Shown piece by piece: positions 1 to 64,000 of a stretch of 64,000 nucleotides of DNA. The first letter of the stretch is position 1. Each line of letters opens with the position of its first letter. Below the pieces are notes generated by a model, which was not told where the DNA came from, did no database searches, and saw only the letters and a program-made list of their open reading frames with translations. The stretch is from an uncultured Christensenella sp. (GTDB lineage Bacteria; Bacillota; Clostridia; Christensenellales; DTU072): NCBI GenBank assembly GCA_905210905.1, contig CAJLYQ010000001.1:4664-68663 (forward strand), written 5' to 3'. Both the position numbers and the translations under genes were made by a program.

Positions 1-1250
1 CTTTCGTATGCGTCGGTAAGTCCGATAAACACGAGTACGGCGTCTTTGTATGCGGACACCTTTTTCGCTTCGAGCATAAGCCTTTCGTTGTATCCGTTGC
101 CTTTAAGCGTGTATCCGGGCGCATATTCGTATTGTATGCCTTCTTCGTCGAGCGCTTGCACGAAAGAAACCGTCTTGGGCGGATTGATATGGCTGGAACC
201 TGCCCCCTGATAACGTAAATTCTTCGCAAGCGCGCCGATTACCGCAATTTTTTTGGTTTTGTCGAGCGGCAAAGCCTTGTCGACGTTTTTAAGAAGAACC
301 GCGCTCTCCGCCGCCGCTTTGCGCGCGACTTCGTGGTGTTCGTCAAGTTTTTGCGGCGCGTTTTCGACGATTTTCGACTTGCTTTCAAACGCGTATTTTA
401 TCATACGCAGAACCACGACGTCGAGTTCGCTCTCGTCGAGTTCTCCGTTTTGTACCGCTTTTATTATGTTGCGGTCGTTAAATCCTTTGTTCCCCGGCAT
501 TTCGAGATCGTTGCCGGCTTTAACCGCTTCCACGCGGTCGTTGATTGCGCCCCAGTCGCTCACGACGATACCGTCAAAACCCCACTCGTTGCGCAATACG
601 TCGGTAAGCATACGCTTGTTCTCCGACATATAAGTGCCGTTTACACGGTTGTAAGAACTCATTACCGTCTGCGGTTTGGCGCACTTTACGACGTGTTCGA
701 ACGCGCTCAGATAGATTTCTCTGAACGTTCTTTCGTCAAGACGAGTGTCGATACTCATACGAAGATGTTCCTGATTGTTGGCGCAGAAGTGCTTAAGGCT
801 GACGCCTACGTCTTCGCCCTGTACGCCGTCAACGTACGCCGCCGCCATTCTGCCGGTAAGATAAGGGTCTTCGGATAAATATTCGAAGTTTCTTCCGCAA
901 AGCGGACTCCTTTTAACGTTTATCCCCGGTCCGAGAACGGTCGCTACCTGCAACGCTTTCGCTTCTTCCGCTATCGCCTTGCCGACTTCTTTAATCAGGT
1001 CTTCGTCCCAACTGCACGCAATCGTGCTTTCCGGCGGAAAACAAGTAGCCGTTTCCGCAGGGCGCATAACGTTGGTCCCGGCACTCTGCTTTTCTTTGCG
1101 CAGTCCGTGCGGACCGTCGCTCATCCATACCGAAGGTACTCCGAGCCGCTCAACGGGTTTCGTCAGCCAAAAAGTAAGCCCCGAACAAAGCGACGCTTTC
1201 TCTTCCAACGTCATCTGTCTTAAAATCTCTACGTATTTAATATCGTCCAT
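1..1250 (-). CDS. Glycoside hydrolase family 3 (beta-glucosidase-like), N-terminal ~416 aa; the 3' end lies beyond the window start
   Basis: Absent from the supplied ORF track because there is no stop in the window. Hand translation of the minus strand from the ATG at 1250-1248 gives MDDIKYVEILRQMTLEEKASLCSGLTFWLTKPVERLGVPSVWMSDGPHGLRKEKQSAGTNVMRPAETATCFPPESTIACSWDEDLIKEVGKAIAEEAKALQVATVLGPGINVKRSPLCGRNFEYLSEDP... The frame is still open at the window edge (...VSAYKDAVLVFIGLTDAYE). SDGPHGLR and GPGxNxxRxPxxGRNFEY are classic GH3 N-domain motifs. GGAG RBS (ctcc on + strand, 1259-1262). Confidence 0.85.
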   Translation of the reverse strand, partial: MDDIKYVEILRQMTLEEKASLCSGLTFWLTKPVERLGVPSVWMSDGPHGLRKEKQSAGTNVMRPAETATCFPPESTIACSWDEDLIKEVGKAIAEEAKALQVATVLGPGINVKRSPLCGRNFEYLSEDPYLTGRMAAAYVDGVQGEDVGVSLKHFCANNQEHLRMSIDTRLDERTFREIYLSAFEHVVKCAKPQTVMSSYNRVNGTYMSENKRMLTDVLRNEWGFDGIVVSDWGAINDRVEAVKAGNDLEMPGNKGFNDRNIIKAVQNGELDESELDVVVLRMIKYAFESKSKIVENAPQKLDEHHEVARKAAAESAVLLKNVDKALPLDKTKKIAVIGALAKNLRYQGAGSSHINPPKTVSFVQALDEEGIQYEYAPGYTLKGNGYNERLMLEAKKVSAYKDAVLVFIGLTDAYE

Positions 1251-1271
1251 CTTTTTTTCTCCGTTCTTCTT

Positions 1272-1759
1272 GCAACGCCGAGCGTTGCATCTCATTACGC
1301 AATAAGTATATTGCTTATATAGGTCTATCACACGACAGCAACGTAGGACGTTGCACACCTTTACGCATTAGGTGTATTACATTTATAGGTACATCGCACG
1401 ACAAAAGCGAATTCCGTTATCCCCCTGCTGTCAACTCCGTTGACACCTTCCCCCAAGGGGAAGGCTTTATGCGGTGGTTGCAATTTGCCTGTTCGCTTTT
1501 CACCCTTCACTCTATAGGGTGGGCGGGTGGGCATACGCACTTTATCTCACGGTAAAAATTCCCGAAAAGCGGGAATTCACTTCTCGCTTTTCGCCCTTAT
1601 GGGGATCGAGCAAGGGGCAGCGCCCCTGCGAACTTCGCTTCCTAAGCAAAATGTGTCATTTTGCTTCCTTGGAAGTCCGACTTATGCGGATTAAAAATTT
1701 ATCCGCACGTCGGCAATTCTTGCCGACTGCGAGTAAATTTCCGCATAACGTTTGGTCGG
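1272..1759 (+). repeat. Mosaic palindromic-unit intergenic repeat, copy A (subfamily A/B)
   Basis: 488 nt made of consecutive short hairpins: gcaacgc-cga-gcgttgc (starts at 1272), gcaacgt-agg-acgttgc, gtcaac-tcc-gttgac, ccttcccc-caa-ggggaagg, ggggc-agc-gcccc, gcaaaatg-tgt-cattttgc, gcggat-taaaaattt-atccgc, gtcggcaa-ttc-ttgccgac. It ends ...cgcataacgtttggtcgg (1759). Long near-identical blocks recur at 2942-3370, and related blocks at 52534-53048 and 58787-59171. Confidence 0.85.
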
Positions 1760-1762
1760 TTT

Positions 1763-2854
1763 TTATAACAATAGCGTTTTATCTTCCCCCATACCCATCA
1801 TTCCGTCGAGAACGTATTTATTTCCGTCTTCGTCCATAACGTAACCGGTGAGTTCGCCGAACGCTACGAAGTAGTCGATGTTTACGATAGGTTTTGCGTG
1901 GGTGATCATACGGAAGATGTCGTAAACTTTGAAGTGAACGTCTACCATTCCGTGTTCGTCTTTAATAATCCAGTTCGCGCTGCCGTCGAAGTTTTTCGTT
2001 TCCACGTCGCGGGTAAAGGTTACGGGCGGCAGTATGCTCGTTTCGTTTTCGAACCAGATAAGGTTTTCGTTGTATTTTTCTTGGTCTATCGACTGATTGC
2101 GGGTAAGGTTAAACGCAAACCATTTCTTTTCGCCGTTGGTTTCGTTTATGCCCATCGTGGTAACCCAGTCGTAGTGCGCTCTTCTGGGGTAGTAACCTCT
2201 GTGGTCGTCTACTATCGCCGTGCTTTCTTCGTCGGTGTGGTAGGTTTCGCCGTTAAAGGTGAGCGTTCCTTCCGCGTGGAAGAAGTCTTTTTGCGAATAA
2301 AGCGGACGATGGCGTTCTTCGATCGGCGCAAAAGGTATGCTGACTACGCACGGCTTGGAAATTCTCTTGAGCGAGAACTTGTACTCGATGGAATTCGTTC
2401 CGTCGTCGTGGTGACCTTCGAGATCGCATCTGCCGTCCTGGAAATTGTTGACGTATTTTACGTGCGAGTTTTTAGTAACCGCTTTCGCTACCGAGCCGTT
2501 GATAAGGTTGGGCGCGATAACCGTGTCTTTGGATTTAAGGTTGGTGCTCCAACTATAAACCTTTTTCTTCGCCTTGTCGTAGTAAACGTTGAGCGTAAGA
2601 CCGAAAATGCCCATATCGCAAACGACGGCAAGCAAAACGCCTTGTTTCATATTAACTTCGGTGGCTTCCCATAACGTGAGTTTGTACTTCTTAAGACAAT
2701 CGGGCGCGTGCGTCGGGTTCTTAATTCCCATCAAATCCATAGTCTCAAACTCTTTGTCAAACGTGCCGAAAACACATTTTCCGTCTTTAACCATATCTTT
2801 AGGCGTAGCAACCGCTCTTCTCTTGTCGGATATAAACTTACTGTATTCTCCCAT
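1763..2854 (-). CDS. DUF2804-like hypothetical protein (363 aa)
   Basis: ORF with ATG and a GGAGG RBS (revcomp of acctcc at ~2861-2866). The C-terminal half (YDWVTTMG...FNLTRN...NENLIWFENETSILPPVTF...FGELTGYVMDEDGNKYVLDGMMGMGE) matches my recollection of the DUF2804 pattern (W.W...G...fNL...tEN.l...h.L..V.F...FG.f.G.v...G). The family assignment is from memory, not from a search. Confidence 0.6.
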   Translation of the reverse strand: MGEYSKFISDKRRAVATPKDMVKDGKCVFGTFDKEFETMDLMGIKNPTHAPDCLKKYKLTLWEATEVNMKQGVLLAVVCDMGIFGLTLNVYYDKAKKKVYSWSTNLKSKDTVIAPNLINGSVAKAVTKNSHVKYVNNFQDGRCDLEGHHDDGTNSIEYKFSLKRISKPCVVSIPFAPIEERHRPLYSQKDFFHAEGTLTFNGETYHTDEESTAIVDDHRGYYPRRAHYDWVTTMGINETNGEKKWFAFNLTRNQSIDQEKYNENLIWFENETSILPPVTFTRDVETKNFDGSANWIIKDEHGMVDVHFKVYDIFRMITHAKPIVNIDYFVAFGELTGYVMDEDGNKYVLDGMMGMGEDKTLLL

Positions 2855-2884
2855 TTTTTACCTCCGAAATAATTTTATGTTATT

Positions 2885-2913
2885 ATTTTAACTTATTTCC
2901 GATAACTTTTCAA
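2885..2913 (-). promoter_or_regulatory. Sigma-A-type promoter for the DUF2804-like gene
   Basis: Minus strand reads TTGAAA (2913-2908), a 17-nt spacer, then TAAAAT (2890-2885), about 30 nt upstream of the start codon at 2854. Confidence 0.5.
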
Positions 2914-2941
2914 GGGGGTAAAATTAAAAAAATAACGGCAA

Positions 2942-3370
2942 GCAACGTGGGACGTTGCATCCCTTTACGCATTAGGCGTATTACATTTATAGGTACATCG
3001 CACGAAAAAAGCGTATTCCGTTATCACCCCTGCTGTCAACTCTGTTGACACCTTCCCCCCAAGGGGAAGGCTTTTCGTTGCTGTCAACTTTGTTGTCACC
3101 TTCCCCCGTGGGGGAAGGCTTAGTCTGTTTCATTTTTGCGGACGTAAAGAGGCACGATATATACGACTCTTTACTCCCAAAAATTACGGGCGTGTACCGT
3201 AATTTTTGCCCGAATAGGGGGATGGTGGGGGAATCTCCCACGCCAAACTATATAGAAAGCGGAATGTGTCATTCCGCTTCCTTGGTAGTCCGACTTATGC
3301 GGATTAAAAATTTATCCGCGCGTCGGCTTTACGCCGACCGCGAGTAAATTTCCGCATAACGTTTGGTCGG
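2942..3370 (+). repeat. Mosaic palindromic-unit intergenic repeat, copy B (subfamily A/B)
   Basis: Starts with gcaacgt-ggg-acgttgc at 2942. It shares the block ...cctttacgcattaggYgtattacatttataggtacatcgcacga...ctgctgtcaactcYgttgacaccttcccc(c)caaggggaaggcttt and the terminal block aatgtgtcatt..gcttccttgg.agtccgacttatgcggattaaaaatttatccgc.cgtcggc...gccgac.gcgagtaaatttccgcataacgtttggtcgg with copy A. It ends at 3370, 7 nt from the giant-gene stop codon. Confidence 0.85.
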
Positions 3371-3377
3371 TTCTCTC

Positions 3378-6300
3378 TTATGCAACGATGTTGATATGAA
3401 CTTTCAGATTCAACACCGAGTCGCCAACCGCAACGTTGTCCAGACACAGAATGTACTTATTCGCCGTACTCGACGTATCGATATAAGTAAATCCGTTTCC
3501 GTCGCCGACGCTTATCAAATTGCCGAGTTCGTCGGTAAGGTACGCGTCTTGCCACGGCAGTACGATCGACGCTTTTTGCGTTCCCGTAACGTGTCCGCCG
3601 TCACCGAATAGCGACTTGAAGATTAAGTAGAATATCGCATTCGGCGTAGGTATTCCCAAAATCTTATCGTCTTTGTTCTTGTACCACGGGTTATTCATGA
3701 AGTATTCTACGTCCCAGTCGTACGCTACCGTAAGCAAGGGCAGGTATCTTATATCGAATTCCGAACCCTTCTTGATTCTGAGCAATACTTTTTCGCCGCT
3801 TTCGTTGCCCGTCGTACCGTACCAGTTTTCGTAAACGTTTCCGCTCGTGTTCTTCAGATTCCACAACTTATCGGCGGTTCTGTTGTAAGTGTATCCGGTG
3901 GGTACTGCGCTTACTTCGGTGTTGGAGAACGAATAGAGCATGTCGTCTTCGGACATCGAGTTATCCGGTCTGATAAGTTTGAGATTGCTCGAATTGATCT
4001 TCCAGTCGCTCTTCTCGTTAAGATACAGTTTCAGATAATCCTTAATGCTGCTCTTATACTGCTGATATTTCGATTTTTCGAAGTAGAACGGCGCGTTCTG
4101 TCCGTAAGTTGCGACGATGATCTTTCCGCCGATACCATCGAGCGTTGCCGGGTATGCCGCGCGTCCGCTTACCGACCAGGTTATCTTAGCGAGTTGGTCG
4201 TCGTTCACGGCGTACTGTTCTTTGTCGACTTCGCTGCCTTCTTCGCCTTCGGTGACGGTTCCGAGTTTATAAACCGCACTTTGCGCCACGCTGGTACTGC
4301 TCGTGCTCGTGTTCGTCTTTACGTAACGTCCGTCGCGATATACGCTGGTCGAAAGCACTCCCGTGCCGTTAGCCGCTCTCATGCCGTCCGCCTGGTTCGA
4401 GTTCAGTCTTGCTTCTCTTACCGTTCCGTTTTCCCGTTCGTAGAACACGTAGGTCATATCGTTGGCTATCGTGCTGGAAACGTTGGTGCTTTCCGCGTCG
4501 CCGTACTCGATCGGGATATAGATATTTGCAGGAGTCGTCGCTCCGCCGCCGTAACGAACCACGAGGTTTTCGGGGAGTTGATACGACTTCGTTCTGCTTA
4601 CCGAGATAAGCGAAGGAACGTTGGTAGAAATTTGTTTTCTGTCGCTTAATTGCGTGAATTCCCATGCTACCTTTTGTCCGCCTTTTCCGGCAAGGGTCAT
4701 CTTTGCGTACTGGTCTCTTTCTCCGAATCTGACTTCCCCGAAATACCACTTATTGTAGTTGTTTCTGTACGTTCCGCCACCGTAGATGTCGAGTACGTTA
4801 ATATAGTAGTTTACGCCGTTTACGTTGTAGTAAATGCGATAACCGTAGTATTTGTCGAACTTCGGTTGCAGATTGCTTGCTTCGTCGTAAACCACGGAAG
4901 TAAGCGCGGAGTTGCCGTTGTAGAAGTTCTTCGCGAGTATGTCGGCGTTCTTCGTGCCGTCAGATTCGGTAATCGCGGTCAGCGGGAACATTATGATATC
5001 TTCGGGTCCGTACTGTTCGGTCGAACGGAAGAGTACCACGGAGTTTGCCGTGCCGGCAATCAGCCACGGAACGACTTTGAAGTTAAGGCTTACCGACTGA
5101 TCGTCGATACTCATCTTGAACGTCGTCGCTCTTTCTTCGTCGTTGAAGTTTACCGTTATCTTGTTTTCGTTGCCGCCGCTCCAAAGCGCCACAAGATACT
5201 TCTCGTATTCCGCTGTTTGCGCTCCGCGGTAGTAGTGATAGTACGAATCGAGACTTCCGCCCTTTTCGCCGTTCTCCATCCACGCGTTCAACCATTCGGA
5301 GAACGACCCGTAAGCGGTGAATTCGTCCGAAACGTTTCCGCCGAAGTGGCTTAGCGCCGCCGTGAACTCGTCTTTAAGCGCTTTGCTTCCTGCGTAAATC
5401 ATTACGTAGTCGGGCATCTTGATTCCGCCGTCTTCGATGAAGTAGTACGGGCTTTCTATGGTAAATCTGCCGGTAACGGTGTCATAACTTATCATATGCA
5501 TCGTTCCGTACGACGTATCGGCGTTGCTGCCCCAAGTCGTGTCGCGGAGATAAATCTTACCGTTCGAAACGAGATAGTCGTGATGTCCGTCGCTCTTCGC
5601 GTCAATAAGACTTTCGAAGTACTTAAGCCACGCGTATCCGTAGATATCGACGGTCACGCCTTCGATTACCGTATTCGTCATATCGATTCTGTACGCGTCC
5701 GCCTGCGCCGATTTACCGTTAAATCCGTACTTCATCGTCGGTATCGCGAACGGAATGTACTGTTCTTTCGTGCTTACCTTAACGACGATTTCTTGCCGTT
5801 CGTTTCTGCCTGCGGCAAATCCGGGAACTTTCATTAAGAACTTAACGCCCGTACCGCGGTAGTTGATACCGTAGGTAGCGTCCATCTTGAATATCATCTG
5901 AACGCCGTTGTTGTACAGTTCTCCGTCCACTTCGCCGCTTATTTCTTCGCTCGTCAGAATGAACGTGACTTTGTTCTTCTTGCCGTTTACGACGACTTCG
6001 CCGATATAGTCGGTCGCGTTCTTGCCGTATACGAACCTTACGGGAGTGGTCGTACCTTTGCCGTAAACGTAGTAGACCTGACCCGCTCTGTTCTTGAACA
6101 CGCCCCTGCTTATTTCTTCGCCGATATTGAACTTACCGATGTAGTCGTAAACTTTAAGCGCTTTTTCGAGTTTGTCTTTGTCAAGGCACTTAACGGTAAG
6201 TATATCGCCGTTGTCGAGCGTAACGGTCTTGTCTGTAAGTACGCCGTCGACGAACAGGTTTGCCGTAAATCCGTTTACTATTTCGTAGTATTCGTTGCTT

Positions 6301-9300
6301 TCTTCGGCGAGTTTATGGTAATAAACGACTTCGCCGTCTGCGGTAGTGCCGTGCGGAACCGCGGTATTGACTCCCGCTATTCTCGACTTGAACTTCGCTT
6401 TGAACGGAATTCTTTGTCTGCTGAGTTCGGAGTCTTTTCCGCTGTTGGATACGATACCGTAAACGTCGAACGTACCGCCGCTCGTCTTGATCGTGATACT
6501 GCTGTCGCTGAACGTAAGTCCGACGTACTGCGTGTTAACTTGTTCGCTCAGGTCGTAACTGCTCGTCTTAAGCGTCACGTTGAGCGCTTTGTCGATAGCC
6601 GTTTCCTTAAATCTGAGCGTCGCTCCGTACTGACCGTACTTAAGGTATCCTTGTTCGTAATTGCCCGTCGCTTCGTCCTGCGCGAATCCGTCCGGATTGT
6701 TGACGTATCTTACGAACGGGTCGAACTCGAACGTGTTGGTCGAAGAGTTGTAGAACGGTGCGGTCGTGCCTTCCGCCGCGCTCGTGACGAACAGTACGCT
6801 TTCTACCGTTCTTTCAACGTAGATTACGGGTACGTCGAACGTCTGAACGCCGCCTGTCGCCTGTTCGCTTGCCGAACCGAAGGTTACGATAAGTCTGCCT
6901 ACGCCGCCGCCGTAACCGATCTGTCTGCCCGCGCCGCTGCCGGTCGCTTTCTTGAGCGTAACCGCAACTCCGCCCGCGCCGTTGCCTTTAACGGTTTCTA
7001 TCGCATAGCGGTTTACGTTTGCGTCCGCTCCGTCGTAACTAATCGTGTCGAAGGTGTGACTTACGATGTTGCTTATCGTTCCGTTATAACCTTCGCCCCA
7101 AGCGTATTTCGAGTTGTCTTTACCGATTATCGTCTTGCCGGAAACCGTTTCGTCGTAGTTGACCGTCTTGTCGAAGGATTCGATTATTCCGTAAACGTCG
7201 ATATAGTAAGCGTCTTTGTCAAGACCCTTGCCCGTTTCGTACGTCATATCGAGTATTCTTACGTCGATCGCGTCGCGGAACACTTTTTCGCTCGTCGAAG
7301 AAGGAACGTAGTCTTTGCCGTTCGTCTTAGGAGCGACTCTGAGTCCGTATGCGTCGGACGCGCCCTTTCTCGCCGCTTCGGAATCGGTTACGTCCGCTCC
7401 GACGGTAAGTTCTACCGTAACGTTTCTTCCGGTGTACAGATTGCTCTTAACCGTCGCATAACCCGTTCTCGCGTCGTAAATCTTGTAGTTGTCGCTCGTG
7501 AGCATATAGGTTATTTCGTATCCGCCTTCGCATATCGCTTTCGCGTATCTGAAGTATGTGAACGTCGCGTTGGCGTTGCCGCTTTCGTCGGTGATTTCTT
7601 CGCTGTACGTCGCGCTCGTCGCGTTGATACGGTTGTTCGATTCGAACATCGCGTTCTTGAGATTGTACGGATCGAGAAGGAGTTCGTACGTGCTGGTCGC
7701 GCCGCCGTTGAACTTGGTATAGATAAGGTCGTCTATAGCCGCGTACGTTCCTTTCGCGCCTTTCGGGTCGTAACTTACTTCGTAGTGCTTGATCGCTCTG
7801 TTGGTTACGGACACGCTTACTCTCGCCGTCTGTACGTTGACGGGGTTGCCGTCTTCGTCGACGTCTTTATAAACTTTGGCGAGAACGATGGTGTTCGTTT
7901 CTTTTTCGTCGTATTCGCCGCCGTTTATGCTCATTACGCTAAGTACCGCCGAGTAATCCCATATTACCGAAAGTTTGGTCGTTTCCGTACCGTTCTTTCT
8001 GTCGAGAAGTACTTCGATTTCGCTCGGTAAACCGTACGAAGAGTAGTCTTTTCTGCCGTTGTAGTCGACGTAAGCGTTCGTTTTGAACTCTCCCATATTT
8101 ACGAATCCGACGAACGGCTCGATTACCAGATTCTTCAATTCGTAAACGTCGAGTCCGGCGTTGCGTTCGTAAACGAGCATTTCGTTGCCGTGGTACGTGC
8201 CTGCGGCGGATATGCCCGCTTCGTCGGTGTTGACGATGCCGAGAAGCATTGCTTTTTCTATTCTTACGACAACGTCGAATTCCTGTCTTAAACTGCCTGC
8301 GCCGATGTACGCTTTAACGGTGTATTCTCCGCCGCCGGGCGTGTATTCGACGCTGCGCCTGGAGAGTTCGTCGATCGTTATGCCGTCGGCAAGACGAACG
8401 GGTTGGTTACCGCTACCGTACTGAGCGTATACCGCGTACGGGCTGTCGTCCGACGCAAAGTCGCCGAGATATACTTCTTTGTAGATATCGCCCGAAAGTT
8501 CCGTTTCGTCGCCGATAACTTCTTTACCGTCGACTACCGTTCTTTCTTTGAACACGACGGATACGATCTTTCTCGAAAGCAAGGTCGCGCTTACGGGGTA
8601 AGCCGTACGAACTTCGAAACTGTTTTGTCCGTTTGCTCCGTAAACCACCGTGCTACCCACGTTGAAGTAGATTTCGTGCGTCGCTTCGGCAAATCCGCTT
8701 GCGTTGTAAGCGTCGTAGTCGATATTGCCGTCGTCTATCTTAATGCTTACTTTTCTCTGCTTGCCTGCCTGAATTACTTCGCCGTCGAAGATTACGTCGC
8801 TCGTGATAAGCACTTCGGTGTACTTCGCCTTGATAGCGTCCATACTCATTCCGCTCGCCTGTTCCGCGTTGCCGTTCGAATTGTACGGGTCTACGGTAAC
8901 CGCGTCGGGAAGGTCGCCTAGTTTAACGCCGTCTTTTTCGTCTATCGACGTGATGATTTCCTGCGCTATCTTAAGGGTAACTTCGTCCGTTCTGTAACCG
9001 AAGGTTCTGTTGCCGATAAGTGCGAGCGCGGTAGGTCTCTTGCCGTTTGCCGCAAGTCCGGTGTAGTCGTATTCGTCGATGTTGCTCCATACGACGTCGA
9101 GCGTTACTTTTTCGGTTACGCTTTCGTCTACTACGACCGTAACGACCGCCTTGTCGGGCATTATCGAAGTAAGATCGTCGTACGCCGACGCGATAACTTT
9201 GTCGAAGTCGACGAGTTTGTCGCCGTTGTAGTACTCGATACCCGTTATTTCGGTAAAGCGTCTTATCGTAGAATTGTAAATTCTTACTTTAACGGTTTGT

Positions 9301-12300
9301 TTGTTGTTGTAGGTCGTGCCGAAGACGATTTCGGTATCGACGTAACTGCGGTTGTAGAAGTTTTTCATTTCCGCAACGCTCAGGTCTATCGTGCCTTTGA
9401 GTTCGCTGTAACGTTCGGGATCGTTGACCGGTTTGGACGCGTTTCTCGTGTAAACCACGCTGAACGTTCCTTCGCCCGAAAGGTCTACTTTGTACGGATC
9501 AATGCTCATTTCGTAGTCGTATTCTTTTCCGTACGCTTTGCTGATCGCCACTTTTTCGCCGTTGAATTCCGCTTCGCCGTCGATACTCGATATCGTTGCG
9601 TCGGAGATGAAGTTGTACGTTCTGTACTCGCCCGAAGGTTCGGTGAGAACGACGCCGTCTTTCGCGTTGACTACGTTAGCCAAATCGAAGGTTACCCAAG
9701 TCTGCCACTTGTTGGACGCGCTGTTTTCCGAATATCCGTAAGAACGAACGAGAACTTCGATTTCCGTGTTCGTCTTGCCGTCGAACCCTACTCCGTCGTC
9801 CGTGCGGTCGCCGTTGTTGTTGCTGTCGTTCTTGTAACGCCACAGTACCTTTTCTCTGCCGTTTTCGTCAAAGTAGGTGGCGAGTTCCCACACGCGGTTG
9901 AAGTAAGATATTACGCTTTGCGTCGCGCCCGCTTCGGTACTCGTCCGGAGCAGTATCGCGTCGTTGTCGCTGGTCGCGCTCGTTTGCGTGAAGTACCAAC
10001 CGAGCGTGATGTCTATGGATTCTTCGTCGTACGGGTCTACTCCGAGTCTGATAAACTCATCGCTCCATTCCGGTCTGTAAGACGTTCTTTCGCTGAGTTC
10101 GTTGCCGATCGTGTTGTAGATAAGGCGTTCGACTTTGATTATGCTGAGTTGAACGGGTATGCCGCGTACTATCTGGCTGCCGAACACATTGTCTTTGAGT
10201 ACGAGTTCGGCGTAAGCAAGGTATCCGGCGATGCCCACGTTTTCTCTGAGCGAAGCGATTATCTTGTCTTCGTCGAGCCAGGTAACGGCTTTGGAGAAGA
10301 ATTCCGCCTGACCGTTCTTGTCGACTACGCCCTTGAACGAAACGTTCGCGTTGCCGAGTTCGGTTATGTTTTCGGGTACGGTTTCGGTGACGATAACCGC
10401 CGCGACTTTGCTTACCGTTCTCGTATCGATCGTTCTCGGCAATCCGATTACCGCTCTGGTGTATTCGTCATACCACTTATCCCACGCGTACGCTTTTCTT
10501 TCCGTCGTCGTGGAAGAAGGCGTCTTCGACTGCGCTTCGTCGACGAGTTCGGAGAGTTTTCTCGTAGATACCGTGCCGGACGCGTAGATAAGGTCGTAAC
10601 CGTTGCTCTTCGCGCCTTCGTAGGTAAGGGACGCCCAGGTGAGTTGCTGTTTGAGCAGGATCACGTCGAGCATAAGCGCGTCTACGGGGCTGTAAAGGTC
10701 GCTCGTTTCTTCCACATAAGAATCGTAAACTTTTTCCCAAACGTACGCTTTCGCGCTCGTTTCTCCGATAAGCGGGAATCTGCTTCTGTAATCGTTGTAA
10801 GAAGCGGTCATCTCGTTACGGGTAAGTCTGTCGCTCTGTTCGTACAATACGTCGTACGCTTTCGCTTTCGCTTTGTCGGAAGTGTAGGACGAGTTCGTCT
10901 TCGCGCTTTCGAGAAGCACTTTCGTGATAATCTCGTTCATTTCAGTGCGGGCGAAACCTTGTTTGCCTACTTCGAGGTCGATGACGAAACTTGCTTTGCC
11001 CGTTCTCGAACCTAACGAGTAATCCACGAGGCTCGAATCGTCGTACTTCTTAATCGGTATGGAGTAAGAAAGTCCGTTTTCGCCCTTGACGTAGATATAA
11101 GGTTTAACTTCGTATCCGTCTTCGGTCGGTACGACGAGCGCAACGTATTCTACCGTCGGGTTCGCTCCGAGCGAAACTTTTTCGCCTATCGCGCTTTCCG
11201 CTTCCGAAGTGTTTTCGTACACGATACCCGTTTCTCTCTTAAGGTTAAGCGCGTTGAGCACGTCGGTCACTTTGTCACCGGTGGTCGATTGTTCGTACGG
11301 AGTAACGGCGTCGTAAAGTTCGCCTTCGAGTCCGTCGCTCGTGCCGGTGATGCCGGACGCCTGAATGTGCACCCAAACTTTGACGGTCTGTACGTTACCG
11401 GTAGCGTCGGTTATTTTGTAACTTACGGTGTAGTTCTGTTCGCTCGTGTCGAGGCTGTCGTATTCGGCAAGCGTTCTTCCGAGTTTGTTGCGTTCGACTT
11501 CGAAGGAATTCGGTATGATTTCCCAGCCGTCGATCACTTCTTCGTTGCCTTCCGCGGTAAGACGGGCAAGCAATACGTCGAACGAACTTATCTTCTCCAT
11601 CGTTTCGTACGGGTTGGAGTTGTTGAGCGGGTTGATGTCGATCATACCGCTGTAAGTATTCGCTCTCGTCGTCGCGTCGCTTTCTTTCATACTCGGATAG
11701 AGCGACATAAGTCTTGCTTTGATGAGTTCTCTGTCCGCGCGTACGACGCCGCTGCCTACCACGCCTTCGCCTTCGATTGCGGCAGAAACCGTATCGATGG
11801 TGTAATTCTTGACTTCGAGCAGGCTTATCTTAAGCGAGTTCCACGCAGTATTCGACTTGTAGTTTTCGCCGTTTGCGTCTTTGCCGTACGTTCTGTACTT
11901 AAGGTTAATGTACGCGTTGTCGTAATCGGTGAGAGAATCGTACGCTTTAATCCTGTTGCCGTCCTTGTCTTTGTAGGTCGTGTAGGTGTAGTCCAACGTC
12001 CATACGAGGTCGTTGTAGATATACGTCTTTTCTCTGAGCGGATTGTCGTTTACCTTTTCGGTGGAACTGTATTCCGCCATAAACACGTCGTAGAACTTGT
12101 CGATGAAGTTTTCCACCGATTCTTTGTACGGGTCGAACTTGATTCTCTGAGCGAGTTTGAGCAGTTCGGTCTTAATCGTGTTCGCCGTGTCGGTCGCTCC
12201 GTCCGCTCCCTCGAGAGAAGCGTTGACGACTTCGATTTCGATTTCCGCAAACACTACGTTGCCGACGTAACCTTCGAGATAGTACTTCTCGCCGTCCATA

Positions 12301-15300
12301 GGTTTGAACCCTTTGATCGCGTCGAGGTTCCAGGCGATGCCTACGCCGTTGCTGCCTCTGCTCGTACCGGTGTTGAACCTTACGTTGACGCGGTTTGCCA
12401 AAATGTCTTTAACGGTGACCTGCGCGTCGTAGTTTCTTCTGCCGACTTCGCCCGAAGACGTACCCATCATCGACCAGGTACCGCCGATCGCTCTGAAGTC
12501 CGTAAGGTCGTACGGGTCGTAAATGATTATCTTTGTCGGGTTCGTCCACAGTCTTGCTCCCGTTCCGTCGTCTTCGCCTACCGCTTTGTATCCTTCTTCC
12601 TCGGAATATTCGTAGCGATAGAATCTAGCGTCGGAGAAGTCCGTCGTGATTACGTTGCGGATACCGAGTCCGTTAAAGTCGATGTCGACTTCCTGATAAC
12701 GGTCGTCTTTAATGCTGTTTCCGTTATCTTTCATATCGTACTTGTCGCCGTAAGCGTCGAATACGAAGTAACGGTAATAAACTACCTTTTCGCCGGTGAG
12801 TTCGTCTACGAAGTAAACGTCCGTCGTCGAATAACTGTTGTGATTGCTCGAAGAAATCCAGTCTTCCATAAAGTCGGAAACGTGTTCGAACTTGCTTACG
12901 TAACTTGCGTAACCCGACGTGGAGCCGTTCTTTCCGTAATACGCGCCGGTAAAGTCTACTTCTTTACCTTTTTCGATAACCATCATCGTGCGGATATCGG
13001 ACGCTTTGATTTCGTAAATCGCTCCGGTGTCGTTTCTGAACGTGTAAGACTTGGAAACGTTGGTTTTTTCCGTCTTTTCAACCTTCGCGTAGTAGTAGTC
13101 TTCGTACTGAGCAAGGTCGCTTCCCGCTTCCGCAGCCGCGATATACCTGTCCGTACCCTTTACTCTGACGTAAAGTCCCGCGCCGCCGCCTGCGGAAACC
13201 TGAGTGGACGTCTTGACGTAATAACTTTCGTTTATCTGCTTCGAACTCTTGGAGAAGAACTTGCCGTTTTGTCCGCTGTAATACGGGAAGTCGTAGTTCC
13301 ACTCTTTCGACTTGTCGGGCGTAACGTCGGAGTCGACGTTCTTGCTCTCTACGGACGAACCGCCGTATTCCGCGTTTTTCGAATAAGTCGCGCCGTTAAG
13401 CACCAGTCTGATATTGTCGATCGAACCGTTTTCGCCGCCTTCTTCGAGAGAAACCTTGGCGTACACGCTTCTGTCGTGTTCTACGGTTTCGCGATAAAGT
13501 TTCGCGCCTTCGACTATTTCGTCGTTGCGTTGTACGGTGTACGCGCCTTCTATCGTCTTCTTGGAGTTGCTGCCTAAGAACAGGTCGTGTATGCTGCCCG
13601 TTTCTTCTTCGATAACGTTGCCCGTTTCGTCCTTCATGCTGAGCGCGTACGTCGCCGCGTTAAGCGGACTCTGATCAAGGTCGGACGTTTCGAACATATT
13701 GTACGAAGTGTACAGCGGCAACAATCCGCTTATCGTCCTGGAAACCATCGCGAGCAGGTCGCCGATCATCGTACCGATCTTGGAAAGTATTCCGCCGATG
13801 TCGAGAATCCAGAGTTTGGGTATCGCCTCGAAGGATTTCGGGCTGGCAACCGCAAACGCAAGAAGGTCTATAAGTCCGATATACGACTCGTCGTAATCGC
13901 CGCCGAACAGGTTGGTCAGCCAACTGAAGTCGTACGAATACTTGCCGAGTCCCGCCATATCTATAAGCACCATCATAAGGAGGTAGTGGATAAGACCCGA
14001 ACCCGTCTTCTGGCTTGCGCTGATAATCGCCTGCAGGTATGCGCCTTCGCTCTGATAAATCTTGTCGCCTACTTTGAAGTCGTCTTCGTTGTATTGCCCT
14101 CTGTAAAGATTTATGAATCTGTCGATGTAGTAATCTTCGCCGTTCTTCGCGAGGTCTTTTTCTTTGTACTGCGACGCGTCGAAGTCGCTTTCGCTCGTAC
14201 GGTTGGAGATACTGATATCCTTAGGCGTAAGGGACGCGTCGGGATTGACTTCCATCGTTCCGTCCATGCCCCACAGGAGATTGTTGACCATCATTATTAT
14301 CTTGTTGAACTTACCGCTGTTAAGCCATACTTCAACGTAAGAATAGTTGTTGTAGATGATCTCGCCGCCGGTCTGGTACTCGAGTTCGTCGTATACGTAG
14401 GTGTCGCTGTCCGCACGGGTAGAAATATAGTCTTTGTCGAGAACGTCCGTACCTATTCTTATTCTCATACCTTCGAGCAAGGATGCGTCTTCGCTTACGT
14501 AGGTGTCCGACCAGTGCGCCGCTCTGCGTTCGAGGAAGAACTGAGCGTTGATATACTCGTCGCTGCCGTTTGCGTAAGCGAACGTCGTCGCCGCGCTTCT
14601 GTTCTTACCGTCGGTGTAGGTGACGTATTTTTCCGTTCCCGCCATACGCAGATCGATGTTCTGGTACTTCTTGGAACGAATTTTAAGTTTGTAATCCTTG
14701 CCTTTGGCAAGCGCGCTCGTGGTAATGCTGAACGTACCGTTTTCTTTATCGACCGACGTGCTGAAGTTGTCGGGTTCGAGTTCGTAATAGTCGTGTACGC
14801 CCACGGTCTGCCAGTTGCTGCCGCCGCGATCCGCCACCGCTACCCATATCGTGTAGTCGTCGGCAAGCGGTATCTGTTTGGTGTAATACTTCTTGTTGGC
14901 TTGATACGTTTCGTCCGCGGTGAGTTTGTATCCGTTGGTTGAAGAATCGAATTCGTAGAACTCGCCGATTATCGGGTTGCCTACGAAGAAGTCCGCCGCT
15001 TCGACGTATTCGCAGAGCGAACCGACGAAAGTAACCGTGTTTCTCTCTTCGTATTCCATAAGGAAGTAGATTTCCACGTTATAGGTCTTTTTCGATTCCG
15101 TACCCGGATCCGCCGCTTCGGAAGCGACGTTTTCGATCCATTCGTCGATCGCGGTTTCGTCAGCAAGGTACTTGAGTCCGGAATATCCGCCGCTCGTACC
15201 GTCCGAGTTCATTACCACTCTTCTCGCTACCGCCGCACCCGTCCACTTGTATCCGCCGAGCGTAACGTCGAAGAACTGTTTGCCGCCGCCAAGACTGCGC

Positions 15301-18300
15301 AGGTCGGGATAAACTTCGTACGACATATTGAACGTTCCGTACGTGTCGTCTTCGCGTATCATATTCGTCGTGCCGGACTTAAGTCCGCCGTTGTACTTGA
15401 CGGTTACGCCGCCGATAAGGTCGTCTTTGGTCATTCCTGCAAGGTAAGCGTCCGCGGTTTCCGCACTCGTTCCGCTCGTAAGCGTAGCAAGCGACGCATA
15501 ACCCTTCATCTTGACGAGAGAACTGTTTATACCCGACGTACGGTACATCGTGCCTTCCTGATTGAACACGAGAGCCTTTCTCGTCTGAGCGGGCTGAATG
15601 AACAGTCCGGTTTCGTTTGCCGGCGACGCATAGCCTTCGGCGTAGAAACTCAACGTTCCTCTGTCGCTGTTGACGTAATAGTATCCGTCGTGATAGATGT
15701 ACTCGACGCCTTCGTACCACGCTTTGCCCATTTCCGGCGCTTCGCTGCCGTTCGCCGCTTTCATCGCTTCTTTGACTTTGCTGAGAACGTACGGGTTGTT
15801 CATCGGGTTGACGTGCTTCGTCATCGGGATTTCAACGAAGTAGTAGTATCCGTCTTTGTCGGATTTAACCGAGTATTCGGCGCTGTCGGTAACGTAAGTA
15901 ACCGTCGCGTCCTTAACTGGTTGACCATACTGGTCGGTCAGCCTGCCGTAGATACGTCCATAGTACCCGGAGGTGTTTTCCACGCTCTTGTCGTCGATGA
16001 GAGTCATTATCCACTCGGGGCAGATGGCGAGCATCTTGAGCGGTACGGCTCCGGTGGTTTCGAATCCGCCGTCGTTGCCCATAGGTCCGCTGATAAACCC
16101 GAGTGCAGTGTCGATAACCGTGCTCATATCGAGTTTGACCAGACCGAGCAGGTCTATCGAGAAGTCGAGCGACATGTCTAGAAGCAGCGTAGAGTCTTCT
16201 ATATACGCCTTAACCGCCGTACTCTTACCCGACGGCACCGTCAGCGCAAGTCCGAGAACGTTGTTCGCCGTTCGATTAATCGCAAGTCGCCCTCGCGAGA
16301 ACGTGTTCCGGTATAGTTTCGGGAAGTGTTCGTGCGGCAGGCTTATTTCGCCCACAAGGTCTTTGAGTTGGTTATAAATCTCGTAAAGGGCCTTAACGAG
16401 TTTGATTATGTTCCAGATACTGCTTGCCCAGTTGGCTAACATTTCGACGATGGCTTTTATCGCCTTGCCGAGTTCGTATACCATTCTTGCAATCTTAATG
16501 ACTTTGAAGATTACGGTAAACGCGTGCGCGTCTTGTCCGTCGTAACCGCTTATGTCGTCGGCATAGTAAGTAGGACCGCTTGCGTTGACGTAGGGATAGA
16601 AGGAATACAGGTCTCTTCTGCTCCAGTAGTCCGTTCTCTTTTCAAGGTTGAGTTGCAGGTTGTTTACGTCGAGAGTGTCGAGCAAACTGCCGATAAGCGT
16701 TTCTACGTCTACGTTGATGCCGCTCGCTCCGACGAACAGTCCGTTAAGTCCGCCGTATCCTGCGGTGTCGATCGCGCCGATCTTGTTGTTGATTTCCGCG
16801 TCGGTAAGGTTGAATCCTAAGCGGATACCGCCTTCTTCGGGCAAAGACAACGAGAAACGGTTGTTTCCGTCCATATTGATATTCAGCGCAAGGTTGGTCA
16901 GTCCCGCGTCGAGATTCATCGCAAGACTTATTCCGCTGAACGCAGGAATATCCATATCGAGCAGGTTGCTCAATGCGTCGGACGTGGGCGTGATTTCTAT
17001 TCTGTCGTTGAACAGCGAAATCGCAATAACCGCCGCTTCTTTTCTGTCTTGTTCGGTGTTGATTTTGGAACCTGTCTGACGGAACCCGATGCTCTTGATA
17101 ATATCTTCGTAGGCTTTGTCGAAGTCGCTTTGACTGAGCAGGTTGTCGTTGTCGGCGTTGATTTGTTTCAATGCGTCTTTGATTTCTTGTTTGATCGCTT
17201 CTTTTTCGGTTGCGGTCAGTTCTTCGAATTCGCCTGCTTTATAACGGGTTTCATAGTTCTTTTTCAGTTCTTCGATCGCCGACTCTATCTTCTTTTCGGA
17301 AATACTTGTCGTAGTTTTGTCGGTCGTACCGGTTTCTTCGCCCGCTCCCACTCCGATAAGGGAAGTGATAAGTCCTTTTACGTCAAGACCTTTCTCTTCG
17401 TCGAGGTCGATAGGCAGGCTTCCGCCTAAGAAGTAGTTCAACGCTCCGGCGAGATCTACGCCGTTTACCGCCGCCTGTATAAGTCCGAGTTCGCTCAGGT
17501 CGAGATAAACCGTCTTATCGAGGTAGTACAGTCCGATAAGCGTTTCGCCGTTGTACAGAATTTCTACTTTCAGTTTGGAATTGTTAATATCCGTAAGGTC
17601 GGCGATTATTTCCGCCGCAATCGTGATCGACGCATAAGCGTCCTGGAATTGCAGGTCGATACTGCCGTCCTTCATACCGAACAGTTTTTCGAGCAGGGCT
17701 TCGAGTTGTTCGACGACGTCGCTCTTTTGTCCGTCGGGATTAACTGTAACGAGCGTCATATCCACGGTAAGACCTATGCTTACGTTTTTGAGATTGTCGA
17801 TATTGACGAAGTCTTTCTTGTCTTCGTCGCTTACCATGTGGCTTCTGGCGTCGTCGTAGTCCTTGTTCGCCTTGTCGAGAAGGTCGCGCTTGGGTACGAG
17901 ATAGGAATAACTCTTTTCGAAGTTGTAATCGATGAAGAAGTGTTGTCCTTCGTCGTAAACGAGTTTTATTCCGCTGAGTTTGTCCTTTTCGTAGCCGAGT
18001 TGCAGGTTGGCAAACGTCGGTATCATCGCGCTTATATCTTTAATTTTCGGCAACGTTCCGAGCAGGTTGAGTAGCAACGCGCCGGTCATCGCCACGTTGA
18101 ACTTGTTTTCGTCCATAAGCGCGAGCAACAGGTTTGCGCTTATTCCCGCTTTGGTTATGTCGGGGTATTCTATCGCCGTCTTGTCGCCCGAAGATATTCC
18201 GCCGGATATGCTTCCGTCCGCGTTTGCCGGGGTTTCTTCACCATTGCCCGAAACGCTTTCTTCGAGTTTTTGCAGAACTTCGACTATCTTTCCGCCGAGA

Positions 18301-21300
18301 TCGACGCCCGTCATATAGAACTTAGGCAGTCCGAGTCCTTCGAGATTGATGTATACGTCGCCGTCGCGTTCCGCTCCGATAAAGGTTATTCCGATAAGCG
18401 TTCTGCCGCGGCGGTTGATTAACAGTTCGAATCCGAGGTTGGTTACGTCCGAGAAGTCGATATACGTACGCAGTACGAAATCAAGACTTACGTCGAGCAG
18501 GGATTCGCCGTTTTGCAGTTTTATTCCCAGTCCTTCGATAAAGCGCATCGTAAGGTCGCTTAAATCAACCATCGTGTTCTCGTCGTCGTTGTGCAAACCG
18601 AGCGAACTGTTGACTTCGCTTATCCATACGAACTTCGTGCTTTCTTTGTAATCTCTGAACGCCGAGTAGGTTTCTTTACCCGTTACGCCGATAAAGTCTA
18701 CCGCTTCGCCGATGTGCAGGGTAATGTTGCTCAGTTTAATACCGTATTTAAGTTTGCTGTCCGACAGGATATTGCCGTCGGCGTCTCTTACCGCCGCGTC
18801 GAGCGGAACGGTGATGCCTACGGTGTTCTGCATAAAGTCGATATCCAGACGAACGTTACCCATATCGTCGAATTCCCAGTTGGCGTTGATGATCTTAATG
18901 AGCGTGTTGAGAATCGCTTCGCTCAGACGGATACCGAGCGTGCCCTGACCGAACGTAACGCTCTGCAGAACCTTACCGAAATCGATGTCTTTGAGTTCTA
19001 CCGCCGAGTCGTCGCCGAATGCGGGCGCGTTGTCCGGTCTTTCGACGATGATTTCGTCGTGGTCGCCGCCCGTAAGGTCGAGAATAACTTCCATAAGGTT
19101 AATCTTCAGGAAGTCGTAAACCGATTGCGCGGTAACGACGTATTTCTCGCCGGCGAGTTTGTTGTTTTCTTCCGCCGTCCAGTCGGGTCTGGGTTCGCCC
19201 ATATCGAAGTAGAACTTAGGCGCGAACTCGGGCGTGTCGTCCGTGTTGAGCGTTCCGCTGAGTTCGTATACGTTAAAGATGTTTACGCCGTTGTTGTACG
19301 CTCTGACGCTTACGTCGAAGTTGACTTTGGATATGTCAAGGTCGATGTTTACGTCGAATCTTATAGAACCGCTCGTCGAGTTGAGCACTCTCATAAGGAA
19401 TATCGGTTCTACGCTGAGCGTACCCATCGCGCTGAACAGTTTGCTCCAGTCTACCGCCGTACGCAGGATTTCCGAATCGAGTTCCAGACTTACGCCGAAT
19501 TGCAGTCTGTCGCCGATAATATCGCTTACGATAGAACCTACGTCCACGCTTCCCGTGCCTGCTCCGACGCCGTTAATCATTCCGATTACGTCGAGTCCCA
19601 TTACGTAGTACGAGTCGTATTCGCCGTTCTCGCTCTTCGAGCGTATTTCCGAAGTAAAGTCGCCGAAGTAGTCTTTCGTGCCTTCGGGTCTTTCTACCGA
19701 GTTCATACTGAATACGGTGTCGTTGAACAGTCCGAGGTTTATGTCGTAACTTAAGTTGTCGCTCGTGTTCTTGTCGCCGCTTATCGTTCTGTTCTTGCTC
19801 AGATTAAGGTTAATACCGAAGTCGCTGCCGTATTCCACTTTCGCACTGCCCGACGTGAATATCATCAATATAATGTCGTTAAGCGCGTCCGTCGCTTCGT
19901 TGTCGTTAAGCAACAGGTTGAACGCTTCGAGAAGAATGTCTACCGTAAGGATAAGTCCGGCTTCGTCGCCGCCTATTCTTACCAACGCTTCGAGTACGTC
20001 TTTGCCCGTCGAAGTGCTTGCCGCGTTGGCAAGTTGTCCGATAGGCGTGCCTTTTTCTTTCGCCGTTTGTTCGCTCCAACCGTTGAGTACGGCGGAGATC
20101 GCGGTGTTGATTTCGTCAAGGTGCGGAGTAGCCGTGGACGGCGTTTCGCTCTCGGCGTCTTTGATTATGCCGAGAAGTTTGAGCAAGTAACTCATAGCGT
20201 CGAAGTCCAGCCTGAGTTTAAGGCTCATATCGAAGATTTCCACCGCAAGGTAGATAGAACCGTCGTACACGGTAATCGCGATTATTTGTTGTTCGAAACG
20301 AGTGGTTTCCCCTCTTTCGTCGTTGTCGATAAGGGCGTATTCTATCGTTATCGACGCCGTGAGCGATTGTTTTCTCTGCGCTTCGTCTTCGCTTAACGCT
20401 TTCGCGATGTCGAGAGCGATTTGCGCTTTGAGCGTGCCGAGCATTATGTGCGTCTTCAGGAACTCGATGTAGATTTCCGAGATGTTGAGTCCGCCGAGAA
20501 TAAGGTTGACGATCTGCGCTATGTCCGCGTCGCCTTCGCCGAAACCGAACGAGAAGAATCCGCCGAATCCGAGATACAGTTGCATTTCGTCGTAATTGAT
20601 GAACTTTTGCTGATCTTCGTACGGAATAAGGTCTTCACGGTAGTTGTCCGGGTCGATTTCCGCTCCTACGTACGTTTTGCCTATTTCCACGCCGAGTCCG
20701 AGGTCGATTTCCACTACGTCGTATCTCGTCGCCGCCGCCGCATTGTATTCTTTTACGAACGCTCTTTCGATAAGTTCTCTCTGTTGCGCAAAGTCGTTCG
20801 CTTCGGCGTTAACGTCGTAACCGAGTTGATAAACGTAAGAATCCAGATACTTCGCCGTTTCGGTAAACTTAAGGCTGTCGAGAAGTTTTCCTATCGAAGT
20901 TTCGTCGTCCGGATGCTCGTTTATGCTGTCGAGCAAGGTCTTAAGTTCGAGCGCGGGAGTAACCGCCGCGTAGGTCGCTTCCGATCCGCCGTATTGCTTT
21001 CTCCACGCGGAGTCGGACAACGTGGTGAACGCGTCCGCGTCCGTTATGCCGAGTCTGACGAATTTTTCGCGTGCGGATTTAACCAAAGCGTTGGCGGTTA
21101 CGCCGTTAAGTTCGTAATCGGCGGGTATCGCGTTAACCAGCACGAACATCGCTTTGCTCTTTTCTTTGTCGTTCGCGCTTACCGCGAGTTTTTCGCGCGC
21201 GGCAGAGATAAGTTCTTTCTTATCGTCCGTTATCGTTTCGTAGAACGCGTTGTCCGAAGCGTTGTTTATAATCGCGTCGTAAAGCACGTCGAAGTCGTCC

Positions 21301-24300
21301 GCAAGCGTTTCTCTGCTTACGCCGCCGAAATAACTTTCCCAAACGTCCTGCGTAAGGTATTCGGAGGCGTTTTCCGTCATTCTGAGCACTTTGTACGCTT
21401 TTTCGTACGCCGCTCTCGCAGACGCGTTTTTAACTTCGTCGAAACTCATTCCTACGGTCGCAACGATCTTGTCGAGCGCAACCGCTTTTTCGGTGTCGCT
21501 TGCGCTATCCGCTCTCATTGCCGCATACGGCTCGGCAAGCGCTCTGTCCGTCGCTTCGCCGGAAGCGGCGAGTAAATCGTACAATTCGTCGAAGTCCGCC
21601 GCAAGATAGGACGCCAGTCTTGCGTATTTATAGATAAGATACGTCGAAACGTCCGTCTTCGCCGTGTAAGTTCTGAATACGGATTTCAGTTTTTCGGTAA
21701 GTCCGCTTACGCCGTAGTCTTTCGCATTGATCAATCCTACCATAGCGGACGCCGCTTTATAACCGTTGTTGCCTACGCTAAGGTACGATTCGAGATCGAA
21801 CGCCGATCCGGGCGCGAGGGTTTCCACAAGGTCGCCGTACAACGCTTTGAGCGCGTCGGTCTGCGTGAACAATGCGCTTACGTACGAAGCGAGTTTGTCG
21901 CCGTACGCTCTCGTTGCTCCGCTCATCGCTTTAAGTCCGTCGAATACGGTGGTTACGCTGCCCGTTCTTCCGGCAACGTCGATAAGGTAGTCGTCGAAGA
22001 ACGTCGCGTTCTTTGCGCCGCCGTAGTTGTACGCCGTACCGAACTCGTCGCCGGACGTCGTTTTTTCCGTCATATCGGTCGAATATTCGATGAACAGTTT
22101 TTCCAAGGTGTAGCGAGTAACCGCTCCGTAAACCGTGAAGTCGAAAGACGACGCGGAATAAACCAGACAAAGCGATTCTCTTACCGCAATGATTTTTGCG
22201 TAAGCGACGACGTCTTCTTCGGTGTATTTACCCGTCGCGCCGAGAGATTCGATCGCTCCGTCGTACGCTTCGACGAACGATTTCGCGAATCTGACGAAGT
22301 CGGTGTAAGTCGCGTTATAACTCTTTCCGTCCACTCTGTCGAGCAGGTCTTGTATCGTGTTTATTCCTTCCGCGCTCGCTTCGGTGAACAAAACTTCGAG
22401 ATACAGCGCTTTGAAGTCGGAGAATATCGCTTGTTCGAGTTCGTCGTACGGACTTGCGTTGCTTCTGAATTCGTTTACGTCAACGTTAAACGCATAAGTA
22501 TTCGCCAAAGCAAGGTCTTTGTCTTTAAGATAGCCGGTATCGTTTTCTCTTCCGAAGAGAATTTCGTACCAGGTACGGGTCTTGCCGTTTATCGTTACGC
22601 CGGCGCCGCCGTCAAGCATAAAGTTGACGAGTTTCGTCCAGGCTGCGGAAACCGCTATTCTCGCCGTACTGCCTGCCGTTCCGGTCGGATAAACCACGCT
22701 TACGTTTCTTCCGCCGTAAACCGTGCCGATCACGTCGCACATTACCGCAAGGCTCATCGCCGAACCGGACAATCCCGCCTTGGTCGCTTTGCTCTGAGCG
22801 TCGGTGAATATCTTGACGAAGGAATAGTTTTCTCCGTCCGTGACGCCGCGCAGCGCGCTTATAATATTGTTGTATTCCGAGTTGATATCGTTACGCAACG
22901 TGGTCAACGAACCTACGGTTCCCGTACCTATGGACGCAACGATTTTTTCTACGTAACTTATCGCTTTTTCAGCGTTTCTCGCAAGGAAAGTTTCTCTTTC
23001 CGTCTTAGTCGCGCCGTAGAAGGACTTGTACGCTTCGAGCGTGTAATCGAACGGATAGTAGGTCGTGTTCTTCTTTTTGGTCAGACCGAAGAGAATTTCC
23101 GCAAAGATGGCGGCTTCTTCTTTGGTCATATACATCGTCTTTGCGGCGGACGGCATCCCGATGACGATTTCTTTGTCTTTTTCCGCCGTCGTGGTTTCGT
23201 CCATACAGGTATACAGCGTTACGTTGTACAGCACTTTGTCGAACACCGCTTTTTCCGCCGCTTTGTCCGTTTCTCTCATTCCGGCAATACCGGCGTAACG
23301 GGTTTCCGTCTTCTTAAGAACTTTTCCTCCCGAGAACGTGTGTCCTTCGTCCGTCATTCTGTCAAACAGACGGTAAATCGTGTACGCATAGTACTCGAAC
23401 GACAGAAGTCTTACTTGTTCCGCCATATCGGTAAGCACGTTTGCAAGCGTTCTTCCCGCGGTCGTCCTGACGTCCGCGTAGGATATCCAGGCAGACGCAA
23501 GCGTCATCAACTCGTCGTAGTATTTGTACACGAGTTCGCGAGATTTCTCTCCGCTTACCGCTTCGGTGGTTTCGTCGAGTTTGAGTTCTTTCAGATACGC
23601 GTAAACGTTATCTCTGATTTCCGCAAGGCGGCCGAGTTCGCTCGCAGGATCGAGGACGAACCCGTTCTCGTTCTTGAGTGCGGTCAGCACGTCGCCGAGC
23701 GCGCCCGTCTGAATATACTGCTTGTAGTAATCTCTGCTGTCTACGGGTTTCAGATACGAATAGAAATGTTTAAGCGCGCTTACGTTAAAGTCCGCAAAGT
23801 CCTTTTCGGTTATAACGTCGCCGAACTCTTCGAACCATACGTTCATAGCGTTTATCGCGCTGTTGGCGTAGGTGTAAAGAGCGCTCGAAGAACTCGTCGC
23901 GTTGACGAGGTTAATATACGTTCTGTCACGGGTGTCGCCGCTCGTCACGTCGAACTTAGGTACGTTTACGCTCGGATCGGTGGTCATACTTTCCGTACCG
24001 ATCATCATTCCGGTAAACTTGATAAGGTCGTTTACGTCGCTGCGGAAAGAAGTGTGCGCTTTTCCGGAAAGTTCGCTTAAGAGAGCCTTATAAGCCGTGT
24101 TGTTAAGATACTCGTTGAGCGCTTTTTCCTGAGCCGCTTCCATCGCTTCCGCTTCCGATCCGTCCATACTCGGATTGTCCGGTCCGTCGGATTCGTACGA
24201 ATACTCTATGGTAAACGTTCCGGTAGAGGCGTAAGACGTGCTTATCCAACTCTTTGCTGTAACGTCGCTCGTCGTCCAGGACTTCGGTACTACCGTTCCG

Positions 24301-27300
24301 TCGCTGAGCACCGCTTTCGTGCCGCGTTTCTCGTTTTCTACGGGGTTTCTGAACGGTATCTCGCCTACGCCGAGTATTCTCCAGATCGAAGAAGAACCGT
24401 TGTACATCGGGAAGGTCACTCCGCTGTCTACCGTAATGGTCACGGTAAGGTCGAAGTAATCTCTTACGCTTTGCGTTTTCGTCGCGGCATCGTATCCCAA
24501 ATCGTCCTGTTTGGGTTCTTCGTATTTCGTTCCGTCTCCGTTGGTCTTTTGTACCTTTTGTGCCTGATAGGTCGAGGATTCTTCGTTGTTACGGAACGCG
24601 TTTTCGTCGGCAAGGTAGGTCTTTACGCTTTCGTAAAGCGCGCCGGCTACGTTGTCCGAACCCGTACCCGAAACCAAACCTTTGTTGAGTTCGAGAACTT
24701 TTTTGTCGAGAGAAGTGCCGAGTGCGGAAACGAGTTTGTTATAGTAATCGACGATTTCCTTGCTCGTGAGTTCACCTAAGGTCGCGTTGCTCGAATATCC
24801 TTCGCCTTTAAGGAGTTCTTCCGAGATCTTCGGCAGGTTTTTGCTGTCCGTCGAGAATGCGGATATTTCCTCGCCGAACTCTTCGTAGAAGGTTTTAAGC
24901 AACGGGTAGTTGCCGCTGTTTAACGTGCTGCCGAGCGTTTCCGCTTCGCGGTAAAGAGCGATAAGAGTAGCCGCTTGTTCTTTAACGGTAAGTTTGTTGT
25001 AAAGAACTTTATAGACGAGTTGTTCGAGGGCTTCTTCGAGAATCGGGCTTACCGATTTGTTTTCGCCTTTTATGCTCTCTTTATAAACTTCGAGTACGAA
25101 GTTGCCGAGTTCTTCGCTGAACTCTTCGCCGTAGATTTCGTAGTAGATATCCACGTTTTCCGCGGTAAACGCCGTGCTTTCGCCGATAACCGCGCTTGCC
25201 ATATTGTCGACGTTTTCGTCGGCGGATACCATAATTATGTCTTTCAACGCTTCGCGGTTTTCTTTGGACGTTCTGTAAATAACTTCGAAGATGAAGTTAC
25301 TTCTTACCGCGAGATATTCTTCGTACATTTCCGTCGTCGAAGAACTGCGCAGTACGCGTCTGTACGCCGCGTCTTTAAGTTCTTTTTCGGGCGAACCTTC
25401 GGCGTTGGCTTTCTTTAACGCCGTCAGAGCGGCTTTTTCTTCTTCGGTGAAGTCGTCGTCGTCAATCGTGATTACGTCCGAACGCTGTCCGTAGTAGTAT
25501 GCCGCAAGTTCGAGTTCTCCCTTAACGGTTGCGCTTGCCGAAACGTACGCTCTCGCCGCGATTAACGCAAACTCGTCCGCGCCCAGTCTTGCGCTTTCGT
25601 CCGAGTAATATTCTTTGGACGTGGTAAACGCGTCGTAATAACTCTTTGCGAGCGCAGCCGCCGCTACGGTTTCGTCGCTTGCGGACGCCGCCGCGGCAAG
25701 TTTCGCCAAAGCGCCGTATGCCGAAGCGTACAGGAAGATTTCGTCGCCGCTATCGGCAAGTATCAGGCTTACCGAGCCGAGTCCGTCGTTTGCAAAGGTT
25801 TCGCCGAGCGAAGGAGCGGCTTTTCTCGCCGCCAAAAACGCCAGCGCCATCGCATAAACGTATTCTTTGGAGAACGAGTCGATCACCATACCCGACACCG
25901 CGGATATCATCGCTTCGGTAGCGTACGTCGCCACCGTGGTCTTACCGAACGCGTCGTGGAGCGTTTCGTCTATTCCGCTGCCGCCCTGCGCCGATATCGT
26001 TTGTTTTGCCTTGCCGTAATCGTAGTAAATGTTTTCCAGCAAGTACATAAGCGTTTTCTTGTCGGTCTTGACGAGAGATTCGTAAAGCGTTCCGCTGACG
26101 GAACCGGAGTTAATATATTCTTCCGCCGCTTTAAGGAAGTCATCGGTGTTTTCGATGTCGAAGTTAAGTCCGCCGACGAGTTCGTCCCACGCCTTCGCGC
26201 TGAACGATTCGCTCATATAACGTTCGTACGTCGCTTCGCCTTTTGCGAACTGCGCAAACAGATTTGCGGACAGTTTGTACGTTTCTTCGTACAGTTGGGC
26301 GTACTCGTCGCTCGTCATTGCCGCGTCGTCCGTTCTGCCGGCGATTCTGTATCCTTTTTCGTAAAGGCTCTTACCTATTGCGGCAAGAAGTTTACGGGTG
26401 GAGTTGCCCACGTTGCCGCCGAAGTATTCTTTAACGCCGGCTACCGCTCTCTTGAAGTCGTAGATAAGATCGTACGCAAGAGAAAGTTCTTCTTCTCCGG
26501 TAAGCATATCTTTGCCTGCCGCAGAACCGGTCAACGCTTCCAGCGCGTACGCTTCGATACCGCTGGTAATCGAGTGCATAAGTTCTCTCGCCTTGTCGAA
26601 CGCTTCGCGTTTGTCCGAACCGCTTACTTCGATTTCGGCTACGCCCTTGATAATCGCAACCGCCGCGGGATCGCAATAGGTATAAATCATCGCGTCTCGC
26701 CACAGTTTGTTCTTGTAAGTGTTCTTATCGTCGTTGCGCATACCGGTAAGTTCGAGCGCTGCGTCCACTTCGAGAAGATCGGTAAGTTCTTCGTACGCAA
26801 CCGCGCGGTAATCTCTGTCGCCCGCGGTGGTCTTGCCGTAGTTCTCCGAATAAATCGTGTACGCTTTTTCTATCCAGGCACGAGCGAACGCCGTCTTGTC
26901 TTCTTCGGTAGCAAGGCTTTCGTGCGCTTTGATTTCTTCGTCGATACGGGATACTTTTTCTTTCCACGCCTCGATGAGAAGTTCGTCGTACAGTTCGTCG
27001 TATTTCTCGCTGTGAACGATAAGTCCGTCGCCGACGGTTTCTATTTCCGCTCCGATAAGGACGAGCCACGCGTCTCTCGACACGATAAGTCCTTTAATAT
27101 ACGCCACGACGAAGTCGTACGCCGCTTGTTCGACGTCTTTATCGGTTTCATAAGTCTTTTGCAGGTAAGAAACGATTTCTCCGTACGCTCTCGCTGTTCC
27201 GCTTGCTTCGTCGCCGTACATATACGCCGAAAGCGCTTCGCCCGCGGCGTTCTTGTCTTCCGCCGTTCCGCCGAAGTAGGTGACGAAATCGTCGCCGTTT

Positions 27301-30300
27301 TCGTATGCCGCTACGAGCAGGTAGTCGTAAAGCGCGACCTTGCACGCCGCCTCGTCGTAGAAGGCGTATCTCGCCTTATAGTTGTTAAGCCATTTTTCCA
27401 CGGAAGTACCGCCGGCAAGGAAGGTCGTACGGATAAGTTCGTCCACCTTGTTCGCTTTTGCCGCGTCGCTTACGTTGTATTTCTTATAAAGTTGCGTTTT
27501 TTCCGCTATCGCACGGGCAAATTCGTTTACGGTAAGTCCGCTAGCGTTTATTTCGTAGTTGTACCCTTGTCCGTTCTTGTCTTCGTTAAGGAAGAGTTCG
27601 TCGGTGAAGGTTTCTACCGTGTCTTTGCCGTAACCGAAGAAGTTTTTGCCTTCTTCGATAAGGGCGTTCATTTCGTTGAAGTCGTTGTCGTTGAACACCG
27701 TGCTGGGTACGGTAAGTTTAAGACCGAGTTCTACGTCGTAACCGAGATTTGCCGACGCGGACGGGTTGCTGACGAGAGATATCATATCGATGACTTCGGC
27801 AAGGGATTCGCTGCCGAGCAGATATCTTACTACGCTCTTGACCGCGCCGTAAATAACCGTAACGGTAAGTCCTTCCGTTCCGCTGAGCGCAAAGTGCAGA
27901 TACTGCGCGTTGAGTTCGGCGTCGGTTATGGCGGGAGAACCGTTTTGTGCCTTGGCAAGCGCGTTGATAAATCCTGCGAGCGCCTGCGTCGCTTCCGTCG
28001 CCTGTTCCGCTACGTAAGAACCGTTTTGCGCTTCGCCGCCGAGCAGAGAACCGATGAGATCGACCGCGTTTTCTATCTTACCTTTGCCGAGCGTCTTGTT
28101 AAGTCCGGCAAGGTCGAGATAAACGTCGCCCCTTATGAGCGCGATCGTAACGGTGGACGTCGCTTTGCCTTCTCTTATAATGTTAAGCGTGAGTTTCGCC
28201 TGCAACGCCTTGATTATCGTCGTTATATCGTCGGGCATAACGTCGCCGAAACTCTTCGTCCCGGAGATAATATCGTTTATTATCGTGCCTATTCCGAGAT
28301 CGAGATCGACCGCTATTTCAAACTTAACCGAGTTCGAATCCAAAAGTTCGATTATCGCCTGAAGTTCTTTGTTCAGGTTAAGATTAACGTCGAGTTTTTT
28401 AAGCAACGTTTCGATAAGCGCTTTCAGTTCGTACGTTCCTTTCTCGTTGCCGAGTTCGAGATACGCCTGCGTGCCGAGTTTGATTACGTTAATTTCTCTT
28501 ACTTCGTTGTATTCCGTGCTGTTTATCGGCGACCAGTCTTCGAGATTGTTGAATCCTATATAGATTCCCCTTACTCCCAGATGTACTACGAACGTCGCGT
28601 CGACGTCGCTGTCGCCCCTGTTCGGGTCTTTGATTCCGCTGTCGCCGCCGTCAACGAAAATCGTGCCCTTGGAATCGATCGCTATGTTTACGCCCAGTCC
28701 GAGGCTGAGAGCGTCGCCGCCGACTTTGATCGCTTCGACGTACAGTTCGGCAAGAGCGTCGGAAACTATTTCGAGAGAACCGAAACCGAGCACGCCGATA
28801 AGAGAACTTATCGCCGCTTTCTCTATCATAAGATAGATGCCTTCGCTGTCGCCGTACATCGTCGCTTCGAGATTCGTCCTCGTAGTGAGCGCGCTCGCCG
28901 CTTTCCACATCTCTCCTATCTCGTTCCAGGAGTTTTGCGCTTTCTCGCCGCTTCCGAACACCATTCCCGCAGCGTCGTCGAGTTTGATTTTTTGTATGTT
29001 AAGCGCGCTAAGGTCTACGTAAAGCGCACCTTCATAGTAGGTTATGGTAGCCCAAACTTTCTTTTTCAGTTCTTCTATGTCGCCTTCTGCCGTGCTGGGA
29101 TTCGTGTGCCACGCTCTTACCTGAATACGCACTACCGAGCCGCTTATTATATGGTCGAGATAGTTTCTGTCCGAACCGTCGCCGAGGTCCACGTCCGCGG
29201 CAAGGTCTATCGCCAGCGTCATATCGTGGTCGTCGTAGATTTCGAAGAAGATCTGTCCGATTATGCTCGAAAGGTTGCCTTCTTTGGTAAGGGAATCGAG
29301 AATATCCTTAACCGGCGATTTGTTGAAGTCCTGTCTGCTTACTTCTTCCGCTTTGATTTGGAATTCGAGAGAAGTGGTAACTACGAGATTCGGAAGTTCT
29401 TCCGCGATTTCGGCGTAGAGTTTTTCTCCCTTGTCGTTCTTGGGCAGGTCGAGTTTGGTTTCCAGACTTGCCGCGCTGTCCGCTCCGAGTACGAACTTTC
29501 TCTGATCGAGCGATACTTCGGCTTTGTGGATACCGAAGTCAAGACGAACGCCGGTAGAATCCGCGGTCGTGCCGTCCTTGCCGAGAGAGTTAAGCGCAAT
29601 CGAAAGTCTGATAAGATCTCTGTCCGCATCGGTGTAATCTTTGCCGATCAGATCGTCGTCTACCGCAAAAATATCCACGCCGAGCGTGAGATCGACCGCT
29701 TTGCTTACGTATTTTTCTATCTGCGGAAGTCCGAAGAAGTTGAGCAATGCGTAAATCGCGCCGGACGCAACCGTCGTGGACAATCCCGCTTTACGCAGTT
29801 TTATGTCGATGGTTTCGTTTTCTGCGGTTGCCGCCGCGTTTTTAACCGAGATAACGCCGTCTTCGTCGGCAGCGTTCATCGCGCCGTACATTGCCGCCGC
29901 CCCAAGAAGTTCGGGTATGCTGCTTACGTAATCGAGATCGTACGGAGCAAGCGCTTTCGCCGCGTCGCCGCCTAAAAGATTTCTTACGTATTCGATTGCG
30001 TCGCGGATTATCAGTCTTTGTACGTTAAATCTGCTGAAATCGACGTAAACGAAGTTCTTCGCCGTTCCGTCTTCCGAATCGATATAAGAACCGAGCGCGA
30101 TCTGCATTACTTTTCTGTCGCCGCTGCCTTCGAGCGCGTACAGCGTAAGCGCGATATCCGTCGTGCCGAGTTCGCCTTTGAACAGGTCGAACATATTTGC
30201 TCTCGCTTCCACTTCGAGTCTGAACTTCTTGCTTATCGACTGCAACGTTTCGAGTATAAGGTTGAACCCTAACTCGTTTCCGCCGAGTTCGATGTTAATT

Positions 30301-33300
30301 CCGAGATCGTTCATTACGGTGTCGATAAGTTTTTGCAGATTAAAACTCGTCTGATCCGCTTCGAGATCGAAGTCGAGAGAGAGTTTCGCATAAACGTATT
30401 TGAAGTCCGCGTCGAAGGGCGCGAAGTGGTCGGAGGGGAGTTCGTGAATGAAGTCGGCAACGAGTTGCTGCTCTTCTTTCTGTACCCAGTACCCTTCTTC
30501 TTTCGTCGCGGTGAACACCGATTTGTTGATGTCGTATTCGTCGAGATACAGTCCCGCTCCCGAGAACGCGACTTCCATTTCTATGTTGCCGAGCCAGATA
30601 TGTACCGCCACGAGGTTGTTTTCGTGGAGCAATCCGACCTGCGCCGTACCTACGCCGCCTGCGGTGTCAACGATAATCGTAGGAACGTCGGAGTGAGCGT
30701 TCGTGAACAGTTCGTCCATCGTTCCGAGCAAATCGTCTTCGAGTTTGACGAGTTTCCAGGTCGTTCTGCCCGACGCGTCCTTGTCGCCGTCGGCGAATTC
30801 TTTATGGTAAAGTATGTCGCTTCCGGCGCTCTTGTCGTCGAGTACGTAGGTGCAGTTGCGCGCGAGAACGTAACCGAACCCTTCGCCTTTTTCGGTAAGG
30901 GTCTTAACGTCCGCATAATAACTCGGCCACGCGTAGTTTTTGTACGCTTCTTCGTCTTTTCCTTTGTTCGCCGAAGAAATGTTAAGCATTTCCGCCGAGA
31001 TAAACCGCGTTTCGTGAGCGGATTCCATCCAGCCGGATTCGACTAAGTATTCCCACGCAAACGTCTTGAACGTTACGCTGAATCTGTCGTCGAACTTGTC
31101 GTATTTGACGGGTACTTTCAGGTTGGAGTACCAGGTAATTCCCGACGCGGTCGCCGTGGAGAACGGAAGAACGCCTTCGTCGAGCGTTACTCCCGCTTCG
31201 TAGAACAGATTGTACGCGCTCGAATTTACCGCGTTTATTGCGGTGATAAGGTACGAGTACGCAGTCTGATATCTGTTGACGATGTCTTGCCAGGTCTTAG
31301 CCTTAGCGTCGGTTTCGCCCGCCGTTTCGTATCCTTTAAGGTAAGCGTCGTACCAGCCGGCAAACAGCGAATAGTCTGCGGTGTCGAGATGGAAATCTCT
31401 CGTACTCGTTCCGTATCTCGCTGCCGGAAGGGTATAACTGCGGCTGCCGTTGTCCGACATAAGCACGTCGTACGCTATTTGTTTGTTGTAAAGTTCTTTG
31501 TTCGTTCCTGCGTGCGTGTTCTTGGATTTCGCTTCGTCGTAAACTCTGTTAAGAACGTACAGCATATCTTCCAGATACTGCGCGTAATCGTCGAACGCCG
31601 CCGCTTCGTAATAGTATTCGGAGTATTCGATAGCGGTAAGAACCACTCTGTCGCTTTCCGAAAGAGCGTTTTTCAGTCTGTCGGCAAGTCCGCCGATAAG
31701 ACCGTCTATCGTCTTGTCGCCTTCCTTAACGGAAAGACCGCTGTATTCGTTAAACTTAGCGAGCGTAATATCGTACTTGTCGTCCGCTTTCTGATCTCTG
31801 TCTTCGTAAACGAGTATCGCTTCTTCGTAAGTTACGCCGTTAATCGTCCAGTAGAAAGCGTCCCACGCGACGGACTGAAGTACCTGTTCGTCTTTCTTAG
31901 ACGCCGTGCTGAACCCGTCTTTGGACGCGTTTGCTACCACGCTGTCGTAAAGCGTCTTGCTTTGCGCCTTGTAAGTCGCCGGTAAAACGTTGGAATTGTC
32001 GGCGGTGAGCGCAACCCACGCTTCGCTCTTGCTTGCGACTACGTCTTCGGTCTGCAAGGACGCGAGCAAATTGTCCATATTTTTGGATATATTGCTCAAA
32101 ACTTTCTTTTCCGCTTCGATTTCGTCTTTTATGCGCTTTTCGACGAGTGCGGTAAACGCACGACGGGATATACTCTTTTCGTCGTTGAACGCTTCGTCGA
32201 GCATCTTGATGAGAACTGCCGCAACGGCGGTTACCGTCGCGCCGTAATCGTTACCTACGACTATGGATATGAAGTCGTCCATAATCTGACCGTCGGCGTT
32301 GCTCGCGCTCTCAGCGGCATTTCTTACCGGAGTTTCTCCTGCCGCTATTCTCTTCGCAAGCGCTTCGAAGTCGCCGTTTTCGCCGTAGATTTCCGATTTG
32401 AGTTGTTTACTCTTTTCGCTCATTTCGGATACGGACGAGTATCTGTTGTTCGCGCCGTTCGTCGCGTTCGCCGTTTCGCTCGCTTTCATTGCGGTGTAAA
32501 GAGCGAATATGTCGAGTTGCGAGTCGCGGATATCCTGCGCTTTCGCCTGCGCCACTTCTTCTTCGCTCTTGCCGAAAAGTTTGCCGAGGTTTGCCCAGAT
32601 GTCCGAACCGGTAGCGGTAAGGTTTATTATGCTTATCGGGCTTATGTTAAGGCTGCCCAAATCGATATAGAGCGACAGATACTCGTCGCCGTTGTCGTTC
32701 CTTTCTTTAATAAGGTAAATACCGATAAGGACTTTTTCGCCGCTTATTACTTCGTTGCCGTCCGCGTCTTTAACGGGGTTGCCGCTGTCGTCGAGTTGTT
32801 TTTCTCTCGAAACTATTTCGATATACGCTTCCGCTCCCGCCGCGCCGATGATTTCGGGTATGGTCATAGATTCGTAAGGCGCTTTGCCCGTTTCCGCGTC
32901 TTTGTTTATGAGCGACCAAAGGCTCATTACGTTTACTTTCGCGTCGATGTAGAAGTGCAGGTCCGCCCAGACCGTTTGCGTCGTGTCGATAACCACGTCT
33001 ACGTTGAAGTTATCGCCGAGCAGTATACGCAACAGGTCGCCGAGGTTGATTTTCGGATCTTTTCCTTCGTTGTCGGACTGATCTTTCGCGCCGAGCGACA
33101 GTCCGCCGTCAACCGATACTTTAAGCGTAGTATCCCACTGAGCGTCGATCGTGGTGTAATAATCTTTGTAAATGCCCGTGTCCGCGTCTTTTGCGTATTC
33201 TCTGATAACGAAACGTTTGTTACCGCGCGCAACGTCGATAGTCGGCGTTTCCACCGCTATTCTGAGATTAAGCATATTCTTAAGATCGAGTTCTACGCCG

Positions 33301-36300
33301 AGCAGGTCGTATTCTTCGTCTACGTCGTTATAACCGAACAAACTTACTTTAAGGTTGGGCGAATAACCGGGGTAGTACGGATTGTCCGTGCCGCCGTCCG
33401 GGTTTTCTCCGAAGTATTGTTCTATATTTTCCACTCCGAACGCCGCAAGTATGGAATAAATCGCCGCGCTCGTGATTTCCGCCGCTATAAAGTCTTTGTT
33501 TTTACGGGTGTCGATACCGATAACGAAACTGCCCAGCACGTTGAGTGCGCTCGACGCGCTCGTCGCCAGCGCTGCGGGAGCGTTGGACGGCGTTTCTTCG
33601 TCGTTTCCTTTATCGTTCTTGTTGAACATCTTCGAGTAGTCGATACCGAAACTCTTTCCTATCGCCACGACGAACGCGCTTACGTCGTCAAGCACGATGG
33701 GTTCTACTCCCAAGAATGCGAAGTTAAGATAAATCTTGCCGTAAATCGGGCTTTGTCCCAGACTTTCGTCCCCTTCTTTGAGCGTGACGAACAAACTCAT
33801 CACGTTGCCCATATAATAGTCGCCGCATCTGCCGTAGAGTTCGTTCCAGAACTTCTGATACCTTTCTTCGGGCATAATCGCGCCGTACAGGTTTTCCATT
33901 TCGTCTTCGATGCTTTCCATAAGGTCGAAGAAGAACTTTCCGCCGCCATCGATAAGATTTTCCGCTTCGGTCTTAGCCGGGTCGCCGGCGTTCTCGTTGC
34001 GGCTTGCGGCGAAGTTTTTAAGCAACACCCAACGTCTTTCGTAGGTGTCCGCCGAACCGAAATACTCGTCCATTATCGTACGCCAGCCCTTGCCGGTTTC
34101 GTCGTTTTTGCCGAGTTCTTCGTATATATCGTGGTTGGTCTTCGATGTGAGCGTAAGGTAAAGTTCTATGCCGTCGAATTTCGACATAGTCATCATATTT
34201 GCGTTTGCGCGGATTTCGAGATAGTTGGTTTGTGCGAAAATATCGTTTTCGTCTATTCCTACCCTAAGTCCGATTTCCGGGTCACGATCGTCGAATATCG
34301 CGCCGTAAAGAAGTTTGAACAGGTAGTCGTAGTTGAGCGTTTCGCCCATCTGACCGAGTTCGAACGACGCGTATCCGCCTATCGCCGCGCCGATATTTGC
34401 AAGTTTTTCTATTTCGACGAACTTGCTTTCGTCGGGTCTGTCCGGCGCTTTGTCAAGGTTAAGGCTGATTTCGCCCGCGCCTATCTTGATCGCGCTCTTG
34501 CCGCCTTTGTCGTTGGCGAGATTAACCGATACGTCAACGCCGAGGTTGTCGCTGAAGTTGAGCATAACCGCCGCGTTAAAGTCGATTTTGCCTTCGAGTT
34601 GATCGGTAAGGTCGATTCCGGCAAGCAGGTTAAGAACGTTAAGGACGGCGGATTTCGCCACGCCGATACCGAGTTCTCCCTTGTAGAACATTACGTCGAG
34701 ATAGGTCTTTGCGGTAACGCCTTCGCCGGTAAGATAAACCACGTCGTCGCCTGCGGCGTTTTGCGCCACGTTAAATACCTTTCCGTGTTCTCCGCTCGGC
34801 GCGGCGTTGCTCGCGCGGTACGCGTTTTTCGGGTTTTGTCCGTTTTCGTCCAGTCCGAAGAATTTATATACGGATTTTATCGTTTCCGAACCGAACATAT
34901 CCGTACCGAGATACTTGAACACTTCCGTCCAGATTACCGTTATGTCGTCGAGTTTTACCTGTCCTATTCCGAATATGTCGGTGTCGATGTAAATCGCTCC
35001 GCGGAATTCCGAATAACTCGTGTTGACCGAGCCGTCGTAGTAGAACGTAAGCACGGTTTCCGCACTTCTTCTCTTTTCGTTGTTGGTAAGTTCTTTTACG
35101 ATGTTGTTTTCGTCGTCTACCGAGTAGTCCTTACCTTTTTCGCCGAGCCATCTCTTAATCGTGACTTTGAGCGTACTCGAATATATATTGTTAAAGTTGA
35201 CGAGCGCTTCCGCGTCGATAAACAACGTCGCGTTGATGTTTTCAAACAACTGCGCGATGACTTTTACGCCGAGTTCGTTAAGGTTAATCTTGACCGAACC
35301 GGACAAAAGTTTGTCCCAGGCGAGCGCAACGTGCTCTTTGCTGTCTTTGGTTATGCCGAGATAATCGGCGTTGTCTTTTTTCTGCTGATTTTCGATATCC
35401 GTCCAGGTAGCCTCGTAGACTTTGTCCATTTCCGCTTTGCGCGTCTTCTGATCGTCGTCTTCTTCGCTGCGGTAGTTGTCGTAAAGTTGGTTCCAGGCGG
35501 TGCGTTTAAGGTCGATTATTCCGTCCGGCGTTTCCGTCTTGTCGGGATTTTTGTCCGCTATTTCGTTATAAAACGCTTCGAGTTCTACCGATTTGAACGC
35601 CGAATTACTCAAAAATCTGTTGAGAAGGTCGGTCAGATCATAGTCCGTAACGTCTTTGTTTTCCGCTTCGGCAAGGTTGTTGACAACGTTTTGCAAGGTA
35701 ATTCCGACGGACGCTTCGACGTATACCGAGTCGGGGATACCGGTGGGCATTCCTACGTCGCCGAACTTGTCGACGTTAACCGCGTAGCGGCTTCTTTCGT
35801 TCGGGTCGATGCTCGCTTCGAGTTCGTTTATCGCAAGCAAAATCGAATAAACGTCGCCGAGTTTTGCCATAACTTCCAGTCTTAAACCGGCGGAGAAGTC
35901 CAGCCCGAGCCCTAAGTAGTTTATGTTTATGATTTCGCCGAGTTCGGGGTATCCCAAACCGGTGATAACCGCGTTGATTACTTCCTGCGTGAGTTCGAAC
36001 GTCAGTTTGCCCCTGTTCCAGACGAACTGCAACGCTATCGCGCCGACGTCGGTAAGGTAGGATTTCTGATTGCCCGAATCCGGTCCGATTATGCTCGCCG
36101 CGTTGGACGGAGCGAGTCTTTCGCTGTCCGCTTTGAGAGCGGCGTTGAGCGCCTGCGGCGCGTCGTATACGCCGAAGTTCGCCATTTCTTTGCCGTTAAG
36201 CAACGACAGCATAGTGTAGGCTATGATTTTAGCGTTGTCGGACTTGTTGATGCCGGCGGTTTCCGCCTGCGCGTCGACGTAGCCCTGAATAAGTTGCGCC

Positions 36301-39300
36301 TCGCCTTTTTCGTATCTCGTGCGGTACTCTTCCGTCGCTCTTATCTGAGCCGCGGTCATCGTTTCGTAGTTGCCGCCGAGTCTGCGAAGGTCCGCTATAA
36401 CGTTTGCGGACAGAGTGCTCTTAGCCGAAGTGTACTCGGTCGAGTTTACGTACGACGCGCTGAAATACTGTTTCTTCTTCGCGACGTTGTTCATATAAGC
36501 GTCGTTCAGCGTGGGAATAACGCTCGGCGCGCCTTCTCTCGTGGCGCTCCAGTAAGCGACGTATTTGTTTATGTACTCGTCGTAGCCGCTGTACGCCTCG
36601 GATTTCATTTGCGCCAGGAACAGTTTGTAATCGAAGTCGCTCTCGCCGTAACTGTTAGTGCGGAGTTTGTTTTCCACGTCGACGACGTTGAGCGTAACCG
36701 ACTTACCGTCTCTTATTACGGGAGAAATCGTGACGAAAGACGTTTCCGTCCTGCCGTCGTAAACGTGTATCTCGCCGTCGGCTTTAACTTCGTATTTTAC
36801 GAAACCGGGGTTGAGTTTGGGCGTGTTGTCGCCGCTTGCGGTGCGGAACACTTTTTCTATATCGCTCTTAACGTAAACGTAGGCGTTGTAGTGTTCTTTC
36901 AGATCGCCGAAATAAAGTTTGGAATAATCGTCCTTGTCTTCTTCCTGCGCCTGCAAAATTCTCTCGTTCCAGACAAAGTACTTATAGTCGCTTACGGGGA
37001 ACTCGGTTTCGTAATAACCTTTGCCCGAAGTCGATACCGTACTTCCCTTGTACTGCGAATATTGATTTTCAAGGAAGTAAGTGAGCATCGTCTGACGATA
37101 CGCTTCGTCCATAAACGCCGCTTCTTCGTCGTAGACGAACAGCGTTTCGCCGCTCGTTTTGTCTTCGACGTAGGTTTCCGCCCACAACGCGTCGAACTGC
37201 GCCGCTCTTATGCCTTTATACGTGTTGCGGACGTCGCTGAGCGCGAGAAGGTCCATTCCGAAATAACTTAAATCGACGTACGCTTTGTTGTCTTTAAGGT
37301 AAATACCGACGATTACTTTGTACTGCGAACCGTCCGCCGCAGTATAACCCGAACCGTCGGGTTCGGACGCGTCGAACATAATTACCGACAATTCGCTTGC
37401 GAAAATGTCCGAAACGTCTATCGTTCCTTTAACCGCTATACCTAGGTTAAGTCCTTTCTTGTTGTTGCTTGATACGTCCGAGAAATAATCGTTGTAGAAA
37501 CGAACGACTACCGTCTTTAACAGCGCGCTGTAATCGGCAAGACTTTCCGACGGCACGAGTTGCGACAAAACGTCGTTTATCTTATCCCATTCCGTCTTTT
37601 CTTCGGACGCGGAAACTTCGAGCATTACTTCGACGTTTACCGAAACCTGAAGGTCTTTCGACCATTCCGCTATGCTCGTGTATTCGCTTGCGGCGGTCGT
37701 CAACGGACCCTTAAAGGTAGGAACGTCGGTTTTTGCGACGTTAATCGTGTCGATAAGCGTAAGATCGAGATAGAAGAATTCTTTTTCTTCGTTGGCGTAG
37801 TCCACTATTCCGACGTGCGCTCTCGCAAACGCTCTGTCTTTGAGTTTTTCTTTGAGAACGAGCGAACTGACTTCTCTCTCGTTGCCGTCTTTGTCGATAA
37901 CTTTGTCGCCCGTAGCGGTAGCGGTGTACAGATTGCCGCCTTCGTCCGTGAAAATCTTGTTGCCGTCCGCGTCTTTGTCGAGTTCCGTTCCGAGATGAAC
38001 GTAGAGAGAACCGTTGACTTCGGGAAGTCCGTCCTTAACGGCGAGTCCGGCAAGACCCATTACCATAGTAACGAGATCCCTGTTTACGATAACTCCGAGC
38101 GCACCGTCTTTGACGGTAACCGAGTTTATCATTCCGCCTACCATATCGAGTATGGAGTTGTCCGCCGGATTAACGTCCACTCCGCCGTCGTCCGCGTTGC
38201 GCAATAAATTTTTGGTGATATAAAACGCTTTCGCCGCGCTCGACGGATTGTCTTTGTCGTATCCGACGACGCCGAGATACGCAAGTAGCGTCGCTATGTC
38301 CAATCCTTTGCCGTTAAGCATATTCGCTATGCCGGTGTTCGTTATGCTGAGTCTGGGAACGTTGCCGTAAATGATCTCGGTAAGTCCGAGTACCGTGTGC
38401 AATTGTTCGGTAAGGTTTTTGTCCGCGTCCGGGCTTACTTCCGTGTTTATGTACAGCGTGTCGGTAGCGCCGCCGACGTAGTAAAGTTCTAAGAACGGGT
38501 ATCCGCCGAACTGTTCGAACTTGTTGCCGTTTTTGTCAAGGAAGTACAGGTCGATTACCGCTTTTGCGGACGAAAGGTCCACGAGCGACGCGGCAAGTTG
38601 TATTTCGTATCCTATTCTGAGTTCGCTTGCGCTCTGAACTTTGACCGAAGCGAGAAGTTGTCCTAAGTTTATACCCATCTTAGCGAGATAATTCTCGGTA
38701 AGATATTTCATTATCGAGTCGAGATTAAGGCTCGTGCCTTCGTCGCTGCCTATGGCGAAGTTGCCGGCGACGGTTGCGGCGTACGACAAAGTCGTACTGA
38801 GTTCTTTATACTCGTTTCTTAATTTCTCCGCTTCGTCTTTGTTGGTCGGTCTTAAATTCTTGTCGAGTCCGAGTGCGGAGAAGTCGAATTCGGGCATTTT
38901 GAAATAACTTATGCCCGTGTTGTATCCGCCGCCTTCTTTGTCAGAACCGATACCCACTTTGAGAGAAACTCTGTCGTTTACGTCCGCGCCCACTCTTATC
39001 GAACTGAGCGGATCCGCAAAATCCAGTCCGACCGTCACGCGGTCGATACCGATACCGTTTTCGTAATGCAGCGATCCGTCGTCTTCTTCCACGAGCGTCA
39101 TTCCGCCGACAAACATCGACATAAGGGTGTTTATCGCGTAGTTGTCGAGAGAAACTTCGAGTTTCGACGATTTGCCTTTCTTGGGCAGTTTCAGATACTT
39201 ATAACGCCCGTCTTCGTCCGGTTCTTTCTTTTCCGCAATCAACAGTTCTATAAGTTTCATCGCGTCAAACCCGGTCGGTTCGGTAATAACCACGCTGGAC

Positions 39301-40982
39301 GCGTTGTTTGCCGACGGGTTCCGCGATGCGGAAGTGTCACCCCTGTACGGGTCGATGTATTTCATTATTTCTTCGCCGATAAGTCCCGACAAACTCTTCG
39401 TCAGGTCGATTTTCGACAGTTTGGTATTAGGCAAAAACTCCCTTCCGCCGCTCGTCAGATTGTGGAAGTCAAAGTACAGCGTATTAAGTATTTTCGCTTC
39501 CTTGTCCACTATCGTGTTGCCTAAATCCGGCGCGAGATACGCCGCAAAAACTTCTCTTCCGTTGTATCCGAGCCGCACTTTGGCGTAGTTTTGCGAGTTG
39601 TCGAACAGGTTAAGGCTCGCCGCGACGCCGAGATCGAGAACGTAACTCGCTTCGCCGCCGATTACGATAGGAATATCGCCTATTCCGCCGAGTTGAATGA
39701 TGTTTCCGGCAAGTCCTTTAAGGGTAAGGATTTCGTCTGTTTCGGACGAGTTGTTGACGCCGAGTTGCAAATTCGCTTCGAGATTGGTGAAACTACCTTT
39801 GGTATAGGTCGTGCCTTTGCCGGAATCGCCGAAGTTTTTACCGGCGAGAGAGATAGCCGCGCGTTTCTCGTTGCAAACTTCCATCAGGAACGGGGTGGTT
39901 TTGAGAGAAACGTCGAATTCGCCGTCGAGCGCGTCGATGGTTATGCCGAAACCGTTAAAGACGTACTCGTGTCCCTTACTCTTATCGCCGGGGAGCACGA
40001 CTTCTTTCATTTCGGTAATGGCGTCGAGGCTGAATCTGAGCGACGGCCAGTTCTTTTTGATAATGTCTTCCAGCCCGAACCCGATGGTGTCCTGCAAAAC
40101 GTGGTCGAGGTTGGGCAATCCGAAACCTTCCCACGAAAGTTCGAGATCGAGGAAAGAACCGATCTGGATTTTCCCGGTCTTGATCATTCCGAGAAGCCAG
40201 TCGGCTTTGAGATATTCGCGTACGTACTGATATTTGGGTACGGTGTAAGTCTGCTCTCTGCCGTTTTCGTCGAGAGCCTTGTAAGTATAGGACTCCGTCG
40301 AATAGTCGACTATGTAGTCTTCTTCGAAAAGGAGCATCCAGATAAGGCTGGTAAACTTTTTGATCGCTTCGATGTCTATGTCGCTCTGCAAAGCGTTACC
40401 GATAAACTCAACTATGTCCGTTTCGTCTTTCGTCCCCATTTTAAGGAGAGAAACGAGTTTTTGTCCGACGGTGGTGATATTGATTTCTTCCGCGTAATAT
40501 TTTGAGTTCTGACCGAAAACGAGATACGTCGTGGAGCCGTAGTAATAAATCCCGGCGTAAAGTTGGTTCGAGAAAACGTTGCCGAGTTCGAGAAGAACAA
40601 CGCTCTGCGAGTTGTCTTTAAGCGAGATGTTGGCTTTTATGCGTAACGAGTACTCTGCGGTCTTTTTCGCTTTTTTCGTGTAAAGCCCGCCTTCTTTTTC
40701 GTAAGAATGGAAATCGAATTCGATGAACGTGTCTATACACAGCCATTCCGGATCGTCGTAAAGTTCCTGATCCAGGAAGGTCATCGATTCCTTTATTCTC
40801 GCAAACGCTTCCGTCTTGGACAAAGTCACGCTCGGCGTAGGCTCGGGCTTTGACGGGTCGCTCGGATTAACGGGATTCTCGTTGGAATTATCCCTATCCG
40901 AACAAGCGACGATACTGAACGCCAGCACGACGCACACCAGTATCATAAAAAATTTAAGAAGTTTAGACGTTTTCGAACTCAT
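3378..40982 (-). CDS. Giant (12,534 aa, ~1.4 MDa) predicted lipoprotein / cell-surface protein of unknown family
   Basis: Single uninterrupted ORF of 37,605 nt. The ATG at 40982 is preceded by GGAG (ctcc on +, 40990-40993) with a 7-nt spacer. The N-terminus MSSKTSKLLKFFMILVCVVLAFSIVAC has a basic n-region, a hydrophobic core and the lipobox-like SIVA|C (Cys27 codon at 40902-40904). It is followed by the Pro/Asn/Ser-rich linker SDRDNSNENPVNPSDPSKPEPTPS. Composition is protein-like throughout. No HEXXH, Walker A, RTX nonapeptide, LPXTG or NRPS/PKS core motifs were seen by eye. Confidence 0.93.
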   Translation of the reverse strand: MSSKTSKLLKFFMILVCVVLAFSIVACSDRDNSNENPVNPSDPSKPEPTPSVTLSKTEAFARIKESMTFLDQELYDDPEWLCIDTFIEFDFHSYEKEGGLYTKKAKKTAEYSLRIKANISLKDNSQSVVLLELGNVFSNQLYAGIYYYGSTTYLVFGQNSKYYAEEINITTVGQKLVSLLKMGTKDETDIVEFIGNALQSDIDIEAIKKFTSLIWMLLFEEDYIVDYSTESYTYKALDENGREQTYTVPKYQYVREYLKADWLLGMIKTGKIQIGSFLDLELSWEGFGLPNLDHVLQDTIGFGLEDIIKKNWPSLRFSLDAITEMKEVVLPGDKSKGHEYVFNGFGITIDALDGEFDVSLKTTPFLMEVCNEKRAAISLAGKNFGDSGKGTTYTKGSFTNLEANLQLGVNNSSETDEILTLKGLAGNIIQLGGIGDIPIVIGGEASYVLDLGVAASLNLFDNSQNYAKVRLGYNGREVFAAYLAPDLGNTIVDKEAKILNTLYFDFHNLTSGGREFLPNTKLSKIDLTKSLSGLIGEEIMKYIDPYRGDTSASRNPSANNASSVVITEPTGFDAMKLIELLIAEKKEPDEDGRYKYLKLPKKGKSSKLEVSLDNYAINTLMSMFVGGMTLVEEDDGSLHYENGIGIDRVTVGLDFADPLSSIRVGADVNDRVSLKVGIGSDKEGGGYNTGISYFKMPEFDFSALGLDKNLRPTNKDEAEKLRNEYKELSTTLSYAATVAGNFAIGSDEGTSLNLDSIMKYLTENYLAKMGINLGQLLASVKVQSASELRIGYEIQLAASLVDLSSAKAVIDLYFLDKNGNKFEQFGGYPFLELYYVGGATDTLYINTEVSPDADKNLTEQLHTVLGLTEIIYGNVPRLSITNTGIANMLNGKGLDIATLLAYLGVVGYDKDNPSSAAKAFYITKNLLRNADDGGVDVNPADNSILDMVGGMINSVTVKDGALGVIVNRDLVTMVMGLAGLAVKDGLPEVNGSLYVHLGTELDKDADGNKIFTDEGGNLYTATATGDKVIDKDGNEREVSSLVLKEKLKDRAFARAHVGIVDYANEEKEFFYLDLTLIDTINVAKTDVPTFKGPLTTAASEYTSIAEWSKDLQVSVNVEVMLEVSASEEKTEWDKINDVLSQLVPSESLADYSALLKTVVVRFYNDYFSDVSSNNKKGLNLGIAVKGTIDVSDIFASELSVIMFDASEPDGSGYTAADGSQYKVIVGIYLKDNKAYVDLSYFGMDLLALSDVRNTYKGIRAAQFDALWAETYVEDKTSGETLFVYDEEAAFMDEAYRQTMLTYFLENQYSQYKGSTVSTSGKGYYETEFPVSDYKYFVWNERILQAQEEDKDDYSKLYFGDLKEHYNAYVYVKSDIEKVFRTASGDNTPKLNPGFVKYEVKADGEIHVYDGRTETSFVTISPVIRDGKSVTLNVVDVENKLRTNSYGESDFDYKLFLAQMKSEAYSGYDEYINKYVAYWSATREGAPSVIPTLNDAYMNNVAKKKQYFSASYVNSTEYTSAKSTLSANVIADLRRLGGNYETMTAAQIRATEEYRTRYEKGEAQLIQGYVDAQAETAGINKSDNAKIIAYTMLSLLNGKEMANFGVYDAPQALNAALKADSERLAPSNAASIIGPDSGNQKSYLTDVGAIALQFVWNRGKLTFELTQEVINAVITGLGYPELGEIININYLGLGLDFSAGLRLEVMAKLGDVYSILLAINELEASIDPNERSRYAVNVDKFGDVGMPTGIPDSVYVEASVGITLQNVVNNLAEAENKDVTDYDLTDLLNRFLSNSAFKSVELEAFYNEIADKNPDKTETPDGIIDLKRTAWNQLYDNYRSEEDDDQKTRKAEMDKVYEATWTDIENQQKKDNADYLGITKDSKEHVALAWDKLLSGSVKINLNELGVKVIAQLFENINATLFIDAEALVNFNNIYSSTLKVTIKRWLGEKGKDYSVDDENNIVKELTNNEKRRSAETVLTFYYDGSVNTSYSEFRGAIYIDTDIFGIGQVKLDDITVIWTEVFKYLGTDMFGSETIKSVYKFFGLDENGQNPKNAYRASNAAPSGEHGKVFNVAQNAAGDDVVYLTGEGVTAKTYLDVMFYKGELGIGVAKSAVLNVLNLLAGIDLTDQLEGKIDFNAAVMLNFSDNLGVDVSVNLANDKGGKSAIKIGAGEISLNLDKAPDRPDESKFVEIEKLANIGAAIGGYASFELGQMGETLNYDYLFKLLYGAIFDDRDPEIGLRVGIDENDIFAQTNYLEIRANANMMTMSKFDGIELYLTLTSKTNHDIYEELGKNDETGKGWRTIMDEYFGSADTYERRWVLLKNFAASRNENAGDPAKTEAENLIDGGGKFFFDLMESIEDEMENLYGAIMPEERYQKFWNELYGRCGDYYMGNVMSLFVTLKEGDESLGQSPIYGKIYLNFAFLGVEPIVLDDVSAFVVAIGKSFGIDYSKMFNKNDKGNDEETPSNAPAALATSASSALNVLGSFVIGIDTRKNKDFIAAEITSAAIYSILAAFGVENIEQYFGENPDGGTDNPYYPGYSPNLKVSLFGYNDVDEEYDLLGVELDLKNMLNLRIAVETPTIDVARGNKRFVIREYAKDADTGIYKDYYTTIDAQWDTTLKVSVDGGLSLGAKDQSDNEGKDPKINLGDLLRILLGDNFNVDVVIDTTQTVWADLHFYIDAKVNVMSLWSLINKDAETGKAPYESMTIPEIIGAAGAEAYIEIVSREKQLDDSGNPVKDADGNEVISGEKVLIGIYLIKERNDNGDEYLSLYIDLGSLNISPISIINLTATGSDIWANLGKLFGKSEEEVAQAKAQDIRDSQLDIFALYTAMKASETANATNGANNRYSSVSEMSEKSKQLKSEIYGENGDFEALAKRIAAGETPVRNAAESASNADGQIMDDFISIVVGNDYGATVTAVAAVLIKMLDEAFNDEKSISRRAFTALVEKRIKDEIEAEKKVLSNISKNMDNLLASLQTEDVVASKSEAWVALTADNSNVLPATYKAQSKTLYDSVVANASKDGFSTASKKDEQVLQSVAWDAFYWTINGVTYEEAILVYEDRDQKADDKYDITLAKFNEYSGLSVKEGDKTIDGLIGGLADRLKNALSESDRVVLTAIEYSEYYYEAAAFDDYAQYLEDMLYVLNRVYDEAKSKNTHAGTNKELYNKQIAYDVLMSDNGSRSYTLPAARYGTSTRDFHLDTADYSLFAGWYDAYLKGYETAGETDAKAKTWQDIVNRYQTAYSYLITAINAVNSSAYNLFYEAGVTLDEGVLPFSTATASGITWYSNLKVPVKYDKFDDRFSVTFKTFAWEYLVESGWMESAHETRFISAEMLNISSANKGKDEEAYKNYAWPSYYADVKTLTEKGEGFGYVLARNCTYVLDDKSAGSDILYHKEFADGDKDASGRTTWKLVKLEDDLLGTMDELFTNAHSDVPTIIVDTAGGVGTAQVGLLHENNLVAVHIWLGNIEMEVAFSGAGLYLDEYDINKSVFTATKEEGYWVQKEEQQLVADFIHELPSDHFAPFDADFKYVYAKLSLDFDLEADQTSFNLQKLIDTVMNDLGINIELGGNELGFNLILETLQSISKKFRLEVEARANMFDLFKGELGTTDIALTLYALEGSGDRKVMQIALGSYIDSEDGTAKNFVYVDFSRFNVQRLIIRDAIEYVRNLLGGDAAKALAPYDLDYVSSIPELLGAAAMYGAMNAADEDGVISVKNAAATAENETIDIKLRKAGLSTTVASGAIYALLNFFGLPQIEKYVSKAVDLTLGVDIFAVDDDLIGKDYTDADRDLIRLSIALNSLGKDGTTADSTGVRLDFGIHKAEVSLDQRKFVLGADSAASLETKLDLPKNDKGEKLYAEIAEELPNLVVTTSLEFQIKAEEVSRQDFNKSPVKDILDSLTKEGNLSSIIGQIFFEIYDDHDMTLAIDLAADVDLGDGSDRNYLDHIISGSVVRIQVRAWHTNPSTAEGDIEELKKKVWATITYYEGALYVDLSALNIQKIKLDDAAGMVFGSGEKAQNSWNEIGEMWKAASALTTRTNLEATMYGDSEGIYLMIEKAAISSLIGVLGFGSLEIVSDALAELYVEAIKVGGDALSLGLGVNIAIDSKGTIFVDGGDSGIKDPNRGDSDVDATFVVHLGVRGIYIGFNNLEDWSPINSTEYNEVREINVIKLGTQAYLELGNEKGTYELKALIETLLKKLDVNLNLNKELQAIIELLDSNSVKFEIAVDLDLGIGTIINDIISGTKSFGDVMPDDITTIIKALQAKLTLNIIREGKATSTVTIALIRGDVYLDLAGLNKTLGKGKIENAVDLIGSLLGGEAQNGSYVAEQATEATQALAGFINALAKAQNGSPAITDAELNAQYLHFALSGTEGLTVTVIYGAVKSVVRYLLGSESLAEVIDMISLVSNPSASANLGYDVELGLKLTVPSTVFNDNDFNEMNALIEEGKNFFGYGKDTVETFTDELFLNEDKNGQGYNYEINASGLTVNEFARAIAEKTQLYKKYNVSDAAKANKVDELIRTTFLAGGTSVEKWLNNYKARYAFYDEAACKVALYDYLLVAAYENGDDFVTYFGGTAEDKNAAGEALSAYMYGDEASGTARAYGEIVSYLQKTYETDKDVEQAAYDFVVAYIKGLIVSRDAWLVLIGAEIETVGDGLIVHSEKYDELYDELLIEAWKEKVSRIDEEIKAHESLATEEDKTAFARAWIEKAYTIYSENYGKTTAGDRDYRAVAYEELTDLLEVDAALELTGMRNDDKNTYKNKLWRDAMIYTYCDPAAVAIIKGVAEIEVSGSDKREAFDKARELMHSITSGIEAYALEALTGSAAGKDMLTGEEELSLAYDLIYDFKRAVAGVKEYFGGNVGNSTRKLLAAIGKSLYEKGYRIAGRTDDAAMTSDEYAQLYEETYKLSANLFAQFAKGEATYERYMSESFSAKAWDELVGGLNFDIENTDDFLKAAEEYINSGSVSGTLYESLVKTDKKTLMYLLENIYYDYGKAKQTISAQGGSGIDETLHDAFGKTTVATYATEAMISAVSGMVIDSFSKEYVYAMALAFLAARKAAPSLGETFANDGLGSVSLILADSGDEIFLYASAYGALAKLAAAASASDETVAAAALAKSYYDAFTTSKEYYSDESARLGADEFALIAARAYVSASATVKGELELAAYYYGQRSDVITIDDDDFTEEEKAALTALKKANAEGSPEKELKDAAYRRVLRSSSTTEMYEEYLAVRSNFIFEVIYRTSKENREALKDIIMVSADENVDNMASAVIGESTAFTAENVDIYYEIYGEEFSEELGNFVLEVYKESIKGENKSVSPILEEALEQLVYKVLYNKLTVKEQAATLIALYREAETLGSTLNSGNYPLLKTFYEEFGEEISAFSTDSKNLPKISEELLKGEGYSSNATLGELTSKEIVDYYNKLVSALGTSLDKKVLELNKGLVSGTGSDNVAGALYESVKTYLADENAFRNNEESSTYQAQKVQKTNGDGTKYEEPKQDDLGYDAATKTQSVRDYFDLTVTITVDSGVTFPMYNGSSSIWRILGVGEIPFRNPVENEKRGTKAVLSDGTVVPKSWTTSDVTAKSWISTSYASTGTFTIEYSYESDGPDNPSMDGSEAEAMEAAQEKALNEYLNNTAYKALLSELSGKAHTSFRSDVNDLIKFTGMMIGTESMTTDPSVNVPKFDVTSGDTRDRTYINLVNATSSSSALYTYANSAINAMNVWFEEFGDVITEKDFADFNVSALKHFYSYLKPVDSRDYYKQYIQTGALGDVLTALKNENGFVLDPASELGRLAEIRDNVYAYLKELKLDETTEAVSGEKSRELVYKYYDELMTLASAWISYADVRTTAGRTLANVLTDMAEQVRLLSFEYYAYTIYRLFDRMTDEGHTFSGGKVLKKTETRYAGIAGMRETDKAAEKAVFDKVLYNVTLYTCMDETTTAEKDKEIVIGMPSAAKTMYMTKEEAAIFAEILFGLTKKKNTTYYPFDYTLEAYKSFYGATKTERETFLARNAEKAISYVEKIVASIGTGTVGSLTTLRNDINSEYNNIISALRGVTDGENYSFVKIFTDAQSKATKAGLSGSAMSLAVMCDVIGTVYGGRNVSVVYPTGTAGSTARIAVSAAWTKLVNFMLDGGAGVTINGKTRTWYEILFGRENDTGYLKDKDLALANTYAFNVDVNEFRSNASPYDELEQAIFSDFKALYLEVLFTEASAEGINTIQDLLDRVDGKSYNATYTDFVRFAKSFVEAYDGAIESLGATGKYTEEDVVAYAKIIAVRESLCLVYSASSFDFTVYGAVTRYTLEKLFIEYSTDMTEKTTSGDEFGTAYNYGGAKNATFFDDYLIDVAGRTGSVTTVFDGLKAMSGATRAYGDKLASYVSALFTQTDALKALYGDLVETLAPGSAFDLESYLSVGNNGYKAASAMVGLINAKDYGVSGLTEKLKSVFRTYTAKTDVSTYLIYKYARLASYLAADFDELYDLLAASGEATDRALAEPYAAMRADSASDTEKAVALDKIVATVGMSFDEVKNASARAAYEKAYKVLRMTENASEYLTQDVWESYFGGVSRETLADDFDVLYDAIINNASDNAFYETITDDKKELISAAREKLAVSANDKEKSKAMFVLVNAIPADYELNGVTANALVKSAREKFVRLGITDADAFTTLSDSAWRKQYGGSEATYAAVTPALELKTLLDSINEHPDDETSIGKLLDSLKFTETAKYLDSYVYQLGYDVNAEANDFAQQRELIERAFVKEYNAAAATRYDVVEIDLGLGVEIGKTYVGAEIDPDNYREDLIPYEDQQKFINYDEMQLYLGFGGFFSFGFGEGDADIAQIVNLILGGLNISEIYIEFLKTHIMLGTLKAQIALDIAKALSEDEAQRKQSLTASITIEYALIDNDERGETTRFEQQIIAITVYDGSIYLAVEIFDMSLKLRLDFDAMSYLLKLLGIIKDAESETPSTATPHLDEINTAISAVLNGWSEQTAKEKGTPIGQLANAASTSTGKDVLEALVRIGGDEAGLILTVDILLEAFNLLLNDNEATDALNDIILMIFTSGSAKVEYGSDFGINLNLSKNRTISGDKNTSDNLSYDINLGLFNDTVFSMNSVERPEGTKDYFGDFTSEIRSKSENGEYDSYYVMGLDVIGMINGVGAGTGSVDVGSIVSDIIGDRLQFGVSLELDSEILRTAVDWSKLFSAMGTLSVEPIFLMRVLNSTSGSIRFDVNIDLDISKVNFDVSVRAYNNGVNIFNVYELSGTLNTDDTPEFAPKFYFDMGEPRPDWTAEENNKLAGEKYVVTAQSVYDFLKINLMEVILDLTGGDHDEIIVERPDNAPAFGDDSAVELKDIDFGKVLQSVTFGQGTLGIRLSEAILNTLIKIINANWEFDDMGNVRLDIDFMQNTVGITVPLDAAVRDADGNILSDSKLKYGIKLSNITLHIGEAVDFIGVTGKETYSAFRDYKESTKFVWISEVNSSLGLHNDDENTMVDLSDLTMRFIEGLGIKLQNGESLLDVSLDFVLRTYIDFSDVTNLGFELLINRRGRTLIGITFIGAERDGDVYINLEGLGLPKFYMTGVDLGGKIVEVLQKLEESVSGNGEETPANADGSISGGISSGDKTAIEYPDITKAGISANLLLALMDENKFNVAMTGALLLNLLGTLPKIKDISAMIPTFANLQLGYEKDKLSGIKLVYDEGQHFFIDYNFEKSYSYLVPKRDLLDKANKDYDDARSHMVSDEDKKDFVNIDNLKNVSIGLTVDMTLVTVNPDGQKSDVVEQLEALLEKLFGMKDGSIDLQFQDAYASITIAAEIIADLTDINNSKLKVEILYNGETLIGLYYLDKTVYLDLSELGLIQAAVNGVDLAGALNYFLGGSLPIDLDEEKGLDVKGLITSLIGVGAGEETGTTDKTTTSISEKKIESAIEELKKNYETRYKAGEFEELTATEKEAIKQEIKDALKQINADNDNLLSQSDFDKAYEDIIKSIGFRQTGSKINTEQDRKEAAVIAISLFNDRIEITPTSDALSNLLDMDIPAFSGISLAMNLDAGLTNLALNINMDGNNRFSLSLPEEGGIRLGFNLTDAEINNKIGAIDTAGYGGLNGLFVGASGINVDVETLIGSLLDTLDVNNLQLNLEKRTDYWSRRDLYSFYPYVNASGPTYYADDISGYDGQDAHAFTVIFKVIKIARMVYELGKAIKAIVEMLANWASSIWNIIKLVKALYEIYNQLKDLVGEISLPHEHFPKLYRNTFSRGRLAINRTANNVLGLALTVPSGKSTAVKAYIEDSTLLLDMSLDFSIDLLGLVKLDMSTVIDTALGFISGPMGNDGGFETTGAVPLKMLAICPEWIMTLIDDKSVENTSGYYGRIYGRLTDQYGQPVKDATVTYVTDSAEYSVKSDKDGYYYFVEIPMTKHVNPMNNPYVLSKVKEAMKAANGSEAPEMGKAWYEGVEYIYHDGYYYVNSDRGTLSFYAEGYASPANETGLFIQPAQTRKALVFNQEGTMYRTSGINSSLVKMKGYASLATLTSGTSAETADAYLAGMTKDDLIGGVTVKYNGGLKSGTTNMIREDDTYGTFNMSYEVYPDLRSLGGGKQFFDVTLGGYKWTGAAVARRVVMNSDGTSGGYSGLKYLADETAIDEWIENVASEAADPGTESKKTYNVEIYFLMEYEERNTVTFVGSLCEYVEAADFFVGNPIIGEFYEFDSSTNGYKLTADETYQANKKYYTKQIPLADDYTIWVAVADRGGSNWQTVGVHDYYELEPDNFSTSVDKENGTFSITTSALAKGKDYKLKIRSKKYQNIDLRMAGTEKYVTYTDGKNRSAATTFAYANGSDEYINAQFFLERRAAHWSDTYVSEDASLLEGMRIRIGTDVLDKDYISTRADSDTYVYDELEYQTGGEIIYNNYSYVEVWLNSGKFNKIIMMVNNLLWGMDGTMEVNPDASLTPKDISISNRTSESDFDASQYKEKDLAKNGEDYYIDRFINLYRGQYNEDDFKVGDKIYQSEGAYLQAIISASQKTGSGLIHYLLMMVLIDMAGLGKYSYDFSWLTNLFGGDYDESYIGLIDLLAFAVASPKSFEAIPKLWILDIGGILSKIGTMIGDLLAMVSRTISGLLPLYTSYNMFETSDLDQSPLNAATYALSMKDETGNVIEEETGSIHDLFLGSNSKKTIEGAYTVQRNDEIVEGAKLYRETVEHDRSVYAKVSLEEGGENGSIDNIRLVLNGATYSKNAEYGGSSVESKNVDSDVTPDKSKEWNYDFPYYSGQNGKFFSKSSKQINESYYVKTSTQVSAGGGAGLYVRVKGTDRYIAAAEAGSDLAQYEDYYYAKVEKTEKTNVSKSYTFRNDTGAIYEIKASDIRTMMVIEKGKEVDFTGAYYGKNGSTSGYASYVSKFEHVSDFMEDWISSSNHNSYSTTDVYFVDELTGEKVVYYRYFVFDAYGDKYDMKDNGNSIKDDRYQEVDIDFNGLGIRNVITTDFSDARFYRYEYSEEEGYKAVGEDDGTGARLWTNPTKIIIYDPYDLTDFRAIGGTWSMMGTSSGEVGRRNYDAQVTVKDILANRVNVRFNTGTSRGSNGVGIAWNLDAIKGFKPMDGEKYYLEGYVGNVVFAEIEIEVVNASLEGADGATDTANTIKTELLKLAQRIKFDPYKESVENFIDKFYDVFMAEYSSTEKVNDNPLREKTYIYNDLVWTLDYTYTTYKDKDGNRIKAYDSLTDYDNAYINLKYRTYGKDANGENYKSNTAWNSLKISLLEVKNYTIDTVSAAIEGEGVVGSGVVRADRELIKARLMSLYPSMKESDATTRANTYSGMIDINPLNNSNPYETMEKISSFDVLLARLTAEGNEEVIDGWEIIPNSFEVERNKLGRTLAEYDSLDTSEQNYTVSYKITDATGNVQTVKVWVHIQASGITGTSDGLEGELYDAVTPYEQSTTGDKVTDVLNALNLKRETGIVYENTSEAESAIGEKVSLGANPTVEYVALVVPTEDGYEVKPYIYVKGENGLSYSIPIKKYDDSSLVDYSLGSRTGKASFVIDLEVGKQGFARTEMNEIITKVLLESAKTNSSYTSDKAKAKAYDVLYEQSDRLTRNEMTASYNDYRSRFPLIGETSAKAYVWEKVYDSYVEETSDLYSPVDALMLDVILLKQQLTWASLTYEGAKSNGYDLIYASGTVSTRKLSELVDEAQSKTPSSTTTERKAYAWDKWYDEYTRAVIGLPRTIDTRTVSKVAAVIVTETVPENITELGNANVSFKGVVDKNGQAEFFSKAVTWLDEDKIIASLRENVGIAGYLAYAELVLKDNVFGSQIVRGIPVQLSIIKVERLIYNTIGNELSERTSYRPEWSDEFIRLGVDPYDEESIDITLGWYFTQTSATSDNDAILLRTSTEAGATQSVISYFNRVWELATYFDENGREKVLWRYKNDSNNNGDRTDDGVGFDGKTNTEIEVLVRSYGYSENSASNKWQTWVTFDLANVVNAKDGVVLTEPSGEYRTYNFISDATISSIDGEAEFNGEKVAISKAYGKEYDYEMSIDPYKVDLSGEGTFSVVYTRNASKPVNDPERYSELKGTIDLSVAEMKNFYNRSYVDTEIVFGTTYNNKQTVKVRIYNSTIRRFTEITGIEYYNGDKLVDFDKVIASAYDDLTSIMPDKAVVTVVVDESVTEKVTLDVVWSNIDEYDYTGLAANGKRPTALALIGNRTFGYRTDEVTLKIAQEIITSIDEKDGVKLGDLPDAVTVDPYNSNGNAEQASGMSMDAIKAKYTEVLITSDVIFDGEVIQAGKQRKVSIKIDDGNIDYDAYNASGFAEATHEIYFNVGSTVVYGANGQNSFEVRTAYPVSATLLSRKIVSVVFKERTVVDGKEVIGDETELSGDIYKEVYLGDFASDDSPYAVYAQYGSGNQPVRLADGITIDELSRRSVEYTPGGGEYTVKAYIGAGSLRQEFDVVVRIEKAMLLGIVNTDEAGISAAGTYHGNEMLVYERNAGLDVYELKNLVIEPFVGFVNMGEFKTNAYVDYNGRKDYSSYGLPSEIEVLLDRKNGTETTKLSVIWDYSAVLSVMSINGGEYDEKETNTIVLAKVYKDVDEDGNPVNVQTARVSVSVTNRAIKHYEVSYDPKGAKGTYAAIDDLIYTKFNGGATSTYELLLDPYNLKNAMFESNNRINATSATYSEEITDESGNANATFTYFRYAKAICEGGYEITYMLTSDNYKIYDARTGYATVKSNLYTGRNVTVELTVGADVTDSEAARKGASDAYGLRVAPKTNGKDYVPSSTSEKVFRDAIDVRILDMTYETGKGLDKDAYYIDVYGIIESFDKTVNYDETVSGKTIIGKDNSKYAWGEGYNGTISNIVSHTFDTISYDGADANVNRYAIETVKGNGAGGVAVTLKKATGSGAGRQIGYGGGVGRLIVTFGSASEQATGGVQTFDVPVIYVERTVESVLFVTSAAEGTTAPFYNSSTNTFEFDPFVRYVNNPDGFAQDEATGNYEQGYLKYGQYGATLRFKETAIDKALNVTLKTSSYDLSEQVNTQYVGLTFSDSSITIKTSGGTFDVYGIVSNSGKDSELSRQRIPFKAKFKSRIAGVNTAVPHGTTADGEVVYYHKLAEESNEYYEIVNGFTANLFVDGVLTDKTVTLDNGDILTVKCLDKDKLEKALKVYDYIGKFNIGEEISRGVFKNRAGQVYYVYGKGTTTPVRFVYGKNATDYIGEVVVNGKKNKVTFILTSEEISGEVDGELYNNGVQMIFKMDATYGINYRGTGVKFLMKVPGFAAGRNERQEIVVKVSTKEQYIPFAIPTMKYGFNGKSAQADAYRIDMTNTVIEGVTVDIYGYAWLKYFESLIDAKSDGHHDYLVSNGKIYLRDTTWGSNADTSYGTMHMISYDTVTGRFTIESPYYFIEDGGIKMPDYVMIYAGSKALKDEFTAALSHFGGNVSDEFTAYGSFSEWLNAWMENGEKGGSLDSYYHYYRGAQTAEYEKYLVALWSGGNENKITVNFNDEERATTFKMSIDDQSVSLNFKVVPWLIAGTANSVVLFRSTEQYGPEDIIMFPLTAITESDGTKNADILAKNFYNGNSALTSVVYDEASNLQPKFDKYYGYRIYYNVNGVNYYINVLDIYGGGTYRNNYNKWYFGEVRFGERDQYAKMTLAGKGGQKVAWEFTQLSDRKQISTNVPSLISVSRTKSYQLPENLVVRYGGGATTPANIYIPIEYGDAESTNVSSTIANDMTYVFYERENGTVREARLNSNQADGMRAANGTGVLSTSVYRDGRYVKTNTSTSSTSVAQSAVYKLGTVTEGEEGSEVDKEQYAVNDDQLAKITWSVSGRAAYPATLDGIGGKIIVATYGQNAPFYFEKSKYQQYKSSIKDYLKLYLNEKSDWKINSSNLKLIRPDNSMSEDDMLYSFSNTEVSAVPTGYTYNRTADKLWNLKNTSGNVYENWYGTTGNESGEKVLLRIKKGSEFDIRYLPLLTVAYDWDVEYFMNNPWYKNKDDKILGIPTPNAIFYLIFKSLFGDGGHVTGTQKASIVLPWQDAYLTDELGNLISVGDGNGFTYIDTSSTANKYILCLDNVAVGDSVLNLKVHINIVA

Positions 40983-41065
40983 AGCATATCTCCGTCGTTT
41001 TCTTTGCGGCTGAACCGCCTTGCGAGCAAAAAGAGTATAGTATCCCCCTTTTTATTCGCACACCC

Positions 41066-41094
41066 ATTATACATTACGCGTACGCAAAAGTCAA
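41066..41094 (-). promoter_or_regulatory. Near-consensus sigma-A-type promoter of the giant gene
   Basis: Minus strand reads TTGACT (41094-41089), a 17-nt spacer (tttgcgtacgcgtaatg), then TATAAT (41071-41066). This predicts a 5' UTR of roughly 75-80 nt before the ATG at 40982. Confidence 0.6.
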
Positions 41095-41548
41095 CGCGCT
41101 TCTTGTATATAAATAATATTTAAGACGCAGTTAAGGTTTCTTTTTCCCTGCTTTTTCCCTTTCCCTCGTAGTTTTTCTTTCTCCGCTCCCGATTTGTCGT
41201 TTCCGCCGCTTCGCTTTCCCCGCTTTTTCCGCTCTTTCATCGCTCTCGTTTTGTTCCGCACCCTTGCCTTTTTGCCGCGCGGAAACCGCTTTCTGCCGCT
41301 CGAAAAAAAATTTCCGATTTTTTTCTTTCGGTCGCGCCGAGATCGGTTTTTGCTTTTTAAGCGTGGTTTAAGGTTTCTTTAACTCACGTTAGGGTATCCT
41401 TAAAACGCTTATAAACTCTTGAGCGCGTTTCGGGCGCGCAAATAGGAAAACGGAAAGGAAAAATCGTAGATTATTAAGAAACGAGATTTAAGTAAATAAA
41501 CGAAAGTGCCGTGTTTTACAAACCGAACGGCAAGGGAGAAAAGAGAAA

Positions 41549-42109
41549 ATGAAAAAGATAATAGCCGTAGTGGGCGACGCTGCGACGGAAGAAGGCGGAC
41601 TTAAAGAAAAGTTGGCGTTCGAAACGGGCAGGCTGCTCGTGGAAAACGGTTATCGCGTGCAAAGCGGCGGACTTAAAGGCGTGATGAACGCGGCGTTCAA
41701 GGGCGCGCGTTCGGCAAAAAACTACGTCGACGGCGACACCGTGGCGATAGTTCCGTCGTTCGACAGAACCGCCGCAAGCGAACACGCCGATGTGGTAGTC
41801 GCCACCGGATTGGATATTTACCGCAACGTAATCGTAGCGAACGCGGACGCGGTAATCGCCATAGGCGGCGGCGCGGGAACGCTGAGCGAAATGGCTTCGG
41901 CGTGGGCGTTGAAACGGCTTATCGTGGCGTACACCGACGTGGACGGTTGGTCGGCGAAACTCGCCGGGACGAAAATCGACGGACGGAAAAGATACCCGTC
42001 CATACCCGACGACAGAGTTTACGCGGTTTCTTCCGCCGAAGAGGCGGTCGCTTTGATAAACGAAAAACTGCCGCTTTACACCACGGCATATCAGGGAATA
42101 AAAGATTAA
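41549..42109 (+). CDS. LOG-family / COG1611-type Rossmann-fold nucleotide-binding protein (TIGR00725-like)
   Basis: 186 aa, with RBS gggag upstream. Carries the GGGxGTxxE signature (AIGGGAGTLSEMA) and an N-terminal IAVVG Rossmann start, typical of LOG/lysine-decarboxylase-like proteins. Confidence 0.7.
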   Translation: MKKIIAVVGDAATEEGGLKEKLAFETGRLLVENGYRVQSGGLKGVMNAAFKGARSAKNYVDGDTVAIVPSFDRTAASEHADVVVATGLDIYRNVIVANADAVIAIGGGAGTLSEMASAWALKRLIVAYTDVDGWSAKLAGTKIDGRKRYPSIPDDRVYAVSSAEEAVALINEKLPLYTTAYQGIKD

Positions 42110-42125
42110 GGACGGATAAAAAACA

Positions 42126-42920
42126 ATGAAATACACGCACGTTTTTTGGGACTGGAACGGCACTTTGCTCGACGATCTGGATTACTGCATCGACGTGGTA
42201 AACGTTTCTCTCTCTTCCAGGGGAATGAATATTATGACGAAAGAAACGTATCATAAACTTTTCCGTTTCCCCATAAAAGACTATTACCGGGATTTGGGTT
42301 TTGACTTCGAAAAGGACAGTTACGACGATCTTGCGGTCGAGTTTAACTCCAACTACGCTCTTTACGACGACAAACTTTCGCTCAGAAAACACGCTAAGGA
42401 AGTGCTTGCCGTTTTTCGCGGCAAAAAAATTCCGCAGTACATACTCAGCGCGAGCGAAAGGGTCGTGCTTGAAACCGCTCTCGCCCGTTACGGCATAGAC
42501 GGTTATTTCGAAAAAGTTTTATGCACGGACAACGTGCTTGCCGAAGGAAAAATTTCTTACGGTAAAAAATTCGTCGACACTTTGCCCGTCGACAGAAAAA
42601 TTCTTCTTGTCGGCGACACCGAACACGATATCGAAACCGCCGAGGCGATCGGAGCGGACGTCGTTCTCGTTAAAGGCGGACATACTTCGGACGAAAAACT
42701 CTCTACGCTCGGCGTTAAAGTAATCTCCGACCTGCACGAACTGTATCCTATTATTCTCGGAGAAACGGTTTCCCCTGCGAAAATCAAACCGCCGATGACC
42801 GCCGCCGAGGCGGAAAAACGCTCGTTCGACATAAACGAAGCCGAGCCGAAGAATTTCCGCACGAGATACAAAGATTTTTACGACGACTTAAAAAACACCA
42901 ACAAAACGGAAGACTGGTAA
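42126..42920 (+). CDS. HAD-superfamily hydrolase (phosphoglycolate-phosphatase-like) with a C-terminal extension
   Basis: Motif I is FWDWNGTLLDD (D9-W-N11-G-T; the second acidic position is Asn, codons 42150-42158). Motif IV is LLVGDTEHDIETA. About 60 extra C-terminal residues have no recognisable domain. Confidence 0.75.
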   Translation: MKYTHVFWDWNGTLLDDLDYCIDVVNVSLSSRGMNIMTKETYHKLFRFPIKDYYRDLGFDFEKDSYDDLAVEFNSNYALYDDKLSLRKHAKEVLAVFRGKKIPQYILSASERVVLETALARYGIDGYFEKVLCTDNVLAEGKISYGKKFVDTLPVDRKILLVGDTEHDIETAEAIGADVVLVKGGHTSDEKLSTLGVKVISDLHELYPIILGETVSPAKIKPPMTAAEAEKRSFDINEAEPKNFRTRYKDFYDDLKNTNKTEDW

Positions 42921-42922
42921 GA

Positions 42923-44410
42923 ATGCGTTATTTAAGCGGCAGGGCCGCGCCGAGAATTATTTCGCTCGTTTTGCTTGCGGGCTTTTTTCTCATCGTTTCC
43001 GTTTTCCTTATCCGTCCGCAATCCGCGGCATTCGCAGACGAACGCTCCGATTTTTCGGCGGTTCTTCCGACTTCGTTCGATCTCGTTTACGACGGACGCG
43101 AACGCACGATTTCCCCCGTTCTGACGGGTTTTTCCGTAAACGCCGAATTCTCCTGGACAAAAAACGGAAAAACGTTTTCTTCTTCGCCTTTTATCACGGT
43201 TAAAAACGCGTCCGACAGCGGCGAATACGTCCTTACGGTTACGGAAAACGGCAAAACTTACGTCGACGGCACGGTGGTTAAAATCAGTCCTAAGCACATA
43301 AAAGCGAAAATAGGCACGTTCGTATGTTTTTACGGAGAAGAGCCGTCTTTGCCGGAATACGAACTCCTTTCTTCCCCTGCTTACGGCGACGACGAAGACT
43401 CGATAGGTTTCTTTCTCGAACCCGTTAAACCGACGGGCGCAGGTACGTACGAAATACGCGCCTATTGCCGAAACGAGAACTATTACACCAACGCGACAGG
43501 CTCGATAACCGTACTTAAAAAGGCGGTAAAAACGAAGGTTAATTTTCCGCCCGTCTTGCTGATAACGCGCGGAGAAACGCTTAAATTTACCTTTACTTCG
43601 GACGGATTCGTCGGCTCGGACGACGCGGCGGTAACCGTTATGTATCACAAACTGAACGAGCGCGGCGTGCCGGGTATCGGCAACGAAGAAATCACTAGTT
43701 CGGGCAGATACGTGCTTACCGCGTTTTTTAACGAACCGCAAAAAAACTACGAACTTTCTCTCGACGAGTTTTCTCGCGAAATTATGGTTTATCCGAGAGA
43801 AAAAGAAGTTAACGGTATCGAGATTTTTATCGAAAACGGTTTCGTTCCGTCGGTAAATTGCGACGTGGTTTATCTCGATAAAGAGAATTACGCAAAGCAG
43901 TACGAAAGACCTCTCGATCTTCAGCTAGTGTACGACGCTTTCGCCGTGGACTTTCACCGGACAAGCGAGGGTAAAATGGAAGTAAGGGTTCCCGTAATTG
44001 ACGAAAGAAGTTACTATACTGTCGCTTTCGTTTCGTACGACGATACCCTTAAATATATGCCGTGCGAAATAAAAGACGGTTTCGTCACGTTTGAAGTAAG
44101 CACCGCTCACACGGTTTTTATTCTATGGAAAGACAAGGATTACCGACCCTACGCGCTTGCTTGCGTATTGCTTGCTTTGCTCCTGGTTTCGCTCGTTTTC
44201 ATATTTATAAAAACTTACAAAAAATACAAATCTCTTAAATTTTCCGCTTATTCGTTTTTACCGCTTATCGGCGCAGGTTCTATCGCACGTAACTCGGTAT
44301 ACTTCTTCGCTTTTTCGGCGATTGCGCTCGGTTTTGCGTGTCTTGTTTTTGCCGTTGCGACGGTTGTCGTCAACGCTCGGATACGCTTTTTGCGCAAGAA
44401 AGGCAAGTAG
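42923..44410 (+). CDS. Hypothetical membrane-anchored protein with Ig-like/MBG-like repeats
   Basis: 495 aa. N-terminal signal/anchor (IISLVLLAGFFLIVSVFLI...AAFA), beta-rich repeats with YDG/GxY motifs (FDLVYDGRERT, GAGTYEIRAY, SGRYVLTAFF), two or three C-terminal TM segments and a basic tail (RFLRKKGK). Confidence 0.6.
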   Translation: MRYLSGRAAPRIISLVLLAGFFLIVSVFLIRPQSAAFADERSDFSAVLPTSFDLVYDGRERTISPVLTGFSVNAEFSWTKNGKTFSSSPFITVKNASDSGEYVLTVTENGKTYVDGTVVKISPKHIKAKIGTFVCFYGEEPSLPEYELLSSPAYGDDEDSIGFFLEPVKPTGAGTYEIRAYCRNENYYTNATGSITVLKKAVKTKVNFPPVLLITRGETLKFTFTSDGFVGSDDAAVTVMYHKLNERGVPGIGNEEITSSGRYVLTAFFNEPQKNYELSLDEFSREIMVYPREKEVNGIEIFIENGFVPSVNCDVVYLDKENYAKQYERPLDLQLVYDAFAVDFHRTSEGKMEVRVPVIDERSYYTVAFVSYDDTLKYMPCEIKDGFVTFEVSTAHTVFILWKDKDYRPYALACVLLALLLVSLVFIFIKTYKKYKSLKFSAYSFLPLIGAGSIARNSVYFFAFSAIALGFACLVFAVATVVVNARIRFLRKKGK

Positions 44411-44519
44411 GGAAAGTTTTGTTTTTTCTTTTATTAAAAAGTAATTGCAAAAATCGGTTAAAAGTGTTACCATTTATAAATAAAAAAAGGAATTCCTTAT
44501 ATAGATTTTCGGAGGTCTT

Positions 44520-45737
44520 ATGAATATTTTTGAAAAAGGCTATTGCAGAGTTTATCAGGCAGGAATGAGAGTAGGAATGAAAATTCTTAACTTCCGCGAA
44601 CCGGTCATAATCAACGGTCTCGACAAACTCCCCGACGCCGTGGTTAAAGAAGGTCTCGGTTCGGTTCTCATCGTTACCGACGACGTTTTGCACAACAAAC
44701 TTCACTTAATCGACGGACTTAAACAAGGTTTGGAAGAGAAAGGCGTAAAATACTGCGTTTTCGATAAAACCGTACCCAACCCGACCATTCCCAACATCGA
44801 AGAAGCGTACGCTATGTACAAAGAAAACGCTTGCGAAGGCATCATCGCTTTCGGCGGCGGTTCTCCGATGGACTGCGCGAAAGGCGTAGGCTGCAGAGTC
44901 GCTCGTCCCAACAAGACGATTCCGCAAATGAAAGGCACGCTTAAAGTACGCAAAAAACTCCCCACGATTTTCGCTATCCCCACGACTAGCGGAACGGGCA
45001 GCGAAGCGACGGTTGCGGCGGTTGTTTCCAACCCCGAAACCCACGAAAAATATCCTATCAACGACCCCGTGCTTATTCCTAAATACGCCGTGCTCGACCC
45101 GACGCTTACGCTCGGATTGCCCAAGCACATTACGTCTACCACGGGTATGGACGCTCTTACCCACGCGGTTGAAGCCTACATCGGCAAAAGCACGACCGAC
45201 CAGACCCGCGCTTGGTGCGTAAAAGCGACCAAACTTATTTTCGAAAACCTTAAAGACGTTTACGACGACGGCACGAACCTTAAAAAACGTAAAAATATGC
45301 AATGGGCGTCGTTCTATGCGGGCGAAGCGTTCACCCGTTCTTACGTAGGTTACGTTCACTCCATCGCGCACACGCTCGGCGGAATGTACGGAGTACCGCA
45401 CGGTCTTGCCAACGCGGTTATTCTTCCCCACGTTCTCGACTACTTCGGTTCCAGCATTTACCGCCCCCTTGCCGAACTTGCCAACGCGGTAGGCATTAAG
45501 GGCGCAAACGACGAAGTGAAAGCGAAAGCGTTTATCCGCGCGATAAAAGAAATGAACGAATATATGCAGATCCCGACCCAAATCAAGGGTATCAAGGAAG
45601 AAGACATTCCGACGATGGTAGCGCGTTCTCTCAAAGAAGCAAATCCGCTCTACCCCGTACCGAAGTTTATGGGCAAGGAAGAAATGACCGCTATGTACCA
45701 CGAAATTATGGCTCCGGCGGAAGAAGAAACGAAATAA
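44520..45737 (+). CDS. Iron-containing (class III) alcohol dehydrogenase
   Basis: 405 aa, RBS ggagg. Carries GGGSPMDCAKG and the metal-binding His cluster HSIAHTLGGMYGVPHGLANA, both typical of the Fe-ADH family. Confidence 0.9.
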   Translation: MNIFEKGYCRVYQAGMRVGMKILNFREPVIINGLDKLPDAVVKEGLGSVLIVTDDVLHNKLHLIDGLKQGLEEKGVKYCVFDKTVPNPTIPNIEEAYAMYKENACEGIIAFGGGSPMDCAKGVGCRVARPNKTIPQMKGTLKVRKKLPTIFAIPTTSGTGSEATVAAVVSNPETHEKYPINDPVLIPKYAVLDPTLTLGLPKHITSTTGMDALTHAVEAYIGKSTTDQTRAWCVKATKLIFENLKDVYDDGTNLKKRKNMQWASFYAGEAFTRSYVGYVHSIAHTLGGMYGVPHGLANAVILPHVLDYFGSSIYRPLAELANAVGIKGANDEVKAKAFIRAIKEMNEYMQIPTQIKGIKEEDIPTMVARSLKEANPLYPVPKFMGKEEMTAMYHEIMAPAEEETK

Positions 45738-45763
45738 GTTTTTATAAAACGAACAAAAAAATT

Positions 45764-45795
45764 AAAACGGTTCTTACGGACCGTTTTATTTTTTT
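45764..45795 (+). terminator. Rho-independent terminator downstream of the Fe-ADH gene
   Basis: The sequence aaaacggttcttacggaccgttttattttttt has a 7-bp stem (acggttc/ggaccgt, including one G-U pair), a ttac loop and a T-run. Confidence 0.8.
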
Positions 45796-45873
45796 CCCGC
45801 CCTTTTTCTTTTGTGCGGTTTTTATACCGTAATAACAATTGATATTTTCCTCGATTGAGTGTAAAATAGTCGT

Positions 45874-47145
45874 ATGGAATTAGTCGTGGAAAAATACGCC
45901 GGGAAAATAGGCGTTGCGGTAAGCGGCGGCATCGACAGTATGTGCCTTTTACACGCGTTCTGTCTGGCAGGGCAGGACGTGCTTGCGATAAACGTAGAAC
46001 ACGGCATACGCGGCGAAACTTCCCTTCGCGACACCGACTTCGTTCGGGCTTACTGCAAACTCAACAACGTTCCTTTCGTGACGCGCTCGGTAGACGCGCT
46101 TAACTCCTGCCTTAGCGGCGAAAGCGTGGAAACCTGCGCTCGCAGACTGCGTTACGCATTTTTCGACGAACTTCTTTCTTCCGGCACCGTAACAAAAATC
46201 GCGCTTGCGCACCACGCCGACGACAACGCGGAAACCGTTCTTATGCGTATCTTCCGCGGAACGGGCATACACGGCTTGGGCGGTATTACCGACCGCGACG
46301 ACTTTATTCGCCCGTTTATCCGTTACACCCGTAAACAAATCGAAAAATACGCTTCTGTTCATTCCGTTCCTTTCGTCACCGACGAAACCAACCTTTCTTC
46401 CGACTACACGCGCAACTATATAAGAAACGAACTTATGCCGGTAATAAACGCCCGTTTTCCCGACGCGGAAGCGGCGATCGCAAGGCTTTCCGAATGCGCT
46501 CTCGAAACCGACGAGTACTTGTCTTCCCTTTGTCCCAAAGCGGAAAAACTCCCGTACGGCGCACGCTTAAAGTCCTTTTTCGGATTACCGAAAATCATAC
46601 AAAAGTATTCCGTAATGCTTGCTGTTAAACAACTCGGCTTTCTTCAGGATTTTGAGGCAAGACACGTGGAAGCGGTATGCTCGTTGTCGGAAAAACCCAA
46701 CAACACTTCGATCGATTTACCGTTTAACCTCGTTTGCGTCAGGTACGGCGACGGAATAATTATCACGGAACGCACCCCGGAGGCGTTTCCGCCCGCAGCC
46801 TTCGGCGAGGACGGTGTTTACGCGTTTGGCGGCAGCCGTTATTTCGTCCGCAAGGGAAGCGGCATTATCAAGGGCGCGTCGCTTGACGGCGACAGGCTGC
46901 CGGACAAGTGCGTCGTACGCACGAGAAGAGACGGCGACGTCTTCAAACGCGTAAACGGGAAAAGAAAACTTCTCGGCGATTATCTTAACGACCTTAAACT
47001 GTCCAAACCCGAAAAAGACTCGCTTTTGGTACTGGCAAAAGACAGCGAAATATATGCGGTCCTCGGAGTGGAAACCGCGGATTCGGTAAAAATTACGGAC
47101 GATACCGTTAATATACTTCACATTATCAGGGAGCAAATCAAATGA
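45874..47145 (+). CDS. tilS: tRNA(Ile)-lysidine synthetase
   Basis: 423 aa. PP-loop VAVSGGIDSMCLLH, then ALAHHADDNAETVLMRIFRGTG. Overlaps hpt by 4 nt, the classic tilS-hpt arrangement. Confidence 0.9.
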   Translation: MELVVEKYAGKIGVAVSGGIDSMCLLHAFCLAGQDVLAINVEHGIRGETSLRDTDFVRAYCKLNNVPFVTRSVDALNSCLSGESVETCARRLRYAFFDELLSSGTVTKIALAHHADDNAETVLMRIFRGTGIHGLGGITDRDDFIRPFIRYTRKQIEKYASVHSVPFVTDETNLSSDYTRNYIRNELMPVINARFPDAEAAIARLSECALETDEYLSSLCPKAEKLPYGARLKSFFGLPKIIQKYSVMLAVKQLGFLQDFEARHVEAVCSLSEKPNNTSIDLPFNLVCVRYGDGIIITERTPEAFPPAAFGEDGVYAFGGSRYFVRKGSGIIKGASLDGDRLPDKCVVRTRRDGDVFKRVNGKRKLLGDYLNDLKLSKPEKDSLLVLAKDSEIYAVLGVETADSVKITDDTVNILHIIREQIK

Positions 47146-47678
47146 AAAACGACATTGCAAAAGTACTGTTTACCAGAGAAGAAATCGAAAAAAGAGTGTG
47201 CGAACTTGCCGCGGAAATCAACCGCGACTATGCCGGCGAAGAAATCATTTTTATCGGAATTCTCCGCGGAAGTTGCTACTTTCTTTGCGACTTAACCCGT
47301 CACGTCGAAGAATCGGCTTATATCGAGTTTATGTCCGTTTCCAGTTACAAAGGCACGAAATCCAGCGGAGAAGTAAGAATAAACACCGACATCTCGATGC
47401 CGATCGAAGGTAAAAACGTAATAATCGTCGAAGACATCATCGACACTGGTTCTACCCTCGCTTACCTTAAACGAATTATGCTCGAACGCCGCCCCAAATC
47501 TTTCAAAATCTGCACTCTTCTAGACAAACCGTCGAGAAGAAAGGTTGAAATAGAAGGCGACTACGTCGGTTTTACCGTCCCAGACGAATTCGTAGTCGGT
47601 TACGGTCTCGATTACAACCAAAAATATCGTAACTATCCCCATATAGGAGTGCTTAAACCCGAAATATATGAAGATTAA
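47142..47678 (+). CDS. hpt: Hypoxanthine(-guanine) phosphoribosyltransferase
   Basis: 178 aa. PRPP-binding motif VIIVEDIIDTGSTL, plus the conserved FVVGYGLDY near the C-terminus. Confidence 0.92.
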   Translation: MKNDIAKVLFTREEIEKRVCELAAEINRDYAGEEIIFIGILRGSCYFLCDLTRHVEESAYIEFMSVSSYKGTKSSGEVRINTDISMPIEGKNVIIVEDIIDTGSTLAYLKRIMLERRPKSFKICTLLDKPSRRKVEIEGDYVGFTVPDEFVVGYGLDYNQKYRNYPHIGVLKPEIYED

Positions 47679-49032
47679 ATTCGACGCCGACTTAAAAGAA
47701 CTTGCGGAACTTTTCCCCGTCCCCCTTTATGCGGTCGGCGGTTACGTCCGCGACTCTTTACTCGGTTATTCTCCGTGCGACGTGGATATTACGAGCGAAC
47801 TTCCCCCCGAAGAAGTGAAAAAAATTCTTTCTTCTTCCCCTTACGAAGTCAAAGACGGAAGTAAAAAACTTCTTACGCTCATAATAAAACGCAACGGAGC
47901 AAGTTACGAATACACGGCGTTCCGCTTCGACAGTTACGCCGGCGGTCACCGCCCTGCCGTAGTTACGCACTGCACCGATATTGCGGTGGACGCGTCGCGC
48001 AGGGACTTTACGGTAAACGCAATTTATTACGACATCAAACGCGACGAGATCGTCGATCCGTTAAACGGACTAAACGACTTAAAAAACAAGACGTTACGTT
48101 CTACGCGCTCGCCGCAGGAAGTTTTTTCCGAAGACGGACTTCGCCTTATGCGGCTCGCGCGCTTTGCCGCGAGTCTAGGGTTTACTCCCCTTTGTTCGGT
48201 CATTTCGGCGGCAAAGGAAAATCGGTTTTTAATAGACGATATCAGCAAAGAGCGCATACGCGACGAACTGGACAAAATCCTTATTGCGGATACCTTTTAC
48301 GGCGTTAAGGACGCCCAATATTACGGATTAGAACTGCTTAACGATATAGGCGTGCTTGAAAGAATTTTGCCCGACCTATGCCGCGGAATAGGTATGAACC
48401 AACGTTCGGACTTCCACAAATACGACGTGTTCGAACACATTCTCCACACGGTAAAAGAAGCAGACAAGGAAGTAAGGCTCGCCGCTTTGATGCACGACGT
48501 AGCCAAGCCGTATATGATGATCAACACCGGGTTTTACCGCGGTCACGACAAGGAAGGCGGCGTAATGACCCGTCGGATACTGACCGAACTCAGATACCCT
48601 GCCGCCGTAGTCGAAGAAACGGCTCGACTCGTGGAAAACCATATGTTTAACCTTAGAAACGACGTCCGAGAAAGCACTATGCGAAAATTCCTTTTGCACA
48701 ACTCGGACATAGCGGAAAAACTCGTTAAACTTAAATACGCGGACTACAAAGGCAGCGGACTTGCCGATTACGACACTCTGCAAAGCGCGGACGCAATTAC
48801 CGCCGAACTGAAAAAAATGAAAGAAGAAGGCGTTCCTTTTACGGTAAGCGAACTGCTCGTGAACGGAAACGACCTTAAACAGATACCGTCGATACCCGAA
48901 AACAAGCGCGGCGAAGCGTTAAACGCGTTGCTAGAAGAACGGGTTTTGCCGTCTTCACCGCTCACAACGAAAGAAAAACAACTGGATTTCATAAAAAATT
49001 ACGCACGGAGGCAAAAATGGATTACGGAATAA
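47668..49032 (+). CDS. cca: CCA-adding tRNA nucleotidyltransferase (PolyA-polymerase head domain plus HD domain)
   Basis: 454 aa. Carries GGYVRDSLLG...DVDIT, RRDFTVNAIYYD, and an HD-domain segment (ALMHDVAKP). Confidence 0.85.
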   Translation: MKIKFDADLKELAELFPVPLYAVGGYVRDSLLGYSPCDVDITSELPPEEVKKILSSSPYEVKDGSKKLLTLIIKRNGASYEYTAFRFDSYAGGHRPAVVTHCTDIAVDASRRDFTVNAIYYDIKRDEIVDPLNGLNDLKNKTLRSTRSPQEVFSEDGLRLMRLARFAASLGFTPLCSVISAAKENRFLIDDISKERIRDELDKILIADTFYGVKDAQYYGLELLNDIGVLERILPDLCRGIGMNQRSDFHKYDVFEHILHTVKEADKEVRLAALMHDVAKPYMMINTGFYRGHDKEGGVMTRRILTELRYPAAVVEETARLVENHMFNLRNDVRESTMRKFLLHNSDIAEKLVKLKYADYKGSGLADYDTLQSADAITAELKKMKEEGVPFTVSELLVNGNDLKQIPSIPENKRGEALNALLEERVLPSSPLTTKEKQLDFIKNYARRQKWITE

Positions 49033-49625
49033 CCGATTACAAATCGGAATTTATCAATATTTACAAAGAAAATATCTCTCGCGACGGCGCGGACAAACTG
49101 CTCGACTGGCTGACGAACAAATCCGACTTTTTCACCGCCCCGGCGTCCACGCGTTTTCATTCGGCGTTCGAAGGCGGTCTGTGCGAACACTCGGTAAAAA
49201 CGTATTACCGCTTTATCCAACACCTTAACGTCGAATACGACGGAGAATGGGAAGAAAAAATCAGCCCGGAAAGCGCGGCGATCATCGCCCTTTTGCACGA
49301 CCTGTGCAAAGTAAACTACTACAAAACCGATTACCGCAACGTTAAAAACGAAAACGGCGAATGGGAAAAACGCCCGTATTTTACCGTAGACGACACGCTC
49401 CCCTACGGACACGGCGAAAAATCGGTTTATATGATAAGCGGTTTTATGCGCCTTACGAGAGAAGAAGCAATCGCCATAAACTGGCATATGGGCGGCTTTG
49501 ACAAACGGGTAATCGGCGGCGACTACGCAATGAGCGACGCATTCTACAAATACCCCCACGCTCTGCTTTTCCACCTCTCCGACACCGAAGCGTCCTACCT
49601 CGACGAAACCTTACCGCAAAAATAA
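49017..49625 (+). CDS. HD-superfamily phosphohydrolase-like protein
   Basis: 202 aa. STRFHSAFEGGLCEHS...ALLHDLCK matches the H...HD signature. Its start overlaps the end of cca by 16 nt. Confidence 0.6.
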   Translation: MDYGITDYKSEFINIYKENISRDGADKLLDWLTNKSDFFTAPASTRFHSAFEGGLCEHSVKTYYRFIQHLNVEYDGEWEEKISPESAAIIALLHDLCKVNYYKTDYRNVKNENGEWEKRPYFTVDDTLPYGHGEKSVYMISGFMRLTREEAIAINWHMGGFDKRVIGGDYAMSDAFYKYPHALLFHLSDTEASYLDETLPQK

Positions 49626-49700
49626 TACGGGTATTTATTCCGTTGTCGAACGATAATAGTTTGACGCATTTTACCTTTACTTGATATTTTTTCGGCAATT

Positions 49701-49736
49701 AAAAAACCGCGATTATATATAAAAACGCGGTTTTTT
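49701..49736. terminator. Bidirectional rho-independent terminator between convergent genes
   Basis: aaaaaaccgcg (49701-49711) pairs with cgcggtttttt (49726-49736) around an AT-rich loop. An A-run precedes and a T-run follows, so it can serve both the + strand HD gene and the - strand ABC ATPase gene. Confidence 0.7.
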
Positions 49737-49761
49737 AATTGGAAGAATATTTCGTGTTTTT

Positions 49762-50610
49762 TTAGAATTTCGACTCCAAAGAATTTGCTAAAAACGCTTT
49801 GGTTGCGGCACTTTTCGGATTGTCGAAAACTTCTTGCGGAGTGCCGATTTCTTCCACTACTCCGTCCGCCATAAAAACGACTTTGTCGGATACGGTTTTT
49901 GCAAACCCCATTTCGTGAGTAACGATGATCATCGTCCTGCCGTCGTCTTTGAGTTCTTTGATTACTTTAAGCACTTCACCGGTAAGTTCGGGATCGAGCG
50001 CGCTCGTCGGCTCGTCAAAACACAATATCTCCGGTTTCATCGTAAGCGCTCTCGCTATCGCCACTCTTTGTTGTTGTCCGCCCGAAAGTTCGCACGGATA
50101 AGCCTTTAATTTGTTGCCTAAACCTACCCTTTCGAGAACCTTAATCGCCTCTTCTTCGATTTGTGCGTCGACGCTTTGTTTTAGTTTTTTGTAGTCTTCT
50201 TTCGCTTGCTTTTTATCCGCGCTTTTTCTTATTTTTGCCTTTTCCGCTTTTAGTTTGTCTTTAACGAACAGGCTCGGAGCAAGAGTTACGTTTTTTAATA
50301 CGTTGTAGTGCGGAAAAAGGTTAAACGACTGAAAAACTAGTCCGAGTTTTAATCTTTTTTGTCTTATTTCTTCGGCGGAACGTTTGTTTTTTTCTTCGTT
50401 TCCGTCAAAAAACGTTTCTCCGTCGATGGTTATTTTACCGTCGTCGGCGGTTTCGAGATAGTTAAGACACCTCAAAAGCGTGGTTTTTCCGCTCCCGGAC
50501 GAGCCTATTATCGACATAACTTCGCCGCGGTTCAGTTCTAAATTTATTCCTTTCAGAACTTCGGTTTCTCCGAATTTTTTAGTTAAATTCTCTATCGATA
50601 AAAGCGCCAT
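49762..50610 (-). CDS. Amino-acid ABC transporter ATP-binding protein (GlnQ/HisP-like) with a Lys-rich insertion
   Basis: 282 aa. Walker [10 protein letters not shown], signature [15 protein letters not shown], Walker [13 protein letters not shown], and H-loop TMIIVTHEM. Confidence 0.92.
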
Positions 50611-50611
50611 T

Positions 50612-51295
50612 TTACACCTTATAGTAATTTAATTTCTTTTCGGCAAAACCGAAGATTACGGTTAATATTCCGTTGAAAACGAGATAAAACGCGCCTGCGT
50701 AGAAAAGCGGCATTATGTTTACCGTCAGGTTTACCGCGTCTTGCGCCGATTTTATGATTTCCACCACGCCGATTACTCTTGCGAGCGAAGTGTCTTTTAC
50801 AAGCGTGATTATTTCGTTGCTCATAGGCGGAACGATGCGTTTTATTACCTGCGGCAGAACGATTTTTACGAAAATCTGCGATTTCGTCATACCGAGCACC
50901 GCCCCGGCTTCGTACTGACCTTTGTTGATGCTTTCGATGCCGCCGCGGAAGATTTCCGCAAAATATGCGGCGTAATTGATTACGAACGCAATTGCGCAGA
51001 AAACGAAGTTTACCGACGCCATCGTCGTGCCGAAAAAGGTCGCTATCGCCTTGTTGGGCAAGTCGAAAACTATGCTCGGAACGAAAGAAACGACGATGAT
51101 TTGCAGCATAAGCGGCGTGCCGCGGATTATCCAGATAAACCCTTTGGTAAGGTATTTAAGCGGTCTGAATTTGGACATCGAACATAAAGAAACGAGCAAT
51201 CCGAGCGGAATGGCAAGTACGAGCGTGACCGCAAACAATAACACGGTCAACCCGAACCCTTCCGCTAATTGTAATATGATCTGTCCGAAATTCAT
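50612..51295 (-). CDS. Amino-acid ABC transporter permease (His/Glu/Gln/Arg/opine family)
   Basis: 227 aa and multi-pass. Conserved coupling-loop region [42 protein letters not shown]. Separated by 1 nt from the ATPase gene. Confidence 0.9.
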
Positions 51296-51441
51296 TGTTT
51301 ATCCTATCTTTTTTTATTTTTTAGCCGCTTTTCTTTGACGCTTTTCGCGTTTACGTTTGCTTTAGCGTTTGCGTTTGTTTTTATATGCGTGTTTGCAAAT
51401 ATTTTTATTTGCGTTTTTTATGCGTTTTTATTTACGTATGC

Positions 51442-51482
51442 GAGATTTTAACGCCCGAGCCGACGGCTCGGGGTAAAATCTC
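51442..51482 (-). promoter_or_regulatory. Long intercistronic stem-loop between the binding-protein and permease genes
   Basis: gagatttta-acg-cccgagcc-gac-ggctcggg-g-taaaatctc forms about 17 bp of interrupted pairing. It starts 19 nt downstream of the binding-protein stop codon and has no clear U-run, so it looks like a partial terminator or mRNA-stabiliser. Confidence 0.55.
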
Positions 51483-51500
51483 AATTCTTAAAAGGCTTGA

Positions 51501-52391
51501 TTATTTTTTGATTATCATAAGTTCTTCCGCAGCGGAACCTGCTTCGACGGCGACTATTTTGTCGCTTGCGCTCGATTTGAAGGTTTCGAGAGAAGTAAGG
51601 TCGTAATTCGATTTGTCGGATTTCATTATGATTATCGATTGTTTGTTTGCCAAGTAAGGAATGGAAAGGCTCATTCCTTCTTTGCGCTGATCGTTAATCG
51701 TCATACCGTTCCAGACAAGGTCGATACTGCCGTTTTCGAGTTTCGCTTCTTTGGTGTTCCAGTCGATTACGTCGTATTCCGGCTCGACGGAAACGGAATA
51801 ATTTTCGTTAAGGTAAGCAATAACCGCTTTGCTCAGTTCGATGTCGAACCCGGTCAGGACGCTGTTTTCGTAATAAGCGATGGGCGCGAAAATCGTTATT
51901 CCTACGATAAGTTTTTTACTGCGGACGACTTCGTTCCAGGACTCGTCGGTCGCGTTTTGCACGGGATTAACGGTGTCGGCATTAATCAGAAGTTCGCTCG
52001 CAAGACCGAACTTGTCGGCAATCGTCTTCAATTCGCCGCTTTTCGCAAGCGCAATCATTCCTTCGTTTATTTTTTCGGTCAGAGCGTCGTTACCTTTCTT
52101 TGCGCCGATCCCGTACTCTTCTTCCGATAAATAAAACGGCAAAATCTCCATTTTGTTCTTGTAATCGCCGTTGGACATATAATAATTCGCCATAACGCTG
52201 TCCATAACGCCGATATCGGCAGAACCATTGCTCATATTCGTCAAAACGTCCATCTGCGCGCCGAGCGAAGTCGTTTCTTTTCCGAACAAATACTCCGCTT
52301 TACTGCCGCACGCGGCAAAACCGACGCACGAAACGATAACAACCGCCACGGTCAAAACGCTTATCGCTATCTTTGCAATTCTCTTTTTCAT
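51501..52391 (-). CDS. Amino-acid ABC transporter substrate-binding lipoprotein (SBP_bac_3 type), apparently circularly permuted
   Basis: 296 aa with a signal peptide and lipobox (VGFAAC|GSK). The segments typical of family-3 binding proteins are all present but in swapped order (see the finding at 51501-52391). Confidence 0.85.
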   Translation of the reverse strand: MKKRIAKIAISVLTVAVVIVSCVGFAACGSKAEYLFGKETTSLGAQMDVLTNMSNGSADIGVMDSVMANYYMSNGDYKNKMEILPFYLSEEEYGIGAKKGNDALTEKINEGMIALAKSGELKTIADKFGLASELLINADTVNPVQNATDESWNEVVRSKKLIVGITIFAPIAYYENSVLTGFDIELSKAVIAYLNENYSVSVEPEYDVIDWNTKEAKLENGSIDLVWNGMTINDQRKEGMSLSIPYLANKQSIIIMKSDKSNYDLTSLETFKSSASDKIVAVEAGSAAEELMIIKK

Positions 52392-52533
52392 TTTTTTAAT
52401 CTCTCCTTGTCGCTATTAGGGCGCTTTATTGTTTTAACACTTTACCTTGTTAAAGCGTTTATGTCACCATTATATAGTAGCGGAAAAAGAAAGTAAAGCG
52501 ATTTTCGCAAGAAAAATAAAAAACTTTGAAACG

Positions 52534-53048
52534 GCAACGGCAACGCCGAGCGTTGCATCTCATAACGCAAGCAACGCAGTGCGTTGCATCCCTGTACGGC
52601 AACGCCGAGCGTTGCATCTCATTACGCAAAAAGTATATTACTTGTATAAGTCTATCGCACGACACAACTAATTACTTTTAATGCGAGCAAAGGTACTTTG
52701 CCGGCACGAGCGGACACGCGCCGTGAGTGCCGCCCTTATGGGGATCGAGCAAGGGGCAACACGCCCCTGCGAACTAAAAATGAAAGCGGAATGTGTCATT
52801 CCGCTTCCTTGAAAGTCCGACTCGTGCGTGATTAGATTTTGTCCGCACAAAGCGTAGCGACTGCCGCAAAATCCCGCACGACGTTTGGTCGGATAATACC
52901 ACTCATCCGTCGGCAAAGCCGACACCTTCCCCCAAGGGGAAGGCTTTATTTGCATTACATCATTTAACTTCTGTCGTGTGACAAACTTGTATGCATAATA
53001 CGCTCATTGTGTAATGGGATGCAACGTCCCACGTTGCCGTTTGGTCGG
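52534..53048 (+). repeat. Mosaic palindromic-unit intergenic repeat, copy C (subfamily C/D)
   Basis: Begins with three ~30-nt hairpin units (gcaacgc-cga-gcgttgc, gcaacgc-agt-gcgttgc, gcaacgc-cga-gcgttgc). It continues with blocks roughly 85-90% identical by eye to copy D (...gtataagtctatc.cacgacacaa..aattacttttaatgcga.caaagg.actttg...gcccttatgggga.cgagc.aggggcaac..gcccctgcgaac...gtccgactcgtgcgtgattagattttgtccgcacaaagc..agcgactgccgcaaaatcccgcacgacgt.tggtcggataat). It ends with an inverted gcaacgt-ccc-acgttgc unit and gtttggtcgg (53048). Confidence 0.85.
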
Positions 53049-54890
53049 AGACCCTAGTGCTCTCATCGCATTAAGCACTGCGATTACGCACACGCCTACG
53101 TCTGCGAACACGGCAACGCCCATACCGGTTATACCGAGTGCGCTAAGGATAAGCACGAGAAGTTTAACTCCGAGTGCAAAAATTATATTTTCATAAACGA
53201 TACGCATCGTTTTTCTTGCGATTTTTACCGCTTCGGCGACTTTGAACGGTTTATCGTCCATAACGACCACGTCTGCCGCCTCGATTGCGGCGTCGCTGCC
53301 TATTGCGCCCATCGCAACGCCTACGTCCGCACGCATAAGCACGGGCGCGTCGTTTATACCGTCGCCGACGTATACCGTCGTGCCTTTTTCGTCTATGATT
53401 TTTTCCGCTTCTTCGACTTTGTTTTCCGGCAAAAGTCCGCTCTTGACTTCGTCTATTCCGACCTGTTTCGCTATCTCTTCCGCTACTCGTTTGCCGTCGC
53501 CGGTAAGCATAACGGTTTTTGCCGCGCCGAGCGTTTTCAGTTCTTTAATCGCGTCTTTCGAGTCGGGTTTTATTACGTCCGCAACCACTATATGCCCCAG
53601 ATACTCGCCGTCCGAAGCGACGTGGATTATCGTACCGGTAAGGTGACACTCGTGGCAAGTCGCGCCGACTTCTTCCATTAAAAGCGCATTCCCGACCGCT
53701 ACGCGTTTTCCGTCCAGAACGCCCGTAACGCCGTAGCCTGCTCTTTCTTTAACTTCGGTTATTCTGCTCTTGTCTATATCTCCGCCGTGCGCTTTGACTA
53801 TGGATTCCGCAATCGGATGGGACGAATAACTTTCCGCAAGGGCGGCTATGTCGAGAAGTTCTTCTTCGCTCGCCGTTTCCGGGTGTATCGCCGTCACTTC
53901 GAACACGCCTTTCGTAAGCGTTCCCGTTTTGTCGAATATAACCGTAGCCGGCTTGGACAAAAGTTCGAGATAGTTCGAGCCTTTTATAAGGATACCTTTG
54001 CTCGACGCACCGCCGATACCTGCAAAGAACGACAGCGGAACGCTGATTACCAACGCGCACGGACAGGACACCACCAAAAACGTAAGCGCTCTCTTTATCC
54101 ATTGCGTCCAGTTGTGGTCGATAAGCGACGGAATAACCGCCAGAAGTATCGCCGCCACCACCACGCTCGGCGTGTAATACTTGGCAAACTTAGTAATAAA
54201 ATTCTCGCTCTTCGATTTCTTCTCCGACGAGTTCTCCACCAAAGCAAGGATTTTCGACACGGTGCTTTCTTCGAACACGCCCGTCGTTTCCACTTCAATA
54301 ACGCCGTTTACGTTTACGCTACCGCTCAGAACCTGCTCGCCGACAGTTTTATCCACCGGCAAACTCTCGCCCGTAAGCGCGGCGGTGTTTACCGCCGTTT
54401 CGCCCTTAACGATTATTCCGTCAAGCGGTATCTTCTCGCCGGGTCGGATAACTATGCGCTCGCCCTTCTCCACTTCTTCGGGAGAAACGGTGACTTCTTC
54501 GCCGTTACGGAGAACCACGGCGACGTCGGGACGTATGTCCATAAGCGAAGAAATGCTCTTCCTGCTCTTTCCTACCGCTATTCCTTGGAAAAGTTCACCT
54601 ATCTGATAAAGTAACATTACGAGTACCGCTTCGGGGAATTCCTGAATTCCAAACGCGCCGAAAGTCGCTACTATCATAAGAAACCTTTCATCAAAAATCT
54701 GCCCGTGAGCGATGTTTTTTACAGCCCCGATTATTACGTCGTATCCGACAATCAAATACGGCACGGCGTAAATAATCAACATTCCCCACCAGGGAATAAC
54801 GGCAACGAACCTGTCGATAAGATACGCCGCAAGCAACATTACCGCCGCAACGCATATTCTTATTAAACTCTTTTTTTGTTTTCTCGTCAT
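53004..54890 (-). CDS. cadA: Heavy-metal (Cd/Zn/Co-type) translocating P1B-type ATPase
   Basis: 628 aa. CPC motif VSCPCALVISVP, phosphorylation site FDKTGTLT, hinge VGDGINDAP. It has no fused N-terminal HMA domain; that domain is encoded by the separate ORF immediately upstream. The last 15 codons (...PTKRQRGTLHPITQ*) lie inside repeat copy C. Confidence 0.9.
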   Translation of the reverse strand: MTRKQKKSLIRICVAAVMLLAAYLIDRFVAVIPWWGMLIIYAVPYLIVGYDVIIGAVKNIAHGQIFDERFLMIVATFGAFGIQEFPEAVLVMLLYQIGELFQGIAVGKSRKSISSLMDIRPDVAVVLRNGEEVTVSPEEVEKGERIVIRPGEKIPLDGIIVKGETAVNTAALTGESLPVDKTVGEQVLSGSVNVNGVIEVETTGVFEESTVSKILALVENSSEKKSKSENFITKFAKYYTPSVVVAAILLAVIPSLIDHNWTQWIKRALTFLVVSCPCALVISVPLSFFAGIGGASSKGILIKGSNYLELLSKPATVIFDKTGTLTKGVFEVTAIHPETASEEELLDIAALAESYSSHPIAESIVKAHGGDIDKSRITEVKERAGYGVTGVLDGKRVAVGNALLMEEVGATCHECHLTGTIIHVASDGEYLGHIVVADVIKPDSKDAIKELKTLGAAKTVMLTGDGKRVAEEIAKQVGIDEVKSGLLPENKVEEAEKIIDEKGTTVYVGDGINDAPVLMRADVGVAMGAIGSDAAIEAADVVVMDDKPFKVAEAVKIARKTMRIVYENIIFALGVKLLVLILSALGITGMGVAVFADVGVCVIAVLNAMRALGSPTKRQRGTLHPITQ

Positions 54891-54906
54891 TAGAAAAACC
54901 TTCGTC

Positions 54907-55128
54907 CTATTTCATCAATATCGTGCAATCGGGTTCTACCTTCCTGCAAACTTTAACGACCTTTTTCATTATTGCGTCGAAATCTTCTTCATTCGCTTCG
55001 ATGGTCATCTTCTGCATAATAAAGTTTACCGACGCGTTCGTCACGCCGTCGATTTTCTTAATCGCGTCTTCCATCTTCGCCGCGCAATTCGCGCAATCTA
55101 AATCTTCAAGCATAAATACTTTTTTCAT
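54907..55128 (-). CDS. Stand-alone heavy-metal-associated (HMA) domain protein
   Basis: 73 aa. The CxxC metal-binding loop is LEDLDCANCAAKMEDAIKKIDGV. Lies 16 nt upstream of the ATPase gene. Confidence 0.85.
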   Translation of the reverse strand: MKKVFMLEDLDCANCAAKMEDAIKKIDGVTNASVNFIMQKMTIEANEEDFDAIMKKVVKVCRKVEPDCTILMK

Positions 55129-55132
55129 TTTT

Positions 55133-55510
55133 CTATTCTCCTTCGGTTATATGTTCGTATCCTTGACCTATTATCGTGCGAACGTGATCGTCCGCAAGCC
55201 GATAATAAATGGTTTTACCGTCCCTACGGTTCGTTATCAAATTCCCGTCCCTTAACACCTTGAGTTGATGAGATATCGCCGACTGACTCATATCGAGCAA
55301 CTCGCTGATCGCGCATACGCACATCTCCGACTCGAACAACGAATACAATATCTTTATCCTCGTCTTATCCCCGAACAACTTGAACAAATCGGATAACTCC
55401 GTGAGTTTGTCTTCCCCCGGCATACCCCGTTCGACAAGTTCGAGCACCTTCCCGTGATCGTGCGGTTTAACTTCTTTTTCATTTGCGTGCTTATTCATAT
55501 TTATCACCAT
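55133..55510 (-). CDS. ArsR/SmtB-family metal-responsive transcriptional repressor (CadC/CzrA-like)
   Basis: 125 aa. The wHTH region is CVCAISELLDMSQSAISHQLKVLRDGNLI. The real start may be the internal ATG at 55498 (MNKHANEKE...). Confidence 0.88.
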   Translation of the reverse strand: MVINMNKHANEKEVKPHDHGKVLELVERGMPGEDKLTELSDLFKLFGDKTRIKILYSLFESEMCVCAISELLDMSQSAISHQLKVLRDGNLITNRRDGKTIYYRLADDHVRTIIGQGYEHITEGE

Positions 55511-55559
55511 TCATATTTATTGTCATTCATATATTATTCTTTTGAGTGCGGTTTGTCAA
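55493..55559 (-). promoter_or_regulatory. Promoter and candidate operator repeats of the arsR-HMA-cadA operon
   Basis: Minus strand reads TTGACA (55559-55554), a 17-nt spacer, then TAATAT (55536-55531). Three direct copies of ATATGAAT (attcatat on + at 55493-55500, 55509-55516 and 55525-55532) are spaced 16 nt apart. The promoter-proximal copy overlaps the -10 element. Confidence 0.55.
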
Positions 55560-55659
55560 CGGTTTTTCGGTAAAAATAACAAGAAATTTTGTCGATTACG
55601 GTTCAGAGCCGAGCGGAAAGCGGTTTTTATATGGTATATTAGAAGAAAAGGAGTGGCGT

Positions 55660-57546
55660 ATGACAAGGAGAAAGGGTTTCGTTTTATTATTAGCGGTGGT
55701 TGCGATAGAGATTGTTTCGTGCTTTGTTGCGGTTTATCCGATAGCGGCGGCGAGTGCGGAAAGCGGTTCGGTCGGCGGAGAAAATTCCGAGCCGATATTT
55801 TACGGCGCGACGAAAATAACGCTGACGAAAGACGCGATAACGGCGTTTTCCGTTAAAGACGCGCGGTTCCGCATATTTGCAAGAGATCGCCACGGGCGCG
55901 ACCTTACTCCTTATTTAGTATGCGAGAGCGACGACGTCGATCCGACAGTTGCGGGCGAATACTCCGTGCGGTACGTTGTGACGGACGGACGGGGAAACTC
56001 GGCTCGGATTACCGTTCCCGTAACGGTGCTTGACGAAACGGGCGAAAAGTTCGTGATCGAGCGGACGGTTTACGCAGTGCCTGCGATGAAAAATATGTCG
56101 TTTATCGGAACGGAGCGCTGCAACACGGGCGACAGGCAAATTTTGGGGATATATCTTCCCGAAGGGAGTTCTTTCCTTGCCCGCACGGTTTCCGCCGACG
56201 CCGAAAGCGATTTTCAGATAACTTTTTTCACGAACACGAGAGCGAAGAACTCGTTCGGTTCGATAAGCAAAACGCCGGGCGAATATCGGACTTTGTCCAA
56301 CGTAAAAAGCGGCGTTTCCTATTCTTCCGTTCCGCTGATCACTTCCCCTCGGCTGTCCGAAGAGATAACGGACAAAACCTACAAAATCGAAGTTGGTTTC
56401 GACGGTTCGGCAAAACCGCTTGACTATTATCATTATAAAGACGACGAACAAGCGTTTGTATCCGGGTGGAAAAGCACGGAAAGCGATTTCGGCGTGGTTG
56501 ACGGCGAAGCGATGCCCGTGGTAGTGCCGTTTGCCGACGCGGACAAACTTTCTAATTACCGTTCGGGCGGTTATAACGCTCCGTTCGCTTCGCTCGACGC
56601 GTTTTTCGAATACTATCTCGAAGTCGTCAATCGTATGGACGAATGGATAGGTTTGTCGTTTGACGCGACGAATGCGCTTGACCGCAACTACCGCGTTAAG
56701 TACACCTGCGCGGCGGACGGCGGAATGTCCGGGGTGGGCGCGTACTATGCCGGCGTTTTCATTGCGGTAGGAAGTTATACCGCCGCGCCGTTTTTTCAGT
56801 ACGGTTGGGGAACTTTGCACGAGATCGCGCACGGATATCAGGGTTATCTCGGCAGGGGCAACACGAACGGAATGAATATCGGACTTAACGAAACGGGCAA
56901 CAACGTGCTTGCTTATTACGTGCAAAACGACAGAACGCTTTATTTAGGAACGGACGACTGGATGGGCGGTTCTCTTGCCGCAGTCGAAAAGGCGCGCAAC
57001 TCGCTCCGTTTAAGCGGCGGCGAAGTTTTCGTGGCTACTTCGACCTACGCCAACGCTTCCGAGAAACTTTACGCTTTAATCAACCTTTTCAACTCCTTCG
57101 AAGGGGCGAAGACCTACGGCAAACTGTTTTCTTACTACCGCGCTTTGGCGGCGGAAAAAGGGGTAAACGCATTCACTACGCCCGACTTATACGCTCTCTT
57201 CTTCGCCGAAGAATACGGCGCGAACGTTATCCCCTATCTTAAAGCCTGGAAACTCGCCGTATCCGACGAAATGGACGTGGAAGTATCGTCGAAAGACCTC
57301 GTTCCGTTCGTCATTCCGTCCGACGTTTTGGGCGAAGAGCAAGCGAAAGAACTGAAAGAAGACGGCGCGATCGAACTTCTTTTTGCTCCGGTGGCGGAAA
57401 GCGTGCTTAACGCGAGCGAAGAAACCGACCTTACGATAAATATAAACGTCGACGATTTCGACGCAATTAAAGGGCGTTACGCAGGAATTTACAAAGGAAG
57501 CGAACTGATAAAACTCGTTTTGCTAAGTGACGACAAGTTACCGTAA
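55660..57546 (+). CDS. Secreted M60-like (enhancin-type) zinc metallopeptidase, N-terminal fragment of a probably split gene
   Basis: I place the start at the ATG at 55660 (RBS aaaggag; signal peptide MTRRKGFVLLLAVVAIEIVSCFVAVYPIAAASA) rather than the track's upstream alternative start at 55546. An Ig-like domain follows (AGEYSVRYVVTDGRGNSARITVPVTVL). The zinc motif HEIAH (56818-56832) followed by x19-E fits the Pfam M60 description HEXXHX(8,28)E. Confidence 0.75.
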   Translation: MTRRKGFVLLLAVVAIEIVSCFVAVYPIAAASAESGSVGGENSEPIFYGATKITLTKDAITAFSVKDARFRIFARDRHGRDLTPYLVCESDDVDPTVAGEYSVRYVVTDGRGNSARITVPVTVLDETGEKFVIERTVYAVPAMKNMSFIGTERCNTGDRQILGIYLPEGSSFLARTVSADAESDFQITFFTNTRAKNSFGSISKTPGEYRTLSNVKSGVSYSSVPLITSPRLSEEITDKTYKIEVGFDGSAKPLDYYHYKDDEQAFVSGWKSTESDFGVVDGEAMPVVVPFADADKLSNYRSGGYNAPFASLDAFFEYYLEVVNRMDEWIGLSFDATNALDRNYRVKYTCAADGGMSGVGAYYAGVFIAVGSYTAAPFFQYGWGTLHEIAHGYQGYLGRGNTNGMNIGLNETGNNVLAYYVQNDRTLYLGTDDWMGGSLAAVEKARNSLRLSGGEVFVATSTYANASEKLYALINLFNSFEGAKTYGKLFSYYRALAAEKGVNAFTTPDLYALFFAEEYGANVIPYLKAWKLAVSDEMDVEVSSKDLVPFVIPSDVLGEEQAKELKEDGAIELLFAPVAESVLNASEETDLTININVDDFDAIKGRYAGIYKGSELIKLVLLSDDKLP

Positions 57547-57551
57547 AAGGG

Positions 57552-58676
57552 TTGAAAATCGGATTTTATCGCATTTTAATGCCGCCTTTGATCGATTACG
57601 ACGTAAAAAATCCGTCTTTCGTATTGACCGCCGAACGAAACGAACTTACGATAGACTACGTAAACTCCGCTTTATCGAAGAAAATTTTCCATCCGACGAA
57701 ACTCAGGCTGCTCGGAATATACGGCGCGGAAGGGTTCTCGATGACTTTTTCGAACGATAACAAAACCGCGACCGTTGCTCTGGGCGGCGCGGATATGGGA
57801 AATCGCAACTCTACCTGGGCGGCAAAACCCGACGAAGTTTACGCATCGGTGACGGTGGTAAAACAAGACGGTGAAGTCGCAAACGAATATGCGATTAAAG
57901 GCAACGAATACTTCTCTTCCCTGACGCTAAGCAATCCGCAAATAACGCTCGAATACGGGTACAAAATACGAGTTTACACACAAAAACCCGAAAAAGTCGG
58001 CGTTTGGTCGCTTTTAACAAACCCGTCCGAAGAAATAACCGCTTATCGCACCGCAGATCAAACCACGGAATACGAAGTAACCGAAGACGGACTGAAAAAA
58101 CCAGGTGAAAAAGAGTTCTTTCCTGCAAAAATTTTGTACGAAACGATAAAAGACGAATGGATTAAAAAAATCGCCGATTACTCCGAAACGCTTACGGACA
58201 AACAAGCGAAAAACTTGCGTTTCGACACGAAAACAAAACGCGAAATATTGCGCATTTACGACAATCTTAACGAAGAAGACCGTATTCAGTTTTCCGATTT
58301 TTGCCAAAAAATCGGAAAAGGCAATCCGCCTGTCGTTACGCTTTTAACCAAACGGACGGAAATTTACGTCGGCGAAGAAATCGACTTGCTCGCCTTAATC
58401 TCGGCAAGCGATGTCGAAGATTTATATATCGACGTAACGAGCAATTCGGTTTCCGTAAATACTACTTTGGATAACCGCAAACAAGGAATTTACTCCGTAA
58501 CCTATACCGTAGTCGATTCGGACGGGAACGCTTCGAGCGCAACTCTCGAAGTGGAAGTTAAAGCAAAAATCAATCCGCCTTCCCCAGGCGAAGGCGACCC
58601 CGACAAACCGAACGGTCCCGGCGAAAACGAACCGAAAAACGATAATCCAGGCAACGAAACCAACAACGTAAATTAG
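57552..58676 (+). CDS. Continuation of the M60-like surface protein: carbohydrate/mucin-binding-like module, helical spacer, Ig-like domain and Pro/Asn-rich stalk
   Basis: The called start is TTG with no RBS, and this frame is already open from 57531. LRLLGIYGAEGFSMTFSNDNKTATVALGG...YASVTVVKQDGEVANEYAIKGNEY...LEYGYKIRVYTQKPEKV resembles the module found C-terminal to enhancin/M60 peptidases (from memory). A C-terminal Ig-like domain follows (GIYSVTYTVVDSDGNASSATLEVEV), then PPSPGEGDPDKPNGPGENEPKNDNPGNETNN. Confidence 0.6.
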   Translation: MKIGFYRILMPPLIDYDVKNPSFVLTAERNELTIDYVNSALSKKIFHPTKLRLLGIYGAEGFSMTFSNDNKTATVALGGADMGNRNSTWAAKPDEVYASVTVVKQDGEVANEYAIKGNEYFSSLTLSNPQITLEYGYKIRVYTQKPEKVGVWSLLTNPSEEITAYRTADQTTEYEVTEDGLKKPGEKEFFPAKILYETIKDEWIKKIADYSETLTDKQAKNLRFDTKTKREILRIYDNLNEEDRIQFSDFCQKIGKGNPPVVTLLTKRTEIYVGEEIDLLALISASDVEDLYIDVTSNSVSVNTTLDNRKQGIYSVTYTVVDSDGNASSATLEVEVKAKINPPSPGEGDPDKPNGPGENEPKNDNPGNETNNVN

Positions 58677-58780
58677 GCAAAACCGCAATTATCGGCATAG
58701 TTTCCGCCGCCGTTTTCGCCCTGATTTTCGCCGTATCCGCTATTATTTTCGTACGCAAAAAGAACCGCAAAAAGTCCTAA
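58646..58780 (+). other. Out-of-frame C-terminal membrane anchor remnant of the M60-like protein
   Basis: The frame shifted by +2 relative to the 57552 ORF reads SRQRNQQRKLGKTAIIGIVSAAVFALIFAVSAIIFVRKKNRKKS*. This is a hydrophobic TM helix plus a basic tail with no start codon of its own. It overlaps the stop of the preceding ORF (58674-58676). Confidence 0.6.
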
Positions 58781-58786
58781 CAGCGA

Positions 58787-59171
58787 GCAATGCCGAGCGG
58801 CAACGTGGGACGGCAACGCCGAGCGGCAACGTGGGACGTTGCATCCCTTTACGCAATAGATATATTACGCGTATAAGTCTATCACACGACACAATCAATT
58901 ACTTTTAATGCGAACAAAGGCACTTTGGACAAGTGCCGTGAGTGCCGCCCTTATGGGGAGCGAGCGAGGGGCAACGCCCCTGCGAACTTCGCTTTTAAGC
59001 AAAATGTGTCATTTTGCTTCCGTGGTAGTCCGACTCGTGCGTGATTAGATTTTGTCCGCACAAAGCAAAGCGACTGCCGCAAAATCCCGCACGACGTGTG
59101 GTCGGATAATGCCCCTCATCCGTCGGTTTTACCGACACCTTCCCCCCAAGGGGAAGGCTTTGTTTGGTCGG
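58787..59171 (+). repeat. Mosaic palindromic-unit intergenic repeat, copy D (subfamily C/D)
   Basis: Begins with four tandem 13-nt half-units (58787-58838) and continues with blocks shared with copy C. It contains gcaaaatg-tgt-cattttgc, gtcggt-ttt-accgac and ccttcccc-ccaa-ggggaagg, and ends at gtttggtcgg (59162-59171). Confidence 0.85.
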
Positions 59172-59230
59172 ATAATTGGCTTTATTTGAACATTAAAAGA
59201 AATCCGCATAACGATCGTCACGCAGATTTC

Positions 59231-59268
59231 AAACAAAACAACAAACAAGTAACGGCTCGTTACTTGTT
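59231..59268 (-). terminator. Rho-independent terminator downstream of the acyltransferase gene
   Basis: An 11-bp stem aacaagtaacg/cgttacttgtt (59244-59254 / 59258-59268) with loop gct. On the minus strand it is followed by gttgttttgtttg. Confidence 0.6.
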
Positions 59269-59327
59269 AAGTATTATAAGCGAATAATGTCTTTTTGTCA
59301 ACTACCGTGTCGAAATTTAAGACTAAA

Positions 59328-60077
59328 TCAATAATTTCCTTCGGGTTGGAAAGCACGGTCGTAAAACGTGAAGTGGTTAAATCCGTCAAGTTCGTTTTCG
59401 TCCGCTCTTCTCGTCCTTATCGGTTTTGCCGGAATACCTGCGACAAGGGTAAAATCTTCCACGCTTTTCTTCACTATCGCGCCGGTTGCGACGACTGCGC
59501 CTTTGCCGATCTTTACGCCGGGAAGTATGGTGCTTGCGGTATAAACCTTAGCGTACTCGCCTATTTCCACGGGAGAATACGTTCTTTCCATATGGTTGCT
59601 TTCCGAATGACCGTGGGTGAAAATTTTCGAGTACTCGGTTATCATCGAATAATCGCCGAATCTTACTCCGCCTTTGGAATCTATGTAACAGCAGTGGTTC
59701 CAAGTAACGAAGTCGCCTACTTCGATGTTCTTGCCGTAGTTAAACCTGCACCCTTCGTTGGCAATAAACCCTTCTCCGCAAGACTTAAAAAGATTTTTCG
59801 CAATCAAACTACGGAACGGTATCGCGAAAGCGCAGTTGATCCCTTGCGGCGTTCTGTCGATGACTTCCCAAAGGATATGGAGATTTCTTTCTTCTTTCGT
59901 GTACGGTTCTTCCACGCCCATCGGAAGATAATCTCCCCACAGTCTGAACCCTTCGATTTGTTCTTTGTCGAAATCTTTCACGCCGATTAAATCAAGCGTT
60001 TTTAACATATTTTCCGCGTCCAAACCTTGTTTAATCCACTTTTCCGCGTCCTTAATCATTCTTTCGTTTACGTCCAT
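59328..60077 (-). CDS. Hexapeptide-repeat (left-handed beta-helix) acyl/acetyltransferase
   Basis: 249 aa. The imperfect hexapeptide-repeat region is IEVGDFVTWNHCCYIDSKGGVRFGDYSMITEYSKIF...IGEYAKVYTASTILPGVKIGKGAVVATGAIVKKSVEDFTLVAGIPAKPI. Its start overlaps the 3' end of copA by 26 nt. Confidence 0.8.
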   Translation of the reverse strand: MDVNERMIKDAEKWIKQGLDAENMLKTLDLIGVKDFDKEQIEGFRLWGDYLPMGVEEPYTKEERNLHILWEVIDRTPQGINCAFAIPFRSLIAKNLFKSCGEGFIANEGCRFNYGKNIEVGDFVTWNHCCYIDSKGGVRFGDYSMITEYSKIFTHGHSESNHMERTYSPVEIGEYAKVYTASTILPGVKIGKGAVVATGAIVKKSVEDFTLVAGIPAKPIRTRRADENELDGFNHFTFYDRAFQPEGNY

Positions 60078-62391
60078 TTTTACCTTCTTTTCTTTTTTTA
60101 TTTGCTTTATCTCCGAGTTTAACCGTTCTTAATCTCAGAGCGTTGGTTACTACGCAAACGCTGCTTAAACTCATTGCCGCCGCGCCGATCATCGGGCTGA
60201 GCGCGACTTTGCAAAACGGATACAGCACGCCTGCCGCTACCGGAATTCCGATTGCGTTGTAAATAAACGCCCAAAAAAGGTTTTCCTTTATGTTGCGTAC
60301 CACCGCTTTGCTGAGTTTAACCGCGTCGGGAACGCATCTCAGGTCGTTCCTTACAAGCACTACGTCCGCACTTTCCACCGCAACGTCCGTGCCTGCGCCG
60401 ATAGCGATTCCTACGTCCGCTCCTGCAAGAGCGGGGGCGTCGTTTATTCCGTCGCCGACCATTGCGGTTTTGCCGCCGCTATATTTTATCTCTCTTATTT
60501 TCTTTTCTTTTTGGTCGGGCAGGACTCCGGCTACGACTTCGTCCACACCGACGGTTTTTGCCACCGCCTGCGCGGTAAGTTCGTTGTCCCCGGTCAGCAT
60601 CACGACTTTAAGTCCTTCTTTTTTCAGGCTCGCCACCGCCGCCGGGCTCGTTTGTTTTACCTTGTCCGCAACCGCTATTATTCCTATTATAGCACCTTTC
60701 TCTCCCACGAGTAAGGGGGTTTTGCCGTTTTTCGCAAGTTCTTTCCTTTTCTCGTCGGCGCCGTCGTTTTTCGCGCCGAATTTTTCGGCATAATCGGCGT
60801 TGCCGACGAAAAACTGCCTGCCGCCGACGTCGCCCGTAATTCCGAGTCCGAACGCCGCGTTAAAGTTTTCCGCTTCGTCAAGCCGTATTCCGCGCGTTTC
60901 ACACTCGTTTATCACCGCAAGAGCAAGCGGATGTTCGCTGCGCTTTTCCAGCGCGCCCGCTATTTTAAGGACTTCGTTTTCTTCGCAACCGAACGCAACC
61001 ACGTCCGTTACGGACGGTTTCCCTTCGGTAATCGTTCCCGTTTTGTCAAGCACCACCGTGTCCACAGATTTTAGCGTTTCCAACGCCTCGCCCGACTTAA
61101 TAAGAATACCGTTCTCCGCGCCCTTTCCCGTGCCTACCATTATCGCAACCGGCGTTGCAAGTCCGAGCGCGCACGGACAAGAAATAACCAGCACGCTTAT
61201 TCCCCTCGCCAAAGCGAATTCAAGTCCGTAACCGACGCTTAGCCAAACGATAAACGCAACCAGCGCAATACCCATTACCACCGGCACGAACACACCGGAT
61301 ATTTTGTCCGCAAGTTTGGCAATCGGCGCTTTCGCACTCGACGCCTCTTCCACGAGTTTTATTATCTTCGCTATCGTAGTGTCCTGCCCGACGTCGGTCG
61401 CTCTCGCCTTAACGAAACCCGAACCGTTGACCGAGGCGGATATGAGTTTGTCCCCTTCGGTTTTTTCCACCGGTATGCTTTCGCCGGTAACCGCCGACTC
61501 GTCGAAAGACGAATTCCCTTCGATAATAACTCCGTCCACCGCCACTCTTTCGCCCGGTCTGACTACGAAAATATCCCCAACCGCGACGTCTTTCGCCGCT
61601 ATCTCGACTTCCTTGCCGTCACGCTCGACAGTGACGGTTTCGGGTGCCAATTTCATAAGTTTGGTTATCGCTTCGCTTGTTTTTCCCTTAGAACGCGACT
61701 CAAGATACTTGCCTAAAGTAATAAGCGTGAGTATCGTGCCCGCCGACTCGAAATACAGGTCGTGACTGTACTTCATAACGAGTTCGTGATTGCCCGTACC
61801 AAGCCCCCTGCCGATACGGCAAAGCGCAAACAAACCGTACAAAACCGCCGCCGTCGCGCCGAGCGCAACCAGCGTGTCCATATTCGGACTGCGTCTGAAA
61901 AGGGAAACGTAACCGCGCCTGAAATACTTTTGATTAGCCACGAGTATAGGCGCGGTAAAAATAATCTGTACCACCGCAAGCGTAACCGCCGCCTCGTGCG
62001 AATACAACGCTTTGTCCAAAAAATCGGGTACGGGGACTTTTATCCAGTCGAGAAACATCTTCCCCATACTCACTATCATAAGCGGTATCCAAAAACATAT
62101 CGATACGATAAGCCGCGTCTTCATCGACTTCTGCTCCGCCGCCGCAAGGTTTTCCTTGCCGGCGCCTTCCGCGCTCTCTTCTTCGCCGCGCGCCTTCGCT
62201 CCGTACCCCGCCTTCTTTACCGCCGAAATTATCGCCTTAATCTTATCTTTTCCGTCCACTTCGCAAGTCATACTATTCGTAAGAAGATTAACGCTCACGT
62301 CCGTAACGCCGTCAAGCGCGGACACCGTCTTCTCTACCCTTGCGGAACACGCGGAACAACTCATTCCCGTCACGTCAAACCTGACTTTCAT
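60052..62391 (-). CDS. copA: Copper-translocating P1B-type ATPase
   Basis: 779 aa. N-terminal HMA domain GMSCSACSARVEK, then CPCALGLATP, DKTGTITEG and GDGINDAPAL. Confidence 0.95.
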   Translation of the reverse strand: MKVRFDVTGMSCSACSARVEKTVSALDGVTDVSVNLLTNSMTCEVDGKDKIKAIISAVKKAGYGAKARGEEESAEGAGKENLAAAEQKSMKTRLIVSICFWIPLMIVSMGKMFLDWIKVPVPDFLDKALYSHEAAVTLAVVQIIFTAPILVANQKYFRRGYVSLFRRSPNMDTLVALGATAAVLYGLFALCRIGRGLGTGNHELVMKYSHDLYFESAGTILTLITLGKYLESRSKGKTSEAITKLMKLAPETVTVERDGKEVEIAAKDVAVGDIFVVRPGERVAVDGVIIEGNSSFDESAVTGESIPVEKTEGDKLISASVNGSGFVKARATDVGQDTTIAKIIKLVEEASSAKAPIAKLADKISGVFVPVVMGIALVAFIVWLSVGYGLEFALARGISVLVISCPCALGLATPVAIMVGTGKGAENGILIKSGEALETLKSVDTVVLDKTGTITEGKPSVTDVVAFGCEENEVLKIAGALEKRSEHPLALAVINECETRGIRLDEAENFNAAFGLGITGDVGGRQFFVGNADYAEKFGAKNDGADEKRKELAKNGKTPLLVGEKGAIIGIIAVADKVKQTSPAAVASLKKEGLKVVMLTGDNELTAQAVAKTVGVDEVVAGVLPDQKEKKIREIKYSGGKTAMVGDGINDAPALAGADVGIAIGAGTDVAVESADVVLVRNDLRCVPDAVKLSKAVVRNIKENLFWAFIYNAIGIPVAAGVLYPFCKVALSPMIGAAAMSLSSVCVVTNALRLRTVKLGDKANKKRKEGKNGRKRKND

Positions 62392-62425
62392 AGTTCAAGT
62401 TCTCCTTTTTTTCGTCTGTACCTTA

Positions 62426-62453
62426 ATTATATCCGCTTAATAACCCTTTGTAA
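62426..62453 (-). promoter_or_regulatory. Candidate sigma-A-type promoter of copA
   Basis: Minus strand reads TTACAA (62453-62448), a 16-nt spacer, then TATAAT (62431-62426), about 35 nt upstream of the ATG. The RBS aaggag precedes the start. Confidence 0.45.
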
Positions 62454-62619
62454 AACGCTTGCCGCCATTTTTCGGTAAAAATATGAAAAATTTTTCGCAT
62501 TAGTCCGAACCGAAAGGTTATTCTCTTCTTCCGCCGTTCTTTATAAGGTAATATATTACAAACACCAAACCGAGTATCGTCATACTTACGATTTTAGCCG
62601 TTTCATAAATTTTATCAAC

Positions 62620-62646
62620 GAAAAACTGTCCTATAAAAAGGACAGT
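62620..62646 (-). terminator. Rho-independent terminator downstream of the membrane-flavodoxin gene
   Basis: Stem actgtcct/aggacagt (62625-62632 / 62639-62646) with loop ataaaa. On the minus strand a TTTTT run follows it. Confidence 0.6.
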
Positions 62647-62686
62647 TCGTTTGTGTTTTGCGTGTAAAAAAGCGAGCGAAAAAGAA

Positions 62687-63601
62687 TTATTTTTTCACTC
62701 TGCCGAACCGCATAACCACGCTTTTATAAGTTGAAGTAAAGGGCGACAGCAATTCGTCCGCTTCTTTTTTGATTTTTTCGAAAGGCGCGTTCATAAAATG
62801 GACGCTCACGTACTCGGCGTTTTTTATTTTTCCTTTCGCCTGCGCAAAAAACGAGCGCATCGGGGCGCACATATCGAACACCCACACGGGGAAACAGATC
62901 GTGACTTTTTCGTATGCGGCAAGGTCCACGCTTAATTCTTCTATCGGCATCGGCAGTTTTTGCGAGCCGAACCGACCGCACCACCAAAACCCTGAATCGC
63001 CGTTTATTCTCTCTTTCGTTTTTATTTCGTAAATCGCCGCTCCGCTCTCGTTTGCCGTTTCGTAAGCGAGTTTTTTCGTGTAACCCGTTCTCGAAAAGAA
63101 GACTACGAGTTCGTTTTTCGTCCCTACGTTTTTGTAGTCGTTTTCATTGAAAACGAACTCCGACTGTCGACTGCCGATATAGCACGCCGCGCCCGTCGCC
63201 GCCTGCATCAAGCCGAAAACGAAATACAAGGTGGACATTGCGTTTGTGGGGAAAATAACGAATTGTATCGTTATCCACGCCATCAGCGTCAAGCCGAAAA
63301 CTCCGCCAAAAATATAGCCGACTTTCTTTTTCGCAATCGTAAGAGCCGCCGCAACGAGATTCGTTATTCCGTTGACGACGATAAGCGCAATCCCCGGAAA
63401 AACGTAGTTTTGAAACAGTTTGTCGGCAAAGGGCAAAACCTGAAAATACGGCAACAACGCGTCCATTTTCATTATCTTTCCGCTCGGATCGACGAGCATA
63501 CATATTCCGCCGAGAAACGCCCCTATCGAGATGAACAGCGTCCAGAATATAAGCGCGCGACGGGATACGATCAGCCTTTTGCTTTCTTTTTTCGTTTCCA
63601 T
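62687..63601 (-). CDS. Membrane protein with a C-terminal flavodoxin-like domain
   Basis: 304 aa. About 4 N-terminal TM helices are followed by LVVFFSRTGYTKKLAYETANESGAAIYEI..., a flavodoxin-family start motif. Confidence 0.6.
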   Translation of the reverse strand: METKKESKRLIVSRRALIFWTLFISIGAFLGGICMLVDPSGKIMKMDALLPYFQVLPFADKLFQNYVFPGIALIVVNGITNLVAAALTIAKKKVGYIFGGVFGLTLMAWITIQFVIFPTNAMSTLYFVFGLMQAATGAACYIGSRQSEFVFNENDYKNVGTKNELVVFFSRTGYTKKLAYETANESGAAIYEIKTKERINGDSGFWWCGRFGSQKLPMPIEELSVDLAAYEKVTICFPVWVFDMCAPMRSFFAQAKGKIKNAEYVSVHFMNAPFEKIKKEADELLSPFTSTYKSVVMRFGRVKK

Positions 63602-63622
63602 TTTTATTACCGCTTGTTCCGT

Positions 63623-64000
63623 TTACTCTTCGGACGAAAACATTTCTTCCGCTTCTTCTTCGGTAAGCCCCATTAAAAGGTTTACCGTTTTTCTGAGTTC
63701 GTCCGTAACCGACGCGACCCACTCCGCGTCTTCGTGCAAAATAACGCTGCCTATTCCGTGCGACAGAAATATAGCCATCGCGTGAGCGTCCATTCTCGGC
63801 TTCGCGCCCTCTTCCACGAGTTTTACGATAATTCGCTCGATGTAAGGCTCGATAAGCGTAAGCGCGTGTTCCCGTATCGCCCAACGCACCGTCTTGTGCA
63901 TATTTTTTGCGTACTTTTCTCTGAACAGAATTACTTCGCGCTTCATATACGCGAAAAACTTAAACAAGGGTTTGTCCGGATTGCTCTCCGCTTCCGTCGC
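63623..64000 (-). CDS. Hypothetical protein, partial (5' end beyond the window); possibly the C-terminal domain of a TetR-like regulator
   Basis: The frame is open to the window edge (ATEAESNPDKPLFKFFAYMKREVILFREKY...). The sequence is helical with an acidic tail (EEEAEEMFSSEE). No HTH is visible in the window, so the function is a guess. Confidence 0.4.
   Translation of the reverse strand, partial: ATEAESNPDKPLFKFFAYMKREVILFREKYAKNMHKTVRWAIREHALTLIEPYIERIIVKLVEEGAKPRMDAHAMAIFLSHGIGSVILHEDAEWVASVTDELRKTVNLLMGLTEEEAEEMFSSEE

Follow-up and report, generated by a model that had tools for sequence, protein, structure and literature searches.

A previously undescribed family of structured, non-autonomous interspersed repeats in gut Christensenellales

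The Christensenellales are heritable, health-associated gut bacteria that are known mostly from metagenome-assembled genomes (MAGs). The 64-kb stretch of DNA analysed here (the window) carries ordinary chromosomal genes, according to a Pfam scan of 20 ORFs, and four homologous mosaic repeats on the plus strand: copy A (1272-1759), copy B (2942-3370), copy C (52534-53048) and copy D (58787-59171). A first-pass annotation had placed the four copies at these positions, and all of them were confirmed. Its statement that each lies 3' of a gene holds more sharply than claimed, given that the right ends of copies A and B are 3 and 7 nt from stop codons, those of a DUF2804 gene (1763-2854, minus strand) and of a 12,534-aa ORF (3378-40982, minus strand), respectively. 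The ORF of a P-type ATPase (53004-54890, minus strand) extends 14 codons into copy C, and 157 nt separate copy D from a hexapeptide-transferase gene.

Each mosaic was found to consist of one core unit of ~165 nt, designated U, and surrounding accessory modules (M1, M2, a G-quadruplex motif and A5-stem-T5 hairpins). U folds into two short hairpins (hp1 and hp2) and one long irregular 3' hairpin ending in GGTCGG, and it is normally accompanied by an A5-stem-T5 hairpin at its 'head'. The copies had been described as strings of 6-9-bp hairpins; the hairpins are present, but the conserved entity is the three-helix core and not the string. Exactly four full core units, all on the plus strand, were located in the window by nhmmer and, separately, by a covariance model (E-values of 1e-42 to 1e-47, and 1e-51 by nhmmer for the unit of copy A), and a covariance-model search of the window with the filters off returned no copies beyond the four. 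In copy A, U occupies 1592-1759, with three helices, a covariance-model score of 178 bits and the support of structure and covariation. U of copy B occupies 3207-3370, and 7 nt separate its GGTCGG end from the stop of the 12,534-aa ORF. The units of copies C (52731-52892) and D (58946-59105) belong to a subtype with a TCGTGCG/CGCACGA helix and are 86% identical to each other.

The accessory modules of copy A begin with two tandem M1 modules on the plus strand (1272-1401, comprising 1272-1335 and 1338-1401), found by nhmmer with an M1 profile. M1 in this copy is a GCAACG-N5-CGTTGC hairpin followed by TTACGCA..GTATTAC..TATAGGT..CACGAC, and the array stops 20 nt before the start codon of GH3, which is on the minus strand. 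Module profile searches placed M2 at 1426-1469 (plus strand), where a GTCAAC-N3-GTTGAC hairpin is followed by the hairpin CCTTCCCC-CAA-GGGGAAGG. A G-quadruplex-type motif, GGGTGGGCGGGTGGG (1517-1531, plus strand), lies 60 nt 5' of the annotated core; the U-profile match extends ~12 nt further upstream than the core, and its start is 50 nt from the motif. The pattern (G3N1)3G3 occurred 24 times in 513 kb, and for 10 further sites, located at other loci that include other-strain copies of the copy A site, the head of a same-strand U-profile match was 32-53 nt away; by our estimate, ~0.02 such adjoining sites are expected by chance. An A-tract/stem/T-tract hairpin was recognised by terminator scan and folding at the head of U (1554-1591). 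The scan matched it on the minus strand (1586-1563), on which the hairpin is terminator-like and stands directly after the reverse-complemented U.

The other copies contain related modules in different numbers and orders. Copy B carries M1 (2942-3005), M2 (3032-3074) and a second M2 (3080-3122), which together span 2942-3122 on the plus strand (profile search), and a AAAAATTACGG..CCGTAATTTTT hairpin at the head of U (3179-3207) that is terminator-like on both strands. In copy C, the plus-strand stretch 52539-52662 holds a full M1 (52598-52662) preceded by two partial hairpin units of M1 (52539-52570 and 52571-52598); M2'' (52906-52949, plus strand), composed of GTCGGC-AAA-GCCGAC and the CCTTCCCC hairpin, is here 3' of U; and 52974-53048 on the minus strand comprises an inverted M1 (52974-53038) and, after it, the terminal cap GTTTGGTCGG (53039-53048). 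The ATPase ORF crosses this cap into the inverted M1. Copy D has a partial GCAACG hairpin run (58787-58824) and a full M1 (58825-58889) at 58787-58889, and M2'' (59119-59161) and a second terminal cap GTTTGGTCGG (59162-59171) at 59119-59171, all on the plus strand, with GGTCGGATAAT doubled, one on each side of M2''. The mosaicism suggested by the first-pass annotation is thus borne out by modules that are shuffled among copies and vary in number between copies and strains. Most of the hairpins that it quoted were recovered as well. The GCAACG hairpin has either C-G or T-A as its closing pair and shows four loop sequences, GCAAAATG-TGT-CATTTTGC is found in copies A and D and GCGGAATG-TGT-CATTCCGC in copies B and C, CCTTCCCC-CAA-GGGGAAGG is present in all four copies, and each copy has GTTTGGTCGG or GTGTGGTCGG at or near its right end. 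One series that had been presented as a single covarying hairpin mixes two non-homologous ones: GTCGGC-AAA-GCCGAC of copy C and GTCGGT-TTT-ACCGAC of copy D are parts of M2'', and GTCGGCAA-TTC-TTGCCGAC of copy A is the apical hairpin of U.

That the stems are kept by compensatory changes was also correct, with covariation far above that of shuffled and slid controls. Over 50 units with an identity of only ~74%, pairing at 44 pairs was intact in 97.5% of cells, compared with 33-45% in slid controls. Double compensatory changes were present at 26 pairs versus 4-7 in slid controls, and the observed covariation score was reached by none of 500 shuffles. The identity of U within one genome is ~74%, about the same divergence as between species, and the structure has therefore been retained over long divergence. 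Collectively, these results show that selection has maintained the structure of U over deep divergence. The core folded with z = -7 to -8 relative to shuffles on both strands, and the plus strand folded slightly better (-92.5 vs -86.2 kcal/mol). G-U and A-C intermediates were about equally frequent (27 vs 21 cells); covariation therefore cannot tell RNA from single-stranded DNA (ssDNA), and the counts, which do not point to one strand, would suit ssDNA or a role of both strands as well as RNA. About half of the 50 units have GTAG before TCCGAC, and the others have GAAG, TGAG, TAAG or AAAG there, with AG alone invariant.

The high genomic copy number predicted earlier was confirmed by about 100 further units in other genomes. 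All the fetched DNA (513 kb) contained 102 U units, single or in head-to-tail arrays, from at least four Christensenellales-like genomes. Dozens of them occupy unrelated loci and have 70-99% identity. The MAG CAYQKV01 ('uncultured Christensenella sp.'), sampled in 8-kb pieces, held ~46 further full-length units, or ~55 with partials, and additional units came from the MAGs of loci L022 and L014 and from the metagenomes ERZ779888 and Ga0256404. Neighbouring units formed 33 pairs, 25 direct (head-to-tail) and 8 inverted, the latter 146-406 nt apart. Arrays comprised up to three or four units, some without a spacer hairpin, and some unit clusters sit between divergent genes (e.g. L001 and L027). 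M1 and M2 are specific to the window species; a profile search found no M1 in other U-carrying genomes. BLAST of plasmid and phage collections with the core gave no match, and none of five exact-pattern matches in viral contigs fitted the unit profile.

As the first-pass annotation had supposed, no known family was matched when the whole 64 kb was searched against Rfam 15 at the gathering score. A scan of 1200-3450 (copies A and B) at E<=10 gave chance-level matches only (E>=0.06, e.g. asX2 with E=0.06), and a literature search for such repeats in Christensenellales found no description. The family is a previously undescribed one, of non-autonomous interspersed repeats of gut Christensenellales. 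The same scan bears on the idea that the units are a relic or stand-alone guide-RNA scaffold (a TnpB/IscB omega-RNA, or a PATE-type IS200/IS605 derivative) with the variable flank as the guide. A length of 165 nt, the high degree of structure and an invariant 3' GGTCGG that abuts unrelated flanks would fit such a scaffold. It is nonetheless very improbable, since no Rfam family, HEARO included, was matched in the scan, no recurrent ORF of TnpB or IscB size is near any unit, the other end is without a conserved TAM-like motif, and within arrays the 'guide' is merely the next unit.

The repeats are insertions, and sister species hold the empty sites. The spacer between DUF2804 and GH3 is 226-515 nt long in strains of the window species, and the orthologous spacer measures 22 nt in L126 (flanking protein 85% identical) and 53 nt, without U, in L124 (flanking protein 90% identical). 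The smallest filled state, seen in L056, has U and its hairpin only, without M1 or M2. The accessory modules, which are lineage-specific, accrete around the core, and recombination shuffles them. No constant target-site duplication was found at ~50 junctions or between the filled and the empty site, and no terminal inverted repeats were found in U, whose two ends, GCCC... and ...GGTCGG, are not inverted copies of each other; a MITE was rejected on both counts. Vertically inherited regulatory 3'UTRs or terminators, alike through common descent or terminator convergence, would account for the gene-end position and the terminator-like hairpins. This explanation is extremely improbable, as it is contradicted by the empty orthologous sites in sister species, by dozens of copies with 70-99% identity at unrelated loci and by the gain and loss of modules among strains. 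The insertion of copy A divides an operon spacer of the sister species, and GH3 is nevertheless retained; therefore, either the hairpin is not a tight terminator or a promoter came with the element. A promoter scan identified none brought by copy A.

The tail of U, which is its GGTCGG end, is usually placed a few nucleotides from the stop codon of the gene converging on U. In 20 cases it was <100 nt from a gene 3' end (2-12 nt in 13 of these), and in 7 it was <100 nt from a co-directional ORF (from its start, or in an overlap that is probably mis-called). The inverted neighbouring units were tail-outward in 8 of 8 pairs, which is expected between convergent genes. When the units of other genomes are read as the reverse complement, most are directly followed by the A-tract/stem/T-tract hairpin. 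Given this orientation relative to genes, the minus strand, the reverse complement of the one read in the first-pass annotation, is the likely co-transcribed strand.

How the family spreads and what it does we infer from these observations. It is probably a non-autonomous, BOX/SPRITE/REP-like family whose members are transcribed together with the upstream gene on the minus strand and form a structured 3'UTR that has its own terminator-like hairpin. The functional strand would be the window's minus strand, as the position of the units suggests, and the mRNA of the upstream gene would run from the stop codon through the reverse-complemented U to the terminator-like hairpin. U and the hairpin may form a structured 3'-UTR/terminator cassette that acts as a 3'-exonuclease barrier or insulates transcription. 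U could also modulate translation termination, because it starts within the footprint of the terminating ribosome. The head hairpins would be weak and bidirectional as terminators, since they are A/U-rich and symmetric.

Transcription of the opposite strand was considered too, with U as a multi-copy small-RNA gene on the plus strand and a promoter contributed by M1 or other upstream modules. The M1 sequence TTACGC-17 nt-TATAGG/TATAAG is loosely sigma-70-like, the plus strand folds slightly better, and G-U cells are slightly above A-C cells on that strand. Such a gene is improbable, however. The -10-like hexamer is without the near-invariant final T in almost every copy, U on the plus strand is preceded by a T-run hairpin and followed by none, it has no terminator of its own, and it runs into the antisense of the last codons of the neighbouring gene. 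Head-to-tail arrays are likewise unlike separate genes. M1 itself was rejected as a promoter, given that its -10-like hexamer ends in G, the promoter scan was silent and the module is absent from other U genomes.

We also weighed a purely selfish ssDNA element. A HUH/Y1 enzyme (RAYT or IS200/IS605 TnpA type) encoded elsewhere in the genome would act on it in trans, recognising and cleaving the conserved hairpins and the invariant unpaired motifs CGAAC, CTTCC, AGTCCGACT and ACGnnTGGTCGG, and the post-stop positions would only be tolerated sites. We regard this as possible but unlikely. In its favour, the near equality of G-U and A-C intermediates gives no strand asymmetry, both strands fold equally, the repeats are insertions with empty sites in sister species, and the head-to-tail arrays fit an element whose own end is a preferred target. 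The doubled GTTTGGTCGG caps around inserted modules resemble site-specific joins. About half of the units have GTAG ahead of the long hairpin, and REPs used by RAYTs carry a GTAG-type motif (PMC3184786); against this, GTAG is not conserved in the remaining units, where GAAG, TGAG and TAAG are common. A phmmer search of the 513 kb with 102 units, using an approximate IS608 TnpA query, found no Y1 transposase-like ORF, which is a weak test, and no recurrent ORF is near the units. All-against-all clustering of ORFs over the loci, as a search for a linked transposase, gave only pseudo-ORFs running through the repeats, and there was no RAYT among the Pfam-scanned ORFs of the window. The ORFs between inverted units in L002 resemble an unrelated AT-rich island. 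IS200/IS605 insertion follows the direction of replication, whereas the orientation of U tracks the neighbouring gene, as in the tail-outward pairs at single loci. In addition, ~26% divergence within a genome with intact pairing speaks against a recent burst alone.

By comparison with described repeats, the family appears to be new but of a familiar kind, resembling the REP/BIME, BOX and SPRITE repeats of other bacteria. REPs are ~35 bp long and G+C-rich with a conserved GTAG, BIMEs alternate in orientation, and a REP-flanked RAYT gene is their hallmark. The first-pass annotation had called the repeats REP/BIME-like, which stands for the interspersed mosaics and the compensatory stems; strict membership does not, as there is no ~35-bp unit, GTAG is found in only about half of the units and the arrays are head-to-tail. 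REP/BIMEs are extragenic palindromic units in hundreds of copies that form mosaics with short motifs, and the present family resembles them in this. U, in contrast, has roughly five times the length, with 44 pairs in three helices instead of one G+C-rich palindrome of ~35 bp, its arrays do not alternate with set linkers, and its GTAG is only partial. In E. coli, many REPs were reportedly found by Liang, Rudd and Deutscher in 2015 to be no more than ~15 nt from a stop codon and, at that distance, to influence translation. The location of U is a further likeness, as REP/BIME elements occupy the 3' ends of genes or the spaces between convergent genes and influence mRNA stability (PMC3184786).

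BOX of Streptococcus pneumoniae (boxA-boxB(n)-boxC) is modular, non-autonomous, structured, intergenic and co-transcribed and has no transposase (PMC3049150, PMC3184786). The present family shares with it non-coding modules that vary in number between copies and strains and a strong predicted secondary structure. It differs, as judged from descriptions of BOX, in that it apparently has no sequence similarity to BOX (Rfam, phage and plasmid searches returned nothing), the repeated module is a 165-nt three-helix unit instead of the ~45-nt boxB, there is no fixed A...C pair of terminal modules, and U hugs stop codons in a fixed orientation to the upstream gene. SPRITE, like U (20 vs 7 cases), combines a terminator-like stem and T-run with a bias to gene 3' ends; however, it is ~105 nt long and essentially the terminator-like motif alone, whereas U places a 165-nt covarying structure before the hairpin and also makes arrays and mosaics with other modules. 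The bcr1/bcr repeats of the Bacillus cereus group are ~155 nt long, transcribed and multi-stemmed through compensatory changes, and their distribution is not conserved between strains (PMC3184786). They resemble U in occurring in Firmicutes, in length and in a multi-stem structure kept by compensatory changes, but they have 5-bp direct repeats at insertion sites, none of which were found for U, share no sequence similarity with it and are not reported to form mosaics or hug stop codons. Integron attC sites were considered and rejected, as the units are dispersed among housekeeping genes of both orientations, form gene-less arrays and have no integrase among the window ORFs (Pfam). In integrons, promoterless cassettes, each followed by attC in one orientation, are arrayed beside intI.

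A more far-reaching possibility, which we hold to be rather doubtful, is that the core is more than a tolerated parasite and represents a 3'-end element of a new class, either selected by the host or self-targeting. It would be a structured 3'UTR RNA that is active only within the footprint of the terminating ribosome, or a mobile element that targets the stop-codon/terminator region. The former would adjust termination, ribosome rescue or mRNA decay in dozens of genes together, and the latter would require machinery that recognises the stop-codon/terminator region and inserts along the direction of transcription. In either case the recurrent canonical G-quadruplex module, at its fixed distance of about 50 nt, would have a function, such as that of a template-strand roadblock behind the weak terminator. 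With its intact pairing at deep divergence, its placement 2-12 nt after stop codons and its G-quadruplex motif, U is a good system for asking whether REP-like repeats are selected 3'-end modules or merely tolerated parasites.

The repeats also rewrite gene 3' ends, as with the ATPase ORF that reads into copy C and the operon spacer divided by copy A, and they inflate and diversify the intergenic regions between strains with identical proteins. Contigs with an identical DUF2804 protein showed whole-module differences at sites A, B and D, and the intergenic length at site B was 524, 735, 1007 or 1340 nt among strains. One M1 of copy A is missing in strain L059, one 28-nt hairpin unit of copy C is absent in L116, and L107 has an extra M1+M2 block at copy D. 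A covariance model of the core would permit annotators to mask the repeats and allow their use as strain markers. The repeats break metagenome assemblies: many contigs end within them, and some genes were recovered only on gene-sized contigs.

The window carries four homologous mosaics, all on the + strand, at 1272-1759 (A), 2942-3370 (B), 52534-53048 (C) and 58787-59171 (D). The first-pass annotation had placed them at these coordinates, and direct reading, a repeat finder, a four-way alignment and a covariance model all agreed. The alignment demonstrated that A-D are made up of common modules in differing order, namely M1 (~65 nt), a GCAACG-N5-CGTTGC hairpin with a conserved tail; M2 (~44 nt), two hairpins of which one is CCTTCCCC-CAA-GGGGAAGG; and U (~165 nt), which occurs once per copy, at 1592-1759, 3207-3370, 52731-52892 and 58946-59105. 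A covariance-model search with filters off detected no other U unit in the window. The hairpin variants quoted earlier are present, except that the gtcgg-type set presented as one hairpin is in fact two, the hairpin of the accessory module M2'' in C and D and, in A, the apical hairpin of U. GTTTGGTCGG "caps" are duplicated on either side of later-inserted modules in C, D and several copies in another MAG, CAYQKV01. Between D and the hexapeptide-transferase gene, window 59208-59232 (AAATCCGCATAACGATCGTCACGC) looks like a decayed U tail.

Further copies had been predicted outside the window and were found by multi-genome and metagenome scans. When one genome per species was scanned with the invariant 17-base core pattern, about 27 loci were found in CAYQKV01 ('uncultured Christensenella sp.', one MAG), one in a Christensenellales MAG (L022) and one in a Hadza gut Clostridia MAG (L014); all other matches were chance. 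The ATPase gene common to the window and CAYQKV01 has a DNA identity of only 75%, so CAYQKV01 represents a different species, and its units are 80-90% identical to those of the window despite this difference. Some of them stand alone and others form head-to-tail arrays reaching 3 or 4 units, with periods of 176, 203 or ~245 nt. The metagenome scan added two further organisms; in the metagenome organism Ga0256404, the unit is a short form limited to helix hp2 and the 3' domain, and it shows one more compensatory variant of hp2. M1 and M2 were not found outside the window species, indicating that U is the conserved core of the family and that M1 and M2 are lineage-specific accretions. An extra shared module (GGGGGAACATTATGAGGAAAGGGGTTTATTAAGGGGGC...GCCCCCTTAA), resembling an RBS with a tiny ORF and a strong hairpin, was seen at site B of L058 and L056 (the counterpart, in other strains, of the window's 2855-3377 spacer), and at L077, L084, L087 and L103; its carriers are some strains of the window species and a different organism (Ga0256404).

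The fold of the core is under selection. RNAalifold analysis of 50 distinct U units gave a consensus of 44 pairs in three domains, with double compensatory changes in 26 of them. Pairing was retained in 97.5% of 2,199 cells, compared with 86.8% in shuffles and 33-45% when partners were slid, and 262 cells had changed on both sides (78 in shuffles, 5-37 when slid). The covariation score was 0.345 against 0.149 in shuffles, and none of 500 shuffles scored as high. Entire helices are swapped with pairing kept (TTATGCGGA/TCCGCATAA versus TTACACGGA/TCCGTGTAA, TTGCGCGGA/TCCGCGCAA and TCGTGCG/CGCACGA), and in hp2, GCAAAATG/CATTTTGC is replaced by GGAAGTCG/CGACTTCC or GCAAGAC/GTCTTGC. The compensatory stem changes noticed in the four copies held in the larger alignment against both controls. 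Since mean unit identity within one genome (74%) is close to that between species (70%), the fold has been kept over long divergence and not merely since a recent burst.

The main rival to a role in the mRNA holds that a trans-acting transposase of single-stranded DNA requires the fold and that nothing else maintains it. G-U and A-C intermediates occur in similar numbers (27 and 21 cells) and both strands fold far better than shuffles (z = -7.2 and -8.2), so covariation alone is uninformative on the strand and on RNA versus single-stranded DNA. As for the enzyme, no recurrent ORF was found near the units in the fetched loci, Pfam detected no transposase among the window ORFs, and an IS200-like TnpA was not detected in the 513 kb of fetched loci, a weak negative given the approximate query. 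The units may be mobilised in trans by a RAYT-like or other enzyme.

The core strongly prefers a fixed position and orientation beside stop codons. The window is ordinary bacterial chromosome (Pfam: GH3, DUF2804, P-type ATPases, ABC transporter, tRNA enzymes, ArsR regulator), and each of the four mosaics, described earlier as lying 3' of a gene, is downstream of a minus-strand gene. In A, 3 nt separate the GGTCGG tail of U from the DUF2804 stop codon, and in B 7 nt separate it from the stop of a 12,534-aa ORF; the last 14 codons of a P-type ATPase are read from the terminal GTTTGGTCGG cap and an inverted M1 in C, and in D the hexapeptide-transferase gene is 157 nt away. Over all loci, 20 cases had a convergent gene whose 3' end lay <100 nt from the tail (in 13, the stop was only 2-12 nt away), and 7 had a co-directional ORF at <100 nt, some of these ORFs being miscalled. 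Adjacent units were direct in 25 of 33 pairs, and all 8 inverted pairs were tail-outward, as expected if two convergent genes each precede their own unit. In gene-sense orientation, the reverse complement of the strand first read, an A5-stem-T5 hairpin directly follows most units, including those of A (minus-strand match 1586..1563) and B.

From this arrangement, the minus strand of the window would be the strand that matters, and upstream mRNAs would gain a structured 3'UTR of 165 nt together with a terminator-like hairpin, through which the cassette could affect termination or the stability of mRNA 3' ends. Since its start falls within the footprint of the terminating ribosome, the cassette may influence translation termination as well; in E. 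coli, REPs close to stop codons reportedly have such an effect.

A canonical G-quadruplex motif, (G3N1)3G3, was found at 11 sites on the same strand near the head of the U-profile match (the end opposite the tail), at 32-53 nt and mostly 49-53 nt from a match that itself starts some 12 nt before the core; window 1517-1531 is one of these, and three are the same site in other strains. The 513 kb hold 24 such motifs against ~0.02 expected by chance by our estimate. They recur within the repeat mosaics (besides window 1517-1531, at L030:6488-6503 and 6631-6645; L036:1565-1579 and 1688-1702), often as an inverted C-rich/G-rich pair flanking an AT-rich centre of ~125 nt.

The mosaics surrounding the core are recombination hot spots between strains, and their rearrangement is ongoing. 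Among contigs with an exactly identical DUF2804 protein, the spacer between the giant gene and DUF2804 measures 524, 735, 1007 or 1340 nt and that between DUF2804 and GH3 226, 365, 469 or ~514 nt, differences that correspond to the gain or loss of entire modules where sequence is repeated. Site A in L056 has only U and its hairpin, this U being a mosaic of two subtypes, and sites C and D show module variation of the same kind between strains. Whole-module gain and loss and the mosaic U point to unequal recombination and gene conversion among modules. Two sister lineages with the same gene order have no unit between DUF2804 and GH3: L124 (DUF2804 90% identical) has a 53-nt spacer and L126 (85% identical) a 22-nt spacer, and L126 comes from the same MAG as L022, where a unit sits elsewhere. 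These empty sites lead to the conclusion that the unit entered the operon spacer a few nucleotides after the stop, and the family consists of real, multi-species, insertion-derived repeats. No target-site duplication, terminal inverted repeat or fixed target could be defined from the junctions or from filled and empty sites; the junctions tend to have T before CCGACC.

Rfam, plasmids, phages and viral contigs gave no match; the family is real and, to the extent covered by Rfam and the literature searched, undescribed. The families it most resembles in behaviour are pneumococcal BOX, whose co-transcribed elements are modular and vary in their tandem internal modules; SPRITE, a terminator-like repeat located close to the 3' ends of convergently transcribed genes; REP/BIME, which forms mosaic clusters where genes end; and bcr1, a Firmicute repeat of ~155 nt with compensatory changes (PMC3049150, PMC3184786). 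The earlier observation and interpretation were essentially correct: the repeats are mosaic and interspersed, but their unit size and array geometry set them apart from strict REP/BIME, only part of the units carry GTAG, and a RAYT was not observed. MITE hallmarks are also lacking. The family is best filed as a new one within the known kind of small structured interspersed repeats, where the large three-helix core, the tight stop-codon proximity and the attached G-quadruplex module are unusual; conceptually it extends a familiar class, and its practical use is in the annotation and assembly of Christensenellales genomes.

Several neighbouring features were also recorded. Many DUF2804 orthologues in other species lie only on contigs of 1.2-2 kb, about gene length, which suggests that repeats disrupting assembly lie on either side of the gene in many Christensenellales. 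In the sister species, L124:2701-3001, downstream of the giant gene, has no U and two AAATCCTTCCC-TTTC-GGGGGAAGGATTT hairpins; these resemble the CCTTCCCC hairpin of M2, and M2 may therefore derive from a native terminator of the giant gene. That gene is an uninterrupted single ORF (window 3378-40982, minus strand; 12,534 aa), also called on several independent metagenome contigs (12,534-12,562 aa), with no Pfam hit on record. The ATPase ORF at C has no stop before the repeat and gains its 14 extra codons (...NAMRALGSPTKRQRGTLHPITQ, stop) at window 53004-53048; this read-through into the cap and inverted M1 also occurs in other strains. An M60-like surface peptidase (window 55546-58779) is split into 666-aa and 374-aa ORFs, with a C-terminal membrane anchor in a third frame; in other strains it is a single 1,040-aa ORF or 506- and 400-aa pieces, and the split reflects pseudogenisation by frameshift or else a sequencing error.
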